Shown here one piece after another: positions 1 through 64,000 of a DNA stretch of 64,000 bases. Location of the stretch: the NCBI GenBank assembly GCA_002687905.1, contig NZBM01000015.1, positions 2,811-66,810 on the forward strand. The letters run 5' to 3'. Under the pieces are notes generated by a model. The model did no database searches. It had not been told where the DNA came from and saw only the letters and a program-made list of their open reading frames with translations. This DNA comes from a bacterium (GTDB lineage: Bacteria > Patescibacteriota > Minisyncoccia > Phycocordibacterales > JABMNX01). Each line of letters opens with the position of its first letter. Within the stretch, counting starts at the first letter, position 1. The position numbers were made by a program, and so were the translations under genes.

Positions 1-2
1 TT

Positions 3-554
3 TGGGCCAGGAGCTTTGAAGTAATTCCAGGAGTCTATAGTGCAGTCTCTTATATAGATAATCCAAATATAAACGCAGGATCAGACGCTGTTCCTTATAC
101 GCTAAAGCTGTTTGATGATGCAGGGATTCTTATAGCAGAAAGAAAAAACATTACTTTCATAACACCGAATTCAATAAATCCAATATTTGAGGGAGGTATT
201 GCAACGGGAGAGAGAAAACCTACAAAGGCTTTCTTGGCATTTGATGAGACTCCGGCTTGGGAAATAAGAGATAGTCTGGCACAGAACATTTCTGTGAGAA
301 ATCAGCTTCTTCAGAACGAAGAATCAGCTCCTAAGGTGACTGCTGAAGTTGTAAACACGGGGGTTGATTCTCTGGGGGATGTAGAAGTCGTTGTGGTACT
401 TTTTAACAGAAAGGACAATGCAATAGCAGCGTCTAAAACCATAATTGGTCACCTTGGTGTTGGTGCTAGCGAACCAGTGGTATTTACGTGGCCTAAATCT
501 TTTGATGTTCCAGTGTCTCGTTTTGAGATATTGCCACGGATTCCTCACCAGTAA
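3..554 (+). CDS. hypothetical protein, C-terminal fragment (5' end lies outside the window)
   Basis: The frame of the 234..554 ORF has no stop codon back to nt 3, so this is a 3' portion of a longer gene. No recognisable motifs. Confidence 0.45.
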   Translation, partial: WARSFEVIPGVYSAVSYIDNPNINAGSDAVPYTLKLFDDAGILIAERKNITFITPNSINPIFEGGIATGERKPTKAFLAFDETPAWEIRDSLAQNISVRNQLLQNEESAPKVTAEVVNTGVDSLGDVEVVVVLFNRKDNAIAASKTIIGHLGVGASEPVVFTWPKSFDVPVSRFEILPRIPHQ

Positions 555-555
555 C

Positions 556-1722
556 ATGGTGGAAGCTATAGCAGATTACAAAAATGGTGTGCATACTAAG
601 CGCGCCATTTCGTTTTTTAGACATATTGATTGGATTCTCTTCTCCTCGTCTTTGCTTCTTGTCTTTTCCGGTATTGTAACGATGAATTCCTTCTCGGGAG
701 AAAATTATTTTTTTGAAAATCAGTTAATATGGGCATCTTTGGGAGTTGGTTTGTTTTTTCTTTTAAGTGGTATTGATTTTAGATTTCTAAGGAGGACCAG
801 TGTAATAATTGCTCTTTTTGTTGGCTCGGTACTACTCCTTCTTCTCCTTTTTTTGTTTGGGGATATTGTAAAAGGAGCACAAAGTAGGTTTGATTTCGGG
901 CTTTTAGCGGTTCAGCCGGCAGATCCTATAAAGCTTGTAGTTATACTTCTTCTAGCTAAATACTTCACCAGAAGACATATTGAAATAGCAAACATTAGAC
1001 ACATTATTGTATCTGGTTTTTATGCTTTCATTATCTTTACGCTAATCTTATTACAGCCAGACCTTGGCTCTGCGATAATTGTTGCGTTAATCTGGCTTGG
1101 AATGGTCTTTGCTTCGGGGATATCAAAGAGACATTTTCTTGCGGTTTTGCTTCTGGGAGCAGTGGCTTCAGTTGGAATGTGGTTTTATGTGTTTGAGGAT
1201 TATCAAAAAGATAGGATTTTAACGTTTATTCACCCTCTTACAGATATTCGTGGTGCTGGATACAATGCGTATCAATCTACCATCGCGGTTGGCTCGGGAG
1301 AAATTTTTGGCAAAGGGGTAGGGTATGGCACGCAGAGTAAACTTCAATTTTTACCAGAATATGAGACTGATTTTATTTTCGCAGCTTTTGCTGAAGAATG
1401 GGGATTTGTTGGGGTGATTTTGTTATTTATACTTTTCTCCATCGTTATATGGCGAGTGCTAGAGAATGCCAAAATAGGAGCGACTAATTTTGAAATACTT
1501 TTTGGAATAGGTCTTGCGACTTTATTTATCAGCCATTTTGCAATACACGTTGGTATTAATGTTGGGCTCTTGCCCGTTACAGGAACGACCATTCCTTTTA
1601 TGAGTTACGGCGGTTCTCATTTGATAACCGAATTTGTTGGACTTGGAATATTAATGGGAATGAGGCGTTACGCAAGAGCAATTCACAGAGATGATACCGA
1701 AAGGGAATTCCACGCTATTTAG
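556..1722 (+). CDS. SEDS-family peptidoglycan glycosyltransferase (FtsW/RodA/SpoVE)
   Basis: Polytopic membrane protein with the conserved SEDS core, for example GSGEIFGKGVGYG...QFLPE..TDFIFA. ATG at 556 sits two nt after the upstream stop. The track start at 445 would overlap the upstream gene. Confidence 0.8.
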   Translation: MVEAIADYKNGVHTKRAISFFRHIDWILFSSSLLLVFSGIVTMNSFSGENYFFENQLIWASLGVGLFFLLSGIDFRFLRRTSVIIALFVGSVLLLLLLFLFGDIVKGAQSRFDFGLLAVQPADPIKLVVILLLAKYFTRRHIEIANIRHIIVSGFYAFIIFTLILLQPDLGSAIIVALIWLGMVFASGISKRHFLAVLLLGAVASVGMWFYVFEDYQKDRILTFIHPLTDIRGAGYNAYQSTIAVGSGEIFGKGVGYGTQSKLQFLPEYETDFIFAAFAEEWGFVGVILLFILFSIVIWRVLENAKIGATNFEILFGIGLATLFISHFAIHVGINVGLLPVTGTTIPFMSYGGSHLITEFVGLGILMGMRRYARAIHRDDTEREFHAI

Positions 1723-2843
1723 TAAAGAGAGAAAATCTTATTTTTCATATCTTCAAGAGAGAATTCTTCATTTACCTTTTTCTTTAACCCCTTCCCAAGC
1801 CTGTCTCCCAAATCTTTATCTTTAATAATTAAATTTAGAGCATTAGCTATAGCTTTTTCGTCCTTAGAGGGCACAAGTAAGCCAGATTTTCTATGCTCTA
1901 TTATTTCCGGCATTCCTCCTATATCGCTTGCCACTACAGGAAGGGCTCTTGCTCCAGCTTCAAGAATCGCATACGGCAAACCTTCTTTTGTTGATGTTTG
2001 AGCGTAAACATCAAGAGCTTTTAGGTATTGAGGCATGTTATCAATGTGACCCAGTAAAAACACCTTTTTATTAAGAGAATAGTTGTTTATGAGATTTTTT
2101 AATTTTTCTCTAAGTTCTCCTTCGCCAAAAATAAAAAGGTATATGTCTTTGTTAGATTTAGAAAGTCTTTTGAATGCGTCGATTGTGTACTCAAGTCCTT
2201 TATTTGGGGTAAGCTCTATACCTGTTCCAATCCACATTGCATCAGCTGGTATGCTTTCTCCCATACTTTCTGTAAGTTTTGACCTAGCGTTTCTTTTGCT
2301 AAGAAATTCTATTTCTCCAACACCATTGTGTATCAAATGAAGTTTATTTTTTGAGAATAAGTTAGGAGTCTTTTTAAAATCATTCTTTGAGACCACAATT
2401 ATTTTGTCTGAAAGGACTGAAGTTACAAGAGAGCCAGCCCAAGTAACTATCTTCCAAAAAACACCCCGGTCTTCCTTAAAGGGCCAGCCGTGAGCAGTAA
2501 AGATTATTTTTCCTACTCCGGTAAGTTTTCCTAGAAACGCGCCCATAGCTGCTGCCTTTGAGCTATGAAGATGTATTATGTCTGGTTCCTCTTCTTTAAG
2601 AATTTTATAAGTTGAAATAAATGCTTGGAAGTCTTTAAAGACTCTTACGTCTCTATCCATTCCTTTAATTTTTATGACTCTTATTCCAGCATTTTTTAGT
2701 TTTTTAACTAGTGATCCAGAGCCACCGCATGCAACAGCAACATCAAACTTGCTCCCATCAAGTAAGGTAGCCAAATCAAGCACCTGTTTTTGCGCTCCTC
2801 CAAAGTTTGATTTTGTGATGAAATATATGACTTTTTTTCTCAT
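1719..2843 (-). CDS. GT4-family (GT-B fold) glycosyltransferase
   Basis: C-terminal GT4 signature EGLPYAILEAGARALPVVASDIGGMPEIIEHRKSGLLV. I chose the start at MRKKVIYF (nt 2843) rather than the track start. Confidence 0.75.
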   Translation of the reverse strand: MRKKVIYFITKSNFGGAQKQVLDLATLLDGSKFDVAVACGGSGSLVKKLKNAGIRVIKIKGMDRDVRVFKDFQAFISTYKILKEEEPDIIHLHSSKAAAMGAFLGKLTGVGKIIFTAHGWPFKEDRGVFWKIVTWAGSLVTSVLSDKIIVVSKNDFKKTPNLFSKNKLHLIHNGVGEIEFLSKRNARSKLTESMGESIPADAMWIGTGIELTPNKGLEYTIDAFKRLSKSNKDIYLFIFGEGELREKLKNLINNYSLNKKVFLLGHIDNMPQYLKALDVYAQTSTKEGLPYAILEAGARALPVVASDIGGMPEIIEHRKSGLLVPSKDEKAIANALNLIIKDKDLGDRLGKGLKKKVNEEFSLEDMKNKIFSLY

Positions 2844-2898
2844 AGAATATTGGAACTTGCCCCAGATATAATTCGTTGTAACATATGACCACAACATC

Positions 2899-4254
2899 AT
2901 GACAGTAGCAAGTAAGAAAGAGCCAGTAGTTCTCCTTCTTGGAGACCTTTTATTTTTCGCAAGTGCTTTGTGGCTAACCCTATTTTTTAGGCATTTTGAA
3001 ACTCCCTCAATAGATGCTTTTTATAACCATTTAACTCCATTTTCGTTTCTGTTTATTGTGTGGATTCTTGTCTTTGCTATAGCGGGGCTTTATGCGAAAC
3101 AAACCACAATACTTAAGAGAAAACTTACTGAAGTAATACTTCGTGCTCAAATTGCAAACGTAGGAATTGCTGCAATATTTTTCTTCTTCATTCCTTATTT
3201 TGGGATTACACCAAAAACAACTCTATTTATATATCTATTTACTTCATTTGTCCTAATTTACATATGGCGCGTATTTCTATTCTCGGGACTCCGTTCAAAA
3301 AGGAAAAATGGAGCGCTTCTGATTGGAAGTGGAGATGAGGTTGATGAGCTTATAGCGGAAGTTAATAGAAACGGAAGGTATCCCCTTCGTTTTGTAGCCG
3401 CCGTTGATGTGGACACGGTTGACCCACTTCTATTAGAAAAAGAAATATTTGGAATTATTGAAAGAGAAAAAGTTTCTGTTGTTGTAGTTGATACCCAACA
3501 CGTAAACGTAGAGCCTTTGCTCCCCATTCTTTATGATTTATCGCTTCTTCAGGTAAGACTTAATGTTATTGACCTTGGTAGGACGTATGAAGACATTTTT
3601 GATAGGGTCCCGCTTTCGTTTTTGCGACACACTTGGCTTCTTGAAAACGTATCTGCTTCGCCCAAGCCAGTTTATGATTTCATAAAAAGATCAATGGATA
3701 TAGTGGTTTCTTTGATAGGGGGAGTTTTGTCTCTCGTGTTCTACCCTTTTATTTTTGCGGCAATTAAAATTGAAGACGGCGGAAAGATATTTATTTCTCA
3801 AGAGAGAGTGGGGAGGAATAACAAAATAGTAAAGATAGTGAAATTTAGGACTATGAGCGGTTCAGATAGTGGAGATAAAGTGCTTAGATCCAATCTTGTA
3901 GTTACTAGAGTCGGTAAAATCCTTAGAGACTTTAGAATTGATGAATTGCCGCAACTTTGGAATGTGCTTTTTGGGGACCTTTCTTTTGTGGGACCTAGGC
4001 CGGAACTTCCTGCCCTTGTTGAGACTTATAATGAGAGAGTGCCGTATTACAACGTAAGGCATGTGATAAAGCCGGGTCTTACTGGCTGGGCTCAAGTCCG
4101 TCATGAAAAGCATCCACACCACGGTACGGATGTGGACGCGACAAAAGAGAAGCTCTCTTATGACCTTCATTATCTAAAAAGGAGATCGTTTTTACTTGAT
4201 ATATATATTGCACTACAGACTATTAAAATAGTGCTGACAAAAAGCGGAAAGTAA
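2899..4254 (+). CDS. polyprenyl-phosphate hexose-1-phosphate transferase (bacterial sugar transferase, WbaP/PssY-like initiating enzyme)
   Basis: N-terminal TM segments, then the C-terminal bacterial sugar-transferase domain KIVKFRTM...ELPQLWNVLFGDLSFVGPRPELP. Confidence 0.8.
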   Translation: MTVASKKEPVVLLLGDLLFFASALWLTLFFRHFETPSIDAFYNHLTPFSFLFIVWILVFAIAGLYAKQTTILKRKLTEVILRAQIANVGIAAIFFFFIPYFGITPKTTLFIYLFTSFVLIYIWRVFLFSGLRSKRKNGALLIGSGDEVDELIAEVNRNGRYPLRFVAAVDVDTVDPLLLEKEIFGIIEREKVSVVVVDTQHVNVEPLLPILYDLSLLQVRLNVIDLGRTYEDIFDRVPLSFLRHTWLLENVSASPKPVYDFIKRSMDIVVSLIGGVLSLVFYPFIFAAIKIEDGGKIFISQERVGRNNKIVKIVKFRTMSGSDSGDKVLRSNLVVTRVGKILRDFRIDELPQLWNVLFGDLSFVGPRPELPALVETYNERVPYYNVRHVIKPGLTGWAQVRHEKHPHHGTDVDATKEKLSYDLHYLKRRSFLLDIYIALQTIKIVLTKSGK

Positions 4255-5171
4255 TGGATAAGTTTAAAAATAAAAAAGTTTTAGTTACGGGAGGGGCGGG
4301 TTTTATAGGTTCTCATATTGTAGATTTATTGCTTGAAAACGGGGCAGAAGTGCACGTTGTGGATAATTTGTGTGCAGGGAAACGCGAGAACGTGAATGAT
4401 AAAGCAGTGCTTCACGTAGTTGATATAAGGGACAAAGACAAATTAGCGCCAATATTTAAAGGAGCTAGCTTTGTATTTCACGAAGCAGCAGTGCCTCGAG
4501 TGCCGTATTCCATAGAGCATCCAGAAGAGACACACGACAATAATGTAAATGGAACGCTAGATGTGCTTAGTGTGTCAAAAGAAGCTGGGGTGAGAAGATT
4601 TATTTTTGCGGCATCAAGCTCGGCTTATGGTGATAAAGAAGAAATGCCACTTAGAGAGGATATGCCCGCAGAATCAGTACATCCATATGGTCTTCAGAAA
4701 TATATTGGGGAGCTGTACGCTAAGTTATATAGCGATTTATATGATTTAGAGACAGTATCACTACGATATTTTAATGTTTATGGCCCAAGGCTCGATCCTG
4801 AAGGGGATTATGCACTTGTAATAGGGAGATTTTTAAAGCAAAGAAAAGAAGGAGAGCCGCTTACAATTGTGGGTGACGGAGAACAAACACGAGATTTTAC
4901 TCATGTTCACGATGTTGCCCGAGCAAATATTTTGGCAGCTTTATCAAATAAAGTGGGTAGAGGAGAGGTCATAAATATAGGGGCGGGGGAAAGCCATAGT
5001 GTTAATGAATTGGCCGAAATATTAGGAGGTGAACGTAAGACGCTCCCTCCAAGAGTAGAGGCGCGGCACACCCTAGCAGATAACAGAAAGGCAAAAGAGC
5101 TTCTTGGATGGACTCCAGAAATTTCATTTCAAGACGGAATAGGCGAGTTAAAGAAGATTTTTGGACTTTAA
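4254..5171 (+). CDS. NAD-dependent epimerase/dehydratase (UDP-hexose 4-epimerase-like SDR)
   Basis: Rossmann motif VLVTGGAGFIGSH, catalytic YGLQK (YxxxK). Start overlaps the upstream stop (TAATG). Confidence 0.75.
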   Translation: MDKFKNKKVLVTGGAGFIGSHIVDLLLENGAEVHVVDNLCAGKRENVNDKAVLHVVDIRDKDKLAPIFKGASFVFHEAAVPRVPYSIEHPEETHDNNVNGTLDVLSVSKEAGVRRFIFAASSSAYGDKEEMPLREDMPAESVHPYGLQKYIGELYAKLYSDLYDLETVSLRYFNVYGPRLDPEGDYALVIGRFLKQRKEGEPLTIVGDGEQTRDFTHVHDVARANILAALSNKVGRGEVINIGAGESHSVNELAEILGGERKTLPPRVEARHTLADNRKAKELLGWTPEISFQDGIGELKKIFGL

Positions 5172-5217
5172 TCTAGAAAGATTTACAAGATATAGCTAAA
5201 ATCATATACTTCTAGCC

Positions 5218-6552
5218 ATGTGGAAAATACGCGGGCTAGCCATTTTAATACTGATAATAGGCCTATCTATAGGCTATTTTGTGTTCTCTTCCGAGAAATC
5301 GGATTCTGAATTTTCATTCAAATTTGGACTTGATCTGGCTGGTGGAACCCACCTTGTCTATCGTGCGGATACCAGTGCAGTAAATGAAAGCGATATACGC
5401 GAGTCAATGACAGCACTTCGTGACGTCATTGAAAGAAGAGTGAATCTATTTGGTGTTTCAGAACCTATTGTGCAAGCTGAGCGCGGGGGACGCCTTGCAG
5501 GCGTGGTTGAAGAGCGCCTTATTGTAGAGCTTCCCGGTGTAACTGATACAGCTGAAGCAGTTGAATTAATTGGTCAGACTCCGGTACTTGAATTTAGACT
5601 TCTTCGCGAAGATGTAGATTTGCCGCCAGAGCCACTTGATACAAGCACAATTGACCCTGATTCTATATTTTTGCCAGCTGAAATAACGGGAAGGCATTTA
5701 AAACGCTCTTTACTTGAATTTGGACAAGGGCACTCCGGGCTTTCAAATGAAGCTATAGTTGTTCTTGAATTTAACAGGGAAGGGGCAGATTTATTTGCTG
5801 AAATTACTAGAGAAAACGTCGGAGAAATCTTGGCGATCTTTCTTGACGGCTCGCCCATATCAACCCCGGTAATACAAAGCGAAATTACAGGAGGTAGTGC
5901 AACTATTACAGGAAACTTTGCCCCAGAGGAAGCCCGCGAGCTGGTGCGCAATTTAAACTTCGGAGCACTCCCACTGCCAATTGAGCTCATTTCGACTCAA
6001 ACCATAGGAGCTTCGCTTGGAGGGGAGGCGCTTGAAAGAGGTATAGAGTCTGGACTCTTTGGACTTGGTGCAGTGGCATTATTTATGCTTTTTTGGTATC
6101 GCTTGCCGGGAGTGGTGGCGATTTTATCTCTTTCAATTTATATCGCTATAATGCTCGCAATATTTAAACTGGTGCCGGTAACTCTTACCGCAGCAGGAGT
6201 TGCAGGATTCATTCTCTCAATTGGTCTTGCAGTGGACGCCAACGTTCTTATTTTTGAGCGAATGAAAGAGGAGCTTAAAGAAGGGAAAAATACTGAAGAT
6301 TCAGTAAGAGATGGATTTGCGAGAGCCTGGTTTTCAATTAGAGACGGCAATTCTTCAAGTATCATTACAGCCATCATTCTCTTTTGGCTCGGCACCTCAC
6401 TTATTGAAGGGTTTGCCCTTACCTTTGGTATCGGAGTTATTGTGAGCATGCTAAGCGCAATTACTGTGAGTCGTACGTTCCTTTATGCACTTGGAAATTA
6501 CAGCAATCGTGGGTTAGTGAGGGCTTTATTTGGTAGCGGTCTTTATAGGTAA
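5218..6552 (+). CDS. secD: protein translocase subunit SecD
   Basis: N-terminal TM anchor, periplasmic domain, C-terminal six-TM bundle. Followed directly by secF. Confidence 0.85.
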   Translation: MWKIRGLAILILIIGLSIGYFVFSSEKSDSEFSFKFGLDLAGGTHLVYRADTSAVNESDIRESMTALRDVIERRVNLFGVSEPIVQAERGGRLAGVVEERLIVELPGVTDTAEAVELIGQTPVLEFRLLREDVDLPPEPLDTSTIDPDSIFLPAEITGRHLKRSLLEFGQGHSGLSNEAIVVLEFNREGADLFAEITRENVGEILAIFLDGSPISTPVIQSEITGGSATITGNFAPEEARELVRNLNFGALPLPIELISTQTIGASLGGEALERGIESGLFGLGAVALFMLFWYRLPGVVAILSLSIYIAIMLAIFKLVPVTLTAAGVAGFILSIGLAVDANVLIFERMKEELKEGKNTEDSVRDGFARAWFSIRDGNSSSIITAIILFWLGTSLIEGFALTFGIGVIVSMLSAITVSRTFLYALGNYSNRGLVRALFGSGLYR

Positions 6553-6553
6553 T

Positions 6554-7456
6554 ATGTTCGTTGTTAAACACAGAAAGATTTTTTATACGATAACTGCAGT
6601 AATTGTGTTGGCTTCTCTTATTTCAGTTGGGGTCTGGGGGCTTAATTTTGGAATAGATTTCACAGGTGGAACGATAATGGAAATTAGTTATCCAAATGAG
6701 AAGCCAGGTAAAGAAAATTTAGTAAATAGATTGGAAGAAGTTGATATTGGCGGCTTTTCACTTCGTGAGACTGGAAAAAATGGATTTATACTGCGTACCC
6801 AAAATCTTTCAGAGGAAAGTAGACAAGAGATAGTAGGTCTTCTTACAATTGACGGTCAATTTGAGCTCGTTGAAGAGAGGGTGAATTCAATTGGGCCTGT
6901 TATAGGGGAAGAGCTTAGAAATAAAGCGCTAATTGCAATTGCGGTAACAATAGTAGCGATAATTCTTTTTGTTGCTGTTGCTTTCAGAAAAGTGAGCAAG
7001 CCTGTATCTTCTTTTAAATATGGACTAATTGCAATTGTTGCACTTCTTCACGACATTGTTGTGCCGGTTGGTATATTTGCGGCTCTTGGATATTTCTTGG
7101 GAGCTGAAGTTGATGTTCTTTTTGTGATGGCGCTTCTTGCAATTCTTGGCTATTCGGTAAATGACACGATAGTGGTGTTTGATAGAGTCCGAGAAAATCT
7201 AAAGCTAAATCATGAATTAAACAGAAAAGAGGATTTTGAGTTAACTGTTGGAAAAAGCCTCAATCAAACATACGTCCGCTCTATAAATACTTCAATTACA
7301 ACTATATTTGTGCTCCTTGCGCTATTTTTCCTAGGAGCCACTGCCACGCAAGACTTTGCATTGGTGCTTCTTACAGGAGTAATAGCTGGAACGTATTCTT
7401 CTATATTCCTTGCGACACCACTTTTGGTGACAGTAATGAAGTGGGGAGATAAATAG
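6554..7456 (+). CDS. secF: protein translocase subunit SecF
   Basis: SecF N-terminal signature GIDFTGGTIMEI plus a C-terminal six-TM domain. ATG at 6554 lies two nt after the secD stop. The track start at 6530 is a TTG that overlaps secD. Confidence 0.85.
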   Translation: MFVVKHRKIFYTITAVIVLASLISVGVWGLNFGIDFTGGTIMEISYPNEKPGKENLVNRLEEVDIGGFSLRETGKNGFILRTQNLSEESRQEIVGLLTIDGQFELVEERVNSIGPVIGEELRNKALIAIAVTIVAIILFVAVAFRKVSKPVSSFKYGLIAIVALLHDIVVPVGIFAALGYFLGAEVDVLFVMALLAILGYSVNDTIVVFDRVRENLKLNHELNRKEDFELTVGKSLNQTYVRSINTSITTIFVLLALFFLGATATQDFALVLLTGVIAGTYSSIFLATPLLVTVMKWGDK

Positions 7457-7698
7457 TATTTAAATAAAAAGGGTAAGGGCCGCACTTCCGAAGAAGGCGG
7501 TCCTTGGTAGTTGTACGCGGTACTGGCAGTTTTCGGCGGCTAGGCGATGTTGATGAGGCCGTCACCTTGAGGCGACCGATCATCGTTCGGAATCCTGTCA
7601 TAGCAGGACCTTCTCTTCTCATTGCTTTCGCAGACCAATACTCACGTACAATTTGGTCTGTTTGGATACTAACAGGCACCCAAAATTCGTCATTAGCC

Positions 7699-7728
7699 CC
7701 ACCAAATCGCCATATGGCGATTTGGTGG
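7699..7728. repeat. 30-bp perfect palindrome CCACCAAATCGCCAT|ATGGCGATTTGGTGG
   Basis: Read directly. It lies in the GC-rich leader about 200 nt upstream of the 16S 5' end. Confidence 0.9.
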
Positions 7729-7739
7729 ACCGGTAGCTT

Positions 7740-7768
7740 GACTTATATAGCCATATAAGTAGACTATT
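7740..7768 (+). promoter_or_regulatory. candidate rRNA promoter (TTGACT, about 16-nt spacer, TAGACT)
   Basis: A -35-like hexamer with a weak -10 about 140 nt upstream of the 16S. Speculative. Confidence 0.25.
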
Positions 7769-7907
7769 ACCTACTGCTCTTGAGCAGTTTTTAGTTGCTC
7801 ATTGAAAATTTAGTAGCATACACAACAAAAAAGAGAGTTATCTCTTCTTTTGTTCTGTCCATTTCTTTTAAATCCGGTCTTCTCTAGCTTGCTAGAGAGA
7901 ACCAATT

Positions 7908-9607
<1,700 letters not shown>

Positions 9608-9845
9608 TGGAACCGTCGATGCATTTTATGCACTGACTTAATTGGTTGATATTCTATACCTCTGCCTGCCGGCAGAGGAATCTGAAGATTTTTCTGTAGT
9701 TGCAGTCAGACAAAGGTATAGAAATAAGCAATAGTGTTGTACTTTTATCTACACTCGTTTTCTCGCATATGCGGGAGGCGCCGGACGTGCGTTACCGGTA
9801 GGGTGGACAGAACAAAAGAGGGTGTAACTAAAAAATAATCACAAA

Positions 9846-9879
9846 AAATTTGCGACCCAACCGGTTGAGTCGCAAATTT
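9846..9879. repeat. 34-bp near-perfect palindrome (one mismatch) AAATTTGCGACCCAACC|GGTTGAGTCGCAAATTT
   Basis: Read directly in the 16S-tRNA spacer. It shares the core CAACCGGTTGAG with a 16-bp palindrome at 17641-17656. Confidence 0.85.
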
Positions 9880-9928
9880 TGGCCTGCCTCGCCGGCAAGG
9901 CGGGCTTTAAATATAAGGTTTTAAAGAA

Positions 9929-9957
9929 TTGACTTCTTCAATTTGATGTGGTAGTAT
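9929..9957 (+). promoter_or_regulatory. sigma70-type promoter (TTGACT, 17-nt spacer, TAGTAT)
   Basis: Near-consensus -35 and -10 hexamers with optimal spacing, about 35 nt upstream of the 9991 ORF and its GAGGAGAG Shine-Dalgarno site. Confidence 0.6.
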
Positions 9958-9990
9958 GCAGATAGTTGAAATAAATCGAGGAGAGATGGA

Positions 9991-10185
9991 ATGAGCCTCC
10001 TGAAAAGAGAGGACCAGACGTGGTCCATTCGGCAAGTTTCTTTCCAAGCTGTTGTGGCGTTTCTGTTCGTCTACTTGGCTATCGTGGTATTCCGGGTTGG
10101 TGGGGTTGCTTTCGGGCTTCCGGAGCCAGACCGCATTGCCGTTTTTGATCTCCCAGTCCAGTGGCTTCTTGGGCTACTGAAATGA
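9991..10185 (+). CDS. small hydrophobic protein (64 aa, one predicted TM helix) encoded inside the rRNA spacer
   Basis: Own promoter, a Shine-Dalgarno site GAGGAGAG 5-8 nt upstream, a predicted TM stretch AVVAFLFVYLAIVVFRVGGVAFGL, and a terminator hairpin right after the stop. Its codon usage is GC-rich and unlike neighbouring genes, so a structured RNA cannot be excluded. Confidence 0.4.
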   Translation: MSLLKREDQTWSIRQVSFQAVVAFLFVYLAIVVFRVGGVAFGLPEPDRIAVFDLPVQWLLGLLK

Positions 10186-10188
10186 GAA

Positions 10189-10224
10189 GGGCCCGGCGCA
10201 AAGCGCCGGGCCCAAGAAGTTTTA
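10189..10224 (+). terminator. intrinsic terminator hairpin (GGGCCCGGCGC-AAA-GCGCCGGGCCC followed by AAGAAGTTTT)
   Basis: An 11-bp GC stem directly after the small ORF. The U-tract is interrupted. Confidence 0.55.
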
Positions 10225-10262
10225 ATGGTTTGAGCTTTTGAAGTCATTTTGATACTATTTTT

Positions 10263-10288
10263 GCGATGCTCTGCATCGCTTTTTTAAA
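10263..10288 (+). terminator. intrinsic terminator (GCGATGC-TCT-GCATCGC followed by TTTTTTAAA)
   Basis: A 7-bp stem plus a T6 tract. It is a second terminator between the small ORF and tRNA-Ile. Confidence 0.6.
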
Positions 10289-10320
10289 TAAATATGCGGT
10301 GTGGTTACAAAACACAATAT

Positions 10321-10394
10321 GCGGGTGTAGCTCAGTTGGTTAGAGCGCGTCACTGATAATGACGAGGTCCTAGGTTCAAATCCTAGCATCCGCA
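10321..10394 (+). tRNA. tRNA-Ile (anticodon GAT)
   Basis: Cloverleaf folds by hand. Acceptor GCGGGTG/CATCCGC (one G-U), D-arm GCTC..GAGC, anticodon loop CTGATAA, T-arm CTAGGTTCAAATCCTAG, discriminator A. CCA is not encoded. Confidence 0.85.
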
Positions 10395-10395
10395 C

Positions 10396-11235
10396 ATGAA
10401 AATCGGATTTATAGGTCAGGGCTACATTGGGAAAAATTATGCTGACGATTTTGAAAATCGTGGTTACGATGTCGTTCGTTATGCCCTTGAGGAGCCTTAC
10501 AATGGTAATAAGGAAAAAATAAAAGACTGCGATATTGTCTTTGTTGCCGTCCCAACCCCTACAACACCAAAAGGATTTGATAGCTCAATTATTGAAGACG
10601 CACTGACTTTAGTTGGGGAAGGGAAAATTGCAGTTATTAAATCAACGATACTTCCTGGTACCACAAAAGATTTACAAGAGAAACACAAAGATATCCTACT
10701 CCTCTGTTCGCCAGAGTTTTTATCTGAAGCAACAGCTGCGCACGATGCCGCAAGCCCTTTTTCGAATATAGTAGGTATTCCAGAAGGGTCTCACAAATAC
10801 AAGGAAGCTGCCGATAAAGTACACTCTGTACTGGCTGAAGCCCCGTTTGTACTTACCTGCTCAAGCGTTGAGGCAGAAATTATCAAATACACCCACAATG
10901 GTAGTGGTTATACCCAGATAATGTTTTTCAATATTATGTATGATCTTGCCAACAAACTCGGTGGTGATTGGGAGCAAATTGAAAAAGCTGTGAAGGCAGA
11001 CCCTATGATATGTAATCGTTACGCTAGCCCCGTTCACAAAACTGGTCGTGGTGCAGGAGGACATTGTTTTATAAAAGACATTGCAGCACTTCGAGAGCTT
11101 TATGGCGAGACTATTCCGGAAGACAATAAAGGGTTTGAGGTTTTAGAAAGTATGGAGGAGAAGAACAAAAAGCTTCTAAAGGACTCTGACAAGGATTTAG
11201 ATTTACTTGAGGGAGTTTACGGAAAAGATATATAA
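10396..11235 (+). CDS. NDP-sugar dehydrogenase (UDP-glucose/GDP-mannose dehydrogenase family), short 279-aa form
   Basis: GFIGQGYIG Rossmann motif at the N-terminus, VFVAVPTP, KSTILPGTT, SPEFLSEATAAHD, and the catalytic-Cys motif GGHCFIKD. It appears to lack the usual C-terminal UDP-binding domain. ATG lies 2 nt after the tRNA 3' end. Confidence 0.7.
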   Translation: MKIGFIGQGYIGKNYADDFENRGYDVVRYALEEPYNGNKEKIKDCDIVFVAVPTPTTPKGFDSSIIEDALTLVGEGKIAVIKSTILPGTTKDLQEKHKDILLLCSPEFLSEATAAHDAASPFSNIVGIPEGSHKYKEAADKVHSVLAEAPFVLTCSSVEAEIIKYTHNGSGYTQIMFFNIMYDLANKLGGDWEQIEKAVKADPMICNRYASPVHKTGRGAGGHCFIKDIAALRELYGETIPEDNKGFEVLESMEEKNKKLLKDSDKDLDLLEGVYGKDI

Positions 11236-11243
11236 AGCGTTAG

Positions 11244-11290
11244 GCCGTCGCGTATTGCGACGGCCCTGAATCCGCTATAAGCGGTTTTTA
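11244..11290. terminator. bidirectional terminator region (two hairpins, GGCCGTCGC-GTATT-GCGACGGCC and CCGCT-ATAA-GCGG followed by TTTTTA)
   Basis: Read directly between convergent ORFs. Confidence 0.5.
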
Positions 11291-11503
11291 TCTGCCTTCG
11301 CCGATGACGGCGATTCCGCAGTCGTCCCCAGGCTTGAACCTCTTCTGCTTTGGCTCCTTGTGATCTGGCGCAAGGCCAGGACGGCTGCCTTGCAAACCGC
11401 CGCAGCGACGGCCCTCCGGTATGAGATCGGTTTCGGGGGTTTCTTCCCCAAGGTCTTTGATGACAGCCTCTGGTTCTTGTTGGGTTTTTTTGTTGCTACT
11501 CAA
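11288..11503 (-). CDS. possible small Pro/Glu/Lys-rich protein (71 aa, TTG start) in a GC-rich patch
   Basis: GGAGA Shine-Dalgarno site 6 nt upstream of a TTG start. Low-complexity sequence. It overlaps the 5' extension of the + strand ORF. Local GC is clearly above the flanks. Weakly supported. Confidence 0.2.
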   Translation of the reverse strand: MSSNKKTQQEPEAVIKDLGEETPETDLIPEGRRCGGLQGSRPGLAPDHKEPKQKRFKPGDDCGIAVIGEGR

Positions 11504-11600
11504 TTTTCTTCTCCCTAGAGTTTGTGTCTATTCCGCTAATTATTATGGCTTATATCAAGTGTCTATACAACCAAGCTACACTGATGTAGTGTGGTCAGAT

Positions 11601-12071
11601 ATGGCAAATAAGGTAACTCTTTTGGTAAAAGATTCCTATCTCGCATATATTAAAAACAGTGTTGGGAGTAATGCCTTTCGCAATCTGTATGCAAAAGTTG
11701 GGAAAAGTAAGAAAGACATATTAAGAGACGGCGATCTCTCGTGCGCTTTTTTTGTCTCGGCAATGCTAATACAGTTTGCTCTTATTGAAAAACCACACGC
11801 AACGGTTGAAGGCCTTGAGCGGGATATAAAAAAGAGCGGGTGGAAGAAAATAAAAAGACCAAAAATTGGAAGTATTATATTTTGGAGAAAAGGACTACAA
11901 AAAGGCGAGGAACATCGCCACGTTGGTTTTTATATTGGTAAAAATAAAGCAGTGAGTAATAGCGACAAAAAGCGCCAGCCAGCAAACCACCATTACACTT
12001 TTGGAAAAGTAGGAGGGAAAGCTAAAAGAAAAATGGATTCAATTTATTGGCATAAAAAGCTAGACTCTTGA
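11601..12071 (+). CDS. CHAP / NlpC-P60-like papain-fold cysteine hydrolase (putative cell-wall amidase/peptidase)
   Basis: Cys motif DLSCAFFV, then about 55 aa downstream KIGSIIFW...HRHVGFYIG as the His motif. Start at MANKV (11601). The track ORF starts at 11421, and that version would add a possible signal-like N-terminus. Confidence 0.4.
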   Translation: MANKVTLLVKDSYLAYIKNSVGSNAFRNLYAKVGKSKKDILRDGDLSCAFFVSAMLIQFALIEKPHATVEGLERDIKKSGWKKIKRPKIGSIIFWRKGLQKGEEHRHVGFYIGKNKAVSNSDKKRQPANHHYTFGKVGGKAKRKMDSIYWHKKLDS

Positions 12072-12281
12072 CCGAATTAGTCTCATTTAGTTAAGCTAGA
12101 TTTAGCTATGAAAGGGGGGCTAAGCAATGATACTTCTGAGTAAGTTTATACGCTCTCTCCGTATTTGGTGGAGGACAGTTCAATTCTTCATCCCATATGA
12201 CATCAAAATCATGGAGGAGAGAGACGAAAGCCGACAAACTGGCTGGAGATGATAACTAAAAACAAGGCGATGACAATCTAG

Positions 12282-13703
12282 TCATCGCCTTTGGTGTTTT
12301 TTTGTGACAAGTTTTGGTATTTCTTCTATAAGACCATCTAGATCTCCAGAAGTCATTAGTATAATTACCTCGTCCCCAGAAAGACCCTCTTCAAGAGTTT
12401 TTATTATTTTCTCTGGTTTTTCAAAACCCCTTACATTTTTGTGATTAGCGCTTGCCCTCTCAACTATTTCTTCAAGTGTAAGTTGTGCGTGAGTTGCTGC
12501 GCCCTGCTCTGCAGGTTTATACACGAGCACTTCATCTACTCCGTCAAACACATAATCATACCCAGTAATTTTGCCTTTGTTTCTTAAACTAAAAGTATGT
12601 GGCTCAAATACTGTAACGATTTTTCGTTTTGGGAAATGTACTTTCATTGCCTCAAATCCAGCACGCGCCTTTTCAAACGAAGAGCCAAAGCCTTCATATA
12701 CTGGAATTGAGGATTTTGGGGTAAGAAGGTTAAGACGTCGGTTAACTCCTTTAAATGTTCTTACTCCCTCTGCTAGTTCGCCCGGAGTAATGAGCTCCTT
12801 TTCAAGAAGAATGGCGGAGACCCCCACGATATTTTGAATGTTGTGTGCACCGAGGAGCGTTGTTTCTAATAGCGCTATACTTTCGCCATTTTTTGTAAGG
12901 GCAAACGTAGAAGCTTCACCGTACAAAATATCTTTAGCACTCCAAACTCCTTCATTTAGCCCGTAACTTGTAACTCCCTCATAGTTTTGAGCAAGTCCTT
13001 TTGCTTCACTGTTGTCAAAGCAAATAATTTTTTTGGATTCCTTTGGAAGAGATTCCAATAGCTCCTTAAATGGTTTTAGATAATCTTCAAGGGTGGGGAA
13101 TACATTTATGTGGTCGTGTGAAGCAGATGTGAGAAGCACATCTCTGGTGTTGTAGTGAAGAAACTTTGCTCTATCGTCGTTGTGTGCTGATGGGTATTCA
13201 TCACCTTCAAGGACAAATACATTACCATCTCCAAGCTTTGCGGTTTTTTCAATACCCAGAGGTACTGCGCCTATGAAATAGCTCGGGTCTTTTCCTGCGT
13301 TAATGAGGCAATGAGCTAGTAGGGCTGTACAAGTTGATTTTGCGTATGAGCCTGTCACCACTATGTTTTTTGTATTCTTGGTGAGCTTGCCAAGCACCTG
13401 CGCAAATGATTTTATTTCTATACCACTATCAATAGCCGCCCTAGCTTCTTCATTTGTGTCAGGCGAGAGTTTGGCTTGCTTTCCCATTACTATAAGGTCA
13501 GCATCTTTAGGAATATTTTCCTTTGAGTAGCCCTCCTTAAAATTGATCCCAGCGTCTTTAAGGTGTGTACTCATTGGGGGGTAGAAACCCACATCAGAAC
13601 CGGTTATCTCCCACCCACTGTCGCGAAGAAGAAGGGCAGTGCTACCCATGCCAACCCCTGCTATCCCTATAAAATGGGCCTTTTTACTCCCTTTTTCTTT
13701 CAT
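12282..13703 (-). CDS. Mur ligase family protein (Mpl / MurC-like UDP-N-acetylmuramate ligase)
   Basis: N-terminal HFIGIAGVGMGSTA and the Mpl-type YPPMS motif. Mur-ligase central P-loop VTGSYAKST, and a C-terminal domain. Confidence 0.8.
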   Translation of the reverse strand: MKEKGSKKAHFIGIAGVGMGSTALLLRDSGWEITGSDVGFYPPMSTHLKDAGINFKEGYSKENIPKDADLIVMGKQAKLSPDTNEEARAAIDSGIEIKSFAQVLGKLTKNTKNIVVTGSYAKSTCTALLAHCLINAGKDPSYFIGAVPLGIEKTAKLGDGNVFVLEGDEYPSAHNDDRAKFLHYNTRDVLLTSASHDHINVFPTLEDYLKPFKELLESLPKESKKIICFDNSEAKGLAQNYEGVTSYGLNEGVWSAKDILYGEASTFALTKNGESIALLETTLLGAHNIQNIVGVSAILLEKELITPGELAEGVRTFKGVNRRLNLLTPKSSIPVYEGFGSSFEKARAGFEAMKVHFPKRKIVTVFEPHTFSLRNKGKITGYDYVFDGVDEVLVYKPAEQGAATHAQLTLEEIVERASANHKNVRGFEKPEKIIKTLEEGLSGDEVIILMTSGDLDGLIEEIPKLVTKKHQRR

Positions 13704-13758
13704 TGTGACACTCTATCATAGAGCTTGCTCTTCGCACTCAAATCGATAGTATTGGCTG

Positions 13759-14442
13759 ATGGCGACACTTTACATAATAGCTACTCCAATAGGAAACCTT
13801 GAGGACATATCTCCTCGGGCGCTTCGCATTTTGGGCGAGGTGGATTTGGTGCTTTGTGAGGATACGAGAGTTACAAAGAAGCTGCTTTCTCATTTCAATA
13901 TTAAAACCCCAACACTCTCATATCATTCAAATAGCGGACTTACCAAAACAGACAAAATTTTAGACCTACTTGAGAGTGGGAAAAATCTTGCGCTAGTTTC
14001 AGATGCCGGCACTCCTGCGATTTCTGACCCAGGGGCAAGTTTGGTTTCTTGTGTACGCGAGGAGTTTGGAGACAGTATTTCAATAATCTCAATCTCTGGA
14101 CCAAGTGCACTTATCTCGGCCCTTTCGGTATCTGGCCTTCCGGCATCTGATTTTCTATTTTTAGGATTTCTTCCTCACAAAAAAGGACGTGAGACACAAC
14201 TTAAAGAAGCTGTAGATTCAAGAAGAACGACTGTGTTTTATGAATCACCACACAGGATTATGAAGACTCTAAATTGGCTGAAAGACAATTTGGAGGATGA
14301 TAGAAGGGTGGTAGTTTCAAAAGAGCTCACAAAGATTTATGAAGAGAGTATTTCAGGTAGCTCAAAAGAGGTGTTTGAGTACTTTGAGGAAAATGAAGAT
14401 AAAGTGCGAGGCGAGTTCGTAATTATGGTTAGTGGAAAATAA
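13759..14442 (+). CDS. rsmI: 16S rRNA (cytidine1402-2'-O)-methyltransferase RsmI (tetrapyrrole-methylase fold)
   Basis: N-terminal LYIIATPIGNLEDISPRALRIL...DLVLCEDTR matches the RsmI signature. Confidence 0.8.
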   Translation: MATLYIIATPIGNLEDISPRALRILGEVDLVLCEDTRVTKKLLSHFNIKTPTLSYHSNSGLTKTDKILDLLESGKNLALVSDAGTPAISDPGASLVSCVREEFGDSISIISISGPSALISALSVSGLPASDFLFLGFLPHKKGRETQLKEAVDSRRTTVFYESPHRIMKTLNWLKDNLEDDRRVVVSKELTKIYEESISGSSKEVFEYFEENEDKVRGEFVIMVSGK

Positions 14443-14468
14443 GGCATAGTTAAGCTATACTTTCGCCA

Positions 14469-14735
14469 ATGTCAAAGGATTCAGTAATTTTAATACTAGG
14501 TATCGTCGTAGTGATAGTGCCATTTCTTGGTTTTCCTGGAATATTTGAGACGATTGCTTTTGTAGTTTCTGGAGCAGTAATAGCCGTACTGGCTTTTATG
14601 TTAAGGCGTGATATTGCAGAAGGGCTTCACTGCAAACCATTTGAGGAAGGGAAGACTACTGATACATACAGCCAAAACAATGCAAGGAAAAATGATAATG
14701 AGGAAAACGCTGAAAAATCTGAAGGGGAAGGCTAG
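14469..14735 (+). CDS. small membrane protein (two predicted TM helices, acidic tail)
   Basis: Hydrophobic N-terminal 45 aa. No recognisable family. Confidence 0.35.
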   Translation: MSKDSVILILGIVVVIVPFLGFPGIFETIAFVVSGAVIAVLAFMLRRDIAEGLHCKPFEEGKTTDTYSQNNARKNDNEENAEKSEGEG

Positions 14736-15903
14736 GCACAAATACGCCCCATACGCTTTTGCAGTAGTGGCAGCGGGTTTAATCCCTGCTGCTTATTTGG
14801 GTATTTCAGAGCTTTTGCCGGAGTCCTATGACGCAAAGGAAAATGCACCCGCTGAAGTGGTAGATGTTGTTGAGAACAAATTTGTGGTGACACATTTAAA
14901 GACTCCGGAGGCAGTAAAAGCAGTGTATATGAGCCAGTGCGTAGTTGGCACGCCAAGTTTTAGGAAGAAATTGGTGAATTTAATTGAAGAGACTGAATTA
15001 AATTCTGTTGTTATAGACGTAAAAGACTACACAGGAAAATTGTCGTTTGACACAAATCATCCGCTTCTTAAAGACAGCGTCTCGGACGAATGTGGTGCGT
15101 ACGATATGAAAGAGTTCTTAGGGGAGCTACACGAAAAAGGAATTTACACAATTGCTCGAATCACAGCATTTCAGGATCCTTATTACACAAGTATAAGGCC
15201 GGACCTTGCGGTGGCTAAAGGAAGTGCGACAAGCACAGTCTGGAAGGATTATCGCGGACTTTCTTTTATTGATGTTGGAGCTACAGAGTTTTGGGACTAT
15301 CTAGTGGCTATTGGAGAGGAGACATATAAAGTTGGTTTTGATGAGCTCAATTTTGACTATATTCGTTTTCCGTCTGATGGAGATATGAATGATATTTATT
15401 ATCCATTCAGTGAAGAGTTTGTAGTGTCTGACCCAGATCTTGGAAAGGCGCGAGTTGTAAGAGGATTCTTTTCATATCTTTCAAAAAAACTGCGACCGAC
15501 AGGCGCAGTGCTCTCGGCTGATCTTTTTGGAATGACTACAACAAACAAAGATGATCTAAATATCGGTCAAATATTAGAGTATGCTGACCCTTACTTTGAC
15601 TACATAGCACCTATGGTTTACCCAAGTCACTACCCGCCAAGTTTTCTTGGGCTTGAGAACCCAAATAAAAATATCTACAAAGTTATTCATTATTCTATGA
15701 GTGAGGGGGTAAAGAGGCTTACTAAAGCAAGCTCAACCCCATCAAAGCTTCGTCCGTGGCTACAAGATTTTGACTACGGTGGATATTACGGCAAAGAAGA
15801 AGTTCGCGAGCAGATTCAGGCAACGTATGATACCGGACTTACCAGCTGGATGCTCTGGGACCCGGCCAATATCTATACCAGAGAGGCTCTACTTAGTGAG
15901 TAA
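14698..15903 (+). CDS. membrane-anchored putative glycoside hydrolase (GHL / DUF4015-type TIM barrel)
   Basis: N-terminal signal-anchor AFAVVAAGLIPAAYLGI. Motifs VVIDVKDYTGK, GFDELNFDYIRFP. Start chosen at the MRK codon after an AAGGA Shine-Dalgarno site. The track ORF begins at 14608 in-frame upstream. Confidence 0.5.
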   Translation: MRKTLKNLKGKARHKYAPYAFAVVAAGLIPAAYLGISELLPESYDAKENAPAEVVDVVENKFVVTHLKTPEAVKAVYMSQCVVGTPSFRKKLVNLIEETELNSVVIDVKDYTGKLSFDTNHPLLKDSVSDECGAYDMKEFLGELHEKGIYTIARITAFQDPYYTSIRPDLAVAKGSATSTVWKDYRGLSFIDVGATEFWDYLVAIGEETYKVGFDELNFDYIRFPSDGDMNDIYYPFSEEFVVSDPDLGKARVVRGFFSYLSKKLRPTGAVLSADLFGMTTTNKDDLNIGQILEYADPYFDYIAPMVYPSHYPPSFLGLENPNKNIYKVIHYSMSEGVKRLTKASSTPSKLRPWLQDFDYGGYYGKEEVREQIQATYDTGLTSWMLWDPANIYTREALLSE

Positions 15904-15941
15904 ACTGACTCACTATATTTTCTATACTATACTGAATAATA

Positions 15942-17654
15942 ATGGATGATAATCCCGAGCAGATAAATTATTTTGCGGCCACCGACTCACGTGGCGTGAG
16001 GAAGCCTTTTGGTATTAAGGCTATTGACCGCGCCCGCCATATGTATGTGATTGGGAAGACCGGAATGGGTAAGTCTACACTCCTTGAGAATATGGCCATT
16101 CAAGATATTCAGAACGGAAACGGTATTTCTTTTATAGACCCCCATGGCTCCACAGCAGAGAAATTGCTTGATTATGTTCCAGAGAATCGAATTAAGGACG
16201 TAATATATTTTGCTCCTTTTGATATGGATCATCCTGTTGCATTTAACGTGATGGAGGATGTGGGCTATGACAAGCGCCACTTGGTGGTGTCGGGTCTGCT
16301 GGGTGCTTTTAAGAAGATTTGGGTTGACAATTGGAGTGCTCGAATGGAATACATTTTAACAAACACACTTCTTGCTCTTCTTGAGTACCCTGATTCAACT
16401 CTTCTTGATGTAAATAAGATGCTTATTAACAAGGCGTTTAGGGCTAAAGTTGTGGACAGGATTACTGACCCAATAGTGAAATCTTTTTGGGCCGAGGAGT
16501 TTGCTAATTATGGTGACCGCTATACACAAGACGCAACTCCTGCAATTCAAAACAAGGTAGGACAATTTACATCAAATCCGCTTATAAGAAACATTGTTGG
16601 CCAACCAAAATCCTCCTTTGATGTAAGGAAAATAATGGATGAAAAGAAGATTTTCATAGCTAACCTCTCAAAAGGGCGAATGGGGGAACAAAACGCAGAC
16701 CTTATAGGGAGTATGCTTACAACCAAGATTTACCTTGCAGCAATGAGTCGAGCCGGCGAGTCTACCGGCGTCCTCAATAACCTTCCACCTCATTATTTCT
16801 ATGTTGATGAATTTCAATCGGTAGCAAACGACTCTTTTGCAGATATTTTATCTGAAGCCAGAAAATACAAACTTGCTCTTACTCTTGCTCATCAATATGT
16901 AGAGCAGATGGAAGAAAACGTGAGAAATGCTGTTTTTGGAAACGTTGGTACGACAATAATGTTTAGAGTAGGACCACTTGATGCAGAACTTTTTGAAGCT
17001 CTTTGTAAGCCAAAGTTTACAGCAGAAGACTTAGTTAATTTGGGCAAATTTCAGATTTATTTGATGCTAATGATTGACGGAGTCGGCTCACAACCATTTT
17101 CAGCTATAACGCTTCCGTCAATTGAGGAGCCTGAAATTACGTTTCGCAAGCAAATTAATGAAAACTCACAAAAGACTTACGGAAGACCGCAACAAGTTGT
17201 TGAGAAAACAATTCGTGAGAGAAATGAAATAGAGGACTCACCGCAAAAAAGAAGTGAGAGAGCTCTTCAAAAACAACAAGAGAAGGAAAAATCCCAAAAC
17301 GGAGGCAGGTACAGTGGGGGAGGTTCAAATGGAGGAAGAAATAAACCAAGGCGCGAGCTAAATCGCCACGACAAGACTATCTCTCTTAAAGATCTTCGCT
17401 CAAAAATGAAAGAGGAGGATAGAGGCAAAGAGAAAGGAAAAAAAGAGCAGTTAAATGACCTACGCTCTGCTCTAAAAAGTGCCATAAGCTCGCATAAAAA
17501 AGGCGAGCCAAAGAAGGAAGAGTCAAAAGAGGAGAAACCAAAACCGCCAAAACAAGCACCAAGCCCACCTAAACCGGAAGAAAAGAAAAATGAGATATCG
17601 GAGGAGGAGCTTAAGCGAATTCTTAATGTCGAAAAAAACGACTCAACCGGTTGA
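15942..17654 (+). CDS. FtsK/HerA-superfamily P-loop ATPase (HerA/VirB4/TraD-like) with a roughly 170-aa Lys/Glu-rich disordered C-terminal tail
   Basis: Walker A VIGKTGMGKST followed by the FIDPHGS motif (HerA-type DPHG). Walker B-like YFYVDEF. The tail is KEKSQNGGRYSGGGSNGG...KPKPPKQAPSPPKPEEKK. Confidence 0.5.
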   Translation: MDDNPEQINYFAATDSRGVRKPFGIKAIDRARHMYVIGKTGMGKSTLLENMAIQDIQNGNGISFIDPHGSTAEKLLDYVPENRIKDVIYFAPFDMDHPVAFNVMEDVGYDKRHLVVSGLLGAFKKIWVDNWSARMEYILTNTLLALLEYPDSTLLDVNKMLINKAFRAKVVDRITDPIVKSFWAEEFANYGDRYTQDATPAIQNKVGQFTSNPLIRNIVGQPKSSFDVRKIMDEKKIFIANLSKGRMGEQNADLIGSMLTTKIYLAAMSRAGESTGVLNNLPPHYFYVDEFQSVANDSFADILSEARKYKLALTLAHQYVEQMEENVRNAVFGNVGTTIMFRVGPLDAELFEALCKPKFTAEDLVNLGKFQIYLMLMIDGVGSQPFSAITLPSIEEPEITFRKQINENSQKTYGRPQQVVEKTIRERNEIEDSPQKRSERALQKQQEKEKSQNGGRYSGGGSNGGRNKPRRELNRHDKTISLKDLRSKMKEEDRGKEKGKKEQLNDLRSALKSAISSHKKGEPKKEESKEEKPKPPKQAPSPPKPEEKKNEISEEELKRILNVEKNDSTG

Positions 17655-17662
17655 GTTGATTT

Positions 17663-19003
17663 ATGTGGCTTAGATTAGCCATATTTTCACTGCTCATTTT
17701 TCCAGGAACTGCTTTTTCGCAGGTTGTTATAAGTGAGATAATGTATGACCTTGAGGGCTCTGATACGGATAGAGAGTGGATGGAGGTTTTTAATGAAAGT
17801 TCTTCTTCGGTTGATTTATCCGGCTGGCGATTTTTTGAAGGAACAAGTAATCATAAACTTACTCTTAAGCAAGGAGGCGCGACTCTTGAGAGTGGGGAGT
17901 ACGCGGTGATAGTAGATGACGACGTTACGTTTCTAATTGATTGGCCGAATTATTCCGGGGCTCTTTTTGATAGCTCATTTTCTCTTAGTAATACTGGCGA
18001 GACTTTAATACTTAGAGACAGCGAACTCTCTGACATTGACTCTGTAACGTATAGCTCCGAGTGGGGAGGCAAAGGAGACGGAAACTCTCTTACCAGAGAT
18101 GATGGTGGTAATTTTTCAGGAGCTCTCCCAACTCCTGGAAGTGGAGATTTAAATTCTGAAGAAGGGAGCTCCGAAGAGTCTTCCGAAAGCTCTTCGAGCG
18201 GAGCTATCTCTGCGACCACTCCACTTTTTACTCCTGAAATTTTTGCCTACGCTGGAGAAGATAGGACAGTCACGGTTGGAGCTGACACAAAGTTTGAAGG
18301 GCAGTCTATAGGACTTGAGGGCGAGCCAATGACCAATGCTAGGTATCTGTGGAACTTTGGAGATGGGAGTATTCGTGAGGGTGAGAATGTACTTCATAAT
18401 TTTAAATATCCTGGGGATTATGTAGTGGTTCTGAACGTGTCATCTGGTCAGTATTCTGCATCGGATAAGATAGTGGTTAGTGCGCTCCCCGCGCAACTAA
18501 AAGTTGCGCGGGGAGAAGATGGAAGTGTAATTTTAGGAAATAGAGAAGATAGAGAAATTGACCTTTCTTGGTGGTACATAAAATCGGGAGACAAAACATT
18601 TCAGCTTCCTGAAATGACTTATATATTAGGGAGTAGCGAGATTAGATTTAGCTCCTCTGTTACTGAATTGTCCGAAATTGCCGAGCTATCACTTCTTTAT
18701 CCAAATGGCTCTATAGCCCTTTTAGAGTCCGAAAATGAGCCACAAAACCAAGTGCCTCAACAGGTAGTTACAGAAGTAGTGCCTAAGAAAAGGGCAGAAA
18801 TTCCTGTTATAGTGCCTGATATAGAGAGGGTTAGTGAGGCGGAAATAAAAGGTGAAGAACAGGTAGCGGCCCCTATCGCTGCTCGGGAATCGGATGATTT
18901 CTATAAATGGATACTTGCACTTTTTGGTCTGATTGGTTTAGGTGTAGGAGCGGGGCTTTATATTCAAAAAGAGGGAAAGGATGAATTTACTATAATTGAC
19001 TAA
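17663..19003 (+). CDS. secreted lamin-tail-domain (LTD) + PKD-domain protein with a C-terminal TM anchor
   Basis: Signal peptide MWLRLAIFSLLIFPGTAFS. LTD motif VISEIMYD...EWMEVFN...LSGW. PKD-like RYLWNFGDGS...HNFKYPGDYVVVLNVSS. C-terminal hydrophobic helix. Confidence 0.65.
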   Translation: MWLRLAIFSLLIFPGTAFSQVVISEIMYDLEGSDTDREWMEVFNESSSSVDLSGWRFFEGTSNHKLTLKQGGATLESGEYAVIVDDDVTFLIDWPNYSGALFDSSFSLSNTGETLILRDSELSDIDSVTYSSEWGGKGDGNSLTRDDGGNFSGALPTPGSGDLNSEEGSSEESSESSSSGAISATTPLFTPEIFAYAGEDRTVTVGADTKFEGQSIGLEGEPMTNARYLWNFGDGSIREGENVLHNFKYPGDYVVVLNVSSGQYSASDKIVVSALPAQLKVARGEDGSVILGNREDREIDLSWWYIKSGDKTFQLPEMTYILGSSEIRFSSSVTELSEIAELSLLYPNGSIALLESENEPQNQVPQQVVTEVVPKKRAEIPVIVPDIERVSEAEIKGEEQVAAPIAARESDDFYKWILALFGLIGLGVGAGLYIQKEGKDEFTIID

Positions 19004-19869
19004 TGGCTAAAGAAAATAAAAAAACAATACTGGTAACCGGCGGAGCCGGCTTTATAGGCTCTCACCTCTGTGAGCGCCTTGTTAAAGGTGGTCATAGAGT
19101 AATTAGTCTTGACAACTACTTCACCGGCTCAAAGGATAATCACGTGGGCGGAGTGGAATATATAGAGGGCCATACTAAAGATATTGAAAAGCATATAAAG
19201 GAGGAAATTAATATAATTTTTCACTTAGGAGAATACGCCAGAGTTGAGAAGAGTTTGGAAGAGCCCGAATTGGTTTGGGAGTTAAATAAGGAGGGAACTT
19301 TTCGTGTTCTTGAGTTTTGTAGGAAAAATAAACCGAAACTTGTTTATGCGGGCTCAAGTACAAAATATGGTGATGGTGGTTTGGGACGTGACCAGAGCCC
19401 ATATGCTTGGACAAAAGCAAGCAACACTGAACTAGTGAGAAATTATGGGGAATGGTGTGGCATAAATTATGCAATAACATACTTTTATAACGTGTATGGG
19501 GGGAAGGAGAGAAGCGGTGCTTACGGAACAGTAATTGCGATATTTAAAGAGAAGTTTAAGAAAGGGGAGTCAATTCCTGTAGTTTCTCCTGGGACTCAAG
19601 TGAGAAATTTTACTCACATTAATGATATTGTTGACGGCCTAATAATGGTTGGGGAGAAAGGTCATGGCGACGATTATGGACTTGGAGATGAGAGGGGATA
19701 CTCAATACTTGAGATAGCAAAGATGTTTGGGGGAGAAATTGATATGTTGCCTGAACGTAAAGGAAATAGAATGGAATCTGACATAGATACGACAAAAACA
19801 AGAGGTTTAGGGTGGTCTCCTCAAAGAGGGGTTGAGGATTATATCAAAGATATAAGCAAAGGTTTATGA
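19003..19869 (+). CDS. NAD-dependent epimerase/dehydratase family protein (short SDR)
   Basis: TILVTGGAGFIGSH Rossmann motif, YAWTK catalytic motif. Confidence 0.7.
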   Translation: MAKENKKTILVTGGAGFIGSHLCERLVKGGHRVISLDNYFTGSKDNHVGGVEYIEGHTKDIEKHIKEEINIIFHLGEYARVEKSLEEPELVWELNKEGTFRVLEFCRKNKPKLVYAGSSTKYGDGGLGRDQSPYAWTKASNTELVRNYGEWCGINYAITYFYNVYGGKERSGAYGTVIAIFKEKFKKGESIPVVSPGTQVRNFTHINDIVDGLIMVGEKGHGDDYGLGDERGYSILEIAKMFGGEIDMLPERKGNRMESDIDTTKTRGLGWSPQRGVEDYIKDISKGL

Positions 19870-21050
19870 AAAGAGTTGTAATATTCTCAACGAATTATTT
19901 CCCGAACGTAGCTGGTGCAGAAATCGCAATAGACGAGATAGCCAAGCGGGCTGATGGAATAGAATTTCATCTGATTACAACTCGATTTTCAAGAAAGGTT
20001 CCGGCAAAAGAGCGTATTGGTAATGTTATTGTTCACCGCGTTGGGGTAGGGAGTGGTTTTGCGTTCTTTGATAAATTACTCTCACCTTTTTTTGGCGCTT
20101 TTAAAGCGTATCAACTAGATAAAAAGAAACCCGTTGATCTTTTTTGGTGCATGATGGTGACGTTTACTTGTGGAGCACCATATATTCTAAATACTCTTAG
20201 GTCTTGGAGGAAAATAAAGATTGTTCTTACACTACAAGAAGGTGATTCTGAAGAACATTTAACGAAAAGACATTTAGGACTAAATGGGCTTGCGTGGAAA
20301 CTTGCACTAAAAAGAGCGGATGTTCTTACGGTGATCAGTACATATCTAGGAAAGCGTGCCAAGAGGCTCGGTTACTCTGGCCCCATACATCTGATTCCAA
20401 ATGCTGTTAATATTTCACATTTTTCTCAGGAATACTCTAAAGACATCCTTAAAGATTTGGAAGAAAAACTCGGAAAGAAAAAGGGAGATGTGTTTATGAT
20501 AACTACGTCTAGGCTGTCTGAGAAAAACGCACTTGATGATGTTATAGAGGCTGTTGCGTTACTTCCCAAGAATATTCATTTTATTGTGCTTGGAATAGGA
20601 GAAGATGAGAGCAAATTGAAGAGATTGGCAGATGATAGGGGGGTAGGTAGTAGGGTTCATTTTGTTGGATATGTCGGCCAGGATGAAATTCCTAAATACT
20701 TAAAAATTTCTGAGATATTTATACGCCCTTCACGTTCTGAAGGATTTGGCATTTCTTTTGTTGAGGCTATGGCAGCTGAAATTCCTGTCATATCCACTCA
20801 AGAGGGGGGAATAGCAGACTTCCTGTTCGATGCTAAACGTAATCCGCAGACGAATTCTACTGGGTGGGCGGTGGATAAAGATTCTCCGCAACAGATAGCA
20901 GACGCTGTCAATAGAATCTTGGAAAATCGAGATGAGGTAGGGAAGACGGTTTCAAATGCTAAAAAGATGGTAGCCGAGAATTATGACTGGGAAAGGATAG
21001 CAAGAGATATGCAAAATAAAGTCTTTGCGCCTCTTACTGGGCTAAGCTAG
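19866..21050 (+). CDS. GT4-family glycosyltransferase
   Basis: RPSRSEGFGISFVEAMAAEIPVISTQEGG signature. Overlaps its neighbours by 4 nt. Confidence 0.75.
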   Translation: MKRVVIFSTNYFPNVAGAEIAIDEIAKRADGIEFHLITTRFSRKVPAKERIGNVIVHRVGVGSGFAFFDKLLSPFFGAFKAYQLDKKKPVDLFWCMMVTFTCGAPYILNTLRSWRKIKIVLTLQEGDSEEHLTKRHLGLNGLAWKLALKRADVLTVISTYLGKRAKRLGYSGPIHLIPNAVNISHFSQEYSKDILKDLEEKLGKKKGDVFMITTSRLSEKNALDDVIEAVALLPKNIHFIVLGIGEDESKLKRLADDRGVGSRVHFVGYVGQDEIPKYLKISEIFIRPSRSEGFGISFVEAMAAEIPVISTQEGGIADFLFDAKRNPQTNSTGWAVDKDSPQQIADAVNRILENRDEVGKTVSNAKKMVAENYDWERIARDMQNKVFAPLTGLS

Positions 21051-21060
21051 CATTTCTAAA

Positions 21061-22182
21061 ATGAAAATATTAATTGCAACAGGGCTGTATCCGCCTGAAA
21101 TTGGTGGGCCAGCAACATATTCAAAGATTTTAAAGGACCAGCTTCCAAAGCATGGTTTTTCGGTGGTTGTACTCCCCTTCTCCACAGTAAGGAAATTTCC
21201 AAAGTTTATAAGACATATAATATTCTTCGTTCACATCTTGAGACTAGGATATGGTAAGGATTATATTGTCTCGCTTGACCCAGTCTCTGTTGGTTTACCA
21301 GCGGCCTTGGCTAGTGCTGTGCTTAGAAAAAAGCACATAATTAAGATCTCTGGTGACTATGCTTGGGAACAATTAACAGAGCGTTATGGCATTTATAAAT
21401 CGCTTGAAGATTTTTCAAAAAATAATTCTAGACGACCTTTCCCTATAAATATATTAAGTAAGGTTGAGTGTTTTGTTGCTAAAGACTCCGAAGCGATAAT
21501 AGTTCCAAGCAAATATCTAAAAGGAATTGTAGAAAAGTGGGGTATCAAGGGCGAAAAAATACACGTTATACATAACAGTGTTAAAGACTTAAATGACCAA
21601 GGAAATGTAGAGATCTTAAGGAGTCTTATTAGATTTGACGGGAAAGTTATTATGAGCGCCGGCAGACTCATCCCACTTAAGCGTTTTGATATGCTTGTGC
21701 GTCTTATGCCAGTTCTTGTTGAGAGGTTTGGAAATATAAAACTTTTCATAGCTGGAGATGGTCCTGAAAAAGAAAAGCTAGAATCTTTAGCAAAGGAACT
21801 TGGTGTTGAAAATGAAGTAGTGTTTTCTGGTTCGCTTGAGCAGGAAGTCTTGTTTAGGTATATAAAAATATCTGATGTATTTGTTCTTAACTCTACACAC
21901 GAGACGTTTCCTCACATTCTCTTGGAAGTGCTTTCAATTGGGCGTCCCGCTATAGCAACGCGAGCTGGGGGAAATCCTGAAATTATTGAGGATGGTAAGA
22001 GCGGAATTCTAGTTTCTTCAGGAGACGAGGACGAATTAGAGAAGAGTATATCTAAAGTCTTATCAAACAAATCCTATGCCCAGAGACTCTCTGTAGGAGG
22101 AAGACGTAGAGCGGAGGTTTTTTCAGAAAAAAGAGCAATTGATGAGTTTATAAGCTTACTTAAAAGATATGAGAGTACTTAG
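21061..22182 (+). CDS. GT4-family glycosyltransferase
   Basis: ETFPHILLEVLSIGRPAIATRAGGNPEIIEDGKSGILV. Confidence 0.75.
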   Translation: MKILIATGLYPPEIGGPATYSKILKDQLPKHGFSVVVLPFSTVRKFPKFIRHIIFFVHILRLGYGKDYIVSLDPVSVGLPAALASAVLRKKHIIKISGDYAWEQLTERYGIYKSLEDFSKNNSRRPFPINILSKVECFVAKDSEAIIVPSKYLKGIVEKWGIKGEKIHVIHNSVKDLNDQGNVEILRSLIRFDGKVIMSAGRLIPLKRFDMLVRLMPVLVERFGNIKLFIAGDGPEKEKLESLAKELGVENEVVFSGSLEQEVLFRYIKISDVFVLNSTHETFPHILLEVLSIGRPAIATRAGGNPEIIEDGKSGILVSSGDEDELEKSISKVLSNKSYAQRLSVGGRRRAEVFSEKRAIDEFISLLKRYEST

Positions 22183-23215
22183 TATTGGTTCAGACAGGAA
22201 GCTTTTTGAGGATGGTAGTTTTGTCTGTGAGCGTACAAAAAAATATGGGGAGCACATGGAGGAACTTCATATTGTGGTTTTTGCACTAAAAAATCTTGGA
22301 TTTAGAAAGAAAAAGATAGGAGAGAATATAACAATCTACCCTACTAATTCCCTAACAAAGTTTCAATATATTGGAGACGCTATAAAGATTGCTAGGTCAA
22401 TAAAATATGATCGAATAACGACACAAGACCCATTTATTTCTGGCTGGGCGGGGGTAAGTATTTCAGCTAAATCAAAAAAACCCCTACAAGTTCAAATTCA
22501 TACAGACTTTCTTTTAGAGGGGTTTCAAAAAGGGGGTTATATCAATCGCTTTTACGTACGTATGGCAAATCACGTACTTCCAAAGGCAGACTGCATACGC
22601 GTGGTATCGGAGAGGATTAAAGAAAATATTGAAGCGAGATACAAGCTAAAATCTATACCAAGAGTATTACCCATTTTTGTTGATATAGAAGCTATAAAGA
22701 ATGCTCCAAAAAATGAAAAAGAATTCCCCTTTCAAATTGCAATGTCTAGTAGGTTAGAGCCTGAGAAAAATATAGGTAGAGCTATAAAGGTACTCAGTAG
22801 AATCGTGAATGAGAGAATAGGAATGGTTATTGTTGGCGAAGGGGGCGAGAGGTTGCGTCTAGAAAAAGTTGCTCGCGACCTTGGTATTGAAAGTGGGGTT
22901 TTATTTAAAGGTTGGATTCAAAACCCAGTCCCCTATATTAAGTCTTCAGATTTGTTTCTTCAGACCTCAGAGTTTGAGGGTTATGGTATGTCGGTGGTAG
23001 AAGCTCTTGCTTCCGGTGTACCGGCTTTGTCCACAGATGTTGGCATAGCAAAAGAATATGGAGCAGATGTTTTTGAAACTGACGAAGAGTTAAAAGAGAA
23101 AATAGAGAGGTATATAGAAAATGGAGGTATGGGTGAGTTGAAGAATTATCCTTACAAAAATGAGGAAGAATACATTAAAAAGTATGTAGAGATGATAGAG
23201 ATATGCGGATCTTAA
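22169..23215 (+). CDS. GT4-family glycosyltransferase
   Basis: SEFEGYGMSVVEALASGVPALSTDVG. Confidence 0.7.
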   Translation: MRVLSIGSDRKLFEDGSFVCERTKKYGEHMEELHIVVFALKNLGFRKKKIGENITIYPTNSLTKFQYIGDAIKIARSIKYDRITTQDPFISGWAGVSISAKSKKPLQVQIHTDFLLEGFQKGGYINRFYVRMANHVLPKADCIRVVSERIKENIEARYKLKSIPRVLPIFVDIEAIKNAPKNEKEFPFQIAMSSRLEPEKNIGRAIKVLSRIVNERIGMVIVGEGGERLRLEKVARDLGIESGVLFKGWIQNPVPYIKSSDLFLQTSEFEGYGMSVVEALASGVPALSTDVGIAKEYGADVFETDEELKEKIERYIENGGMGELKNYPYKNEEEYIKKYVEMIEICGS

Positions 23216-24249
23216 TTACAACGCAGAAAGTTGATAAAGACGACGATGTACTCGGCTTTTTTCATAATTGGATTATTAAACTTGCACCACATTTCTCTGA
23301 GGTTCACGTGATAGCACTTTCTGTAGGAAAGCACGATTTGCCAAAGAATGTGCACGTCTATTCTCTCGGGAAGAGAAGAGGTGATTCCGGATACCTCAAA
23401 ACCTTACGATATATCGTAAGGTTTTATAAATATCTATTTATGCTCTCTGGAAAATATGATGCCGTATTTTCTCATATGAACCCTGAATATATAATTCTTG
23501 CGGGATGGTATTGGAGGCTTTCGGACAAAAAGGTTTTTCTTTGGTATAACCACAAAAAAGGAGGGCTTAGGCTCCGATTCGCCTCTCTTTTCTCGCATAA
23601 AATCTTTTACACTTCACCAAGCGCTTTTACCTCTCGGTACAAAAAGTCTGAAAAAATGCCAGTCGGCGTTGATACTGAGCTTTGTAAAGATATTGAAGTA
23701 AAAAGGGAGAAAAACAGCCTACTCTCCCTTGGTAGAATTTCGCCAGTTAAGAATGTGGAAGTAATTATTGAGGCACTTTCTCTTTTAAATAAAGAAGGAA
23801 TTTCCTTCACGTCTTATATATATGGAGACCCAACGGATAAAGATCTATCTTACTACAAGGAAGTTCTTCAAGGTTCAGAAAATCTCACCGAAGAGGGGGC
23901 TCTAACTTTTAATAAAGGAGTTCCCTATGAGAAAACGCCAAGAATATATAGTGCTTATGAAATTTTTATAAACGCGACACCAAGCGGTAGCTTTGATAAG
24001 ACTATTCTTGAAGCGATAAATTGCGGTATGATTCCTGTTATTTGTAATGAGGCCTTTGGCAAAGACTTTCCGAAAGAACTCTTGTTTACAGAAGGAGATA
24101 GCAAGGATCTTAAAAATAAGTTGGAAAAGCTATTTAATAAAAACGCTGAAGAAAAGAAAGAGCTTCAAAAATATCTACGAGAGCATATACTCAAAGAACA
24201 CAGCCTAGATGATCTAATTCTTTTATTGTCTGATGAGATAAGAAGTTAA
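23203..24249 (+). CDS. GT-B fold glycosyltransferase (GT4-like)
   Basis: N-terminal GT4-like domain and a C-terminal ...ILEAINCGMIPVI motif. Weaker match than its neighbours. Confidence 0.55.
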   Translation: MRILITTQKVDKDDDVLGFFHNWIIKLAPHFSEVHVIALSVGKHDLPKNVHVYSLGKRRGDSGYLKTLRYIVRFYKYLFMLSGKYDAVFSHMNPEYIILAGWYWRLSDKKVFLWYNHKKGGLRLRFASLFSHKIFYTSPSAFTSRYKKSEKMPVGVDTELCKDIEVKREKNSLLSLGRISPVKNVEVIIEALSLLNKEGISFTSYIYGDPTDKDLSYYKEVLQGSENLTEEGALTFNKGVPYEKTPRIYSAYEIFINATPSGSFDKTILEAINCGMIPVICNEAFGKDFPKELLFTEGDSKDLKNKLEKLFNKNAEEKKELQKYLREHILKEHSLDDLILLLSDEIRS

Positions 24250-24250
24250 T

Positions 24251-25357
24251 ATGAAAAAAAACATACCTCTATTTAAAGTTTTTATGCCGGAGACGGTAGA
24301 CAAATCGCTACTCGAGACTCTTCATAGCGGCTACATTGCGGAAGGGCCAAAGGTAAATGAATTTAACGATATAGTGTCTAGCTTTCTTGGGAATAAATAT
24401 ACGGTCCCAATGAATAGCTGTACGACTGCGCTTACTGTGAGTTATAGACTTGCGGGAATAGAGAGAGGAGATGAGGTGATTTCAACTCCTCTAACTTGTG
24501 TTGCTACAAATGTACCCCTTCTTTTAATGGGAGCAAAAATTGTGTGGGCAGATTGCGAGAAAGAGACCGGGATGATTGATCCAAAAAAGCTAGAAGAGAT
24601 AATAACTAATAAGACAAAAGCAATAGTAGTCCTTCATAAAGACGGCAACCTAGCAAAGATGGACGAGATAATGGCGATTGCCAAAAAACATAATCTAAAA
24701 GTAATAGAGGATGCTGCTCACACTTTTGGCGCAAAATACAAAGGAAAGAAAGTTGGAAATATTGGGGACTACACATGCTTTTCATTTCAGGCGATAAAAC
24801 ACATTACAACTGGTGATGGCGGGCTTCTTTCTGTAAAAAATGAAGAAGATTATAAACTGGGGCGCAAATATAAATGGCTTGGGCTAGATAAAGAGGATAA
24901 TCCAAGCGGTGGAAATATTTGGTTAAACGATATTACTATTTCTGGCTATAAAGGAAATATGAGCGATATTTCTGCCTCAATTGGAATAGAGCAAATGAAG
25001 CATGTGGACGAGATTCTTTCTAAGTATCATGAAAATGGTCTTTATTACGAATCACTATTAAAAGATGTGGATGGAGTTGGACTCATTTCACGTAACAAGG
25101 ATGATTACCCTACTTTCTGGACATACGTTATTTTGGTAGAAAATAGAAACAAATTGATTAAGGCTCTCGCAGATGAGGGGATTGCGGCAAGTGTTGTGCA
25201 CCCAAGAAACGATAATTACAGTATTTTTAAAGAAAGTAAGAGAGAACTAACGGGTGTTAATTATTTCTCCGAGAGGGAGCTCTCACTTCCGTGTGGCTGG
25301 TGGGTAAATAAAGAAGATGTTGAAGATATAGTCAAAATAATCAAGGACAATATATAG
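24251..25357 (+). CDS. DegT/DnrJ/EryC1/StrS-family PLP-dependent sugar aminotransferase
   Basis: N-terminal ...YIAEGPKVNEFNDIVSSFLG...NSCTTAL, with the Lys region SFQAIKHITTGDGG. Confidence 0.8.
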   Translation: MKKNIPLFKVFMPETVDKSLLETLHSGYIAEGPKVNEFNDIVSSFLGNKYTVPMNSCTTALTVSYRLAGIERGDEVISTPLTCVATNVPLLLMGAKIVWADCEKETGMIDPKKLEEIITNKTKAIVVLHKDGNLAKMDEIMAIAKKHNLKVIEDAAHTFGAKYKGKKVGNIGDYTCFSFQAIKHITTGDGGLLSVKNEEDYKLGRKYKWLGLDKEDNPSGGNIWLNDITISGYKGNMSDISASIGIEQMKHVDEILSKYHENGLYYESLLKDVDGVGLISRNKDDYPTFWTYVILVENRNKLIKALADEGIAASVVHPRNDNYSIFKESKRELTGVNYFSERELSLPCGWWVNKEDVEDIVKIIKDNI

Positions 25358-25409
25358 GAGACCTATGTTGGCAAAATAGTGTTTAAAGTAGTACCTTAGT
25401 TGGATAAAT

Positions 25410-26567
25410 ATGGAAGATAGAGCGAAAAAAGACTTAAAAATAATGACCATTCTCGGTACTCGCCCCGAGATTATACGGCTTGCTTCGGTCATAAAGAGGC
25501 TCAACAAGTACTGCAATCATATCTTAGTACACACTGGACAGAACTATGACTACGAGCTGCACAAGGTGTTTTTTGAGGATTTAGGTCTTAGAATGCCGGA
25601 TATTCAACTTGAGGTGAAGTCGGGCACACTTCATGGGCAGATTGCAAATATCATTCGTGAGACAGGTAAAGTGTTGGAAGAAGAAAAACCAGATGCGGTG
25701 CTCGTGCTTGGAGATACAAACTCAGCTCTGTCGGTTATAAATGCAAAGCGGCTAAAGATACCCATCTTTCATATGGAGGCAGGAGACAGGTCCTTTGATG
25801 AAAATGTTCCTGAAGAGTTAAATAGACGAATCGTTGATGGTATTTCAGACGTACTTATGCCGTATACCGAGCACAGCAGAAGGAATTTGCTTCGTGAAGG
25901 AATACATCCAGAGAAAATTTTCATGACGGGTTCTCCAATACGAGAGGTATATATGGATATGATGGATAAGTTTGAGACTTCCAAAATTCTTAAGGAGTTA
26001 AAACTAAAGAAGAGAAAGTTTTTTACCGCCTCAATCCATCGTGAGGAAAACGTAGATATTCCCGGAGGCCTTAAGCTAATGGTTAAAAGCTACAATGCAC
26101 TAGTCGATAAGTATGATTTTCCTGTAGTGGTTTCAACTCATCCGAGAACTATGAAGCGTCTTAAAGAAAAAGGGCTTCTAGACAAATCAAATGAGAAAAT
26201 TATTTGGCACAAACCATTTGGCCTTATTGACTATATTTGGCTTCAGCTAAACTCATTTTGCGTGGTCTCAGACAGCGGCACGATTCATGAAGATTCAAGT
26301 ATTCTAGACTTCCCTGCTATAGCTATTAGAAAATCAACTGAAAAAGCTGAGTCAATCGAATCTGGCCACTCGGTTATTAGTGGACTTGATCCTGATAGTG
26401 TTCTGAGAAATGTAGTTATTGCAACTGAAGATCATTTTGATCCCAAAAAATCTCCAATGCCGTTTGAATACCAACCAGTCAATGTTTCATCCAAGGTGGT
26501 AAGAATTGTTGTTGGAATGGCTAAGATTGTAGATAAGAAAGTTTGGGGGGAGAAAAAACATGTTTAG
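25410..26567 (+). CDS. UDP-N-acetylglucosamine 2-epimerase, non-hydrolysing (WecB/MnaA type)
   Basis: TILGTRPEIIRL...HTGQNYD...LVLGDTNS... motifs. The start may be the internal ATG at 25443 (MTILGTRPE). Confidence 0.75.
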   Translation: MEDRAKKDLKIMTILGTRPEIIRLASVIKRLNKYCNHILVHTGQNYDYELHKVFFEDLGLRMPDIQLEVKSGTLHGQIANIIRETGKVLEEEKPDAVLVLGDTNSALSVINAKRLKIPIFHMEAGDRSFDENVPEELNRRIVDGISDVLMPYTEHSRRNLLREGIHPEKIFMTGSPIREVYMDMMDKFETSKILKELKLKKRKFFTASIHREENVDIPGGLKLMVKSYNALVDKYDFPVVVSTHPRTMKRLKEKGLLDKSNEKIIWHKPFGLIDYIWLQLNSFCVVSDSGTIHEDSSILDFPAIAIRKSTEKAESIESGHSVISGLDPDSVLRNVVIATEDHFDPKKSPMPFEYQPVNVSSKVVRIVVGMAKIVDKKVWGEKKHV

Positions 26568-26976
26568 AGAACCGCACGACATTTTGGAGATGGAATTACA
26601 TTCTGACGAAAGAGGTCGTCTCAACGAGGTTCTTCGACATATAGATCATGGCATACCGAGTGGAGGACAACTATATGTATTCACTATAAATCCTGGGTTT
26701 CGGCGCGGGGATCATTATCATACATACAAGAGAGAATGGTTTACCTGTGTGAGCGGAGAGGCGATAGTTCTTGTGGAAGACAAGGAGGGGAATAAAAAAA
26801 AGATACTACTTAGCTCTGAAAAACCAGCTGTTTTTTATTGTGGTCCGTATACCTCCCACGCACTCATTAATAAAGGAGATGTAGAAGCTGTAGTGGTTTC
26901 GTACGGATCACACCAACATGATCCAGATGAGCCAGATACATATGCAAAATTTATTGAATATGGTGAAGATCTATGA
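26560..26976 (+). CDS. cupin-fold protein (WxcM/FdtA-like sugar 3,4-ketoisomerase-type small barrel)
   Basis: Size and the His-containing beta-barrel motifs GDHYH...ALINKGD. Overlaps the upstream stop (ATGTTTAG). Confidence 0.4.
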   Translation: MFREPHDILEMELHSDERGRLNEVLRHIDHGIPSGGQLYVFTINPGFRRGDHYHTYKREWFTCVSGEAIVLVEDKEGNKKKILLSSEKPAVFYCGPYTSHALINKGDVEAVVVSYGSHQHDPDEPDTYAKFIEYGEDL

Positions 26977-27631
26977 CGAAGACGCTCTTAGTGAGTATTT
27001 GAAGAATGACTTTATCTTAGAGGGGCTTTCTAAATATCAAGGGGACAAGGAGTTTGTATCCCACGAATGGCTGCTTAACATGGAAGAGAAACGGCTTATC
27101 TATGCTGATGTTTATGGCGAGCTTTTAAAAAGCAGTGGCAGAAAGGTCCTAGATGTAGGTGGTGGTTTTTGTGGCTTAAGTAGAGAGCTTATAGAGCGCC
27201 ATGACTATACTCTCTTAGATATCATGGCTCATGATGACCATAAAAAAATAGGGGAGATTTCATCAGAAAATGGCGGCTTCTGGATAAATAGTGACTGGTA
27301 TGAATTTGATACTGATCGGAATTATGATTTCGTTATTGCAAACGATTTATTCCCTAATGTTGATCAGAGATTGAGAATGTTTGTGGAGAAATTTAAAGAC
27401 ATTACTAAGAACTTGATCTTAACGATAACCTGTAATGATAAAGATGTGTTCTATAAGGTGAAAAGAGTGGATGCTCAAGAGCTTCTTATAGTAGCGCCTT
27501 GGGGGAGGGATATGACTGAAAGGGTACTTCAAAATTTATTTAATGAGAGAAGTATATCTCTACCAAAGAGCAAAAAACCCATCTTTCGAAATGGGCGTGT
27601 AGTGTACAAATTCTCGCATACAATTTCTTAA
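26960..27631 (+). CDS. class I SAM-dependent methyltransferase
   Basis: Motif I VLDVGGGFCGLS. Start moved to the ATG at 26960. The track ORF starts at 26918 and would overlap the upstream gene by about 60 nt. Confidence 0.6.
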   Translation: MVKIYDEDALSEYLKNDFILEGLSKYQGDKEFVSHEWLLNMEEKRLIYADVYGELLKSSGRKVLDVGGGFCGLSRELIERHDYTLLDIMAHDDHKKIGEISSENGGFWINSDWYEFDTDRNYDFVIANDLFPNVDQRLRMFVEKFKDITKNLILTITCNDKDVFYKVKRVDAQELLIVAPWGRDMTERVLQNLFNERSISLPKSKKPIFRNGRVVYKFSHTIS

Positions 27632-27632
27632 T

Positions 27633-29462
27633 ATGTGTGCCATAAACGGTTTTACGTTTCCGGATGAGGAACTCATAAAAAAGATGAATAAAAAAACCGC
27701 TCACCGCGGGCCGGATGACTCCGGTGTTTTTCTAGACGGAAAGGTAACTTTTGGGCACAATCGTCTTTCAATTATTGACCCTTCGCCTTCCGCCCATCAG
27801 CCAATGAAAAGTAAAGACGGTAATGTAGTCGTAATTTTAAACGGCGAAATTTACAATTTTAGAGAACTTAAGGAAGAACTTGATAGCAGTTACTCATTCA
27901 AGACCGAGAGCGACACCGAGGTAATAATTGCCGCTTGGGAGAAATGGGGCACAGAGTGCGTTAAGAGGTTTAACGGAATATTTTCTTTAGCTCTTTGGGA
28001 CAAAAGAAAAGAAACACTATTTCTGGCACGTGACCATGCCGGAATAAAACCTCTCTATTACTATCTTGACGGTGAAAGGCTTATTTTTTCTTCTGAGATA
28101 AAGGGAATCTTAGAGCACAACATTCCAAGAAACATTGACTATGAAGCGCTTGGTCATTATTTCAGACTCCTTTACGTACCCGCTCCTCACACACTATTTA
28201 AGAACGTTCTTAAATTTCCACCGGCGCACTACGCTATTTTTAAAGAAGGAAAGTTGGAGTTTATGAAATACTGGGATGAATCAGAGAATTCCAGTATTAA
28301 AAACAAAGATGAACTCCTAGAGAAGACAAAAGCGGTGATTACAGAATCAGTAAAGCGGCAGCTAGTCTCAGACAAACCTCTTGGCGTCTATCTCTCTGGC
28401 GGGCTTGATTCGAGTATCATACTTCACTCAATGTCAGAAAAGCACGTAGATATTGATACTTTCTCCGTTGGTTTTGAGCTTTCAAAGGAAGAGCAAGCAG
28501 ATAAATTTAATGCTGATTTCTTTCTAGCCAAAAGAACCGCGAAGCATTATGGCACAAAGCATCACGAAATACTTCTCTCACCGAGCGATGTAGTTGAGCT
28601 TTTTGGAGAGAGCGTATGGCACTCTGATGAGCCGATAGCAAACCCAACAGCACTTGCGCGGTTAAAGATAGCTCGTTTTGCAAAAGAAAATGTTGATGTG
28701 GTGCTGGCGGGCGACGGAGGGGATGAGTTGTTTGGTGGCTATGATAGGTATCGCCTAAGTCACGCGGCCGATTTGTGGCAGAAATATACACCCGGAATTA
28801 TACGGAGCCTGCTCTCAGTAAATGAACGCCTTCGTAAACTAAATACCCCTCCTGGAGTTTCTAGATACGGACTCTTTATGTTTCAGAAGAACCCAGTTCT
28901 TAAGGAAGTGCTAAAAGATGAATATATAAATACCACCACGGCAAATTATTTTGAGGAAAGATACTTCAAAGCGAGTCAAGACGATTCGTTTACCCACAAT
29001 TTTCTTTTTGCAGACAGAAAGTCGTGGCTCGTGGATGAGTCGCTTATTCTCTCAGACAAGATGTCCATGGCAAGTGGTATTGAGATGAGAGTGCCGTTTC
29101 TTGACCCAGAAGTTATTCAGTTTTCTCAGTCAGTACCAGAACATCTGAAGGTAAGTTCTTTTGATACCAAAATACTTCTTAAAGAGGCTTATCGGAGTAG
29201 TCTCCCGGAATATCTATTTAAAGAGCCTAAGAGGGGCTGGTTCTCTCCGAGTGCAAAGTGGCTTCGTAATGAAGACGTGTACGAGTTTGCAAAAGAAGTA
29301 CTTTCTTCGGGGTATTACAAAGAGACAGAAAATATCTTTAAGTGGGAAGGAGTTCAGTCCATGCTCGAAGATCACCGCGCTAGAAAAAGATATAACTTAA
29401 GTATTCTATGGGCTCTTATGGTATTTCAGGTTTGGGCGAGACGATTTGATGTTTCCGGTTAG
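27633..29462 (+). CDS. asparagine-synthase-family (glutamine-hydrolysing) amidotransferase, AsnB/PseA-like
   Basis: N-terminal nucleophile MCAING (Cys2), GATase-2 domain, and the PP-loop SGGLDSS in the synthetase domain. Confidence 0.85.
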   Translation: MCAINGFTFPDEELIKKMNKKTAHRGPDDSGVFLDGKVTFGHNRLSIIDPSPSAHQPMKSKDGNVVVILNGEIYNFRELKEELDSSYSFKTESDTEVIIAAWEKWGTECVKRFNGIFSLALWDKRKETLFLARDHAGIKPLYYYLDGERLIFSSEIKGILEHNIPRNIDYEALGHYFRLLYVPAPHTLFKNVLKFPPAHYAIFKEGKLEFMKYWDESENSSIKNKDELLEKTKAVITESVKRQLVSDKPLGVYLSGGLDSSIILHSMSEKHVDIDTFSVGFELSKEEQADKFNADFFLAKRTAKHYGTKHHEILLSPSDVVELFGESVWHSDEPIANPTALARLKIARFAKENVDVVLAGDGGDELFGGYDRYRLSHAADLWQKYTPGIIRSLLSVNERLRKLNTPPGVSRYGLFMFQKNPVLKEVLKDEYINTTTANYFEERYFKASQDDSFTHNFLFADRKSWLVDESLILSDKMSMASGIEMRVPFLDPEVIQFSQSVPEHLKVSSFDTKILLKEAYRSSLPEYLFKEPKRGWFSPSAKWLRNEDVYEFAKEVLSSGYYKETENIFKWEGVQSMLEDHRARKRYNLSILWALMVFQVWARRFDVSG

Positions 29463-29498
29463 CGATTTGAGGATTTAATAGTAGGATATGGATTTAAT

Positions 29499-30581
29499 AT
29501 GAAAAAAATAAAGGTTCTTGCAATATACAGAGGTGACATATTGGCAAATCGAGGAACACCAATACGAGTACGTTCACTGCTTTCTCGGGTAGAGGATGAT
29601 GAAAGAATTGATCTTACTGTTGCTTCTTGGAGCGAGGATGAGGGTTGTTTTGATAATCATATGAGACTTACCAACAACCATTTAGATGATTTAAAACAGC
29701 TCCTATCTTACGTAAGAAAAAATAAAGTGGATGTCACTATAGGGCACACTATTTCTGCGTCTTATTATTTACTTCCAATAAAGTTCTTTACGGGCTCCAG
29801 AATTTTTCTTGAAATGCACGGTTTTATAGAAGAAGAAGCTCGAGAGTATAACAGTATCAGCTGGTTTGCATATATTCGGATGAAGGTATGGAACGCAATA
29901 TTTTTCTTTTTTCTCGATTTTGCGGTTACGTGCAGTAAGTCAATTACCGATATTATTAAGAAGTACAACAGAAAAGTGGTAAGTCTTTGTGGCGGAGTAG
30001 ATATTTCGCTCTTTAATCCGGATGCAAAAAGTAGCGGATTACTTAAACGAGATGACAAAATAGTAATTGGCTACATTGGGGACGCTATGAAGTGGCAAGG
30101 GCTTCCGTTTTTGGTCAACTCTTACAAAAAACTTTTAGAAAAAGATAAAGATTTTCGTCTAGCCATTCTGACTAGTGAGAGAAACAAGATAGAAGAGAGT
30201 GAAGGGATAGAGCTTTTTGATGCAGTTCCTCACGCCGAGGTTCCCGGTTTTATGATTGATTGCGATATATTAGTTATTCCAAGACCTCTTACCAGGGTTA
30301 CCAAGATCTCGTATCCTTCGAAACTAACTGAATACCTTGCTATGGGAAAAGCAATTGTAGTAAGTAGGATGGGGGATGCAGACCAGGCCATCGAGCATGG
30401 CGTTAATGGAATGCTCTATATTCCAGAAAGTGAGTCTGAATTTTTAGAGACGTTGTTGCGTCTAAAGGATAAAAAGACTAGAGTGAGCCTTGGTGAGAAT
30501 GCTTACAATACAGCGAAAAATATGTCTTGGGAGCGCCTTTCGAAACGTTTTGCAGATTACATAGTTGAATCTGTAAAGTAG
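29499..30581 (+). CDS. GT4-family glycosyltransferase
   Basis: C-terminal SKLTEYLAMGKAIVVSRMGD...GVNGMLY. Confidence 0.65.
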   Translation: MKKIKVLAIYRGDILANRGTPIRVRSLLSRVEDDERIDLTVASWSEDEGCFDNHMRLTNNHLDDLKQLLSYVRKNKVDVTIGHTISASYYLLPIKFFTGSRIFLEMHGFIEEEAREYNSISWFAYIRMKVWNAIFFFFLDFAVTCSKSITDIIKKYNRKVVSLCGGVDISLFNPDAKSSGLLKRDDKIVIGYIGDAMKWQGLPFLVNSYKKLLEKDKDFRLAILTSERNKIEESEGIELFDAVPHAEVPGFMIDCDILVIPRPLTRVTKISYPSKLTEYLAMGKAIVVSRMGDADQAIEHGVNGMLYIPESESEFLETLLRLKDKKTRVSLGENAYNTAKNMSWERLSKRFADYIVESVK

Positions 30582-30586
30582 GAAAA

Positions 30587-31579
30587 ATGAAAAAATTACT
30601 AATAACAGGAGGAACTGGATCATTTGGCAATGCGGTTCTTCGTCGTTTTTTTAAAGACAAGTCAATTTCAGATATAACTATATTCAGTCGTGATGAATTG
30701 AAACAGCATGAGATGAGGCATCAGTTTAGCGATCCTCGAGTTCGTTTTATTGTAGGAGATGTTCGAGATCGAGACGCGGTCAAGGCAGCTGCAAAAGGAG
30801 TTGACTACATATTTCATGCAGCAGCACTAAAACATGTTCCAACAGGAGAGTATTTCCCAATGGAGCTTGTTCGCACTAATGTGCTTGGAACAGATAATGT
30901 TTTAACTGCCGCAGAAGAGAGTGGTGTCAAAAAAGTAGTAGTATTAAGCACTGACAAGGCAGCGTACCCGATTAACGCTATGGGTATGACTAAAGCACTT
31001 GCTGAAAAACTGATTGCTTCCCGAGCAAGGGATGCGAAAAATACCACATTTTGTGCAGTGCGTTATGGAAATGTGATGGCATCTCGCGGTTCGGTAATAC
31101 CTCTTTTTGTAGATCAGATAAAAAAAGGGAAGTCGGTAACAGTAACCGACCCAAATATGACAAGGTTTTTAATATCTCTTGATGATTCACTTGATCTGGT
31201 TGAGCTTGCGATAAAAAAAGGAAAGCCAGGCAACCTTTTCATAAAGAAAGCCCCTGCGGCAACGATGTCAGATTTAGCTCAAGCTCTCGTAAATATATTT
31301 GGTGCGAAAAATAAAGTAAAAGTCATTGGTACTCGTGCTGGGGAGAAGATTCATGAGACACTAGCAACAGCTTTTGAGCTCGCGACCTCTGAAGATCTTG
31401 GAGATTATTACCGAATTCAGGAGTCTGCGGCATTCGGCTATAGTCAGTTTTATAAAAAAGGTGCGGTGAATAAGGTAGATAACGACTATACCTCAGAGAC
31501 TACAGAGCGTTTAACGGTTCCCAAAATAGAGAAACTATTACGTTCACTTGATTACATAAAAGAGGAGCTAAAGAAGTAA
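30587..31579 (+). CDS. CapD/PglF/PseB-family UDP-N-acetylglucosamine 4,6-dehydratase (short soluble form)
   Basis: LLITGGTGSFGNAV Rossmann motif. Catalytic region LSTDKAAYPINAMGMTKALAEKL, that is TDK plus Met where the usual SDR Tyr would sit. Confidence 0.75.
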   Translation: MKKLLITGGTGSFGNAVLRRFFKDKSISDITIFSRDELKQHEMRHQFSDPRVRFIVGDVRDRDAVKAAAKGVDYIFHAAALKHVPTGEYFPMELVRTNVLGTDNVLTAAEESGVKKVVVLSTDKAAYPINAMGMTKALAEKLIASRARDAKNTTFCAVRYGNVMASRGSVIPLFVDQIKKGKSVTVTDPNMTRFLISLDDSLDLVELAIKKGKPGNLFIKKAPAATMSDLAQALVNIFGAKNKVKVIGTRAGEKIHETLATAFELATSEDLGDYYRIQESAAFGYSQFYKKGAVNKVDNDYTSETTERLTVPKIEKLLRSLDYIKEELKK

Positions 31580-31595
31580 TCTACAATACGAGAAT

Positions 31596-32696
31596 ATGAA
31601 AATTCTCTACATAGCAAATGCACGCATACCAACAGAGCGTGCGCACGGAGTACAAATTATGAAAATGTGTGAGGCATTTTCACAACTCGGCCATTATGTG
31701 GGACTCCTTGTTCCCCTTAGATTTAACCACATAAAAAAGGATCCATTTAGTTATTACTCAATAGACAAAATCTTTGGGATTTCAAGGATATTTTCCATAG
31801 ATTTGGTGAAATTTGGCAGAGTTGGCTTTCTTATTCAAGCACTCTCTTTTTCTATTAGTGTATTTTTTTACGCCTTATTTAAGAAGGTCGATATATATTA
31901 CGGAAGAGATGAAATACCGCTTTCTTTTGTAAGTATCTTAAGGAGAGATGTTATATGGGAGGCTCATATGCCTCGCTATAATCTATTTTCCAGATTTATT
32001 ATAAAGCGTTCAAAAATTTTAGTAGTAATATCAGATGGACTAAAGGATTTTTTTGTAAAAAAAGGTGTGCCAGAGAAAAAAATACTTGTAGCTCGTGATG
32101 GTGTAGATTTAGAAATTTTCAATTCCCTGCCTGAAAAAAATGAATGCAGAGAGCGACTATCGTTAAAGGACGATGAGAAAATAGTCCTTTACGCGGGTCA
32201 TTTATATGACTGGAAGGGTGTAGACATTCTTGCTGAAGCCGCCAAAGGGCTTCATGACTACACGGTCTATTTTGTAGGAGGTACGGATAAAGATATAAAA
32301 GCATTTAGAGAAAAATATACAGAAGTAGCCAATATAAAGACTATCGGCCACAGGGAGCCAAAAGAGATACCTCTCTGGCTTAAATCTGCAGATGTTTTGA
32401 TTCTTCCAAACTCCGGAAAGAGTGAAATCTCAAGGTATTATACTTCTCCTTTAAAACTCTTTGAGTATATGGCTTCAGGAGTTCCGATAGTTGCATCAAA
32501 CTTATCCTCAATTAGAGAAGTTTTAAATGAAGATAATGCGACATTGATTGAACCAGATAATAAGGAAGCTTTATCATCCGGAATAAAGGCGGTTTTCGAG
32601 AAAATGGATTTGTCTAAAAACCGATCCCAAAATGCTTTATTTGATGTTAAAGAGTGCGCGTGGTTAAAGCGTGCGGAAAGAATTTTAAACAGTTAA
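31596..32696 (+). CDS. GT4-family glycosyltransferase
   Basis: C-terminal ...SPLKLFEYMASGVPIVASNLSSIREVL. Confidence 0.7.
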   Translation: MKILYIANARIPTERAHGVQIMKMCEAFSQLGHYVGLLVPLRFNHIKKDPFSYYSIDKIFGISRIFSIDLVKFGRVGFLIQALSFSISVFFYALFKKVDIYYGRDEIPLSFVSILRRDVIWEAHMPRYNLFSRFIIKRSKILVVISDGLKDFFVKKGVPEKKILVARDGVDLEIFNSLPEKNECRERLSLKDDEKIVLYAGHLYDWKGVDILAEAAKGLHDYTVYFVGGTDKDIKAFREKYTEVANIKTIGHREPKEIPLWLKSADVLILPNSGKSEISRYYTSPLKLFEYMASGVPIVASNLSSIREVLNEDNATLIEPDNKEALSSGIKAVFEKMDLSKNRSQNALFDVKECAWLKRAERILNS

Positions 32697-32698
32697 TT

Positions 32699-34063
32699 AT
32701 GAAAACTGTATTTATTATAATAACTAGAGGCTCTCTTGTAATGAATTTCTTTTTTTCTGGAGTGGCGAAGAAACTTCTTAACACCGGTGTTAAACTTATA
32801 GTCCTAAGTCCATTCAGCGAAAGAAAAGAGGTTTTTACTCCCTTCCAACATGAAAATCTCTACATTGAACCTCTACATGATTCTCCCCAAACGACACTCT
32901 CAAGAATCATGCTTGAGCTTCTGAAGGGTGCAATCTTTAACAAGACAATTCATACAAGGTATATCCACCGTATTACTGCGGCCGATTCTCCGCCTTCAAA
33001 ACTATGGTACTTACCAAGGATGCTTTTCTTTGCGCCGCTAAGACTTTTACCAGGTTTCAAGAACCTCATTCGTTTCTTTGATTTTCATCTACAACCACAG
33101 AGAGAAAATGATTACCTATTTGAAAAATATAAGCCGGATCTTGTATTTAGCACTACCCCAAACGGCGTTAGTGATGTCGGAGTTCTGAAGGGAGCGAAAC
33201 GTCACGGAGTAAAGACAATTGCTATGCCAAAGAGTTGGGATACACTTTCAAAGTTTCTCTTTAATACAAAAACAGACCGTCTTTTAGTCTGGAGTTCGTT
33301 TTCAAAGGAACAAGCGCTTAGGTATCAGGGATATAAGGACAGCGAAGTTTCTGTTACTGGTGCTCCTCAGTTTGATTACTATGCGCACAAGGAGAAGATT
33401 ATGGAGCGGGAGGAGTTTTTCAAGAAAAATGGCCTTGATCCAAAGAAGAGACTGATATTGTACGGTTCAACTGGAAGTAATTTGTGTTATGAATCACGCT
33501 ACGCTGATTTAATAAAGAAATATATTGACGAGGAATATCTTGGTAAAGCTCAGGTGTTAATCCGTCCGCATATTGCATATCTTGGAGATGGTGAGCAGTT
33601 TAAACAGCTCAACAAGTACCCTGACTTTGTAGTTGATAAGCAGGAAAAGCAGGACTCGCGGTTTAAGGATAACTGGGATATTTCAGAGGAATACCTGTCT
33701 CATCTCTTTAATTCACTTTCACACGCCGATGTCTGTGTGAATGTTGCGTCTACTCTCACCATTGATGCGACGATGTGTGGTACGCCGGTTATAAACATAA
33801 ACTTTGATTTTCCAGATATAAAGAAAGACATGTCTGTTAAGAGACTCTATAAGTCTGATTATGTAGATGAGATTACAAGCTTTGGCGCTACTTGGGTAGT
33901 AAAGAGTGAGGAAGAGTACCTGAATGCATTAAAAGAGGTAGTTGTGGAAGGAAAGAGAAAAGATGAAGAGATGAAGAAACTTATTAAGCATTTTGCTTGC
34001 GCAAATGACGGGAGGGCAGCAGAGAGGATAGCTAATGCGACATTGAATATGCTAAAAAACTAG
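32699..34063 (+). CDS. hypothetical GT-B-like surface-carbohydrate biosynthesis protein (paralog of the 56058..57473 gene)
   Basis: Collinear similarity to the 56058 gene product, for example DLVFSTTPNGVSD...KTIAMPKSWDTL against DLIFSTSTGGTFE...KTLSIPKSWDNI. Start set at the ATG just after the upstream stop. The track ORF starts at 32654. Confidence 0.35.
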   Translation: MKTVFIIITRGSLVMNFFFSGVAKKLLNTGVKLIVLSPFSERKEVFTPFQHENLYIEPLHDSPQTTLSRIMLELLKGAIFNKTIHTRYIHRITAADSPPSKLWYLPRMLFFAPLRLLPGFKNLIRFFDFHLQPQRENDYLFEKYKPDLVFSTTPNGVSDVGVLKGAKRHGVKTIAMPKSWDTLSKFLFNTKTDRLLVWSSFSKEQALRYQGYKDSEVSVTGAPQFDYYAHKEKIMEREEFFKKNGLDPKKRLILYGSTGSNLCYESRYADLIKKYIDEEYLGKAQVLIRPHIAYLGDGEQFKQLNKYPDFVVDKQEKQDSRFKDNWDISEEYLSHLFNSLSHADVCVNVASTLTIDATMCGTPVININFDFPDIKKDMSVKRLYKSDYVDEITSFGATWVVKSEEEYLNALKEVVVEGKRKDEEMKKLIKHFACANDGRAAERIANATLNMLKN

Positions 34064-34064
34064 T

Positions 34065-35033
34065 ATGAGCGATTTCGACACATTTAAAGACAGGATGGTT
34101 GTTATAACGGGTTTTTCAAAGTCTGGGACCACCCTATTACAATCACTTCTCGATTATCATCCAGAATTAGTGGTCTATCCGGAGGAATTTAAGTACTTCA
34201 AAAGGGTTTTTATACAAGGGTACTGCTCGCTTGAAGAGGGCAAGGAGGAAGTAATGAAGCTTCCCGATCAATTCACCCTTGGTCAGAGCGGCGGCGCGGC
34301 AGCAGAGAGGAAGCGCGACTATTCTGATCTTGATCTAAAGTTTTTCAAGAAACGACTAGAAGAATTAGTGGGAAAAGCCAAGACGCATAAAGAAGTGTTT
34401 CTTGCATATATTGAAGCTTTCTACGAGACTCTTAGGAAGTCAGATCGTTTTCCAAAAGGAGTAAAAAAAGCTTGGGTTATCAAAAGACCAAGCGACTACT
34501 ACCTATTTCACCGCTACAAGGAGTGGTTTAATCCGGATAATGTTATATGGATCCATCTCAGAAGAGACCCATATGATAATTTTGGAAGTATTCACTTAAG
34601 TAAGACCATAAATCGCTCAGGGAAGTGGACACCGAGACACTTTGCCCCCGACTGGCTTTTATCAGAGCTTTTCTCCAGGAAGCTTAAGAAAGAATTTAAA
34701 AATTTTCACATTGTTAACTACGAAGATTTAGCAGGTCAGCCTGAGGAGACGATGAGAAGGATCGCAGGTGTTATTGGGATTGATTTTAATGAATCACTAC
34801 TTCAGCCGACACTAAATGGACATCAGTGGGATGGAAACTCGGCTCACGGCACAGTTTTTGTTGGTGTATCGAATGATTCTGTTGGTAAAGCTTCTAGGAG
34901 GCTTGCAGATGAGGTGAGACTTCTCGCGAAAAAGGAACTAAGGAGTTTCAGAAATAAAGTTGTCGCTTGGTGGAGGTATTTAAGGATGATGTTCCACCGG
35001 CATTTTCCCGGGAAGAGGAATAAATTTTATTAA
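34065..35033 (+). CDS. sulfotransferase-family protein
   Basis: 5'-PSB loop ITGFSKSGTTLL (PKSGTT-like) at the N-terminus. Size and basic C-terminus fit. Confidence 0.55.
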   Translation: MSDFDTFKDRMVVITGFSKSGTTLLQSLLDYHPELVVYPEEFKYFKRVFIQGYCSLEEGKEEVMKLPDQFTLGQSGGAAAERKRDYSDLDLKFFKKRLEELVGKAKTHKEVFLAYIEAFYETLRKSDRFPKGVKKAWVIKRPSDYYLFHRYKEWFNPDNVIWIHLRRDPYDNFGSIHLSKTINRSGKWTPRHFAPDWLLSELFSRKLKKEFKNFHIVNYEDLAGQPEETMRRIAGVIGIDFNESLLQPTLNGHQWDGNSAHGTVFVGVSNDSVGKASRRLADEVRLLAKKELRSFRNKVVAWWRYLRMMFHRHFPGKRNKFY

Positions 35034-35069
35034 TTGCAGAGCATTAGAGTTTGTGTAGAATAGGGAACC

Positions 35070-35831
35070 ATGAAATTAAAAACCGCTAGAGGTTATTCAA
35101 TAAAAAAGCTTAGAAAGATTTGCCAGAGTACTGCTCCAAATCCTGCAAGAGAAAGCAAGGTAGGGCTTTTCACAAGAATCTTTTCCATATACTTCACGAA
35201 GTTGTTTCTATATACGCCACTTACCCCTAATCAGATTACGGTAATAGGGATGTCCACATACTTTGTGGGTATCGGTTTTTTATTTTTTAACGAGCCAATT
35301 TATAACGCTATAGCTGTATTTCTTGTATTTATGTCGATTGTTTTTGATGGCTGTGATGGTGAAGTGGCTCGTTTCCGAGAAAGCAGTAGCGCAGTTGGAA
35401 ACCTCTACGCTGAGCCAGTGAGTCACGACATACAGTACGGAGTATCTTTCTTTTTGGTTGGTATTGCAGTGTATTTAGGAAGTGGTGATGTGGTTCATAT
35501 AATCCTTGGTGCCGTCGCAGGTATCAGCAAACTTTTATTCAGGCTCCTTGAGATAAGGACTTGGTATTTGACTCAAAGTGTAAAAATAAAGGAGGAGGAA
35601 ATAGAGAAGCTAAAGCAGGAATACGAGGATCTGCCGGCTTACAAGAGGCTTGTCTATTGGACTAAACAGAATTTGTTCACTCAAAACGGGATTCTTCTCG
35701 TTCTCTTTCTTGTCACAATAGTAAATCGTGTTGATCTACTTTTGTGGTTCTTTGGTGTAGGGAACTTAATCTTTTGGATACTTCTGTTTGGTAAAAAAAC
35801 CTACGAGCTTTCAAAGAATCCTCCAGGGTAA
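35070..35831 (+). CDS. CDP-alcohol phosphatidyltransferase-family membrane protein
   Basis: Multi-TM protein with PNQITVIG and DGCDGEVAR-x8-G (D-G-x2-A-R-x8-G), with partly divergent downstream Asp residues. Confidence 0.5.
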   Translation: MKLKTARGYSIKKLRKICQSTAPNPARESKVGLFTRIFSIYFTKLFLYTPLTPNQITVIGMSTYFVGIGFLFFNEPIYNAIAVFLVFMSIVFDGCDGEVARFRESSSAVGNLYAEPVSHDIQYGVSFFLVGIAVYLGSGDVVHIILGAVAGISKLLFRLLEIRTWYLTQSVKIKEEEIEKLKQEYEDLPAYKRLVYWTKQNLFTQNGILLVLFLVTIVNRVDLLLWFFGVGNLIFWILLFGKKTYELSKNPPG

Positions 35832-35951
35832 ATTTGTACAAAAATTAGTTGAGCTTTTGATGGGGTTCTTGACCTACTATATTTTTAATGGTAAAAATTG
35901 CTGAGAATCTTAACCGAAACCTGCGCATGCGAGCGCCAGTTACGAAGGGAA

Positions 35952-37001
35952 ATGGCTATGAAGAGGCAACTAAGAGTAGGAATTGTCGGGACAGGAAAGA
36001 TGGCGAAAATCCGTGCCGAAGTCATGTCCGGGATAGAGGATGTAACAATGATTGCCGTCGCTCACGGTAGTCCCGAAGCAGACAGAACCATGCGCCTGGT
36101 CGCTTTTGCACGGCAACATGGAATCTCGGATCTGGACAAGTGGAGTATAGGCGACCTTGAGGACGCCGGGCTAGACGCTCTGGTGGTCTGCTCCACAGCT
36201 GAGACCCACTGCGATATCATCGAGGAGGCGGCAAAAGCCGGAGTCCCGTACATTTTCTGCGAGAAGCCCTTTGGGGTGGCAATTCCAGAGATCGATCGTG
36301 CGCTCATTGCGCTTGATGCACACGATGCAAAGCTCCAGGTCGGCTTCAATCGTCGGTTTGATCCGCATTTCCTCGAACTACACGAAAAGGTTCGTGGAGC
36401 TGTTCGGCATCTCGAGATTGTGAGTCTTGACCCGGCGCCGCCATCGCTCGAAAACCTCACTCAGGATCGCGCTCTGATCAGTGAGACCATGGTGCATGAT
36501 TTTGATACCGCATTGTGGTTTCTTGGTGACGGAGTGGACTGCATCTCTGTCCGGGAATCCTGCAAGAATCAGGATCTCAAAAGGGCGGAGCTGTATCAGA
36601 TTGATGCGGCGGTGGCGCTTCTGGGTTTTGAAGACGGTGAGACCTGTACTATCAGGAATCATTGGGGGTCTCCAACCGGGTATCGGCAGGAGATTCGCAT
36701 CTGTGACTCAAACTACGAGGTGTGGGTCACGAATTCCTCGGACAACGGAACAAGTTGGCTGGTTGGAGTTTGTCGTATGCAGTCCGCAGCCCTTCATAAA
36801 GGGTTTCAGGATCGGTATGCGGAATCATACGTTCTGGAGATTCTGGCCTTCCTCAGAAGTGTTCGGGAAGGAGGAGAGATCTCTTCGGGGACTGCCGAAC
36901 AGGCTCGTCAGGTAGCGGTTCTTGTGGATTGCGCACGTGAGTCAGCGTACCTGCATGGCAAGAGTTTCAACCCTCTTGTACAGAACCATGTTGCAGCATG
37001 A
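35952..37001 (+). CDS. Gfo/Idh/MocA-family NAD(P)-dependent oxidoreductase (inositol/sugar dehydrogenase-like), in a GC-rich segment
   Basis: LRVGIVGTGKMAK Rossmann motif. ...CEKPFG (EKP motif). Start at ATG 35952 after AAGGGAAA. The track ORF starts at 35898. GC is visibly higher than the flanks, roughly mid-50s percent against about 40 by eye. Confidence 0.75.
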   Translation: MAMKRQLRVGIVGTGKMAKIRAEVMSGIEDVTMIAVAHGSPEADRTMRLVAFARQHGISDLDKWSIGDLEDAGLDALVVCSTAETHCDIIEEAAKAGVPYIFCEKPFGVAIPEIDRALIALDAHDAKLQVGFNRRFDPHFLELHEKVRGAVRHLEIVSLDPAPPSLENLTQDRALISETMVHDFDTALWFLGDGVDCISVRESCKNQDLKRAELYQIDAAVALLGFEDGETCTIRNHWGSPTGYRQEIRICDSNYEVWVTNSSDNGTSWLVGVCRMQSAALHKGFQDRYAESYVLEILAFLRSVREGGEISSGTAEQARQVAVLVDCARESAYLHGKSFNPLVQNHVAA

Positions 37002-37010
37002 GCTATTCAG

Positions 37011-37047
37011 GGGCGGCACGGATGCATCCGTGCCGCCCTATCTTTTT
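37011..37047 (+). terminator. intrinsic terminator (GGGCGGCACGG-ATGCAT-CCGTGCCGCCC followed by TATCTTTTT)
   Basis: An 11-bp perfect GC-rich stem with a T-tract, 10 nt after the stop. Confidence 0.7.
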
Positions 37048-37080
37048 CAATATTCAAAAATAATGATATAGCTTAATTAT

Positions 37081-37830
37081 ATGCAAGGAATAATATTGGC
37101 AGCGGGATCCGGCACTAGACTAGATCATTTAACTAAAGAGGCACCCAAAGCGCTTATTAGGGTTGGGGAAAGGACGCTTGTTGACTACGCAATTGCCTTT
37201 TTAAATGCGGTTGGTATTGAGGATATTGTGGTTGTTGGAGGAGTGCATTTTGAACAGATTAGAGAGTGTGTGGAGTCATTAGGTAAAGGAATCCGGATAG
37301 TAGAGAACAAAGAGTATAAGAAAGAGTCACTTAGTAGTCTTCAAACAGCGTTACCTCATGTCTCCGGATCATTTCTGCAGATTGATGTGGATTTTATATA
37401 CACATGGGATATTGCAGAGAAAGTTAAGGCGCAACTTAAAGGAAAGGGAATTAAAGCAATTTGTACATCTGACAAAAGAGCAATACCGGAGGACATGGTC
37501 AAGGTGAGTGTTGATGGAGATTTAAAAGTTACAGATATGGAGAAAGACCTCCCAGAATTTAGCTATGGCTATATTGGGATGTTTTATTGCGAGAAGAAGT
37601 CTTTGCCACTTTTACGTGAGCAGACAGAAAAGATACTTGAGGATGCTGGGGAGAGTGGCGCAAAGATGTGGAAAGCGCTCACAACAGTAGCTGAGAGGAC
37701 TGGAGAGGTTCATGTGGGGGATATAGGAGACTTTGATGCAGTTGAGGTTGATACTCCAAAAGAGCGGCAAGAAGCAGAGAAATTTATAAAACGAAATCAG
37801 AAGAGTGTCAATCGCTATTTTGTGGTGTAG
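37081..37830 (+). CDS. LicC-like sugar/alcohol-phosphate nucleotidyltransferase (NTP_transferase family)
   Basis: MQGIILAAGSGTRL...PKALIRVGERTLVDYAIAFL closely resembles the CTP:phosphocholine cytidylyltransferase LicC N-terminus (GxGTRL motif). Confidence 0.7.
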   Translation: MQGIILAAGSGTRLDHLTKEAPKALIRVGERTLVDYAIAFLNAVGIEDIVVVGGVHFEQIRECVESLGKGIRIVENKEYKKESLSSLQTALPHVSGSFLQIDVDFIYTWDIAEKVKAQLKGKGIKAICTSDKRAIPEDMVKVSVDGDLKVTDMEKDLPEFSYGYIGMFYCEKKSLPLLREQTEKILEDAGESGAKMWKALTTVAERTGEVHVGDIGDFDAVEVDTPKERQEAEKFIKRNQKSVNRYFVV

Positions 37831-37869
37831 TTTGTTACCATCTGTATGAGCAAATAATCATATTAGACG

Positions 37870-39744
37870 ATGACACAAAAAGTTGATACTGCGGTGGTTC
37901 TAGCTGCCGGAAAAGGGAAAAGGCTTGACGTATTTGAGACACCAAAACCTCTATTAAAAATTGGTGGCAAATCTCTCATTGTTCACACTCTTGATAATCT
38001 CAAAAAGGCGGGAATCAAGAATGTCTTTATTGTTATACGAAAGGGGGATTTTGTACAAAAGAGGGAGTTGATAGACTATCCCTTAAATATAGAATTTATA
38101 GAACAAACTTCTGGAAGACGAGGAATGCTTGACTCCATGCTTTCTCTTGAAGGGAAAATAGACAAACCTTTTTATGTAACGGTATCAGACCTTATTCTTT
38201 CTCATAATCCATACAAGATGTTTGTGGACTGCGGGGTAGCTGGTAGCGCTGACACAGGCGCTCTAGTCTGTTTTGATAGCAGACAAAATAAAGAATCTGG
38301 TGCAAATACGAAAGTTTTAGCCAGGGACGGTGTTATAAGGGAGATAAGTTCACGACTACCTTCGTATAACGCACTTGATCTTGGGATTTATTATTTCTCA
38401 CCAAAGGCGCACAAGAGTATATGTGCGCTAGCTAAGAAAGATAAAACCATCAGCTCTGTCCCCCAGTTTTTTGTTGTTTACAGTCAGAAGGAGAAGATAC
38501 GTTCTGTCGAGTATTCTGGGGATGCCTGGTTTGATGTAAATATTCCAAAAACTTTTATTCGCGCAGAGCTATATTTAGGGGAAGAAAACAGCGCAGAGTC
38601 AGGTGAAAGCAAAAAAGAGCGCACTAGCCTTAAGAATTTACCCAAGACTGTGCTACTTCATAACAAAAAGGAGACCGTTACAGACATCACTGTTAAAAGA
38701 AATATACTAGAGCGTCTTGATGAATATGAGGTTATACCCTCAGAGTCATACAATTCTCCTCACCATATAATAGTAGACGAAAGCATAGATTCGTTTTTGG
38801 GAAAGCCAATCTTGGATAAACTACTTTCTCTTGGGTATAAGGTTTATAAGCACACAGTAAAAGCAGGTGAAAATGCAAAAAGTATAAATAGCTACGTCAA
38901 ACTATCAGAGGAAATTCTGAACAAGGGAATTGATAAGAAATCAACAATAATTTCAATAGGAGGAGGTTCTGTAAAAGACATGGGGGGCTTTCTTGCTTCG
39001 ACACTCTATAGGGGTATTGGCTTTATAAGCATACCAACAACCATCCTCTCGCAGGCTGATGCCGCAATCGCTCTTAAGCAGGGAGTAAACGGAGGCGATG
39101 GAAAAAATCTTATAGGTTCTTGGTATGCTCCCCTTAAAATAATTGTTGATCCAGCCACAATACTTAAGCTTGATGAGAGGTGGGTAAGCGACGGGCTTGC
39201 TGAGTGTATAAAACAAGGATTTGCCTACGACAAGAAGCTATACAATTTACTCAAAGGCTATAAGGGTGACATGAAAGACCTCGATTTTCTTGAAAGTGTG
39301 CTTAAGCTAGCGATTGAGGATAAGGTAAGGACCATAGAGGAGGACCTTCATGAAGATAAAATAGCTCTGGTCAACCAATATGGGCATGAGTTTGGCCACG
39401 CCGTTGAACACCTTTCTGGGTATGCGTATGGACACGGCGAGTCTGTGGCCATAGGTATGAGAGTGTCAGCGGAGCTCTCTTACATTTTGGGAATATGCGA
39501 TCGTGGTGTGGTTGATGCACACATTGAGCTTCTTGAGAAATACAATCTACCCCATCAGGTGCCTAAAGTTATTAGCCCAGAGGATATATTAAATTCTCTT
39601 AAGTACAATAAAAAGTACTACAGTGGAGAGCCGCGCTTTGTTCTTGTCGACAAGATAGGGTCAGTCTGGAGAGACAAGACATACTACACAGTTAATTGCA
39701 GGGACGAATTCATAAAGCAAGCCGTCGAGGCGAGTTACAACTAA
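37870..39744 (+). CDS. fusion protein: N-terminal nucleotidyltransferase + C-terminal 3-dehydroquinate-synthase-family sugar-phosphate cyclase domain
   Basis: N-terminus VVLAAGKGKRL...PKPLLKIGGKSLI (NTP transferase). C-terminal about 330 aa with IGGGSVKDMGGFLAS...RGIGFISIPTTILSQADAAIALKQGVNGG.GKNLIGSWYAP and GHEFGHAVEH...GHGESVAIGM, which are the hallmark DHQS / DOIS / EEVS-superfamily motifs. Confidence 0.65.
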   Translation: MTQKVDTAVVLAAGKGKRLDVFETPKPLLKIGGKSLIVHTLDNLKKAGIKNVFIVIRKGDFVQKRELIDYPLNIEFIEQTSGRRGMLDSMLSLEGKIDKPFYVTVSDLILSHNPYKMFVDCGVAGSADTGALVCFDSRQNKESGANTKVLARDGVIREISSRLPSYNALDLGIYYFSPKAHKSICALAKKDKTISSVPQFFVVYSQKEKIRSVEYSGDAWFDVNIPKTFIRAELYLGEENSAESGESKKERTSLKNLPKTVLLHNKKETVTDITVKRNILERLDEYEVIPSESYNSPHHIIVDESIDSFLGKPILDKLLSLGYKVYKHTVKAGENAKSINSYVKLSEEILNKGIDKKSTIISIGGGSVKDMGGFLASTLYRGIGFISIPTTILSQADAAIALKQGVNGGDGKNLIGSWYAPLKIIVDPATILKLDERWVSDGLAECIKQGFAYDKKLYNLLKGYKGDMKDLDFLESVLKLAIEDKVRTIEEDLHEDKIALVNQYGHEFGHAVEHLSGYAYGHGESVAIGMRVSAELSYILGICDRGVVDAHIELLEKYNLPHQVPKVISPEDILNSLKYNKKYYSGEPRFVLVDKIGSVWRDKTYYTVNCRDEFIKQAVEASYN

Positions 39745-39746
39745 TT

Positions 39747-40697
39747 ATGAATGAAGAGGATTCTATAAAGGCTTACTTAGCTTCAAATTATTTGGTGCAA
39801 CCGGATAAGGTTTCCTACATCAATGAAGGGGTAACCAACACCAACTATTTAGTCGAAACCTCGGACGGTAAATACCTATTTAAAATTTACAATTTTAAGA
39901 GTGAGGATCAGGTGCAGTTTGAAGTTAATGTACTCGAAGAGCTTAGGAGGCACGATTTTCCGTCCCCAAAAGTTATAAGTAGAAAAGACAAATTAAATAT
40001 CGGAGTGTACAAGAAAAAGCCGAGCTTACTTTATGTCTATATTGACGGTGGTGTTAATAAAGACTGGGATGGATTCATGATAAAGAAGGTGGGAAAATAT
40101 ATGGGCAAGAAACACTCTTTACTTAAAGATTTTCCTGACCGCTCAAAGAGTCACACTTTCGATATAGATGAGACTAAAAAACTTGTTAGGGAAGGAAGGA
40201 GTCGTTTTGCTGAAGCAAGTTTTCCAGAGTATGAGAGCCTTCTGTCTTTTGTAGAGAAGAATCTAACCGGTCTTTCTTTGTCTAATGATCTACCTAAAGG
40301 AGTTACACATCACGATATTAAACACGAGAATGTGATTCTAAACGACAAAGAAATTGCTGGGATTATTGATTTTGATCTTTCTTATTATGGTGTTCTGATA
40401 AATGATATAGCGACCACAATCATATGGGAGTGCTTTGATGGCGACGAGATGAATATGGAGAAAGCGCAGTCATTCATTGATGGATATGAGGAAGAAAGGC
40501 CGTTGACTTCTGTCGAAAAAGATAATCTTTGTGAGACAATACATTTTCGGCTAGTCAGAGAGGTGTTCAGCAGCCCCTTTGATGTGCTTCCAAACTATAT
40601 TGAAATAACAAAGCCTCGTTCAGATGAATTTAGGAGGCGCGCAGAGAGATTTCAGGACGCAAAAGCCAACATAAGATTTTCTTTCAAAGGAGACTAA
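39747..40697 (+). CDS. APH/choline-kinase-fold small-molecule kinase (LicA/NahK-like phosphotransferase)
   Basis: Brenner/catalytic loop VTHHDIKHENVIL and IDFDLSYYG (DFG-like). Start at ATG 39747, 3 nt after the upstream stop. The track ORF starts at 39696. Confidence 0.65.
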   Translation: MNEEDSIKAYLASNYLVQPDKVSYINEGVTNTNYLVETSDGKYLFKIYNFKSEDQVQFEVNVLEELRRHDFPSPKVISRKDKLNIGVYKKKPSLLYVYIDGGVNKDWDGFMIKKVGKYMGKKHSLLKDFPDRSKSHTFDIDETKKLVREGRSRFAEASFPEYESLLSFVEKNLTGLSLSNDLPKGVTHHDIKHENVILNDKEIAGIIDFDLSYYGVLINDIATTIIWECFDGDEMNMEKAQSFIDGYEEERPLTSVEKDNLCETIHFRLVREVFSSPFDVLPNYIEITKPRSDEFRRRAERFQDAKANIRFSFKGD

Positions 40698-41656
40698 TGA
40701 AAAAATCCAGCTCAAACACATGCACAATATGTAGCTCATATAAAAACTCCCCTCTATATAGTGGAGAAGGAGTCGAGTTTGTCATGTGTGACAATTGCAC
40801 ACTGATTTCACTTTACCCAAGACCTACAGAGGAAGAGTATGAGAAATTCTATAAAGATGAGTATCAAAAGCATCGTCACGATATAAATACATATGAGCAG
40901 GCAGTAAGGATAAGAGAACAGAAGGGTCTTAAGGGAAAAAAATCGTACATTGAGGAATTGGGCGAATTCTTGAGAGAAGGTATTAGTGTATTTGATATAG
41001 GTTGTGGATGGGGCACTTTTCTAAAACTTCTTAAGGACTCAAAAGGCTTTAATGTAGAGGGGATTGAGCCTGGAGCTATGCAGGCAAGGGTTGCAAGAGA
41101 CTATTACGGACTTAAGGTTGCTAGAGAGACCTTGTCCGACTATGTAGAAAGAAATTCCGGCAATAGATTTGATTTAGTATCAATGATTCACGTGCTCGAA
41201 CATTTTGTGGATCCTGGTAAAGTGCTAGACGATGCAAAGAGCATCCTCAAATCAGACGGAGTGCTTTTTGTCGCAGTTCCAAACACCCCAAGACCAAATG
41301 AGCCGCTTGATCGTTTTTTCCATTTTGAGCATTGTTACTATTTCACACCTCTTACTCTAAACAAGCTCCTCAAAAAGCACGGACTCAAAATAATTTCACT
41401 GACCTCTACAAAAGACGAGTTGCGTGTATCTGCGGTCTTTAAGGAAGACTCAAGGCGGGAGATAGACACTTCGAACTTAAGTAAACTTTACAGCGAGAGA
41501 GAGGTGCGTTCCTCTTTAAATAAGCAAGTGCGGAAGTATAGGATACTCAGGTTTCTTAAAAGTGTTGCTCGAACTATTTTGCCCTGGAGATTGTTTCAGG
41601 TATTGAGAGGATGGATTATTAGCATTCTTAAGAGGCTTAGTGTAATTGATATTTAA
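40697..41656 (+). CDS. class I SAM-dependent methyltransferase with an N-terminal Cys4 zinc-ribbon
   Basis: CTICSS...CDNC ribbon. Motif I VFDIGCGWGTFL. Overlaps the upstream stop (TAATG). Confidence 0.65.
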   Translation: MKKSSSNTCTICSSYKNSPLYSGEGVEFVMCDNCTLISLYPRPTEEEYEKFYKDEYQKHRHDINTYEQAVRIREQKGLKGKKSYIEELGEFLREGISVFDIGCGWGTFLKLLKDSKGFNVEGIEPGAMQARVARDYYGLKVARETLSDYVERNSGNRFDLVSMIHVLEHFVDPGKVLDDAKSILKSDGVLFVAVPNTPRPNEPLDRFFHFEHCYYFTPLTLNKLLKKHGLKIISLTSTKDELRVSAVFKEDSRREIDTSNLSKLYSEREVRSSLNKQVRKYRILRFLKSVARTILPWRLFQVLRGWIISILKRLSVIDI

Positions 41657-41668
41657 AGGACTATTTGT

Positions 41669-42790
41669 ATGAAAAACCCACACCATTTGACTGTATCGAT
41701 TCCTAACTCTACTAAGACATTGGGGGGCGATCGTGTATTTGTTATTGCTGAGATTGGAAAAAATTTCATACAGAGCAAAGAGGATAAATCGGTAGAAGAG
41801 TACCTTAAAAACGCAAAAGCTTTGGTTGATGCGGCAGTAAGCGCTGGTGTTGATGCGGTTAAGTTCCAGACTCATGAGGTGGAAGATGAGGTCTTGGAAA
41901 TAGATTTCACTTCTCCTCATTTTAATAGTTCTGATAGATATTCATGGGTTACAAGGAATATGAACGCAACCCCTCTTGATGATTTTTGGAGGCCAATCAA
42001 GAAGTATTGTGATGAGAAAAACGTAATGTTTTTCTCAACTCCAATGAGCAGATTAGCCGCAAAGAAACTTGAGAAGGTTGGAGATATAAATCTGTGGAAA
42101 GTTGGTTCTGGTGATGTACAGGATTACGTTTTGTTAGACCACATTATTGATTCGAAAAAACCAGTGATTATTTCTACAGGCATGGTAAGCCTTGATGAGC
42201 TTGATGAGATCGTTACTTACATTGACGGCCGTATTCCTCTTATAATTTTGTATTGCATAAGCCAATATCCGTGTCCCCCTGAGATGTTTAACCTCTCCAC
42301 TATCGAGTATTTGCGGGAAAAGTACCCCGATCTCATTATTGGCTTCTCTGACCACTCGGTTGATGGGTTTGAAGTTGATCTAGCTGCAATAAAAATGGGG
42401 GCTCGTGTGGTTGAAAAGCACTTTAGTTTCGACAGGAATCTGTGGGGCTCTGATCACAAAGCATCAATTTTACCTCTCGAGATGAAGGAAATGGTGGAAG
42501 CTATACGAAATGAAGATTTTAAGAAAGTAGATGTTTCTCCTTATTACGGCAGAAAGGAAAAAGAGTTTGAAGGAGTTAAAAATATACACAGACCCTACTT
42601 CAATAAGGCTCTGATGGCTGGGTGTGACATTGATAAAGGGACTGTTGTTACAGAGGATATGGTTTATGCCATGCGTCCAGTGGTGCTTGCTGGGGGACTT
42701 CCTGCAAATTGTCTTAAAAATATAGTTGGAAAAAAGACCCTAGTTTGCCTTAAAAAATATGACCCATTTACTGAGAAAGTAGCTTCCTAA
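41669..42790 (+). CDS. NeuB-family nonulosonic acid synthase (N-acetylneuraminate / legionaminate / pseudaminate synthase)
   Basis: VFVIAEIGKNF...VDAVKFQTH TIM-barrel motifs plus a C-terminal SAF/antifreeze-like domain. Confidence 0.85.
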   Translation: MKNPHHLTVSIPNSTKTLGGDRVFVIAEIGKNFIQSKEDKSVEEYLKNAKALVDAAVSAGVDAVKFQTHEVEDEVLEIDFTSPHFNSSDRYSWVTRNMNATPLDDFWRPIKKYCDEKNVMFFSTPMSRLAAKKLEKVGDINLWKVGSGDVQDYVLLDHIIDSKKPVIISTGMVSLDELDEIVTYIDGRIPLIILYCISQYPCPPEMFNLSTIEYLREKYPDLIIGFSDHSVDGFEVDLAAIKMGARVVEKHFSFDRNLWGSDHKASILPLEMKEMVEAIRNEDFKKVDVSPYYGRKEKEFEGVKNIHRPYFNKALMAGCDIDKGTVVTEDMVYAMRPVVLAGGLPANCLKNIVGKKTLVCLKKYDPFTEKVAS

Positions 42791-42794
42791 TTAT

Positions 42795-43976
42795 ATGAAA
42801 AAATCAAAACCAAAAAAAAGACGTAGAGTTTGTTTTGTAATAACATCTGATATTCATTACACACGGAATAAACTAATTCTTTTTGAGCTTAAAAAAAGAA
42901 AAGACATAGAGCTTAAAATAGTTGTTGGTGGGTCTGCTCTTTCGTCTCGCCATAGCAGTATTGAAGGAGTTGAAGAGAAGCTTAAGAAAGATGGACTTGA
43001 TATAGATGAGAGAGTAACAATACTTGTTGAGGGAGGTAATCTTATAGCGTCTGCAAAAACAGCGGGCCTCGGCGTTCTTGAATTTGCCACTGTATTTGAA
43101 AAAATTGAGCCTGATGTAATTTTACTTAGAGGCGATAGGTATGAAGTGCTTTCCGCGGCCATAGCTGCTGTTCATTTAAATATCCCTATAGCTCACATTG
43201 AAGGAGGTGATGTGAGTGGTACTGTTGATGAAAGTATAAGACACGCCATTACAAAGCTTTCTCACATACATTTCACTACTAACGATGAGTCTAGCGAAAG
43301 GGTCAAAAGGATGGGGGAGAATCCTTCATATATATTTAATGTTGGTTCTCCAGATGTTGAGTATGTTAAAGAATCTGCAGAGAAGTTTTCAATATCAAAC
43401 AAAGAACTACTTAATTTTGGCGTTGGTGGGGATATTGATATTAAAAAACCTTATATTCTTGTCTTGTATCATCCTGTTTCAACTGAATATGGGAAAAACA
43501 AAGAGCAAACAGAAGCTCTTTCAGAGGCGATTAATAACCTAAAAGTGCAAACGCTTTGGTTTTGGCCAAATACAGACGCCGGTACAGACGAAGTTTCTGG
43601 AGTAATGCGAAGGTATCATGAGCAAGTAAAGCCAGAGCATGTTCGCTTTCTAAGATATGTTGCCGAAGATAAGTTTTATGCATTACTTAAAAATTGCGCC
43701 TGCCTTTTGGGGAATTCATCGTCCGGTATTAAGGAGAGTTCGTATTTAGGTGTGCCCGTTGTAAATGTTGGGTCAAGACAGAAAGGAAGAATGAGGGGTG
43801 GAAATGTTATTGATGTTGAGGTACATAAGAAAGAAAAGATATTAAGTGCAGTTAAGGGTCAGATTAAACAGGGGAAATATAAAGAAGATGAACTTTATTC
43901 AAAAAAATCTACTGCAAAGAATATAGCTAAAATACTTGCAACTTCGGAGCTTTATACTCAGAAATCTTTTCACTAA
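42795..43976 (+). CDS. hydrolysing UDP-sugar 2-epimerase (NeuC/LegG type)
   Basis: VCFVITSDIHYTR...HIEGGDVSGTVDESIRHAITKLSHIHF, a NeuC-like signature distinct from the WecB-type at 25410. Confidence 0.75.
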   Translation: MKKSKPKKRRRVCFVITSDIHYTRNKLILFELKKRKDIELKIVVGGSALSSRHSSIEGVEEKLKKDGLDIDERVTILVEGGNLIASAKTAGLGVLEFATVFEKIEPDVILLRGDRYEVLSAAIAAVHLNIPIAHIEGGDVSGTVDESIRHAITKLSHIHFTTNDESSERVKRMGENPSYIFNVGSPDVEYVKESAEKFSISNKELLNFGVGGDIDIKKPYILVLYHPVSTEYGKNKEQTEALSEAINNLKVQTLWFWPNTDAGTDEVSGVMRRYHEQVKPEHVRFLRYVAEDKFYALLKNCACLLGNSSSGIKESSYLGVPVVNVGSRQKGRMRGGNVIDVEVHKKEKILSAVKGQIKQGKYKEDELYSKKSTAKNIAKILATSELYTQKSFH

Positions 43977-43981
43977 AAATT

Positions 43982-44704
43982 ATGAAAAACGTACTGTGTG
44001 TAATAACTGCTCGGGGAGGATCCAAAGGGATTCCTGGTAAAAACATCAAAGAACTAGGAGGAAAGCCTTTGATAGCTTATTCAATTGAGCAGGCAAAAGA
44101 AAATGACCTCATAACTAGAAGTATCGTATCAACTGACAGTGAAGAAATTGCAGAGGTGGCACGAAAATATGGCGGTGAGGTTCCGTTTATGCGCCCGAAG
44201 GAGTTGGCTAAAGACGACACACCTCATTTACCTGTAATGAAGCACGCCGTAGAAGAGATGGAGAAAATAGACGGCATTGTCTATGACTACGTACTTATCT
44301 TTCAGCCCACCTCTCCTTTTAGGAGAAGAGAGGATATAGACGGATCAATAAATAAACTTATTGAAACAGGTCTTGATAGTTTAATAACGGTTTGTGAAGT
44401 TGATACAAATAAGCATCCGGTTAAAATGCGGGTTTTTGATGGGGAAAAGCTCAAACCAATATGCGAGCATTTTGAAATTAAAGAAGGTACGAGAAGACAG
44501 GATTTTCCGCCGATATACAAGAGGAATAGCGCAATATTTGCTATGAAAAGAGATACCTATATGAAGAAAAATAGTTTAATGGGTGACTCAACCGCAGGAT
44601 ACGTTATGCCAATTGAGCTTTCTTGCGACATTGATGAACTTCCCGATTTTAAGCAGGCAGAGTTTATGCTCGAGGACCTTAGGGATAAGGGATACGACTT
44701 CTAA
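43982..44704 (+). CDS. CMP-nonulosonic acid synthetase (NeuA/LegF/PseF-type acylneuraminate cytidylyltransferase)
   Basis: LCVITARGGSKGIPGKNIKELGGKPLIAY matches the cytidylyltransferase signature. Confidence 0.8.
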   Translation: MKNVLCVITARGGSKGIPGKNIKELGGKPLIAYSIEQAKENDLITRSIVSTDSEEIAEVARKYGGEVPFMRPKELAKDDTPHLPVMKHAVEEMEKIDGIVYDYVLIFQPTSPFRRREDIDGSINKLIETGLDSLITVCEVDTNKHPVKMRVFDGEKLKPICEHFEIKEGTRRQDFPPIYKRNSAIFAMKRDTYMKKNSLMGDSTAGYVMPIELSCDIDELPDFKQAEFMLEDLRDKGYDF

Positions 44705-44705
44705 T

Positions 44706-45449
44706 ATGAATATTAATAAAGAGAGGCTGAAGGATGTATATTATGACGGCGTTCCAAACGCTAGACGGATTAATCCAATCTACCGATCTATTTTCGAATT
44801 TCTCTACATTGCCCATAAGGTAGCAAAGCCAGACTCAAAGGTTCTTAATATTTACGCTTCACAAGACTTTTCTGGAAAGCGCGAGGAAATCTACAGAACT
44901 CACTTTTTCAATCACGCAGATTATTACGGTGTTGATTTTTGGCATGACAAATTTATTCCTGAGGGAAAAATAGAAAAAGATGTAGAGGATCAAAAAAGAT
45001 ACGTTATGCCGTATGAGGACAACACGTTTGATGTGGTCTTAACAACAAAAGTAATAATGGAGCATGTGAGTGAGCCCAGAGAGGTTGTAAAAGAGCTCCA
45101 TAGAGTCTTAAAACCAGGAGGTGAGATTTTTATAGTAGCTCCTTTGGTCAGACGCCAGCACCAGATTCCACATGACTATTTTCGATTCACAGAATTTGGT
45201 ATTAGGTATTTACTTGAAAAAGAGGGATTTTCCATTATAGATATAGCTGCGAGCAATGGTTTTATGGCAACCGCGGTTTCCTATGCTTACTTTTTCGAGA
45301 GAGGCCTTAATATACCAAAACCAATAGAGAAGATTTTTGATTTTATCCATAAGTGGGTAGTGGAACCTATTGGTTATGGTCTAGACCGCCTTGATAACGG
45401 ATATGGAAGAGATTTTACAAGATATTTTTTGGTTAGGGCCAGAAAATAA
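44706..45449 (+). CDS. class I SAM-dependent methyltransferase (Methyltransf_11-like)
   Basis: ...FDVVLTTKVIMEHVSEPREVVKELHRVLKPGGEIFIVAP. Start at ATG 44706 (MNINKERL). The track ORF at 44583 overlaps the upstream gene. Confidence 0.6.
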   Translation: MNINKERLKDVYYDGVPNARRINPIYRSIFEFLYIAHKVAKPDSKVLNIYASQDFSGKREEIYRTHFFNHADYYGVDFWHDKFIPEGKIEKDVEDQKRYVMPYEDNTFDVVLTTKVIMEHVSEPREVVKELHRVLKPGGEIFIVAPLVRRQHQIPHDYFRFTEFGIRYLLEKEGFSIIDIAASNGFMATAVSYAYFFERGLNIPKPIEKIFDFIHKWVVEPIGYGLDRLDNGYGRDFTRYFLVRARK

Positions 45450-45466
45450 TCTCTTTATGCAATTTT

Positions 45467-47269
45467 ATGATTTTTGTTAATAAACTATTTAGCAGGTATG
45501 TAGAAATATTTCAACTAGCCTGGAAGGGTTTTGACGCATACCGTTATCAGATACTTTTGCTTGCATCTCTTGGTTTTGTAGGAGGACTCTTGGAGAGTAT
45601 AGGTATTAATGCTGTTATTCCACTTCTTTCTTTTATTATTGGCACAGGTCCTACTGCGGATTTAGACTTTATATCTGAAGCGATACGCTCCGTATTTTTA
45701 TTTTTACATATACCATTTAAGTTTAGATACTTGTTGGTATTTATCATTCTCCTATTTATTTTAAAGGCGGTTGTTACTTTTGTAATTACATACATTACTG
45801 TAAAAATAACCGCAAACTATGAGAGTGAGGTTAGAAGCAAGTTATTTAGGGAGACTCTAAAAGCCAAATGGGGCTACCTTGTTTCTCAAAAATTAGGACA
45901 CCTTGAGACCATCTTGATGACAAACGTAAAATCAAGTTCAGAGATGCTTGAGCGCGTTAGTCAGATGCTCGTACTGTTTTCAGGACTTCTTGTTTATATG
46001 TTGGTTGCGATAAATATTTCTCCAAAAATAACTATATTTGCACTTCTGCTCGGCGGGGTTTTATTTTTTGTTCTTAAACCAGTATTGCGCGCGGCTCGCG
46101 GAACGGCACACGGTATTTTAAATGCAACAAAAGAAGTGGCGCACTATGTTAACGAAAATGTTGTTGGTATTAAAACGGTGAAGACTACGAGCTCTGAAAA
46201 CCCTGTCTCAGAAATTGGAACTAATCTATTTGAGACACTTCGAGTGCTACGAATAAGGTCTACTCTTCTAAGAAGTATTAATAATGTTTTAGTACAACCT
46301 ATCAGCCTCATTTTCATTAGCGTTATATTTGCATTTTCATTTAAGACCGAAGGTTTTGTATTCAGCGCATTTATTGCAATTGTTTACCTTATTCAGAGAA
46401 TATTTACACATTTCCAGACGCTACAGACCAACTTACACAGAATGAACGAATCTGCCCCCTACCTTAGGAATGTAGTTGAGTATGAAGAAGAGCTCCGCAA
46501 AAACATTGAACCTCGGGTAGGTAAAAGTGGAGGATTTGAGTTTAGGAATACTCTTTCGTTTAGCAATGTTAATTTCTCATATGAAAATAATGGACCAGTT
46601 TTAAAAGACATAAGTTTCAAAATAGAGAAGGGAGATATGATTGGAATCATTGGTCCTTCTGGAAGCGGGAAAACAACCGTAGTAGATCTTGTGTTAAGAA
46701 TGTTTGTGCCCGATAGAGGGGAAATAGAAGTAGATAATAAAAATATTGAAGAAATTGATGTTGATGAATGGAGAAGAAATATTGGCTATGTATCACAAGA
46801 TATGTTTCTAATAAATGACACGATAGAGAACAATATAAAATTCTATGACGACTCTATTTCTAATGAAGATATAAGAGAGGCGGCAAAAAAAGCACACATA
46901 TTAGATTTTATTGAAGGAACCGAGAACAAGTTTCAAACTAATATAGGCGAGAGAGGGGTAAGGTTATCCTTTGGCCAGAGACAACGTATTGTTCTTGCAA
47001 GAGTACTGGCTCGCAAGCCAGAATTGCTAGTTCTAGACGAGGCAACAAGTGCGCTTGATAATGAATCGGAGGAGCAGATTCAAAAAGCAATTGAGGGTCT
47101 TCGTGGGAATATAACGACACTCATTGTCGCCCATAGACTCTCAACAATAGAAAATGCAACAAAATTAATTGTTCTTAAGGACGGGGAAATATTGGAAGAG
47201 GGTGATCCCAAAAAACTTATTAAAGATGAAGGTTCTTATTTTTACAAAGTTCACAATATTCGAAAATAA
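45467..47269 (+). CDS. ABC exporter, fused permease + ATPase (MsbA/ABCB-type)
   Basis: Six-TM N-terminal domain. Walker A GPSGSGKTT, signature LSFGQRQRIVLARVL, Walker B LLVLDEATSALD. Confidence 0.85.
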   Translation: MIFVNKLFSRYVEIFQLAWKGFDAYRYQILLLASLGFVGGLLESIGINAVIPLLSFIIGTGPTADLDFISEAIRSVFLFLHIPFKFRYLLVFIILLFILKAVVTFVITYITVKITANYESEVRSKLFRETLKAKWGYLVSQKLGHLETILMTNVKSSSEMLERVSQMLVLFSGLLVYMLVAINISPKITIFALLLGGVLFFVLKPVLRAARGTAHGILNATKEVAHYVNENVVGIKTVKTTSSENPVSEIGTNLFETLRVLRIRSTLLRSINNVLVQPISLIFISVIFAFSFKTEGFVFSAFIAIVYLIQRIFTHFQTLQTNLHRMNESAPYLRNVVEYEEELRKNIEPRVGKSGGFEFRNTLSFSNVNFSYENNGPVLKDISFKIEKGDMIGIIGPSGSGKTTVVDLVLRMFVPDRGEIEVDNKNIEEIDVDEWRRNIGYVSQDMFLINDTIENNIKFYDDSISNEDIREAAKKAHILDFIEGTENKFQTNIGERGVRLSFGQRQRIVLARVLARKPELLVLDEATSALDNESEEQIQKAIEGLRGNITTLIVAHRLSTIENATKLIVLKDGEILEEGDPKKLIKDEGSYFYKVHNIRK

Positions 47270-47353
47270 AATAAACACATAGACTTGACATGGTGCGTAA
47301 GAAGTGGTACTTTTCTTACAGAATTTTTGCAATCTGAAGAGGGAGTTTGAACG

Positions 47354-48409
47354 GTGAAAAAGACTATTATGATGGTCGCGGGCGACCCTGGGCCTTCAGG
47401 ACTTTTTGAAGTATTGGCAGATGAATTGACTAGACTGGGTCATGTGGTCAATCTTCTTGTTCGCAAAGATCTACCCGACGTAGTTTCTGGTAAGCATATC
47501 GACTCTATAAAAACATCCAATGCCCTTTTAGTTGGGATGTCCTCAACCAGTGAGGTAGCGGCAAGCGAGATCGCGTGTGCTGAACTGGCAATCAGTTATG
47601 GAGTGCCGGTGGGTCTTTTACCCGATACATTTGGAGTGATCAGCCGACAGGGTTTTGAGGAAGTTGGGAGAAAGGCTAGTTTTGCCTGTGTTCTCAACGA
47701 AGACGAAAAATACCACGATAGGTCGGTAGTTAAGCCTGAAATTTCTTACGTTACAGGGGATCCGAGATGGGACATCTATTTTGCGCCTCCTCGGCTTACT
47801 AGAGAAGAAGTTTTTGGCCGACTGGGAGTGGGTCTTGATCGTGAACTTGTTCTTTTCGCAGGATCAAAATTCTCAATAATGACTGCGGGACCATTAATGA
47901 TCGGACTTACTGCGATCCATGGTCTTGACCCGTCAGCAGCGCGTATACATGCGGTTCTGGGGCTACACCCAGCAGATGAATGCACCGCAGGTGAATATGA
48001 ACCCCAGGTCACAAACCTATTCAGGAATTCGCCGGTCAGTTTTTCTATCTTACCTGATGAATTAAAGACCGACGAGATGCTTCCACATGCCGTGCTTGTA
48101 ATTGGCACGTCGTCGTCTACGACCATTCACACAGCGTGTAGGCGTAAACCCGGCTTATGGCCGGGTGGCAATCCTTGGGAAATGGAGCTTTATGCAAGTA
48201 TCCGCACCTTTGCTTGGCCCCCTTGTGATCAAGGAGCTTTTCTACGTCGGAAAGGTCTCACCCCCGAGCTTCTTGGGGAACTACTTGATCCCGATTCCAA
48301 AGTCCGTAAAGATATGCTTTTGGCGCAAGAGAAGATGTTCCCGAAGCCGGAAGGAAGCGAAACTGCAGTCTCTGAAATGACGAGGGTCATCCTGGCGCAC
48401 GCCAAGTGA
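47354..48409 (+). CDS. hypothetical protein in a GC-rich segment (GTG start)
   Basis: A long ORF with a GAGGGAG Shine-Dalgarno site before the GTG. Composition is markedly GC-richer than its neighbours. No confident family. A GT-B-like N-terminus is possible. Confidence 0.4.
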   Translation: MKKTIMMVAGDPGPSGLFEVLADELTRLGHVVNLLVRKDLPDVVSGKHIDSIKTSNALLVGMSSTSEVAASEIACAELAISYGVPVGLLPDTFGVISRQGFEEVGRKASFACVLNEDEKYHDRSVVKPEISYVTGDPRWDIYFAPPRLTREEVFGRLGVGLDRELVLFAGSKFSIMTAGPLMIGLTAIHGLDPSAARIHAVLGLHPADECTAGEYEPQVTNLFRNSPVSFSILPDELKTDEMLPHAVLVIGTSSSTTIHTACRRKPGLWPGGNPWEMELYASIRTFAWPPCDQGAFLRRKGLTPELLGELLDPDSKVRKDMLLAQEKMFPKPEGSETAVSEMTRVILAHAK

Positions 48410-48431
48410 AGTTCAGGTTTCGGAAGGCCCA

Positions 48432-48465
48432 AACGGCGAGGACTACGTCCTCGCCGTTTCCTTAT
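48432..48465 (+). terminator. hairpin AACGGCGAGGA-CTACG-TCCTCGCCGTT (weak T-tract)
   Basis: An 11-bp stem 20 nt after the 47354..48409 stop. Confidence 0.4.
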
Positions 48466-48514
48466 GAAATATAGTTAGTTATAGGGTTATAATATACGTT
48501 CAGTATTTAAATAT

Positions 48515-49462
48515 ATGGAAAATAAGATACTAATTTCTGCTCCCTACATGTACAGGGAAATGGAAAAGATAAAGGAAATGCTCAAGGACTACCCTTTTGA
48601 TGTGGATTGGATTCATGTTGAAGAGAGGCTTGAAGAGGAAGATTTACTCCCGGTAATTCATAAATATCAGGGAATTCTTTGTGGTGACGATAGAATTACA
48701 AAGAAAGTTATTGATAAAGCAGAAAAGCTCAAAGCTATTGTTAAGTGGGGGACAGGGATTGATTCAATAGACAAGGAGTATGCGGAAACAAAAGGTATTA
48801 CTGTATTTAGAACTCCAGGAGCATTCACCGAGCCCGTATCAGATACAACCATTGCAATGATGCTAAACGAGGTACGTGGGCTTGTTAGAAATGATCGAGT
48901 GGTAAAAAGTGGAGAGTGGGAAAAACCCCAAAGCTACATGTTAAGGGAGAAAGTAATCGGAATAATTGGCTTTGGTGACATTGGCAAGGAGGTTACGAGA
49001 AAACTCAAGGCCTTCGGTCCGAAGGTACTAGTAAACGATATAAAAGAGATGGATCCCAAAATATTTAATGATTTGGATGTTGAACACACTTCAAAAGATG
49101 AGATTTATGAAAACTGCGACATTATTACAGTGCATTGTGATCTAAATCCTGAAAGTGAGCATGTTTTAAATAAGGAATCTTTCTCCAAGATGAAAAAGAA
49201 GCCGTACGTTATAAACAATGCGAGAGGTCCACTTATAAAAGAAGATGAGCTTGTTGAAGCACTGGAGAGTGGGCAAGTATCTGGGGCGGGACTCGATGTG
49301 TTTGAGGATGAGCCTCTACCGGTGGATTCGCCTCTTCGAAAAATGGATAACGTTATCGCGTCTTGTCACAATACAAACAGTAGCCCAATGTGCTGGGATG
49401 CAGTACATAAAAATTCACTCAATATGATGGTCGAAGGTCTTGATCTTAAAATGTCTAATTAA
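48515..49462 (+). CDS. D-isomer-specific 2-hydroxyacid dehydrogenase (NAD-binding)
   Basis: GIIGFGDIGKEV Rossmann motif. Catalytic His/Glu/Arg region. Confidence 0.75.
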   Translation: MENKILISAPYMYREMEKIKEMLKDYPFDVDWIHVEERLEEEDLLPVIHKYQGILCGDDRITKKVIDKAEKLKAIVKWGTGIDSIDKEYAETKGITVFRTPGAFTEPVSDTTIAMMLNEVRGLVRNDRVVKSGEWEKPQSYMLREKVIGIIGFGDIGKEVTRKLKAFGPKVLVNDIKEMDPKIFNDLDVEHTSKDEIYENCDIITVHCDLNPESEHVLNKESFSKMKKKPYVINNARGPLIKEDELVEALESGQVSGAGLDVFEDEPLPVDSPLRKMDNVIASCHNTNSSPMCWDAVHKNSLNMMVEGLDLKMSN

Positions 49463-49466
49463 AAGC

Positions 49467-50423
49467 ATGGAGGACAAAGACATTGTTGTATATACAGGAC
49501 CAGAGGACAGCTTTCGTTTTGCTGAGAAGGTGCTTGGCGAGAAATTTAGTGTTGTGCGAGTGGAGCCAACCGAAGACTCTCTTTTTCCCAAGTTTGTGAA
49601 ATGCGTCGCCTTTCTTGACGCATCAATGAAAGTCCGTATACCAGCCGATCTCATCAATAAAGCGCAAAGTTTAAAACTTGTGGTCACTGCAACAACGGGG
49701 GCTGATCATATCGATAAAGACGCTCTTGGAAAGAGGCAGATTCCTCTTCTGACTCTAAAAGGAGAGACAGAGATTCTCAATAGTTTTAGCGGAGCGGCGG
49801 AACTGTCATGGCTTTTCCTTATGGCATGTGCGCGAAAATTTCGCGGAGCATTAGATCATGTCCAGGATGGAAAATGGGAGCGAACAGAATTTCCCGGAAT
49901 CATGCTAGCCAACAAAACTCTAGGAATAATCGGTATTGGTCGTCTTGGATCTTGGATGGCTCGGTATGGACACGCTTTTAAGATGAACGTACAAGCCCAC
50001 GACCCATTCGCGGAAACTTTTCCAGCCGAAGTTAAAAAAATTGACCTCGACACACTTCTTAAAACATCTGATTTTATCAGTGTTCACGTTCACCTTTCTG
50101 ACGATACACGCAACCTTTTAAGCGCGGATAAAATAGCGAAAATTAAGAAAGGCGCGTCACTTATTAATACCTCACGAGGGGAGATAGTTGACGAAGAGGC
50201 TCTTGTTGAAGCGCTTGAGAGAGGCGATATCGCAGCGGTTGGAGTTGATGTGCTAGCTGGCGAGCCGGAGATTGATAAAAATGTACTGTGGCAGTATTCA
50301 AAAACACACGAAAAAGTTCTTATTACCCCGCATATAGGAGGTTTTTGTCCTGAGTCGGTAGATCGAGTGGTTGAGTTTTCTGCAGAGCGCATTCTTAAGT
50401 ACTTCAATGAGGGGCAATCATGA
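49467..50423 (+). CDS. D-isomer-specific 2-hydroxyacid dehydrogenase (second paralog)
   Basis: LGIIGIGRLGSWMA...INTSRGEIVDEEAL. Start at ATG 49467. The track ORF starts at 49440. Confidence 0.75.
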   Translation: MEDKDIVVYTGPEDSFRFAEKVLGEKFSVVRVEPTEDSLFPKFVKCVAFLDASMKVRIPADLINKAQSLKLVVTATTGADHIDKDALGKRQIPLLTLKGETEILNSFSGAAELSWLFLMACARKFRGALDHVQDGKWERTEFPGIMLANKTLGIIGIGRLGSWMARYGHAFKMNVQAHDPFAETFPAEVKKIDLDTLLKTSDFISVHVHLSDDTRNLLSADKIAKIKKGASLINTSRGEIVDEEALVEALERGDIAAVGVDVLAGEPEIDKNVLWQYSKTHEKVLITPHIGGFCPESVDRVVEFSAERILKYFNEGQS

Positions 50424-52012
50424 GCATTAAGCCGCATATTAAGGAATTGGCCTCCGCACTGAGAGAAAAGGGAGTTCAGTATGCTTTTGGTGTGGCAGGG
50501 GGTGGCACAAGTCTTGAGCTGATTACTGCGCTCGCCGAGAGTGGTGTGAATTATTATCCTGTCTCGCACGAAGGAGCAGCCGCTCTTATGGCTGGTGCGT
50601 GCTGCTCAGATGGCAAGACTCGTGCAGTTGCTTTGTCGATTAAGGGCCCGGGATTGGTAAATATGGTCCCTGGAATAACTTCGAATTATTTTGAAAATCG
50701 CCCTTCTATTACGATTAGTGAGGCATATGATCCGCAGGCTCCAACGCACAAGATGCATAAACGAGCTCCTCATTATGAAATGATTCAGCCTATTTTAAAG
50801 GGTTTCGTAGGATCAGATGGGAAAAAGGAAACAATCTCCAATCTTGTTGCAGTCATGGAGAAAGAGGTGCCGGGCCCGGGGCATATAGAGCTCTACGGAG
50901 GGCCAGATGAGGCCGAACATACTTTTCTCGCGAGCATGGAAAGAGGTATGCGAAAGTCGGAAGTCAGCATTCCTTCTTCTGCGATGGAACACATCAGGCA
51001 GTCAAAACGCCCGGCACTTGTACTTGGCTCTATAGCTCAGCGGGCTTTTTCCGGCTTCGATTTTTCTTCGATTGGAATTCCGGTTGCAACAACCGCAGCA
51101 GCTAAAGGCTCAGTAGACGAATACTCTTCGTTGTCAGCGGGTATAGTAACTGGTGAGATCAAGGAGCTTTCCCCGGAAAGCACCGTTTTAGCACAGGCAG
51201 ACCTTATTGTTGGTATTGGTCTTCGCAATACCGAAGTGGTAGCTGCAAAACCGTTTGGTGCCCCACTTATAATTTTTGATGGCGAGGTAGATCAAGCTTT
51301 GCATGGTGGTTTTGAGGTGGAATCGGTTTACGCAGTACGAGATATAAACGGTTCAATTTTTAAAACTCTTTTTGAAGAGCTTTCAAAAAAAGAGTGGGGC
51401 AAAGATGAAATACAAAAATTGCGTTTACAACTTGAAAAGGAGCTTTTTGATTCAGACTTAATGCCGGCCACAGTCTTTAGAGTACTTCAGCAGAATATGA
51501 GCGAGGATGCGATACTAACACTTGATACAGGACTGTTTTGTGTTATCGGAGAAACTGTGTGGAAGGCACGAAGCACGAAACATTTTATTGGCAGCAGTGT
51601 GGGGCGTTTTATGGGGACTGGCATCCCCACTGCAATTGGTGTCTCTATCAGCAATCCCAACAATGATGTGGTATGCGTGATGGGGGATGGAGGAATTCGG
51701 CCATACCTTTCTGAAATACGACTTGCCGTCTCTGAACGTCTCCCGATACTCTTTGTTCTCATGTCGGATGGGCGTTATGGCAGTGTCGCTTTGGCTGGTC
51801 TTTCAAAAGATCTACATCCACGTGGTTTCGAAATTGAGGACACGGCGTGGCACAAAGTAGTCGGTCAACTTGGCTGTGAAAGCAAATCTATATCGAATGA
51901 GACAGAATTTACAGAAGCACTCAATATGTGGAAAAAAGCTAGCGGCCCACTCTTTTTAGGGCTTTCTTTCGATAAAGACAATTATTTAGCTATGACTAGT
52001 AAGCTTAGGTAG
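50420..52012 (+). CDS. thiamine-diphosphate-dependent enzyme (acetolactate-synthase / 2-ketoacid decarboxylase family)
   Basis: N-terminal Pyr domain. C-terminal TPP motif GDGGIRPYLSEIRLAVSERLPILFVLMSDGRYG. Confidence 0.75.
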   Translation: MSIKPHIKELASALREKGVQYAFGVAGGGTSLELITALAESGVNYYPVSHEGAAALMAGACCSDGKTRAVALSIKGPGLVNMVPGITSNYFENRPSITISEAYDPQAPTHKMHKRAPHYEMIQPILKGFVGSDGKKETISNLVAVMEKEVPGPGHIELYGGPDEAEHTFLASMERGMRKSEVSIPSSAMEHIRQSKRPALVLGSIAQRAFSGFDFSSIGIPVATTAAAKGSVDEYSSLSAGIVTGEIKELSPESTVLAQADLIVGIGLRNTEVVAAKPFGAPLIIFDGEVDQALHGGFEVESVYAVRDINGSIFKTLFEELSKKEWGKDEIQKLRLQLEKELFDSDLMPATVFRVLQQNMSEDAILTLDTGLFCVIGETVWKARSTKHFIGSSVGRFMGTGIPTAIGVSISNPNNDVVCVMGDGGIRPYLSEIRLAVSERLPILFVLMSDGRYGSVALAGLSKDLHPRGFEIEDTAWHKVVGQLGCESKSISNETEFTEALNMWKKASGPLFLGLSFDKDNYLAMTSKLR

Positions 52013-52021
52013 AAGTTCAGC

Positions 52022-53020
52022 ATGAAGGCAAAACATATATTGGTAGTCGGAGCCGGTTCTGTTGGCAAGCGACACATGAAAAATTTTGTTTCTCTAGGAT
52101 CTACTGTTTCTGCGGTTGATCCGCGTTATGACAGACTTGAAGAAGCTTCAAAAGATATTCCTCTCAAGCATAGTTTTGAGACAATAGAATCTGCATTAGA
52201 AGATTCTAGGGAGTTTGATGGTGTGGCGATCTGCTCTCCAACCGCTTTTCATGTGAGTCAATCTGAGGCTGCGCTTAAGGCAGGTCTGCCGGTTTTGCTT
52301 GAAAAGCCAGTTGCCCCGACGCTTGTAGAGGCACAACGTCTCCAAGAAACACTCAAGAGAAACAAAGGGAAGCTTCTTCTTGGGTATACATATCGTTGGT
52401 GGCCACCTTTTGTTGAGTTCCGGAAACGTCTTCAGTCTGGAGAAATTGGGACAATAAGATATGTAGAATTTATGATGGGCGCGCATCTGGCTGATTGGCA
52501 TCCATGGGAGAGATATCAAGAATTTTTCATGTCGAGCAAAGAACTTGGAGGCGGAGCACTTCTTGATGAGAGTCACTTTCTAGACCTTCTGGTGTGGCTG
52601 TTTGGGATGCCCAAGTCTCTTTTTGCTCGCGTGGAGAAAATAAGTAATCTTGAGATCGAGACTGACGACAATGTAGATATTCTAGTTGACTATGCAAATG
52701 GCATGAGAGTTAGTCTCCACCTTGATCTCTACAGGAGACCTCATGAGCGCTATATTCGCGCGGTCGGGGATGGAGGCTCAATTGAGTGGAGTGTAGAACC
52801 GAATCGCGTGAGGGTTGCGATTGACGCAGAGCAGAAGTGGGATGAGAAGGCATTTCCCCAAGAGAGAAACTATATGTTCCTTGCTGTAGCAAAGGAGTTT
52901 CTTGCAATTATTGATGGATCTACTGAGCCAAGTTGTACGATTGATGATGGGGTTAAGGTAATGCAGCTTGTAGAAATAAGCAGGAAAAGCTCCAAAAAAA
53001 GAAAATCTTTTAATGTTTAA
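52022..53020 (+). CDS. Gfo/Idh/MocA-family oxidoreductase
   Basis: ILVVGAGSVGKRH...LLEKPVA. Confidence 0.75.
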   Translation: MKAKHILVVGAGSVGKRHMKNFVSLGSTVSAVDPRYDRLEEASKDIPLKHSFETIESALEDSREFDGVAICSPTAFHVSQSEAALKAGLPVLLEKPVAPTLVEAQRLQETLKRNKGKLLLGYTYRWWPPFVEFRKRLQSGEIGTIRYVEFMMGAHLADWHPWERYQEFFMSSKELGGGALLDESHFLDLLVWLFGMPKSLFARVEKISNLEIETDDNVDILVDYANGMRVSLHLDLYRRPHERYIRAVGDGGSIEWSVEPNRVRVAIDAEQKWDEKAFPQERNYMFLAVAKEFLAIIDGSTEPSCTIDDGVKVMQLVEISRKSSKKRKSFNV

Positions 53021-53597
53021 TTTACCGAAAGAAATAGTAATCCTTGATCTTGAAATAACCACATGGGAAGGAGCCATTCAGCGTAGATGGTCTGGAGAAG
53101 GGGAGCATATGGAAGTTATTCAGATGGGAGCTGCAAAAGTGGAGACTGATAATTTTGAGACATTAGATACGTTTAATTGTTTTGTTAGGCCGAGGGTAAA
53201 TCCTATACTTTCCGAGTACTGTAAGGAACTTACAGGAATTAAACAGGAACAAGTAGATAGCGCAGAAGAGTTTCCTGTGTTTATAAAGGAATTCGCCGAA
53301 TGGTGTGGGGACCTTAGTTTGTACTGTTATGGAAAGATAAAAAAAATACCAACTATGCTTGATAGGGAAGCAATTATTGAAAATTCCAAATTGGCTAGCA
53401 TTTCAAGTCCATTTACAGAAGATAAATTTAATAATATTAATCTCATTTTTCATAAGCACGGCTATAACGTCAGGCAGAGTGGATCAACCCCAGAGGCTTT
53501 TGGTCTTAAGCTTCAAAATAGACCACATAATGCGATGAATGATGTGAATGGACTTATCACAGGACTTAAAGCTCTAAAGAAAGCAGTTAGTAATTGA
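53013..53597 (+). CDS. DEDDh-family 3'-5' exonuclease (DnaQ/ERI-1/KapD-like)
   Basis: Exo I motif IVILDLEIT. The length fits a single exonuclease domain. Confidence 0.55.
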   Translation: MFNLPKEIVILDLEITTWEGAIQRRWSGEGEHMEVIQMGAAKVETDNFETLDTFNCFVRPRVNPILSEYCKELTGIKQEQVDSAEEFPVFIKEFAEWCGDLSLYCYGKIKKIPTMLDREAIIENSKLASISSPFTEDKFNNINLIFHKHGYNVRQSGSTPEAFGLKLQNRPHNAMNDVNGLITGLKALKKAVSN

Positions 53598-53665
53598 CAA
53601 ACGAAATATTTGTTCTATATTTACTCTACCTTAAACCTTTTTGGATAAAAGACGTTTTATTTTGT

Positions 53666-54433
53666 ATGAAAAACATAGTTGCAATAATACCGGCCCGAAT
53701 GGGAAGTACCCGGTTCCCAGGCAAGCCGCTTGAGAAAATATGTGGAATGCCAATGATTGGGCATGTTTGGCATAGAGCCAAAATGAGCAATCGTCTCTCT
53801 GACGTCTATGTTGTTACGTATGACCAAGAGATAAAGGACTATGTGGAAAGCATAGGAGGAAAGGCGATCGTGGCCAAGGGCCGATATGAAAGGTGTCCCG
53901 ATTGTACTGCAGAAGCTCTTGAGACAATCGAGAAAGAGACCGGAAAAAAGGTGGACATTGTAGTTATGATACAAGGGGACGAGCCAATGCTTATCCCAGA
54001 GACTATAGACGCCGCATTAAAGCCAATAGAAGAAGATCCCACAGTTAATGTCGTGAATCTTTATACGGATCTTAAGACCAAAGAAGAACATGAAGACCCT
54101 AATGAACCCAAGGTAGTTGTAAACCCTAAAGGGGACGAGGCAGTATACTTTTCAAGAGAACCAATACCTTCCAGGAAATTGTATGTGGGAGACGTAGCTG
54201 CGTATAAGCAGGTGTGCATCATACCTTTTAGAAGGGATACACTTTTGCAATTCAGAGACATGGAGCGTACCCCTCTTGAGATAATAGAGGCAATAGACAT
54301 GCTGCGTTTTATTGAAAATGGGATGAAAGTGCATATGGTCTATCAAGACATTGATACGTATGCTGTGGACACTCCTAAGGATTTAGAGAAAGTTGAATCT
54401 ATCCTATCAAAAGAAAAACTCTCTTATCTCTAG
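53666..54433 (+). CDS. KdsB-like CMP-ulosonic acid cytidylyltransferase (second cytidylyltransferase)
   Basis: VAIIPARMGSTRFPGKPL signature. Start at ATG 53666. The track ORF starts at 53594. Confidence 0.75.
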   Translation: MKNIVAIIPARMGSTRFPGKPLEKICGMPMIGHVWHRAKMSNRLSDVYVVTYDQEIKDYVESIGGKAIVAKGRYERCPDCTAEALETIEKETGKKVDIVVMIQGDEPMLIPETIDAALKPIEEDPTVNVVNLYTDLKTKEEHEDPNEPKVVVNPKGDEAVYFSREPIPSRKLYVGDVAAYKQVCIIPFRRDTLLQFRDMERTPLEIIEAIDMLRFIENGMKVHMVYQDIDTYAVDTPKDLEKVESILSKEKLSYL

Positions 54434-54436
54434 AGG

Positions 54437-55699
54437 TTGTATACCGACATGAAAAGAACTATTTGCTTTACAGTAATTTATATTGGGGAGCTCAAATTTT
54501 TTGAGCGTTTTTTTTCGCATTTCGAGGATGAATATGACATTCATCTTTTATTTATTCGCCCTGATGATAACAAGAGGAGACAGATGATCGAATACAGCAA
54601 GGAAAATAGATACACCTTTACTGTCATAGACTATGATTTAGGCGGCAATAGGAGGGGAGAAAAAAGGATTCCGGTTGTGTCTGCATTGATCCGATATCGA
54701 AAGCATATCAAGAGCGCCAGAGCCTTTTTTAATAAGCACAATATAGGGCGTTTTGTTGGAGCAAAGATTTCTTTCACAAATCAGACTTTTTTTAGGGAAG
54801 CCAACTATCGTGGTATACAAACAGTGCTCGTACAACGCGGTCATCGCCCGCCGCTTGACTCATACGTTAGGATAAAGAAATTGAAGCCGTTAAAACGAAC
54901 TTACGCTTTCTTTATTGACCTAATGCGCAAAGTTATAGAGATGATCACATTTGGGCCTCGTTACGCATTTACAAGCATAATGCCAAGTAAAGTTGGGGCA
55001 ATAGGTGAAGAGGGAAAGACTGTTTTACCTGAACGCCATGGTTTTGATCCGAAAATAATCTCAGTTCTGGGAAGTTTTGAGCATCAGTGGATGATTGATC
55101 TTATGAAGAAGATAAAAAGCACCTCTGGTTATAGGAAAAATATCTTAAAGAAATATGGAATTGACGAGAAAAAGAAACAAATTTTACTTCTTTCGGGTCG
55201 TTATCAACATTACATAGACGCAAGAGAAAATTATACAAGAGAAGAAGAGTTAGAGATACTGCGTTATTTTGAGGATATTGTTAAAAATATAAAATCAGTT
55301 TTTTCTGATGACGAAATTCAGATTCATTTCACACTTCACCCCGCAGAGAAGAATATATATGAACCGCTTAAAAAGTACGGAGTCCAAATACACGGAATTC
55401 AATCAAAAATAGACGAGTTGATTGCTGTATCGGATCTGTATATTTCATACCCAGTAACAAGCGCTGCGTATATGGCAGTCGCAAGTGGAATTGACGCAAT
55501 CTTTATTAACTTCTCTCCACTCCAAGAGCTAAATAAGGTTGCGGGCGACTTCGGTATCACAAACGTGGTTACAGATAGAGAGGAGTTCAAAAATAAATTG
55601 GAGGACTTTAAGATGGGGGATTTAGAAAGACAATATGATCAGAATCATGTGGTAAAAAATTCTATTGACAACACTATAGATTTCATTAAAAGTTCATAG
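54437..55699 (+). CDS. hypothetical GT-B-like / capsule-polysaccharide-biosynthesis-type protein
   Basis: C-terminal half loosely collinear with the 32699 and 56058 paralogs. No firm motif. Confidence 0.3.
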   Translation: MYTDMKRTICFTVIYIGELKFFERFFSHFEDEYDIHLLFIRPDDNKRRQMIEYSKENRYTFTVIDYDLGGNRRGEKRIPVVSALIRYRKHIKSARAFFNKHNIGRFVGAKISFTNQTFFREANYRGIQTVLVQRGHRPPLDSYVRIKKLKPLKRTYAFFIDLMRKVIEMITFGPRYAFTSIMPSKVGAIGEEGKTVLPERHGFDPKIISVLGSFEHQWMIDLMKKIKSTSGYRKNILKKYGIDEKKKQILLLSGRYQHYIDARENYTREEELEILRYFEDIVKNIKSVFSDDEIQIHFTLHPAEKNIYEPLKKYGVQIHGIQSKIDELIAVSDLYISYPVTSAAYMAVASGIDAIFINFSPLQELNKVAGDFGITNVVTDREEFKNKLEDFKMGDLERQYDQNHVVKNSIDNTIDFIKSS

Positions 55700-55702
55700 G
55701 TT

Positions 55703-56074
55703 ATGTATAAAAAGCACAAGAAAACAGAGAAGACTGTACCAGCTAGAATTCCAGGTTTCGGGTATTGGGGTGGAACAGGTATTACCCCGATAGGAATTAG
55801 CTACGGAGAAGCCCATGAAGAAGAAGAGCCTAAGGATCCCTTGCATTACAGAAAGAAAAGCAGAGTGTATTTCATCATTCTAAAAGGGACGCTTCTTTTA
55901 GAAATTGAGGGCGAGAGAAATGAATGCACAAATGAAATTGTCTATGAAATATTCCCAGAGACACCATATAGGGTATTGGGGTCTTTAAAAGGAGAATGCG
56001 TGTGGATTGCTATAAATACAGTAAATGATCCCGAGGACAAAGTAATTGTAGAGAAAAATGGAAAAGAGAAATAA
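55703..56074 (+). CDS. small hypothetical protein (possible cupin barrel)
   Basis: A 123-aa ORF tightly packed between neighbours. Weak cupin-like pattern. Confidence 0.3.
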   Translation: MYKKHKKTEKTVPARIPGFGYWGGTGITPIGISYGEAHEEEEPKDPLHYRKKSRVYFIILKGTLLLEIEGERNECTNEIVYEIFPETPYRVLGSLKGECVWIAINTVNDPEDKVIVEKNGKEK

Positions 56075-57473
56075 GACAATTTTTATACTCATTAATCGCT
56101 CATTTTTGATACGAAATATTCTTCGTTCAGGAACACTCGAGCTTTTAAAGAAAAAAAGATATAACATTGTCATCTTTTTTGCAGCTCCTGTGCCGCAGTA
56201 TCTTCGGGACGAGTTTGAAGACGATCAGGTAAAACTACACGGCTTTGAGGTATCGCGAACAGGTAGATTGAGGCGTCTTTTTAACAAAACAAAGCGTTAT
56301 GTAATTGTTACGCGTAATACAAAATATAGTGCTAAATACATAAAGCTACTTGAAAATAACGGTTTGCCAAATAAGGAGAGGATAATATCAAGAAAAAAGA
56401 AACCTACTCACAGAATATACATAGAACTTGCCATTGCCTATATTCTAAGCGCAATTCCCCCACTTAAATTTTTCATACGGTGGGGTGAACCTTTTTTCTT
56501 TCCTGAGCACAGTAAGAGGCTCAAGGATTACTTTGATACGTATAAACCAGATCTTATATTCTCAACTTCAACTGGAGGCACTTTTGAGTATCCGTTTATA
56601 AAGGAAGCACGGCGACGTTCGGTCAAGACACTCTCAATACCGAAGAGCTGGGACAATATAAATAATGAATTTATACCACTTGTACCCGACCGGCTTGTAG
56701 TCCAAAACCATGCAAGTAGAAAATCAGCAGAAGATATTCAAAAAATACCCAGAGATCGTATTTCGGTTGTAGGGATGCCACATTTTGATTGGTATAAGAA
56801 AAAAGAAATTCTAAAATCAAGAAAGGAACATTTAGAGAGCAAGGGTCTTGATCCGGACCGAGCACTCATTTTCTTCGGCTCTGAAGGGATATGGGCGCCC
56901 AACGATCATTTAATTGCAGAGAAATTACAGGAATCTATTGAAAAAGATGAATTTGTAAAACCATGTCAGCTTCTGGTTCGTCCGCACTACAGCAATGTTA
57001 GAGAGGATGTATTCAAAAATCTTCGTGGGAAATCTTATGTATCAGTAGATTCTTTTCGTATTGTTGATTTTCTTATAGATAAGTGGGACCAGAGCCTTGA
57101 TGAGACCATAGATTTTGTAAATAGTGTTGCGCATTGTGACATGATGATCAGTATTGCCTCCTCACTTTCACTTGACGCAGCAGCGATGAATAAGCCTTCT
57201 ATAAGTCCTGGGTTCTGGGGAGAGTACGCGGGTGGTAAGGATGTGACCGGCTCAAAGCTCTACAGTACTGACCACGTGCACTGGCTCATGTCTTCTGGTG
57301 GAGTCTGGAAAGTAGATTCCTATGATGAACTAAAAAAGGCAATCAATGCATACCTTGAGAATCCAAAACTTCATGAGGAAGAGAGAAAACGCACGATTGA
57401 GAAACTTTGCTACAAGCTTGATGGAAAAGCTTCAGAAAGACTGGTAGAGGTAATAGAATCAATGTTTGTGTAG
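56058..57473 (+). CDS. hypothetical GT-B-like surface-carbohydrate biosynthesis protein (paralog of 32699..34063)
   Basis: Shares the same motifs as the 32699 gene product, for example KPDLIFSTSTGGT...VKTLSIPKSWDNI. Confidence 0.35.
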   Translation: MEKRNKTIFILINRSFLIRNILRSGTLELLKKKRYNIVIFFAAPVPQYLRDEFEDDQVKLHGFEVSRTGRLRRLFNKTKRYVIVTRNTKYSAKYIKLLENNGLPNKERIISRKKKPTHRIYIELAIAYILSAIPPLKFFIRWGEPFFFPEHSKRLKDYFDTYKPDLIFSTSTGGTFEYPFIKEARRRSVKTLSIPKSWDNINNEFIPLVPDRLVVQNHASRKSAEDIQKIPRDRISVVGMPHFDWYKKKEILKSRKEHLESKGLDPDRALIFFGSEGIWAPNDHLIAEKLQESIEKDEFVKPCQLLVRPHYSNVREDVFKNLRGKSYVSVDSFRIVDFLIDKWDQSLDETIDFVNSVAHCDMMISIASSLSLDAAAMNKPSISPGFWGEYAGGKDVTGSKLYSTDHVHWLMSSGGVWKVDSYDELKKAINAYLENPKLHEEERKRTIEKLCYKLDGKASERLVEVIESMFV

Positions 57474-57476
57474 AAG

Positions 57477-58247
57477 CTACAGGTCAGAAACATCCCATCC
57501 TTCTTTCTTCAGGTTGTTTTCAATCCACCTGTTGTTGAAGTAGTTGTATCTATAGGGAGTGAAATCGTCTGATGTAGCTATGTGGTAACGACCAATTGCT
57601 ACAAATCTGAATCTATCAGTCTCATTGTTGCTCGATTTATGTATGGTAGTCATATACATTACTACTGCGTCACCCGCTTTAGCAGGTGTCTTTATCTGCT
57701 CGTATTTCTCAAGTATTGTCTCATCGATAAGGTTTTGAGTACTGCTTAGTTTTGAGTCTTTTTTTGACGCCACCCTGACAAAACCTTCTTTGTGTGATTC
57801 TTTTGCTATAACGAGTGCTCCACCATCACTCGGTACATCAAGCATCGGGATCCATACCACGAGTCCATTCGTTCCATCTCTGTTTTGTGGGTAATACGAT
57901 ATTTCCTGGTGCCAGCCATAGAGATTTCGAGTGTCTTTTGGGGCGTCCATTCTTTGTATATGTCCTGAATTTGATAGCTCCTCAATTTCTACACCAAGAA
58001 GTTCTGCAACTGTTTTAGGTACTTCCCCAGACGTGAAGATATTATCTAAAACAACACTTGATTGTGCAGAATCATAGAGGGCTCCAAAAGCGTCTGGATT
58101 TTCTTTGCGCAAGGAACCTAAAAGACTATGAAAATCTGTGTTATCTCTCAGGTTTCCACTTCTACCAAGAGAATTTGGCACCGCGGTAAAACGACTTAAG
58201 ATTGCCAAGGTATTTTTTAGAACCAGATCTAACCTCTCTTTCTCCAC
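57477..58247 (-). CDS. PhyH-like / Fe(II)-2-oxoglutarate dioxygenase superfamily protein
   Basis: LYGWHQEISYYP...VVWIPMLDVPSDGGALVIAKESHK pattern. It is the only minus-strand gene in the island. Confidence 0.4.
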   Translation of the reverse strand: MEKERLDLVLKNTLAILSRFTAVPNSLGRSGNLRDNTDFHSLLGSLRKENPDAFGALYDSAQSSVVLDNIFTSGEVPKTVAELLGVEIEELSNSGHIQRMDAPKDTRNLYGWHQEISYYPQNRDGTNGLVVWIPMLDVPSDGGALVIAKESHKEGFVRVASKKDSKLSSTQNLIDETILEKYEQIKTPAKAGDAVVMYMTTIHKSSNNETDRFRFVAIGRYHIATSDDFTPYRYNYFNNRWIENNLKKEGWDVSDL

Positions 58248-58341
58248 AACATTTTCAATAAGTACAAGCCGTCTTTTTTGAGTTTTTCTTTTACATCATC
58301 CATGTGCGCATTATATAGGAAACTGGTATAGTGTTTGTTCA

Positions 58342-58964
58342 ATGATACTGTTACCTAGAGCTTTGGTGAGGCGTTTAAAGAGGTGGGGCTACTATATACC
58401 AGCTTACCGATATACACACCGGTCGCTTATGAAAGCCTTCTACTTTCACGAAGTTTTCGGCGAGATTAAAAATGTTGACGGCGATGTGGTTGAATGTGGA
58501 GTAGGCTACGGCAATAGCATAGTAATTCTCGGTAGTTTAGTAGATCTAAACAAAAAAGAGCGAAGGGTAATAGGTTTTGACTCTTTTGAGGGATTCCCGG
58601 ATACAAACGAAGATTGGTCACGGGCAGCACATTTTAAAGGCGCTAACGTAAAAAGAGTAGAGAAGCGAATAGAATCAGCAAAATTACCCATAAAGATCAA
58701 ACTCATAAAAGGTTTTTTGAGGATACCCTTGAATCATATAATGGAAAAATAGCCTTTCTACATATAGATGTAGATATTGCTTCTTCATATATAACAACAC
58801 TTGAGAAATTGTTTGATAAAGTCGAGAGTGGAGGAGTTGTACTTTTTGATGAGTATAAAAATCCACACTGGGTGGAGGCAACTGAAGCAATAGATAAGTT
58901 TCTTGGTGGAAGATACGAAATAAGAAAATGCAAAGTTAACGATAAGTACTATATTGTGAAATGA
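58342..58964 (+). pseudogene. TylF/MycF-family O-methyltransferase disrupted by a -1 frameshift in a T6 run (58713-58718)
   Basis: Frame A (58342..58752) carries ECGVGYGNS...GFDSFEGFP. Frame B continues KIAFLHIDVDIASS...VVLFDEY...WVEATEAIDKFL to TGA 58962-58964. One extra T in GGTTTTTTG would fuse the two frames into KGFFEDTLESYNGKIAFLHIDVD. Confidence 0.5.
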
Positions 58965-60025
58965 GCACCATGACGCAGAACAAGATTATAGAAAACATAT
59001 TTAAGGAAATTGAGGCGATAGGAGACATATCGCAAAAAAATGTAGTGCCGCGAGGTGCACGTGTCTTGCTTGCGTACAAGGTTTTCCGGGCGCTTGATCG
59101 GCATCGTTTTAGACTCGAGCCTGCTGATATTGAAGAGTGTCTCGGGGACCTTGTAGATACACGAGAGTTTCTAGAGAACCTTCTTAAAGAGAATAATTTC
59201 ACCGAATCAGAGAAGACACAAGGTGTAGTAAAAGAGCCAATAGAAGAGGCTGAGCGCATGCAATATCTCTACGGCCTTGCGTGGGGTGAGCAATCAGATC
59301 AGGAGTATTATCACGGCGCATCACACTTTAAAGACAGATTACTTAATAGCAATATTGATATTTCTTTTCTTGAGAGTGCTAATTGTCTTGATCTAGGCAC
59401 TGGACACGCTCGATATGCTCTTGCAATGCTACATCTCGGGGCTAAATCTGTGACTGGAGTTGATTTTAGTAAGTACTGTCTTGATGAGACGGAGAGAAGA
59501 TTAAAATCGCATTCTAAAGAGCGCTCAAAAATAAAACTGGTACATAAAGATGTCTATGATCTTCCAAAGGATATGAACAATACATTTGATTTTGTTTGTG
59601 CAAATAGTTTTATTCACCACCTTTCTGATCCAGAGCGCGCTTTAGAAATAGTATACAAAACCATGAAGCGCGGCGGACACGCTTTTGTATTTGTATTTGC
59701 TGAAGACAATACTCCTACCTGGCGGGCAATAGACTTAATGCGTGAGCTTCTAAAACCTGTACCTATTTGGCATACTCACAAAACTGTCAAAGGATTTGAG
59801 GTTCCAGGTAACAAGATTTTTAACTTTCTTGATTACTCTTATACTCCTATTCAACATAGATTCAAGAGAAAAAAGTTTGAGAAGACTCTCAAGGATATAG
59901 GGTTTAAGGATATTAAATTTCTGGAGGGTGGGGTTATCCATGACTCTGTTCTTCGCTCAAGAATGTTTGAGGCAGACAAATTGCTGTACGGAAACTCTGA
60001 GATCAGGTATCTCCTGAAAAAATGA
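58961..60025 (+). CDS. class I SAM-dependent methyltransferase
   Basis: Motif I CLDLGTGHARYALAMLHLGAKSVTGVDFS. ATGA start/stop overlap with the upstream gene. Confidence 0.65.
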   Translation: MSTMTQNKIIENIFKEIEAIGDISQKNVVPRGARVLLAYKVFRALDRHRFRLEPADIEECLGDLVDTREFLENLLKENNFTESEKTQGVVKEPIEEAERMQYLYGLAWGEQSDQEYYHGASHFKDRLLNSNIDISFLESANCLDLGTGHARYALAMLHLGAKSVTGVDFSKYCLDETERRLKSHSKERSKIKLVHKDVYDLPKDMNNTFDFVCANSFIHHLSDPERALEIVYKTMKRGGHAFVFVFAEDNTPTWRAIDLMRELLKPVPIWHTHKTVKGFEVPGNKIFNFLDYSYTPIQHRFKRKKFEKTLKDIGFKDIKFLEGGVIHDSVLRSRMFEADKLLYGNSEIRYLLKK

Positions 60026-60026
60026 T

Positions 60027-61874
60027 ATGTGTGGTATAGCCGGAATTCTTGATCTAAATGAAAGACCTATTAAGAAGGATGTCCTTAAAGCTATGGTGAA
60101 AGCTCAAGTTCATCGAGGTCCAAACGATGAGGGAATCTATATAGACAACTCTATAGGACTTGGTCACAGAAGGCTTAGCATTATTGATCTAAGTAAGGCA
60201 GGACACCAGCCTATGGGAAGTACTCATAAGGATTTACATATCGTAACTAATGGTGAAATTTACAACTACATTGAATTAAAAGAAGAACTTGGAGGAGAGT
60301 ATCAGAGTGCAAGTGATACAGAAGTACTACTAAAAGCATATGAAAAGTGGGATGAGAATTGCCTTTCTCATCTAAATGGCATATTTGCGTTTGCAATCTG
60401 GGACGAAAAAAAACAAAGACTCTTTGCAGCAAGAGATCATATGGGGGTTAAGCCTTTTTATTATGTAATAGAGGGGGGCGTTTTTTATTTTGCATCGGAA
60501 ATAAAAGCGCTTTTTGCGGCAGGAATAAAGGCGGTTCCAAATGACAGGATAATTTCTGATTATCTAAAATACGGTTTTTACGAACATTCAGAGGAGACCT
60601 TCTTTGAAAGTATAAAGCAGTTAATGCCTGGGCACTATCTAACATCAGAGAGAGGTGAAATAAGAGTAAAAAGGTACTGGCACTTGCCGGATAACGTATC
60701 AGATCTTAGCTCTCTTTCTGATAAAGATGTGCAAGACAGATACAGAGAATTAGTTACAAAATCAATAACAAGACAATTAAGAAGCGATGTGCCTGTTGGA
60801 ATTCCGGCGAGTGGGGGGCTTGATTGCTCCATAATAACCGGAGTGGTTAATCAGATTAACGAAGGGCAAAAAAACTTTCAACTTTTTTCCTGGATTTATG
60901 GCAATCCAGATTATGACGAGACGCCCTTTGCAAGCTCGCTTGCAAATTCTTTAGGTTGGGACATTAGTTTTTTTGAACTCTCTCCACAGAAAGCTTTGGA
61001 CATTATTCCTGACGTTATGAAAGCAGAGGAGCAGCCGTTTCCTGGGATATCAATAGTCGCACGTCATCTTTTATACAAAGAAGCTGACCCAAATTTAATT
61101 GTACTTATAGAGGGGCACGGCGGTGACGAGATAGGCGGAGGATATCCATACTATTTTGGAAACTTTATTAGTGATTTGGTAAAAAAAGAAAGCACTAAAG
61201 AAATAGAAACCGAGATTGAAGCCTATGCAAATCTTCACAGACTAACAAAAGAAGAAATGGATTCTGTATTAAAAATGGGTCTTGAAGCCTATAGTAGTGG
61301 TGGAGTATCAGCTGATGCGAGTAAGTTTTCAAGTAGTAATTACTTAAACAACGATTTCATATCATTCGTTAAAAGAGATATGCCTAAACTAGATTTACCT
61401 TTTAAAAGTCGTCTGGCAAACATTCAATATAGAGACCTTCGCTACACCAAGGAGCCAAGAGTCTTGCGCAGCGTAGACAGGAATTCAATGGCTTATGGTA
61501 AGGAAGTAAGAGTCCCTTTCTTAGACCATAAAATAGTAGAGTTTTGTTTTTCCCTTCCACCAAGGCAAAAGATAAGAAATGGCACACAACGCTTCTTTAT
61601 GAGGGAAGCTTTCAAGGATTTATTACCGCCTCATATTCTAAATACTCCAAAAAGGGCTGTTCCTGACCCACAGAGGGCGTGGCTTAAGAACGAGCTTAAG
61701 GATTGGACAGAGGATATATTAAGTTCAGAATCCTTCAAGAGACGGCCTTATTTTAATCAAGAAGAAATACAAAAGGAATACAATAGATATTGTTCAAGTA
61801 CAAAAATAGAGAATTCTTTCCATATATGGCAGTGGATTAACCTTGAGTTGTGGTTTAGAAACTTTATTGACTAA
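60027..61874 (+). CDS. asparagine-synthase-family (glutamine-hydrolysing) amidotransferase, second paralog
   Basis: MCGIAGIL (Cys2 nucleophile)...HRGPNDEG...RLSIIDLS. SGGLDCS PP-loop. Confidence 0.85.
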   Translation: MCGIAGILDLNERPIKKDVLKAMVKAQVHRGPNDEGIYIDNSIGLGHRRLSIIDLSKAGHQPMGSTHKDLHIVTNGEIYNYIELKEELGGEYQSASDTEVLLKAYEKWDENCLSHLNGIFAFAIWDEKKQRLFAARDHMGVKPFYYVIEGGVFYFASEIKALFAAGIKAVPNDRIISDYLKYGFYEHSEETFFESIKQLMPGHYLTSERGEIRVKRYWHLPDNVSDLSSLSDKDVQDRYRELVTKSITRQLRSDVPVGIPASGGLDCSIITGVVNQINEGQKNFQLFSWIYGNPDYDETPFASSLANSLGWDISFFELSPQKALDIIPDVMKAEEQPFPGISIVARHLLYKEADPNLIVLIEGHGGDEIGGGYPYYFGNFISDLVKKESTKEIETEIEAYANLHRLTKEEMDSVLKMGLEAYSSGGVSADASKFSSSNYLNNDFISFVKRDMPKLDLPFKSRLANIQYRDLRYTKEPRVLRSVDRNSMAYGKEVRVPFLDHKIVEFCFSLPPRQKIRNGTQRFFMREAFKDLLPPHILNTPKRAVPDPQRAWLKNELKDWTEDILSSESFKRRPYFNQEEIQKEYNRYCSSTKIENSFHIWQWINLELWFRNFID

Positions 61875-61921
61875 CTGATTGTTTTCTATAAAGAATTGAT
61901 ATATAAATCAACAATCTTTTT

Positions 61922-62914
61922 ATGTCCGAGAAAAACCCTAAAAAAGGCATGAATTTACTTTATCTTTTTGCAGAGCGTCACCCCAAAAATTTAAGGGAGC
62001 TAATTCGCAGTTATATTCCCCAAGAAGAATTTGAGGTTCGCGAGATGTCGTATTTAGAAAGTACGGAAGATCAAATAGAAAAAATTAAATGGGCTGAGGC
62101 GGCTCTACTTGCTCCTGGGCGTCATCTAAAAGATGAAGTGTTGGCTTCTGGCGGACATCTAAAGCTTATGCAGATTTGGAGTTCCGGATATGACAAATTT
62201 AACCTTAAGGCGGCAACGGAGGCTGGAATTCCTGTGTCTAACAATGGCGGCGCAAATAGAATTGCTGTAGCAGAGCAAACTTTTCTTTTAATGTTGTCAG
62301 TTTACAAGCGCTTACCAGACTCTCATCGCAGAGTTGTTACTGGCAATTGGGAAGGAAATAGTCATGGTATGGATATGTTTATCTTGTATGGGAAGACTTT
62401 GGGGATTGTTGGCCTCGGAGCAATAGGTCGTGAAGTTGCAGTGCGCGCCAAGGCTTTTGGCATGAAAGTTCTTTATTACGATATAAAAAGGTTAAGTCCA
62501 AAAGAAGAAAAAGAGTTTGGAGTGGAATACGCCGAGCTTGAGAGATTGTACAAAGAGTCGGACGTGGTCACCTTACATCTCAATTACACACCTGAAGTTG
62601 AGAATATGATTAGTGCGCGCGAACTAAGCCTAATGAAAAACGGCGCTATCGTCATAAATGCTTCAAGAGGTGAGCTCATTGATAATGATGCGCTATTAAA
62701 AGCTCTAAACGATAAAAAAATTGGTGGAGCAGGGTTTGACGCTCACAGACAGGAACCAACTGTGTCAAATGATCCACTTCTAATGCACCCTAACTTCGTA
62801 GGCACACCTCATATGGCTTGCACATACGACACTCACGTGATGGCGCTTAAGGCATCAATAGAAAATCTACTTCGAGCTAAACGTGGGGAGAAGCCTTTTT
62901 GGCGTGTGAATTAA
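61922..62914 (+). CDS. D-isomer-specific 2-hydroxyacid dehydrogenase (third paralog)
   Basis: LGIVGLGAIGREVAVRAKAFGMKV. Confidence 0.75.
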   Translation: MSEKNPKKGMNLLYLFAERHPKNLRELIRSYIPQEEFEVREMSYLESTEDQIEKIKWAEAALLAPGRHLKDEVLASGGHLKLMQIWSSGYDKFNLKAATEAGIPVSNNGGANRIAVAEQTFLLMLSVYKRLPDSHRRVVTGNWEGNSHGMDMFILYGKTLGIVGLGAIGREVAVRAKAFGMKVLYYDIKRLSPKEEKEFGVEYAELERLYKESDVVTLHLNYTPEVENMISARELSLMKNGAIVINASRGELIDNDALLKALNDKKIGGAGFDAHRQEPTVSNDPLLMHPNFVGTPHMACTYDTHVMALKASIENLLRAKRGEKPFWRVN

Positions 62915-62974
62915 GAATTTAATTGAAATTTATGGCTATATGTTAAGCAATATAGCCGTGCTATAGTGTCAGCC

Positions 62975-64000
62975 ATGTCTATAAGTGTATTTCTAAGAAA
63001 GGCCCTGATTTTTGGTGTATTTTTGGTGCCTTTTATTCCGCTTTTAATAACAAATTCAATGTATTTCCCGTTTATCACGGGCAAGAATTTTTTCTTTAGG
63101 ATTCTTGTTGAAATACTTCTTGCAGGCTGGGTCATACTAGCTCTCTGGGATCCTCAGTATAGACCTCGTTTTACGTGGCTTCTCGGCTCTATTGCAGCAT
63201 TCATCTCAATAATTTCCCTAGCTGACGCCTTTGGAGAAAATCCTCTAAATAGTTTTTGGAGTAATTTTGAAAGAATGGAGGGGCTTGTTGCAATTCTTCA
63301 CCTAGGTGCATATTTTCTTGTGGCTGGGGCACTTCTTAATACAAAGGAGTTGTGGGGTAAATTTTTAAACACGTCAATTGGAGTGAGTGCGATAATAGGA
63401 ATTTACGGATTGTTTCAACTTGGGGGGGCTCTCACAATAAACCAGGGCGGAGTTAGGCTTGACGGAACACTTGGAAACGCAGGTTATTTGGCAATCTATA
63501 TGCTCTTCCACATCTTCCTTACATTTTTGATGCTTACACATTCCTTTAAGCAAAAATGGATACGATATGTCTACGGAGCAATAATTCTTCTTCAGGTGGT
63601 CATTCTTTATCACACCGCAACACGTGGAGCGATACTAGGTCTTGTTGGCGGTGTATTTCTCGCTTTGCTTTTGTTTGGGTTATTTTCCAAGAATAGACCT
63701 GGTATACGTCGTGGAGTTATAGTAGCAATTGTTTCATTGGCCATAGCTACAGGCGGTTTTTTCCTAGCAAAAGATACGTCCTTTGTAAGATCAAGCCCTG
63801 TTCTTTCGCGTATCGCATCAATTTCAATTTCTGAATTAGCACCTCGTCTCGCAATATGGAATATGGGCTATCAAGCTTTTAAGGAGCATCCAATTCTTGG
63901 CTGGGGACAGGAGAATTTCATATTTGCATTTAATAAGTACTATGACCCAGCAATATATAATCAGGAACCATGGTTTGATAGAGTCCACAATATTTTCTTT
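62975..64000 (+). CDS. O-antigen-ligase-family (Wzy_C / WaaL / PglL-like) polytopic membrane protein, 3' end outside the window
   Basis: At least ten predicted TM helices. Conserved Arg region HTATRGAILG and, at the window edge, FDRVHNIFF (HNxx[LF] ligase motif). The frame stays open to nt 64000. Confidence 0.55.
   Translation, partial: MSISVFLRKALIFGVFLVPFIPLLITNSMYFPFITGKNFFFRILVEILLAGWVILALWDPQYRPRFTWLLGSIAAFISIISLADAFGENPLNSFWSNFERMEGLVAILHLGAYFLVAGALLNTKELWGKFLNTSIGVSAIIGIYGLFQLGGALTINQGGVRLDGTLGNAGYLAIYMLFHIFLTFLMLTHSFKQKWIRYVYGAIILLQVVILYHTATRGAILGLVGGVFLALLLFGLFSKNRPGIRRGVIVAIVSLAIATGGFFLAKDTSFVRSSPVLSRIASISISELAPRLAIWNMGYQAFKEHPILGWGQENFIFAFNKYYDPAIYNQEPWFDRVHNIFF

Follow-up and report, generated by a model that had tools for sequence, protein, structure and literature searches.

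Loss of the anti-Shine-Dalgarno sequence from the 16S rRNA of a Parcubacteria clade, with a candidate pairing between the 3' tail and the trailer

The window analyzed here, a stretch of 64,000 nt, carries a full-length 16S rRNA gene that matches the bacterial small-subunit model of Rfam (SSU_rRNA_bacteria) end to end, from model position 1 to 1533, with a score of 1371 bits (Table 1). Relative to this model there are two insertions in the 5' domain, of 56 nt (7987-8042) and 160 nt (8148-8307), and neither contains an open reading frame (ORF). Just upstream of the 16S gene lies secD. Among named sequences, its product is most similar to those of the Parcubacteria group (85% identity), Kaiserbacteria, and Paceibacterota. 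The 85% relative is encoded by GCA_016784305.1 (Parcubacteria group bacterium BS150m-G58), the closest genome, and the 16S contig of this assembly (L130) has the same 3' tail as the window. Together with a helix 45 signature and a tail that are common to named Patescibacteria genomes, the SecD relatives assign the 16S gene, as judged by sequence, to a marine member of the Parcubacteria/Paceibacteria (CPR, Patescibacteria).

Relatives have the gene order 23S-5S-...-ftsW-...-secD-secF-16S-tRNA, which means that the rRNA genes of the clade are unlinked. Three of these relatives (L007, L008, and L010) have ~7 kb of protein genes, including ftsW, a sugar transferase gene, secD, and secF, between 23S-5S and 16S/tRNA-Ile, and the left edge of the window corresponds to the ftsW-to-16S part of this unusual order. 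No 23S gene follows the 16S gene in the window. The tRNA-Ile ends at 10394/10395, directly next to the ATG of an ORF resembling UDP-glucose/GDP-mannose dehydrogenases (10396-11235); 3' processing of the tRNA would free an mRNA with a leader of 0 to 1 nt, an arrangement reminiscent of tRNA punctuation.

Table 1. Features of the window discussed in the text, with their positions and strands
Feature	Position	Strand	Basis or remark
-10-like box TATACT, 13 nt before the secD ATG (5218)	5205..5210	+	Leaderless-type arrangement
Full-length 16S rRNA gene	7908..9607	+	Rfam RF00177
341F site variant CCTACGGGAGGCCGCAG, 1 mismatch to CCTACGGGNGGCWGCAG	8451..8467	+	Primer match
515F site variant GTGCCAGCAGGTGCGGTAA, 2 mismatches, CC to GU at E. 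coli 525-526	8604..8622	+	Primer match
Helix 45 (CACGGGUAGC / GGAA loop / GCUGUUCGUG), clade-typical sequence	9571..9594	+	Direct reading, relatives
16S 3' tail GAUCA-AUUCC	9595..9604	+	Rfam alignment, other assemblies, relatives
Tail/trailer mini-hairpin UUCC-AAUU-GGAA, 12-nt palindrome	9601..9612	+	Fold, arm co-variation
Second trailer hairpin GUC-GAUGCAU-UUU-AUGCAC-UGAC, sequence-variable	9615..9637	+	Fold
tRNA-Ile(GAT), ~700 nt after 16S	10321..10395	+	ATG of next ORF (10396) abuts
-10-like box TAGAGT, 12 nt before the ATG of the Mur ligase gene (12282-13703, minus strand)	13710..13715	-	
-10-like box TAGTAT, 12 nt before the TP_methylase (RsmI-like) ATG (13759)	13747..13752	+	
-10-like box TAGAAT, 14 nt before the ATG at 35070	35056..35061	+	

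At the 3' end of the gene, the model (...GAUcACCUCCUUu) aligns base for base and with high posterior probability with the window (...GAUCAAUUCCAAU), the CCUCCUUu of the model standing opposite AUUCCAAU. The terminus reads GGAUCA-AUUCC in place of the canonical GGAUCA-CCUCC, with GAUCA at 9595-9599 and AUUCC at 9600-9604, the position of the anti-Shine-Dalgarno (anti-SD) core CCUCC. The sequence GTCGTAACAAGG is located at 9559-9570, just before helix 45, in which 9571-9580 and 9585-9594 form 10 of 10 pairs around the GGAA loop (9581-9584). Across 91 related sequences (alignment A1), helix 45 is paired in 100%, and compensatory changes are present. The initial annotation had recognized helix 45 and had read AUUCC in place of CCUCC, and both readings are borne out, the latter by the Rfam alignment and by two further assemblies. 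It had also stated that no CCTCC occurs in the next 400 nt. One does occur 389 nt downstream, at 9996-10000, which is the sole instance within 500 nt of the 16S end; it lies where a small, unrelated ORF begins and is immaterial, and a canonical tail just downstream is indeed absent.

A protein of the window is encoded on 13 public contigs. The 16S 3' end is covered by ERZ11848503 NODE_23, a 132-kb contig, and by a Tara Oceans scaffold, each of which shares >99.98% identity with the window and reads GGATCAATTCCAATTGG, with the same tail. As the tail is identical in independent assemblies of one population, a read or assembly error, which had been named as something that could undo the observation, is ruled out.

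The 16S gene further deviates at several universal primer sites. There is one mismatch each to 27F, 341F, and 926R, two to 515F, and four to 1492R, while 806R, 785R, and 1391R match perfectly. The change at the 515F site is compensated in the pseudoknot of h18 (530-loop), where ACC stands for GGC at 8594-8596 (E. coli 505-507) and the pairing with 8613-8615 has A-U and C-G in place of G-C and G-C. Relatives have further matched sets at this pseudoknot, namely, UCC with GA, UGC with CA, and UAC with UA. Given the full Rfam match, the compensated h18 change, and the pairing of helix 45 with its compensatory changes, we read this gene as encoding a functional rRNA and not as a pseudogene. The deviations at 341F and 515F had been read exactly from the start, together with the claim that the organism would be missed by amplicon surveys. 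Here the mismatches are real (one in 341F and two internal ones in 515F), but the claim is overstated, as 806R and 785R match perfectly, and under-detection is likelier than a complete miss. CPR 16S genes with primer mismatches and insertions were reportedly described by Brown et al. in 2015. The window shares with such genes the mismatches at 27F, 341F, 515F, and 926R and the 5'-domain insertions and holds nothing new in this respect, its 806R, 785R, and 1391R sites being perfect matches. Poor primer coverage of Patescibacteria is treated as a recognized problem in the abstract of PMC10943839.

To establish how widely the altered tail is distributed, two scans were run. A scan of genomes (one per species), in which the stem bases of helix 45 were left free and the tail was fixed as GAUNN-AUUCC, returned the AUUCC tail on at least 119 contigs of species-representative genomes. 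The helix 45 of the clade is present in 118 of the 119 contigs listed, the exception being L111 with another stem. Of the 119 listed contigs, all but four carry Patescibacteria-group labels or are named just bacterium; the labels include Kaiser-, Nomura-, Lloyd-, Yonath-, and Wolfebacteria, Paceibacteria/ota, Minisyncoccia, Parcubacteria, Patescibacteria, and "uncultured Candidatus Saccharibacteria." The four listed contigs in non-CPR bins are probably mis-binned. L111, from a "Thermogutta sp." bin, has helix 45 as CACCGGUAGC/GCUGUCGGUG (2591-2660) and an AUUCC tail followed by UAUUAA-GGAA, and it is either mis-binned or an independent case. In the converse scan of metagenome contigs, the helix 45 of the clade was fixed and the tail was left free, and at least 120 contigs were recovered. 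Among the 120 metagenome matches listed, the tail is ATTCA in 25 contigs, ATTCC in 24, TTTTT in 16, TTTCA in 15, and CCTCC in a single one, with assorted A/T-rich tails in the remainder. These counts imply that the canonical anti-SD has been lost across a large clade and that the position is evolving fast. The alignment of the 16S end with relatives, which the initial annotation had proposed as a check, speaks against a chance variant, and the AUUCC tail is a trait of a large Parcubacteria/Paceibacteria clade and no peculiarity of one organism.

The loss itself is a real feature that has already been published, and the window provides one more member rather than a discovery. According to Tsurumaki et al. 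(RNA 2022, 28:1041; PMC9297842), no more than 48% of Parcubacteria have a detectable anti-SD motif (CCTCCT), the members without it overlap the group lacking uL1, and SD helices are thought not to form. The same article notes that h26, which contacts the SD duplex, is strongly conserved in Parcubacteria, without an explanation. The window belongs to the same taxon, and CCUCCU is likewise missing at its 16S 3' end. In the passages considered here, the motif absence is all that is reported, with no replacing sequence, tail/trailer hairpin, lack of a compensating motif, or -10 signal at starts. A 2025 study of Paceibacteria found rplA and der absent and era mostly absent (PMC12641178). The loci for ribosomal proteins and for these GTPases lie beyond the 64 kb of the window.

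SD use in mRNAs was assessed with one crude ORF pipeline, which sets gene starts by the longest-ORF rule and which was applied to all sets; in a 50-kb E. coli control, the pipeline does detect SD sequences. Whereas GGAG is found at positions -20 to -3 in 29% of the E. coli genes versus 4% in the control zone, the corresponding values are 5.7% versus 7.5% for 53 genes of the window and 8% versus 4% for 510 genes of relatives with the ATTCC tail. Likewise, SD 4-mers precede 10.5% of 880 genes from both scans, against 8.6% in the control zone, compared with 43.6% and 7.3% in E. coli, and an SD-like 4-mer is located upstream of 8 of 55 ORFs in the window. Motifs complementary to the new tail fare no better. 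GGAAT at -20 to -3 occurs in 0% of the window genes and in 0.8% of those of the relatives, versus 2.4% in the control zone, and GGA, GGAA, and TGGAA show no enrichment there in the 53 window genes or the 510 genes of same-tail relatives. The early remark that most genes start without GGAGG is borne out, whereas the GGAG-type sites seen on some genes amount to background frequency in the window and its relatives, and the suggested search for upstream motifs yields enrichment of neither GGAGG-like nor GGAAU-like sequences in either set. Relatives with a canonical tail (L185, L149, and L186) have too few credible genes for SD use to be compared. From these counts, the mRNAs of the clade appear to have neither SD elements nor a new complementary motif, and with the SD lost and nothing replacing it, initiation would be SD independent. 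The literature on leaderless translation or SD use in CPR/Patescibacteria, as covered by our search, which took in few subscription journals, offered nothing specific beyond PMC9297842.

The start regions of these genes have a different signal. A TATAAT-like hexamer (≤1 mismatch) starts at -12, -13, or -14 in 34, 17, and 22, respectively, of the 510 genes of relatives, compared to ~4 to 8 at other offsets. The 78 -10-like boxes observed at -12 to -14 contrast with 18.7 expected and with 22 to 31 for scrambled hexamers of the same composition. About 14% of starts in the relatives have a box 12 to 14 nt before them, versus 1.8% at the same positions in E. coli. Genes with a box start with ATG in 66 of 72 cases (92%), against 338 of 510 overall (p = 1.5e-7), and G is found at 52% two bases upstream of the hexamer, as in the TG of an extended -10 element. 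A box is located at -11 to -16 in 11 of the 55 ORFs of the window, among them secD, the Mur ligase and RsmI-like genes, and the ORFs at 15942, 35070, 58342, and 58961. A -10 box that ends 6 to 8 nt before the AUG has the spacing expected, by an established rule for bacterial promoters and leaderless genes, where transcription starts on the start codon, and by this spacing the first genes look leaderless. In addition, 30 of the 55 window ORFs overlap the preceding gene or lie ≤12 nt from it. We infer leaderless mRNAs for genes heading transcription units, while the tight packing suggests coupling or re-initiation for the remaining genes; as read from these sequences, leaderless initiation at first genes combined with coupling or re-initiation elsewhere is the most likely mechanism.

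If mRNA binding no longer constrains the tail, its complementarity to the first bases of the trailer does appear to do so. The 5' arm of the mini-hairpin occupies the old anti-SD position, and its 3' arm lies beyond the end of the gene as defined by Rfam. The stem has only 3 to 5 bp, with a predicted dG of -2.1 kcal/mol when taken alone. Across the clade, the two arms are seen in matched forms, as UCC/GGA, UUCA/UGAA, CUCA/UGAG, UUCU/AGAA, and UUUU/AAAA. Tails with UCC have GGA downstream in 97% of cases and UGA in 0%, while those with UCA have UGA in 68% and GGA in 0%. Among 111 unique sequences collected irrespective of their tail, the exact complement of tail nt 3 to 5 is found 3 to 7 nt downstream in 64%, compared to 25 ± 3.6% (maximum, 38%) over 2000 permutations of tail and trailer partners, a test that ignores phylogenetic relatedness, so that the excess reflects few independent compensatory events, roughly four to five helix types. 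A fixed-column count in the ungapped alignment A1 gives 53.8% paired versus 49.7% shuffled, with higher values in slid registers; as loops differ in length and the arms are A/U-rich, this count is not convincing. As a generic longest-stem permutation test gave only a small excess (4.10 versus 3.95), the register-specific tests were used instead.

Further pairings were considered around the trailer. At the position equivalent to the second hairpin (Table 1), most relatives have a hairpin of other sequence. A long-range pairing of 13 bp between the tail and 9638-9650, proposed by the minimum free energy fold, has no counterpart by eye in other subclades and is probably a consequence of the palindromic CCAAUUGG. 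A leader/trailer helix between AACCAAUU (7900-7907) and AAUUGGUU (9640-9647) was likewise rejected, as 83 relatives form 5.22 pairs with their own partner and 5.16 with permuted ones. A RAGATH-32 match at 9634-9709 on the minus strand was dismissed at 18.8 bits against a gathering threshold of 41.8. It is centered on the trailer hairpin CCUCUGCC-GGCA-GGCAGAGG, which is probably a terminator-like stem.

The arrangement has a counterpart in ordinary bacteria. L185, the sole canonical member of the clade among the matches listed, reads CUCC-UUUCUAU-GGAG. CCTCC-TTTCTA(A/T/G)-GGA(G) is found in plasmid or chromid rRNA operons of Arthrobacter, Brevibacillus, Acetoanaerobium, Paracoccus, Streptococcus, Priestia, and C. 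difficile and is absent from that of Burkholderia. In contigs L252 to L261, the complement of the anti-SD (GGAG or GGA) lies 7 nt past CCUCC, right where the 16S-23S spacer begins, and the Mycobacterium genus primer CACCTCCTTTCTAAGGAGCACC contains the same arrangement. As in the window, the canonical CCUCC-UUUCUAA-GGAG hairpin of Bacillota, Actinomycetota, and Alphaproteobacteria has the complement of the tail a few nucleotides downstream; the hairpin of the window differs in its loop of 4 nt, not 7, and in both arms (UUCC/GGAA). The Paceibacteria hairpin is best read, from this comparison, as a shortened, co-varying derivative of a widespread pairing between anti-SD and spacer. In model Gram-positive bacteria (B. 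subtilis and Mycobacterium), mature 16S rRNA ends before GGA(G), and the spacer part is removed. By homology with the canonical hairpin, the 3' arm in the window is probably trailer, and the precursor is probably where the tail/trailer pairing acts, whether in folding or in trimming of the 3' end.

Several other explanations of the tail have to be weighed against this one. The AUUCC could belong to a faulty or non-functional copy, be it a sequencing or assembly error, a 16S pseudogene, or a divergent operon beside a canonical one. With 64 kb of the genome visible, other rRNA operons are conceivable, but CPR genomes usually have a single one, and the identical tail in independent assemblies, its retention in at least 119 genome contigs, the full-length Rfam match, and the compensated changes in h18 and h45 make such an artefact very improbable. 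It is also conceivable that AUUCC (3'-CCUUA-5') recruits mRNAs through a co-evolved site of the GGAAU/UGGAAU type, constituting an orthogonal SD/anti-SD pair. The UCC of the old core is kept in the window, and GGAA or AGGA precedes a few genes, e.g., those at 4254, 30587, and 35070. Yet GGAA, GGAAT, TGGAA, and GGA are unenriched upstream of the window genes and those of relatives, as described above, and sister lineages have tails without any G or C (UUUUU and AUUAA), with which no useful duplex is possible, leaving this reading barely credible.

For the self-complementarity of the tail, the possible meanings lie at the level of DNA, of the mature rRNA, or of its precursor. TTCCAATTGGAA is a perfect DNA palindrome, which could be a protein-binding or restriction-type site, or the complementarity could be a by-product of U-runs and A-runs without any RNA meaning, as many variants consist of A/T only and the fixed-column count exceeds its shuffled value by little. 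However, loop length ranges from 3 to 7 nt and many loops lack self-complementarity (GAUU, AACU, and AAAAC), which fits an RNA hairpin and not a site of fixed spacing, and arms with G/C change in step (C:G to A:U, C:G to U:A, and U:A to C:G), so that we regard an origin at the DNA level as quite improbable. A bolder possibility is that the hairpin persists in mature 16S rRNA, where the former anti-SD would supply the 5' arm of an internal pseudo SD helix, permanently filling the platform cleft of the SD/anti-SD duplex and standing in for it, yielding a ribosome made for leaderless or coupled initiation. The co-variation of the arms would be expected here as well, the sequence just past the hairpin is also conserved within subclades, and the h26 conservation noted as unexplained in PMC9297842 would find an explanation. 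The tail would then have been released once both of its readers had been lost, the SD elements of mRNAs and the KH domain of Era. Nevertheless, in the homologous hairpin of ordinary bacteria the 3' arm belongs to the spacer, and the stem in the window is only 3 to 5 bp, and we consider a mature stand-in helix unlikely.

We therefore favor the precursor reading, as part of the following account. Clade-wide, the anti-SD core CCUCC has been lost, with the tail drifting to A/U-rich variants such as AUUCC, AUUCA, UUUCA, and UUUUU. The SD elements of mRNAs have disappeared too, without replacement, which would make initiation SD independent, with leaderless genes at the heads of transcription units and coupled or re-initiated genes behind them. 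The sole visible constraint on the old anti-SD position is complementarity to the first bases of the trailer, and the retention of this complementarity suggests that it serves pre-16S folding or maturation of the 3' end rather than mRNA binding. The tail may have been free to drift, with the pairing kept, once mRNAs had dropped the SD and Era was lost. The loss across the lineage, the absence of SD or compensating motifs, the position of the -10 boxes, and the tail/trailer co-variation are read directly from the sequences; leaderless translation, coupling, the maturation role of the hairpin, and the link between tail drift and the Era loss reported for Paceibacteria are inferred. Taken as a whole, from the functional 16S rRNA through the anti-SD loss and the SD-free initiation to a tail kept for its trailer pairing, we consider this account probable. 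A role in maturation would have a precedent in Flavobacterium, where, according to a 2026 study, the anti-SD also matters for 16S maturation and the KH domain of Era binds nt 1530-1539 (PMC13000453).

Few short elements of bacterial rRNA are as conserved as the anti-SD, and a large and abundant clade without it amounts to a natural experiment in SD-free translation. Three refinements bear on how start codons are found and how the 16S 3' end matures: there is no compensating motif, -10 boxes at the AUG are combined with tight gene packing, and the tail appears to be constrained only by pairing with its trailer. These added details are leads, not proofs. In practice, gene callers that score ribosome-binding sites and surveys with 515F/341F will do poorly on this lineage.

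Other systems resemble parts of this picture. The "SD-blind" ribosomes of Bacteroidia (Flavobacterium johnsoniae, PMC13000453) likewise initiate independently of the SD genome-wide, and their 3' tail matters for 16S maturation. However, Bacteroidia keep a canonical anti-SD, hidden under bS21/bS18/bS6, whereas in the window the anti-SD sequence itself is gone. A retained but sequestered anti-SD of the Bacteroidia type is thus not what the window holds. With prokaryotes rich in leaderless mRNAs (Mycobacterium, Deinococcus, and many archaea), the clade shares the -10 box 6 to 8 nt before the AUG and the strong preference for ATG. Mycobacterium and Deinococcus keep the canonical anti-SD and use the SD on leadered genes; in contrast, no SD use is detectable in the clade of the window. 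Small-subunit rRNAs of eukaryotes (18S) and mitochondria have a helix 45 with a dimethyl-A loop, followed by GAUCAUUA-type tails without CCUCC. Several members of the clade read GGAUCAUUU... and resemble these tails, which does not imply an evolutionary link, as the window has a bacterial ribosome and bacterial promoters.

The surroundings of the 16S gene have features of their own. In the marine relative L010, whose SecD is 66% identical, an insertion that encodes a LAGLIDADG endonuclease interrupts the 16S gene past approximately position 1390 (15700-16540), and the 23S gene contains a group I intron (5374-5540). In the window, the region at 15942-19003 has an ORF for a TraG/VirD4-like coupling protein (570 aa; weak TrwB/TraG-D_C matches) beside one for a secreted protein with LTD/PKD domains, a combination that is consistent with the type IV secretion-like systems described for Patescibacteria. 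It is followed, from 19003 to 62914, by ~44 kb of almost uninterrupted plus-strand genes for glycosyltransferases, sugar epimerases/aminotransferases, nucleotidyltransferases, asparagine synthases, and methyltransferases. In a genome of small size, such a surface-glycan island is very large.

Follow-up and report, generated by a model that had tools for sequence, protein, structure and literature searches.

The 64,000-nt stretch of DNA analysed here (the window), from a marine CPR bacterium of the Paceibacteria type, carries a 16S rRNA gene followed by a tRNA-Ile(GAT) gene, and the segment between them contains a short open reading frame (ORF) framed by promoter- and terminator-like signals (the cassette). 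The question raised by this locus is whether the cassette is, as proposed in a first-pass annotation, an independent unit embedded in the spacer of an rRNA operon, and whether its product is a protein or an RNA. NCBI lists the ORF under QF858_01775, a hypothetical protein in a MAG labelled 'Candidatus Pacebacteria bacterium', and the window was matched at 99.9% identity by contigs of marine metagenomes (Tara Oceans, JGI). The gap between the 16S end (9607) and the tRNA-Ile start (10321), as delimited by Rfam and ARAGORN, was 713 nt, in agreement with the earlier estimate of about 710 nt. Features of the locus are collected in Table 1.

Table 1. Features identified or predicted around the 16S and tRNA-Ile genes (positions in the window).
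Feature	Position	Strand	Basis
16S promoter, TTGACT-16-TAGACT	7738-7765	+	promoter scan
16S leader, 5' arm of processing stem	7781-7861	+	inverted repeats I1, I12
16S rRNA gene with CPR-type insertions; 3' tail GGATCAATTCC, without CCTCC	7908-9607	+	Rfam RF00177
16S trailer; conserved blocks 9718-9757 and ~9797-9832; 3' stem arm 9804-9841	9608-9841	+	alignment
Two hairpins, likely 16S-unit terminators	9845-9908	+	terminator scan, folding, relatives
Cassette promoter, TTGACT-17-TAGTAT, extended -10 (TG)	9929-9957	+	promoter scan
SD-like GAGGAGAG, without anti-SD partner in host	9978-9985	+	sequence, 16S tail
64-codon orphan ORF, ATG start, one strongly hydrophobic segment	9991-10185	+	ORF call
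11-bp all-GC hairpin 3 nt past ORF stop; putative 3'-end or stability hairpin, weak U-run	10189-10213	+	
Candidate tRNA-Ile promoter, TTGAGC-17-TACTAT with TG, 8/12	10230-10258	+	relaxed scan; putative function
Hairpin GCGATGC-TCT-GCATCGC then T6, canonical intrinsic terminator	10263-10285	+	terminator scan
tRNA-Ile(GAT)	10321-10395	+	ARAGORN; Rfam 10321-10394
UDP-glucose/GDP-mannose dehydrogenase-like gene, 279 aa	10396-11235	+	ORF and homology

The canonical rrn operon has the order 16S, tRNA-Ile, tRNA-Ala and 23S, with co-transcription of the genes and RNase III processing stems, and in the ancestral 16S-23S spacer tRNA-Ile comes first. The window likewise has a 16S leader-trailer stem and a tRNA-Ile(GAT) gene after 16S but differs from the canonical arrangement in the terminator-type hairpins and new promoter that precede the tRNA and in the absence of tRNA-Ala and 23S. 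At the Rfam gathering score (and with ARAGORN), 16S and one tRNA were the only such genes in the 64-kb window, and no 23S was present either in the 54 kb downstream of 16S or in the 7.9 kb upstream, which bears out the earlier statement that the rrn operon is unlinked. Similarly, a 23S motif was found in 0 of 39 related loci that extend at least 150 nt past a recognisable 16S end, within up to 4 kb. Unlinked rRNA genes, defined by a 16S-23S distance of more than 1500 bp, have been documented for CPR/Patescibacteria (Brewer et al., bioRxiv 10.1101/705046), and the window 16S, with 23S absent for 54 kb downstream, falls within this definition. The window resembles these cases in that 16S stands alone but differs from them in that tRNA-Ile is still near 16S (713 nt in the window and approximately 890 nt in the related locus L138), with an independent gene between the two.

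The 16S gene matched RF00177 over the full model length (1371 bits; 1700 nt) and carries, at 7977-8052 and 8137-8318, only short insertions that resemble hairpins. In two relatives, L140 and L141, the 16S gene has an insertion of approximately 817 nt near its 3' end, at the equivalent of window position 9565, and part of the L141 insertion (756-1063) was recognised by the group I intron model of Rfam (59.5 bits). The 16S promoter and the hairpin after it were kept, at 84% identity, in the closest relative, L132 (positions 12705-12760), which is syntenic with the window upstream of 16S (SecF 81% identical at the amino acid level) and whose contig stops 65 nt into the 16S gene. Pairing of the 16S leader with the trailer was indicated by inverted repeat I1 between 7836-7861 and 9804-9829 (26 nt, 85% complementary) and was extended by inverted repeat I12 between 7781-7796 and 9826-9841. 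A construct of leader and trailer in which 16S was swapped for a short linker folded into a single long helix (z = -9.1). The helix constitutes a classical 16S processing stem and, going by established rRNA biology, would be cleaved by RNase III.

Related loci were obtained by scanning metagenomes for the 16S tail, which gave L138 to L141 and L143 (approximately 90-92% identity over aligned 16S segments), and from a scan of a genome collection with a broad 16S pattern, which gave 119 loci labelled Paceibacteria or Saccharibacteria (16S identity 87% or less). The window trailer aligned with those of L138, L139, L141 and L143, i.e., relatives of about 90% 16S identity, through the common blocks AACAAGCAATAGTGTTGTACTT.TATCTACACTCG and GAACGAAACAAAAGAG up to approximately position 9832, where conservation stopped after GAACAAAAGAG..ACT and gave way to complete divergence. 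The trailer is followed in the window by one hairpin with an A-tract, stem and U-tract (9845-9880) and by a second hairpin (9883-9908); in relatives this place is taken by a canonical terminator (A-run, hairpin, T-run). The two hairpins likely terminate 16S transcription. Position 9881, between them, was G in the window and A in 5 of 5 other environmental contigs, this being the sole difference among environmental contigs across 9600-10650.

The leader-trailer stem, the post-trailer hairpins, the end of trailer conservation and the terminator-then-promoter layout of relatives together place the cassette outside the rRNA transcription unit. The proposal that it is embedded in the 16S-tRNA spacer was therefore not upheld, as the 16S unit would close before the cassette promoter, with the stem and its own hairpins (9845-9908). 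Under the model favoured here, a stand-alone 16S unit would run from the promoter at 7738 through leader, 16S and trailer, would form the processing stem and would end at 9845-9908.

Three sets of predicted signals lie between 16S and the tRNA, namely the post-trailer hairpins, the cassette promoter and the hairpin with T6 at 10263-10285. The cassette promoter reported in the first-pass annotation was recovered at 9929-9957 as a near-consensus site with a TG extension. Promoter-like matches of at least 9/12 across 7000-11500 numbered 5 against 5.4 expected from shuffles, and the cassette promoter is credible mainly through its location; sigma-70-like promoters occupy the same position in relatives (e.g., TCGACA-17-TAGTAT in L139 and TTGACA-17-TAAAAT in L143). 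Transcription from this promoter would start at approximately 9964, with some 27 nt of leader ahead of the ORF, and would give a monocistronic unit in which the ORF is followed, 3 nt past its stop codon, by the GC hairpin and then by the T6 terminator. The described 64-codon ORF with a strongly hydrophobic helix was also recovered (9991-10185), the best 19-residue Kyte-Doolittle mean being 2.54; its tryptic peptides include EDQTWSIR and VGGVAFGLPEPDR. Of the two intrinsic terminators claimed, the one at 10263-10285 stood as canonical, whereas the GC hairpin at 10189-10213, which is followed by AAGAAGTTTT, passed the terminator scan on the minus strand only and is non-canonical on the plus strand. 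The same layout of a stop codon and then a GC hairpin occurs after two bona fide window genes, which end at 11235 and 37001, and speaks for the ORF as a gene. The hairpin with T6 would presumably act in transcription termination and the GC hairpin as a 3'-end or stability element. The view of the cassette as a discrete, promoted and terminated unit could thus be retained with respect to its own promoter and 3' hairpins but not with respect to a position within the rRNA transcription unit. A possible pairing of cassette positions 10092-10121 with 16S positions 8802-8831 (30 nt, 70%) was judged to be at chance level.

Between promoter and ORF, the first-pass annotation had placed a Shine-Dalgarno (SD) site. 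The motif, GAGGAGAG, is present at 9978-9985, yet the 16S tail of the same organism is not complementary to it. The 16S 3' tail is GGAUCAAUUCC, with AAUUCC in place of CCUCC, rather than GGAUCACCUCC, and a tail of the AAUUC type was found in most relatives with a readable 16S 3' end. The replacement tail shows good conservation, being GGAUCAAUUCC, or in many relatives GGAAUAAUUCAAUU, in the window (9590-9607) and loci L013 to L143. No enrichment of SD motifs was seen, GGAG, GAGG or AGGA occurring upstream of 2-4 of 50 window genes against 3-4 expected. Given a 16S tail without CCUCC and this lack of enrichment at 50 genes, GAGGAGAG is not credible as an SD site. Loss of the anti-SD motif has been reported in a subgroup of Parcubacteria (PMC9297842). 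Translation of the ORF would proceed without an SD site, as in other genes of the organism.

Comparison of the region with that of relatives indicated that the cassette is absent from all of the loci fetched, including the 119 broad-pattern loci, which were informative on layout and 16S tails, and that different short genes occupy the same slot. The order 16S, trailer, terminator, promoter, short ORF and terminator was found in L138, L139, L141, L143, L044, L049 and L122, and in all of L138 to L141 and L143, as well as in the more distant L044, L049, L119 and L122, a canonical terminator came after the trailer and was succeeded by a sigma-70-like promoter with its gene. The slot contains a Cys-rich protein of 62-65 aa in L139 and L143, a two-helix membrane protein of 72-87 aa in L139 and L140/L141, other small hydrophobic ORFs in L044, L049 and L122, a LemA-like protein in L119 and, in L138, an acidic protein of 131 aa with its own terminator, followed by a promoter and by tRNA-Ile approximately 890 nt after 16S. 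Many Nomurabacteria-type loci have a protein of approximately 300 aa (MK.VGILRGG...) in this slot, which by its motif is read as D-Ala-D-Ala ligase-like. Alignment scores of 161 for the Cys-rich pair and 84 for the two-helix pair, compared with 25-27 +/- 5 for shuffles, and a pN of 0.31 against a pS of 0.70 for the Cys-rich pair identify conserved sequences and hence indicate that the slot holds real small protein genes. The motif of the Cys-rich family (L139, L143) is MN.NT.E.T.QPKSSWQ..CINP.C.NPSTLE and that of the two-helix family (L139, L141) is H[IV]R..G.VL.RF ... [KR]PWL.

The window ORF shares with these proteins its position and unit architecture (after the 16S terminator, own promoter, ORF, terminator) but has no detectable sequence similarity to the Cys-rich or two-helix proteins. 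Alignment scores of the ORF against the relatives' slot proteins were 26-29, inside the shuffle range (25-26 +/- 5), and the ORF was rejected as a divergent member of the two-helix family (p = 0.19-0.48). Homologues of the dehydrogenase-like gene, compared for synteny, were at most 76% identical and belonged to unrelated glycosylation clusters in which neither a tRNA nor a 16S gene lay upstream. The cassette had been called unusual, a description that does not fit the occurrence of the same layout in L138 to L143, L044, L049 and L122 and the known unlinking of rRNA genes in Patescibacteria; the arrangement of 16S, short unit and tRNA-Ile is ordinary for the clade. Nothing indicates a new kind of system. 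A bolder reading, given very little confidence here, is that the position just past the 16S terminator may be a conserved slot of the clade, always taken by a short gene that brings its promoter and terminator with it, while the content (Cys-rich, two-helix, GC-rich orphan) changes fast. The window ORF would then be a recently born or acquired membrane peptide, or a small RNA, with expression tied to stable-RNA synthesis through a 16S-like promoter.

Downstream of the cassette, a relaxed promoter scan of 9840-10330 gave two sites only, both on the plus strand, i.e., the cassette promoter and a candidate between the hairpins at 10230-10258. If the latter is used, its transcripts would begin within the 5' arm of the T6 hairpin and would thereby escape the terminator. 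As a third unit, tRNA-Ile and the sugar-dehydrogenase gene behind it are probably co-transcribed. The start codon of the dehydrogenase-like gene is backed by a homologue, L006, with the N-terminus MKIGFIGQG. The ATG abuts the 3' end of tRNA-Ile with zero spacer (10394-10398), and 3' processing of the tRNA would make the dehydrogenase mRNA essentially leaderless; in L138, only 11 nt separate tRNA-Ile from the next ATG. Both the window (10291-10306 versus 10316-10341) and L138 (approximately 838-875 versus 919-956, in the orientation from the 16S tail) have, shortly before the intact tRNA-Ile, a decayed partial copy of its 5' part together with a few of the bases that precede it. This copy is much clearer in L138 than in the window and may be a duplication or integration scar.

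The reading preferred for the cassette, to which a probability of about one half is assigned, is that of an independent unit for an orphan, lineage-specific small membrane protein, the most likely product of the ORF. The ORF would be translated, its peptide would insert into the membrane and, if expressed, it would be another uncharacterised small membrane protein in an orphan-rich group. In favour of a gene, an ORF with an ATG start and 64 codons or more that fills the span from the start at approximately 9964 to the hairpin was obtained in only 1.0% of dinucleotide shuffles, a proportion that rose to 5.6% when any start codon and both strands were allowed. Against it, the ORF matched itself only, whether 5.8 billion protein clusters were searched by word index or 1.84 billion representative proteins exhaustively by phmmer, and no homologue was found at the DNA or protein level among more than 130 related loci fetched. 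Pfam, NCBIfam and PADLOC gave no family for the ORF at E <= 10. No SNPs were seen in the cassette among environmental copies (99.9% identical). The codon usage of the ORF was found to be GC-rich and unlike that of neighbouring genes, as stated in the first-pass annotation, with a GC of 0.53 and a GC3 of 0.57 compared with means of 0.40 and 0.36 for 50 long window ORFs, which puts its GC in the top 1-2% of gene-sized windows. With composition controlled, the codon score was -0.21 per codon compared with -0.17 +/- 0.16 for spurious window ORFs (rank 81 of 142) and lay below the 5th percentile of real genes.

This codon score, which is the same as that of spurious ORFs, together with the lack of a protein homologue, would also be expected if the unit yielded a non-coding small RNA of approximately 230-320 nt, extending from about 9964 to 10213 or 10285, in which the ORF is incidental. 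Such a product would suit the cassette GC of 0.53 in a genome of 0.41, since stable RNAs are typically GC-rich where the genome is AT-rich, and the framing of the region by a strong promoter on one side and a 3' hairpin of high stability on the other. It is considered unlikely in view of the fold of the body (9964-10186), for which z was +0.26 and 116 of 200 shuffles were at least as stable, a result that argues against strong RNA structure; the z of -2.1 for 9958-10222 is owed to the terminal hairpin. In addition, covariance-model scans of the cassette with Rfam gave no family match even at E <= 10 and nothing at the gathering score, the best sub-threshold matches being hairpin-only and of 23 bits or less, no DNA homologue was present among the more than 130 related loci, and a transcript-spanning ORF is expected in only 1-5.6% of shuffles. 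The idea of a structured RNA misread as an ORF found no support, a weakly structured small RNA being still compatible with these results. Atypical composition and codon usage, an SD-like motif of no use in the host, orphan status and the fast turnover of the slot among relatives might equally be taken as marks of a non-functional segment, i.e., decaying foreign or older DNA in which an open frame was kept by chance. This is rather improbable given that promoter, ORF and stop-proximal hairpin are intact and correctly ordered, that Pfam found nothing in five alternative-frame ORFs and no pseudogene-type similarity was seen in any frame, and that a phage and plasmid blastn search, a protein scan of viral contigs and a DNA scan with the hairpin gave no cassette match and hence no donor in these collections. 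The foreign insertion suggested earlier has composition in its favour, with neither a donor nor a homologue found.

Another improbable explanation, given about the same weight as a non-functional segment, is that the 9929 promoter belongs to the tRNA-Ile operon, the ORF region being a long and possibly inserted leader with attenuating hairpins. The promoter is of a strong stable-RNA type with the same -35 hexamer as the 16S promoter, the other candidate upstream of the tRNA is weaker (8/12 with TG), and tRNA-Ile in L138 likewise lies approximately 890 nt 3' of 16S. However, a canonical hairpin with T6 stands between the 9929 promoter and an essential single-copy tRNA, and the L138 tRNA has its own promoter past the terminator of the preceding gene. 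Direct repeats (10/11 nt) on either side of the ORF and hairpins, TTGAAATAAAT at 9966 and TTTAAATAAAT at 10283, could be seen as traces of an insertion into such a leader, but these are short and AT-rich and, with 15 similar families in 3 kb, are at chance level. The cassette had also been considered a source of a toxin-like peptide, and it does resemble type I toxins with antisense RNA in its short ORF, hydrophobic helix, own promoter and strong hairpin, although 64 aa is at the upper end of their size range. In a scan with the sigma-70 consensus, no minus-strand promoter-like site of at least 8/12 was found in 9840-10330, even at this relaxed threshold, which argues against a type I antisense partner, and no toxin or defence family was matched in Pfam, NCBIfam or PADLOC; the suggestion of a toxin-like peptide was not borne out.

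The cassette is one of three GC-rich islands in this part of the window. A stretch at 7465-7735, between the SecF stop codon (7456) and the 16S promoter (7738), had fold z values of -5.1 on the plus strand and -5.3 on the minus strand, and of -3.3 without its terminal 15-bp palindrome (7699-7728). It had no Rfam match and no homologue in the fetched loci and is missing from the syntenic L132. This stretch could be an undescribed structured RNA or 3' UTR element and is a better RNA candidate than the cassette. In L132, approximately 1.8 kb (10917-12700, corresponding to 7457-7737 in the window) separate SecF from the conserved 16S promoter and contain two small ORFs on the minus strand and a gene for a 183-aa protein with an AAA_18/AAA_17 domain in place of the 280-nt structured island of the window. 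A third island (11286-11520), in which GC reaches 0.63, lies past the double hairpin that follows the dehydrogenase-like gene and is subject to conflicting calls, namely a minus-strand gene of 71 aa in the public annotation and an N-terminal extension of a plus-strand ORF of 216 aa; it showed no excess fold (z = -0.3 and -1.0) and no Rfam match. No relation was found among the islands at 7465-7735, 9981-10250 and 11286-11520 or between them and the extra segment of L132.

The importance of the locus beyond its annotation is small. It cautions that SD-like motifs in Parcubacteria that have lost the anti-SD should not be read as ribosome-binding sites. With respect to the organism, the locus presents what appears to be a fragmented rRNA operon in an uncultured marine CPR bacterium, in which 16S keeps its processing stem and would have gained a terminator, the former spacer tRNA-Ile would now belong to a separate unit and a short, probably lineage-specific gene stands between the two.

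Follow-up and report, generated by a model that had tools for sequence, protein, structure and literature searches.

A tRNA-Ile gene one nucleotide from the start codon of a dehydrogenase-like gene in a bacterium lacking the anti-Shine–Dalgarno sequence: a candidate for tRNA-punctuated leaderless mRNA

The 16S rRNA of a marine candidate-phyla-radiation (CPR) bacterium has lost the anti-Shine–Dalgarno (anti-SD) sequence, and in the same genome the start codon of a gene for a UDP-glucose/GDP-mannose-dehydrogenase-like protein lies a single nucleotide past a tRNA-Ile(GAT) gene. Judged from the sequence, a leaderless mRNA for the dehydrogenase-like gene is the most likely outcome of this arrangement. 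We think it probable, with modest confidence, that the two genes form a tRNA–mRNA co-transcript on which tRNA 3′ processing would leave a leader of 0–1 nt. The relevant features lie in one part of the window, which is the whole 64-kb stretch of DNA that was analysed:

7836–9829, plus strand: pre-16S processing stem bracketing the 16S gene, arms 7836–7861 and 9804–9829, 85% complementary (inverted repeat I1)
7908–9607, plus strand: 16S rRNA (Rfam RF00177, 1371 bits)
9845–9880, plus strand: near-perfect palindromic hairpin with A- and T-run flanks (inverted repeat I2)
9929–10185, plus strand: promoter-like TTGACT-17-TAGTAT (9929–9957) and a small ORF of 64 aa (9991–10185)
10189–10285, plus strand: two hairpins upstream of the tRNA (from inverted repeats and reading of the sequence)
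10286–10320, plus strand: A/T-rich 35-nt stretch directly 5′ of the tRNA, the expected place of its promoter
10321–10394, plus strand: tRNA-Ile(GAT), called by Rfam and ARAGORN; discriminator A10394; cloverleaf folds with z = −2.25
10384–10389, plus strand: TAGCAT, a −10-like hexamer at tRNA positions 63–68, 6 nt before the ATG
10395, plus strand: single spacer base C between discriminator and start codon (from the sequence)
10396–11235, plus strand: two-domain UDP-glucose/GDP-mannose-dehydrogenase-like coding sequence (CDS), 279 aa (Pfam, alignment)
11243–11289, plus strand: two hairpins just past the CDS stop (folding z = −3.36)

The preliminary description had placed the CDS 2 nt after the tRNA 3′ end, and discriminator A10394, C10395 and the ATG at 10396–10398 are all confirmed. 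Rfam ends the tRNA at 10394 (76 bits), and the ARAGORN call (10321–10395) includes one extra C. The acceptor stem reads GCGGGTG/CATCCGC with a G5·U68 wobble, and CCA is not encoded; C10395, the base after the discriminator, could serve as C74 of the tRNA. The start codon cannot lie further downstream, as was first argued from the GFIGQGYIG motif that begins at residue 4: the first 40 codons hold no other start, and the N-termini of homologues match (MKIGFIGQGY in L077, MKRPLIGFIGQG in L070). The opposite case, an in-frame start further upstream, had been named as one that would tell against the proposal. None exists, since an in-frame TAG (10384–10386), lying within both the tRNA and TAGCAT, closes the frame upstream of the CDS, and the tRNA is the sole possible leader. 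Six independent assemblies of the species agree exactly over the junction region, and four of them contain the whole tRNA and the sequence upstream of it, so the junction is real. The organism is present in the TARA sample ERR594290 and the JGI sample 3300035250. Folding predicts that the first ∼20 nt of the mRNA, beginning with an ATG start codon, are unpaired, and that the 74 nt upstream of the AUG form a stable cloverleaf.

The setting of this junction is a ribosome without SD pairing. The 16S tail reads GGATCAATTCC in place of …CACCTCC, and in the 16S 3′ end at 9594–9607 (GGATCAATTCCAAT) AUUCC replaces the anti-SD CCUCC; with CCUCC gone from the tail, the anti-SD is lost. Tails of the same type occur in the relatives L083 and L084, and anti-SD loss is described for about half of Parcubacteria (PMC9297842). 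It had been pointed out earlier that the junction leaves no room for an SD site. It is correct that no leader exists besides the tRNA, but this is nothing special to the gene in an anti-SD-less genome, and loss of the anti-SD makes the argument moot. The SD count that had also been proposed, run on the window, finds the core motif ahead of seven out of 54 genes; the background frequency is 10.7%, so there is no enrichment. A different element precedes the starts: of the 20 window genes whose upstream gap measures 30 nt or more, taken as operon-first, 10 carry TANNNT 4–10 nt ahead of the start codon, where the background is 12.4% (p = 5e-5). With half of the operon-first genes carrying such a −10-like box at this distance, leaderless starts appear to be the general and normal mode in this organism. 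In 25 related anti-SD-less loci, TANNNT precedes the start in 34% of cases against 12% background, with a modal spacer of 6 nt between −10 box and start; the control for this survey, loci with a normal anti-SD, comprised only 22 genes with crude start assignment. Most internal operon genes in the window begin before, or almost immediately after, the stop codon of the gene ahead. The literature we searched contained no published account of how anti-SD-less Parcubacteria initiate translation.

Genes that directly abut a tRNA recur among the relatives. In related anti-SD-less Paceibacteria, six of 46 tRNA-Ile loci have a gene 1–4 nt past the discriminator; the count covers non-redundant CPR-type tRNA-Ile(GAT) loci and ORFs of at least 100 aa that start no more than 3 nt from the tRNA end. 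A seventh tRNA-Ile locus has an ORF 6 nt past the ARAGORN end, or 7 nt past the discriminator, and a tRNA-Ala locus (L056) is likewise abutted by a gene. Over all tRNAs, abutment occurs at 7/69 in CPR-type loci versus 2/281 elsewhere (Fisher p = 2e-4), and both cases outside the lineage look spurious, so abutment exceeds what chance would give. The further junctions involve different genes (L056, L144, L170, L174, L177/L206 and L199, with L171 less certain); an exact-match scan of metagenome contigs for the tRNA 3′ half returned nothing, and a degenerate scan proved productive. Domain content and start choice show that these ORFs are real genes. Their Pfam matches begin at residues 10–21 (a pseudouridine synthase, two class-V aminotransferases and MurD), independent gene callers choose the abutting starts alike, and in L056, L170 and L177 the ATG is the sole possible start.

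An instructive comparison is that between L170 and L199, which are syntenic and differ by one gene. The order in L170 is tRNA-Ile, a desulfurase and MurD, the last with its own TAAAAT-6 nt-ATG promoter; in L199 MurD follows tRNA-Ile directly and its ATG overlaps the encoded CCA. The tRNA is adjoined by whichever gene stands first, which indicates that the abutment was re-created after gene gain or loss. Related tRNAs have clear promoters 9–21 nt upstream (e.g. TTGAAA-17-TAAGAT-11 nt-tRNA in L199), and the related abutting loci leave no terminator space between tRNA and CDS. Found at about 10–15% of related tRNA-Ile loci, abutment is an option of the lineage and not a rule.

The surroundings of the junction in the window bear on how the pair might be transcribed. 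The tRNA is the only one in the window, and no 23S gene is linked to the 16S gene within it. The palindromic hairpin at 9845–9880, just past the 16S processing stem, is terminator-like on both strands. The small ORF at 9991–10185, situated between 16S and tRNA, is hydrophobic, GC-rich and preceded by GAGGAG, and some assemblies annotate it as a gene; it had no match in a Pfam search and no similarity to the T4SS pilin gene in the equivalent spacer of L083. Of the two hairpins that follow, the first (GGGCCCGGCGC/GCGCCGGGCCC) spans 10189–10213, and the second (GCGATGC/GCATCGC, 10263–10279) runs into T6 (10280–10285) and resembles an intrinsic terminator. Downstream of the CDS, GGCCGUCGC/GCGACGGCC (11243–11265) and CCGCT/AGCGG (11272–11284) with T5 likely form the end of the tRNA–CDS transcription unit. 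Terminator-like hairpins flank the pair, and tRNA and CDS stand too close together for a terminator or a conventional promoter to fit between them. At 11562–11581, 20 nt match the D-arm region of the tRNA in inverted orientation (I3), which was treated as chance; the match lies inside an NlpC/P60-like ORF, and Rfam found nothing tRNA-like there at E up to 1.

From this arrangement we infer co-transcription, the cleavage site, the responsible enzyme and translation of the processed RNA. The tRNA-Ile(GAT) and dehydrogenase-like genes would be transcribed as one unit, from a point a short way 5′ of the tRNA to the hairpins at 11243–11289. RNase P would cut the 5′ side of the tRNA, and a tRNA 3′ endonuclease, either RNase Z-type or the lineage's own, would cut after A10394 or C10395; the CCA-adding enzyme would then complete the released tRNA. 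The downstream fragment would be the mRNA, with its 5′ end 0–1 nt before the AUG, and the anti-SD-less ribosome would initiate on this 5′-terminal AUG. The tRNA would thereby have two roles, supplying a strong constitutive promoter and defining the mRNA 5′ end. The leader of 1 nt envisaged in the preliminary description holds if the cut falls after the discriminator; a cut after C74 would leave 0 nt. Cleavage one base past the discriminator is known from a bacterium without RNase Z, in which the tRNA 3′ trailer is cut between the Cs of the encoded CCA (PMC3848588).

Several points count against the processing model, among them the TAGCAT hexamer exactly 6 nt before the ATG, which could give rise to a primary transcript starting at the AUG, and the restriction of this tRNA–gene pairing to one species and of abutment to a minority of tRNA-Ile loci. 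The 35 nt that separate the tRNA from the terminator-like hairpin before it (10286–10320) contain no convincing promoter and, in contrast to most relatives, no clear TANNNT −10 box; and a processed mRNA with a 5′-monophosphate may be unstable. The window also has no ORF with the RNase Z-like HxHxDH motif (metallo-beta-lactamase), a search of related loci gave only an unrelated metallo-hydrolase-like ORF, and the CPR literature searched did not mention RNase Z.

The protein encoded downstream of the tRNA resembles the UDP-glucose 6-dehydrogenase (UGDH) family (PF03721 + PF00984 + PF03720) in its NAD-binding and central folds and in its catalytic Cys, Asp, Lys and Asn, and differs from it in having no C-terminal UDP-binding domain at all and an N-terminal domain shorter by ∼35 residues. 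The NAD-binding Rossmann domain (PF03721, E = 1.6e-16) matches only profile positions 71–181, with the GxGxxG motif at residues 7–12 and the ∼35 residues missing relative to the profile, and the central domain matches PF00984 (E = 3.7e-15). The catalytic Lys/Asn (AEIIKYTHN) and Cys/Asp (GGHCFIKD) segments align to Klebsiella Ugd, and 47 homologues show no variation at C224, K227, D228, K164 and N168. The absence of a C-terminal UDP-binding domain, remarked on earlier, is borne out: Pfam finds no PF03720 match in the 279-aa protein, and the alignment to Klebsiella Ugd ends at residue 306 of the 424-residue chain. The TIGR03026 score of 138.3 falls below the 189.8 cutoff. An AlphaFold2 model is confident (pLDDT 92.5), with Foldseek TM to the UGDH family of 0.77–0.83 when query-normalised and about 0.5 when target-normalised. 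The protein had been called unusually short, but 279 aa is the usual length of a large conserved Patescibacteria family. By these comparisons the enzyme belongs to a conserved two-domain ‘mini-UGDH’ family; it is neither a truncation nor a canonical UGDH member. A tblastn search of the window found no second paralogue and no separate gene for the C-terminal domain. The low dN/dS relative to L077 (0.05, purifying selection), the invariant catalytic residues and the confident model argue that the gene is functional. That the gene is a remnant, named earlier among the things that would tell against the proposal, is contradicted by this value and by the intact ORF.

The pairing of this tRNA with this dehydrogenase gene is, on present genome comparisons, limited to one species. 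Seventy genomes of different GTDB species carry a homologue, and in none of them (0/70) does a tRNA abut it, so conservation of the pairing beyond the species was not borne out. The closest homologues (L070, L077 and L078–L082) have other upstream neighbours; in relatives the homologue lies within glycosyltransferase clusters, and in L080 a glycosyltransferase gene overlaps it. The neighbouring Mur ligase has a nearest homologue that is only 58% identical, which indicates that the databases contain no close sister species. L083 and L084 have the 16S/tRNA-Ile/Mur ligase neighbourhood in common, with different genes after the tRNA. In L083 a second copy of 35 nt from the 3′ part of the tRNA lies 54 nt downstream, which marks tRNA-Ile as a site of rearrangement and integration in the clade. 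A genomic island at the tRNA 3′ end was considered here and rejected: a scan of the 64-kb window for the last 23 nt of the tRNA, with up to three mismatches allowed, gave no other copy, and no integrase is adjacent to the dehydrogenase-like gene.

This history makes it conceivable that the juxtaposition is fortuitous, produced by rearrangement or insertion beside a tRNA hot spot, and that the gene is poorly expressed or becoming a remnant. The species-specific pairing, the residence of the gene within glycosyltransferase clusters in relatives and the duplicate in L083 are all consistent with this. It nevertheless seems very improbable to us, given an intact ORF with the same sequence in six assemblies, the dN/dS, catalytic residues and predicted fold described above, the lack of an att-like tRNA 3′ repeat in the window and of an adjacent integrase, and the recurrence of abutment with essential genes such as MurD. 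Somewhat less improbable, though still doubtful, is internal initiation, in which the ribosome would enter independently of SD pairing at the AUG of the unprocessed precursor, within an unstructured A/U-rich start region. The organism must start its internal operon genes without SD too, and folding predicts no structure from the AUG onward; however, the stable 74-nt cloverleaf upstream would be expected to occupy the mRNA channel and platform region. Moreover, the internal genes of the window allow translational coupling, which a tRNA cannot provide, and the clustering of starts 1–4 nt past the discriminator would be left unexplained.

The strongest competitor, in our view unlikely but deserving attention, places a promoter within the tRNA gene itself. 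TAGCAT (10384–10389) would act as the −10 box and, with no part played by tRNA processing, give a primary, triphosphorylated leaderless mRNA starting from or beside A10396. The hexamer fits TANNNT and stands 6 nt before the ATG, the modal spacing in the genome and the clade, and TA(C/G)CAT occurs 6–12 nt before the ATG in 5/7 abutting tRNA-Ile cases. Yet the hexamer is ordinary tRNA-Ile sequence, present in many loci with no abutting gene, and the G5·U68 wobble that makes its final T is common to L084. That wobble was considered as an adaptation that creates a −10 box and rejected, because the L084 tRNA-Ile has both the wobble and TACCAT with no gene after it. Recognisable promoters of the clade usually have a TTGnnn −35 element, whereas GACGAG/ACGAGG stands at 16–17 nt here, and polymerases that read through from the promoter of the tRNA would probably occlude an internal one. 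The tRNA 3′ ends of L056 (tRNA-Ala) and L177/L206 abut genes and lack the TANNNT hexamer, so an internal promoter is not a general explanation; tRNA processing fits every case. The earlier proposal of a leaderless mRNA made by tRNA processing is thus favoured by recurrence across relatives, hexamer-less tRNAs included, with the route itself an inferred one.

tRNA punctuation was reportedly described for mitochondria by Ojala, Montoya and Attardi in 1981. In mitochondria, tRNA excision by RNase P and RNase Z defines mRNA ends, and the resulting mRNAs are leaderless and translated without an SD/anti-SD interaction. The present junction is similar in that a tRNA directly abuts a CDS and the ribosome works without SD/anti-SD pairing. 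Unlike mitochondria, this is the genome of a free-living or episymbiotic bacterium with ordinary promoters and terminators, and abutting genes follow a minority of tRNAs, about 10% of sampled loci. Only the mRNA 5′ end would be tRNA-defined here, by a processing step that we propose, and the 3′ end has its own terminator. CPR ribosomes and mitoribosomes are alike in which proteins and rRNA segments they have lost (PMC9297842).

Primary leaderless mRNAs are found in Actinobacteria, Deinococcus and Mollicutes (PMC4633059, PMC3848588, PMC4681348). They share with the proposed mRNA an AUG at or near the 5′ end and the absence of an SD, and most operon-first genes of the window have, like them, a −10 box about 6–8 nt before the start. 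Unlike this organism, however, those bacteria keep the anti-SD and the 5′ end of their leaderless mRNAs is the transcription start, whereas the 5′ end here would come from processing and bear a monophosphate. Co-transcription of tRNA and mRNA occurs in the thrU-tyrU-glyT-thrT-tufB operon of Escherichia coli. In Thermococcus kodakarensis, a tRNA-Lys lies in the 5′-UTR of TK0306 (PMC4247193). As proposed for our junction, in these co-transcripts tRNA and protein gene have a promoter in common and the tRNA is cut out; they differ in that the tRNA and the start codon stay separated by a leader of tens to hundreds of nucleotides, which in E. coli includes an SD, and in that cleavage makes no translation start. 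We found no bacterial precedent for a tRNA-punctuated leaderless mRNA, which is weak evidence, as subscription-journal papers were mostly outside the search.

We conjecture, tentatively and with less confidence than for the single junction, that anti-SD-less Paceibacteria/Parcubacteria may have mostly leaderless mRNAs and may repeatedly have exploited tRNA 3′ processing to make them, in convergence with mitochondrial punctuation. On this view, a gene that lacks a promoter of its own could be expressed only with its AUG at the 5′ terminus of an RNA, and selection would restore the exact tRNA–AUG abutment after rearrangements, as the comparison of L170 with L199 illustrates. The locus and its relatives offer a testable answer to how anti-SD-less bacteria initiate translation: start codons would lie at RNA 5′ ends, mostly through promoters 5–9 nt upstream and, in a recurrent minority, through removal of a tRNA that abuts the gene. 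SD-based gene callers and expression tools will mis-handle such genomes. The ‘mini-UGDH’ family, widespread and highly conserved without the nucleotide-binding domain, is a separate lead for the glycobiology of the CPR cell envelope. If the proposed route is true, this would be the first case in bacteria of leaderless translation fed by tRNA punctuation, and the biology of CPR ribosomes would gain another mitochondrion-like trait.

Direct reading of the sequence places the tRNA-Ile discriminator at A10394, a single C at 10395 and the ATG of a 279-aa UDP-glucose-dehydrogenase (UGDH)-like CDS at 10396–10398, just as the preliminary description had it. The features around this junction are as follows.

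Features of the window around the tRNA–CDS junction
7836–7861 / 9804–9829: 16S processing stem, bracketing the 16S gene
7908–9607, + strand: 16S rRNA (Rfam), without a nearby 23S gene
9845–9880: palindromic hairpin after the 16S processing stem
Between 16S and tRNA: promoter-like TTGACT-17-TAGTAT, then a 64-aa GC-rich ORF (9991–10185)
Between this ORF and the tRNA: a pair of hairpins; the T6 tail of the second reaches 10285
10321–10394, + strand: tRNA (Rfam, 76 bits)
10321–10395, + strand: tRNA-Ile(GAT) (ARAGORN)
10396–11235, + strand: CDS, 279 aa, N-terminus MKIGFIGQGYIG (ORF call)
11243–11289: two hairpins past the CDS, the second with a T5 run

The tRNA acceptor stem (GCGGGTG/CATCCGC) contains a G5.U68 wobble, and CCA is not encoded. 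The ATG is the sole possible start: an in-frame TAG within the tRNA (10384–10386) closes the frame upstream, no ATG, GTG or TTG lies between this TAG and the ATG, no alternative start codon of these three types occurs within the first 40 codons, and the closest homologues share the same start. Six independent assemblies of this marine 'Candidatus Pacebacteria' species are identical in the junction region, and four of them reach through the whole tRNA; the junction is therefore no assembly artefact.

The organism makes no use of Shine-Dalgarno (SD) sites. Its 16S rRNA ends in GGATCAATTCCAAT (9594–9607; the usual bacterial form is GGATCACCTCCTTA), a tail without the anti-SD CCUCC, and relatives found via the neighbouring Mur ligase carry the same tail type (GGATTAATTCC in comparison locus L083, AGAATATTTCC in L084). 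CCUCC is missing from the tail in the window, these two loci and 23 others, with (A/T)TT(T/C)C variants in the relatives. The window tail agrees with the published finding that roughly half of Parcubacteria have lost the anti-SD motif (PMC9297842). The proposed count of SD usage, run across the window's 54 genes, gave SD core motifs upstream of seven, which is the background level (10.7%). The earlier remark that there is no room for an SD site is thus true of the junction but is not what sets this CDS apart; its special feature is that it has no promoter space outside the tRNA gene.

In the window, 20 genes follow a gap of 30 nt or more, and 10 of them have TANNNT 4–10 nt before the start (background 12.4%, p = 5e-5), many of these hexamers having TTGnnn 16–17 nt farther upstream. 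Examples of −10-like TANNNT 5–9 nt ahead of operon-first starts are found at 5218, 13759, 15942, 35070, 58342 and 58961. This spacing appears to be the signature of leaderless genes, which implies that leaderless transcripts would be the default for operon-first genes in the window. Across 25 related loci without a 16S CCUCC, the hexamer occurs at a 5–9 nt spacer in 34% of genes (mode 6 nt), as compared with 12% per equal-sized window farther upstream. Two promoters stand back to back in the 55-nt gap at 13704–13758, which separates a Mur ligase (Mpl-like) gene from a divergently oriented RsmI-like gene; their −10 boxes, TAGAGT and TAGTAT, each lie 6 nt from the respective ATG.

Abutment of a tRNA and an ORF recurs in relatives. 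A degenerate scan of metagenome contigs for the window-type tRNA-Ile(GAT) returned 120 loci, and ARAGORN plus an ORF script (ORFs of at least 100 aa) was applied to all fetched loci. Such an ORF begins within 3 nt of the tRNA end in 6 of 46 non-redundant tRNA-Ile(GAT) loci of candidate phyla radiation (CPR) type; at one further locus it begins 6 nt past the ARAGORN end, or 7 nt past the discriminator. Abutted tRNAs number 7 of 69 in CPR-type loci versus 2 of 281 in all other loci (Fisher p = 2e-4), and both of the latter look spurious.

Abutment cases; each junction gives the discriminator, the spacer and the ATG in turn
Window, tRNA-Ile: A / C / ATG; UGDH-like, 279 aa
L056, tRNA-Ala: A / C / ATG; RluA-type pseudouridine synthase
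L174, tRNA-Ile: A / CA / ATG; membrane protein
L199, tRNA-Ile: A / CC / ATG (ATG and the encoded CCA share one A); MurD
L170, tRNA-Ile: A / CCAA / ATG; 1019-aa cysteine-desulfurase/methyltransferase fusion
L177 and L206, tRNA-Ile: A / CATA / ATG; class-V aminotransferase
L144, tRNA-Ile: A / CTGGATT / ATG; secreted or membrane protein

Pfam domains of the abutting proteins begin at residues 10–21, the ATG is the sole possible start in L056, L170 and L177, and independent gene callers (for L170, NCBI's among them) picked the same starts. All 16S tails visible in abutment loci lack CCUCC; non-CPR loci of the same scan have the tail CACCTCCTT and a tRNA-Ala adjoining the tRNA-Ile. The L170 fusion (7098–10157, − strand) joins a cysteine-desulfurase-like class-V aminotransferase to a C-terminal SAM methyltransferase domain.

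The pairing of tRNA-Ile with this particular gene is not conserved. Among 70 genomes from different GTDB species, none has a tRNA abutting a homologue of the CDS; the closest homologues either belong to glycosyltransferase clusters or have a promoter of their own (TTGGAA-17-TATAAT-9 nt-ATG in L070). The databases hold no close sister species, the best Mur ligase homologue being 58% identical. A block at 14608–19003 (RsmI, a small ORF, a DUF4015 glycosyl-hydrolase-like protein, a TrwB-like coupling ATPase, an LTD+PKD surface protein and an epimerase) is syntenic in L083 and L084, although their Mur ligases are only 57–58% identical. Comparisons of L170 with L199 and of L177 with L206 are offered as evidence that exact abutment may be under selection. 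L170 and L199 are syntenic, with MurD, a core peptidoglycan enzyme whose expression is required, 76% identical and aligned from residue 1, and three more genes in the same order. In L170 the tRNA-Ile is followed by the desulfurase gene and then by MurD, which has a leaderless-type promoter of its own (TAAAAT-6 nt-ATG); L199 has no desulfurase gene, and its MurD ATG shares a base with the CCA that the tRNA gene encodes. Whichever gene comes first abuts the tRNA in both, and the junction would therefore have been rebuilt after an insertion or deletion. L206, a separate assembly with a T-loop substitution, retains the L177 junction and promoter (TTATAGTAT-ccccac-tRNA).

On balance, we lean towards a tRNA–mRNA co-transcript from which processing makes a leaderless mRNA, a reading that would fit every abutment case. 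The tRNA and CDS would be transcribed as one precursor, tRNA excision would leave an mRNA 5′ end 0–4 nt ahead of the AUG, and the product would be read by a ribosome accustomed to leaderless mRNAs. Most tRNA genes in the Patescibacteria loci (L001–L205) have the discriminator and a single C, then A-rich sequence (e.g., GCAC/AAAA), instead of CCA, and a minority of closely related tRNA-Ile genes encode CCA; a CCA-adding enzyme would therefore be required. For Propionibacterium acnes, a bacterium without RNase Z, tRNA cleavage was mapped one base past the discriminator (PMC3848588). A cut after C74 would start the window mRNA exactly at the AUG, and its first ∼20 nt are predicted to be unpaired.

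Clear promoters lie 9–21 nt upstream of most related tRNA-Ile genes; tRNA promoters include TTGAAA-17-TAAGAT-11 nt-tRNA in L199 and TTGCTT-17-TATTTT-11 nt-tRNA in L056. The window tRNA begins 35 nt past the T6 end, and no convincing −10 box was found in the 35 nt directly upstream. Given the hairpins upstream of the tRNA and after the CDS, the two look like one unit insulated at both ends. The 16S gene, at 1700 nt against a 1533-nt model, carries insertion(s) of ∼170 nt; the tRNA-Ile lies 713 nt downstream of it, not in a normal spacer (200–1850 nt in relatives). Segment 9929–10215 (50–60% GC) contains a near-consensus promoter, an SD-like GAGGAG, the hydrophobic 64-aa ORF, which has no Pfam match, and an 11-bp all-GC hairpin after it. 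It may be of foreign origin, because an SD-like site is unexpected where the anti-SD has been lost. A second GC-rich patch (11250–11450, 57–64% GC), just past the CDS terminators, overlaps an antisense 71-aa ORF and the uncertain N-terminus of an NlpC/P60-like ORF, whose start differs among assemblies (216 aa for the window ORF; gene calls of 203, 170 and 156 aa).

A promoter inside the tRNA is a less likely, though at this locus still plausible, source of the CDS transcript. The hexamer TAGCAT (10384–10389) does sit 6 nt ahead of the ATG, the modal spacing in the clade, but it has no −35 element 16–17 nt away and is ordinary tRNA-Ile sequence, present also where no gene follows. Moreover, two abutting tRNAs, the L056 tRNA-Ala and the L177/L206 tRNA-Ile (TACCAG instead), lack TANNNT near the 3′ end, so an internal promoter cannot be the general mechanism. 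Internal initiation on an unprocessed precursor is more doubtful still, leaving the clustering of starts at tRNA ends unexplained. That the gene is a silent, unexpressed remnant, one of the refuting outcomes named in the preliminary description, is highly improbable: comparison with homologue L077 (76% identical) gives a dN/dS of 0.05, catalytic residues are invariant in 47 homologues, and the predicted structure is confident (pLDDT 92.5). Island integration at the tRNA-Ile would leave an att repeat, and the window has none; In L083 (8930–9093, − strand), however, 35 nt from the 3′ part of tRNA-Ile are repeated in direct orientation 54 nt downstream of the tRNA. This looks like a scar of site-specific integration or excision, which would make tRNA-Ile a hot spot of recombination within the clade.

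The encoded enzyme was described as unusually short and lacking the C-terminal UDP-binding domain. The second point holds: Pfam finds the NAD-binding PF03721 (profile positions 71–181 only) and the central PF00984, and no C-terminal UDP-binding domain. The first does not, since the best 120 matches listed are all Patescibacteria proteins, almost all of 277–330 aa. The TIGR03026 score (138) is below the cutoff (189.8). In the alignment to full-length UGDH suggested as a truncation check, residues 39–242 match Klebsiella Ugd 104–306 of a 424-residue chain, conserving the Lys/Asn pair (AEIIKYTHN) and GGHCFIKD; the match ends at 306, and the short form is conserved family-wide. An AlphaFold2 model gives TM scores of 0.77–0.83 against UGDH structures when query-normalised and only ∼0.5 when target-normalised. 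By these comparisons the enzyme is not truncated but is a conserved 'mini-UGDH' of two domains, from a very large family that is uniformly short across Patescibacteria. In L079, L080 and L081 the mini-UGDH gene (2001–2879), preceded by a GT4 gene, overlaps by ∼41 nt a GT1-family glycosyltransferase gene beginning at 2839. The overlap hints that the two genes are translationally coupled, and perhaps that a complex supplies the missing nucleotide-binding function. The window holds a large glycan-biosynthesis cluster from ∼19 kb onward.

Bacterial leaderless mRNAs are well known as primary transcripts. Co-transcripts of tRNA and mRNA are likewise known in bacteria and archaea, but they keep normal leaders, as in E. 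coli tufB. We found no literature description of tRNA-defined leaderless mRNAs in bacteria and no account of translation initiation in anti-SD-less Parcubacteria, which, with incomplete coverage, is weak evidence in both cases. The closest known system is that of mitochondria, where tRNA punctuation yields mRNAs that SD-less ribosomes translate without a leader.
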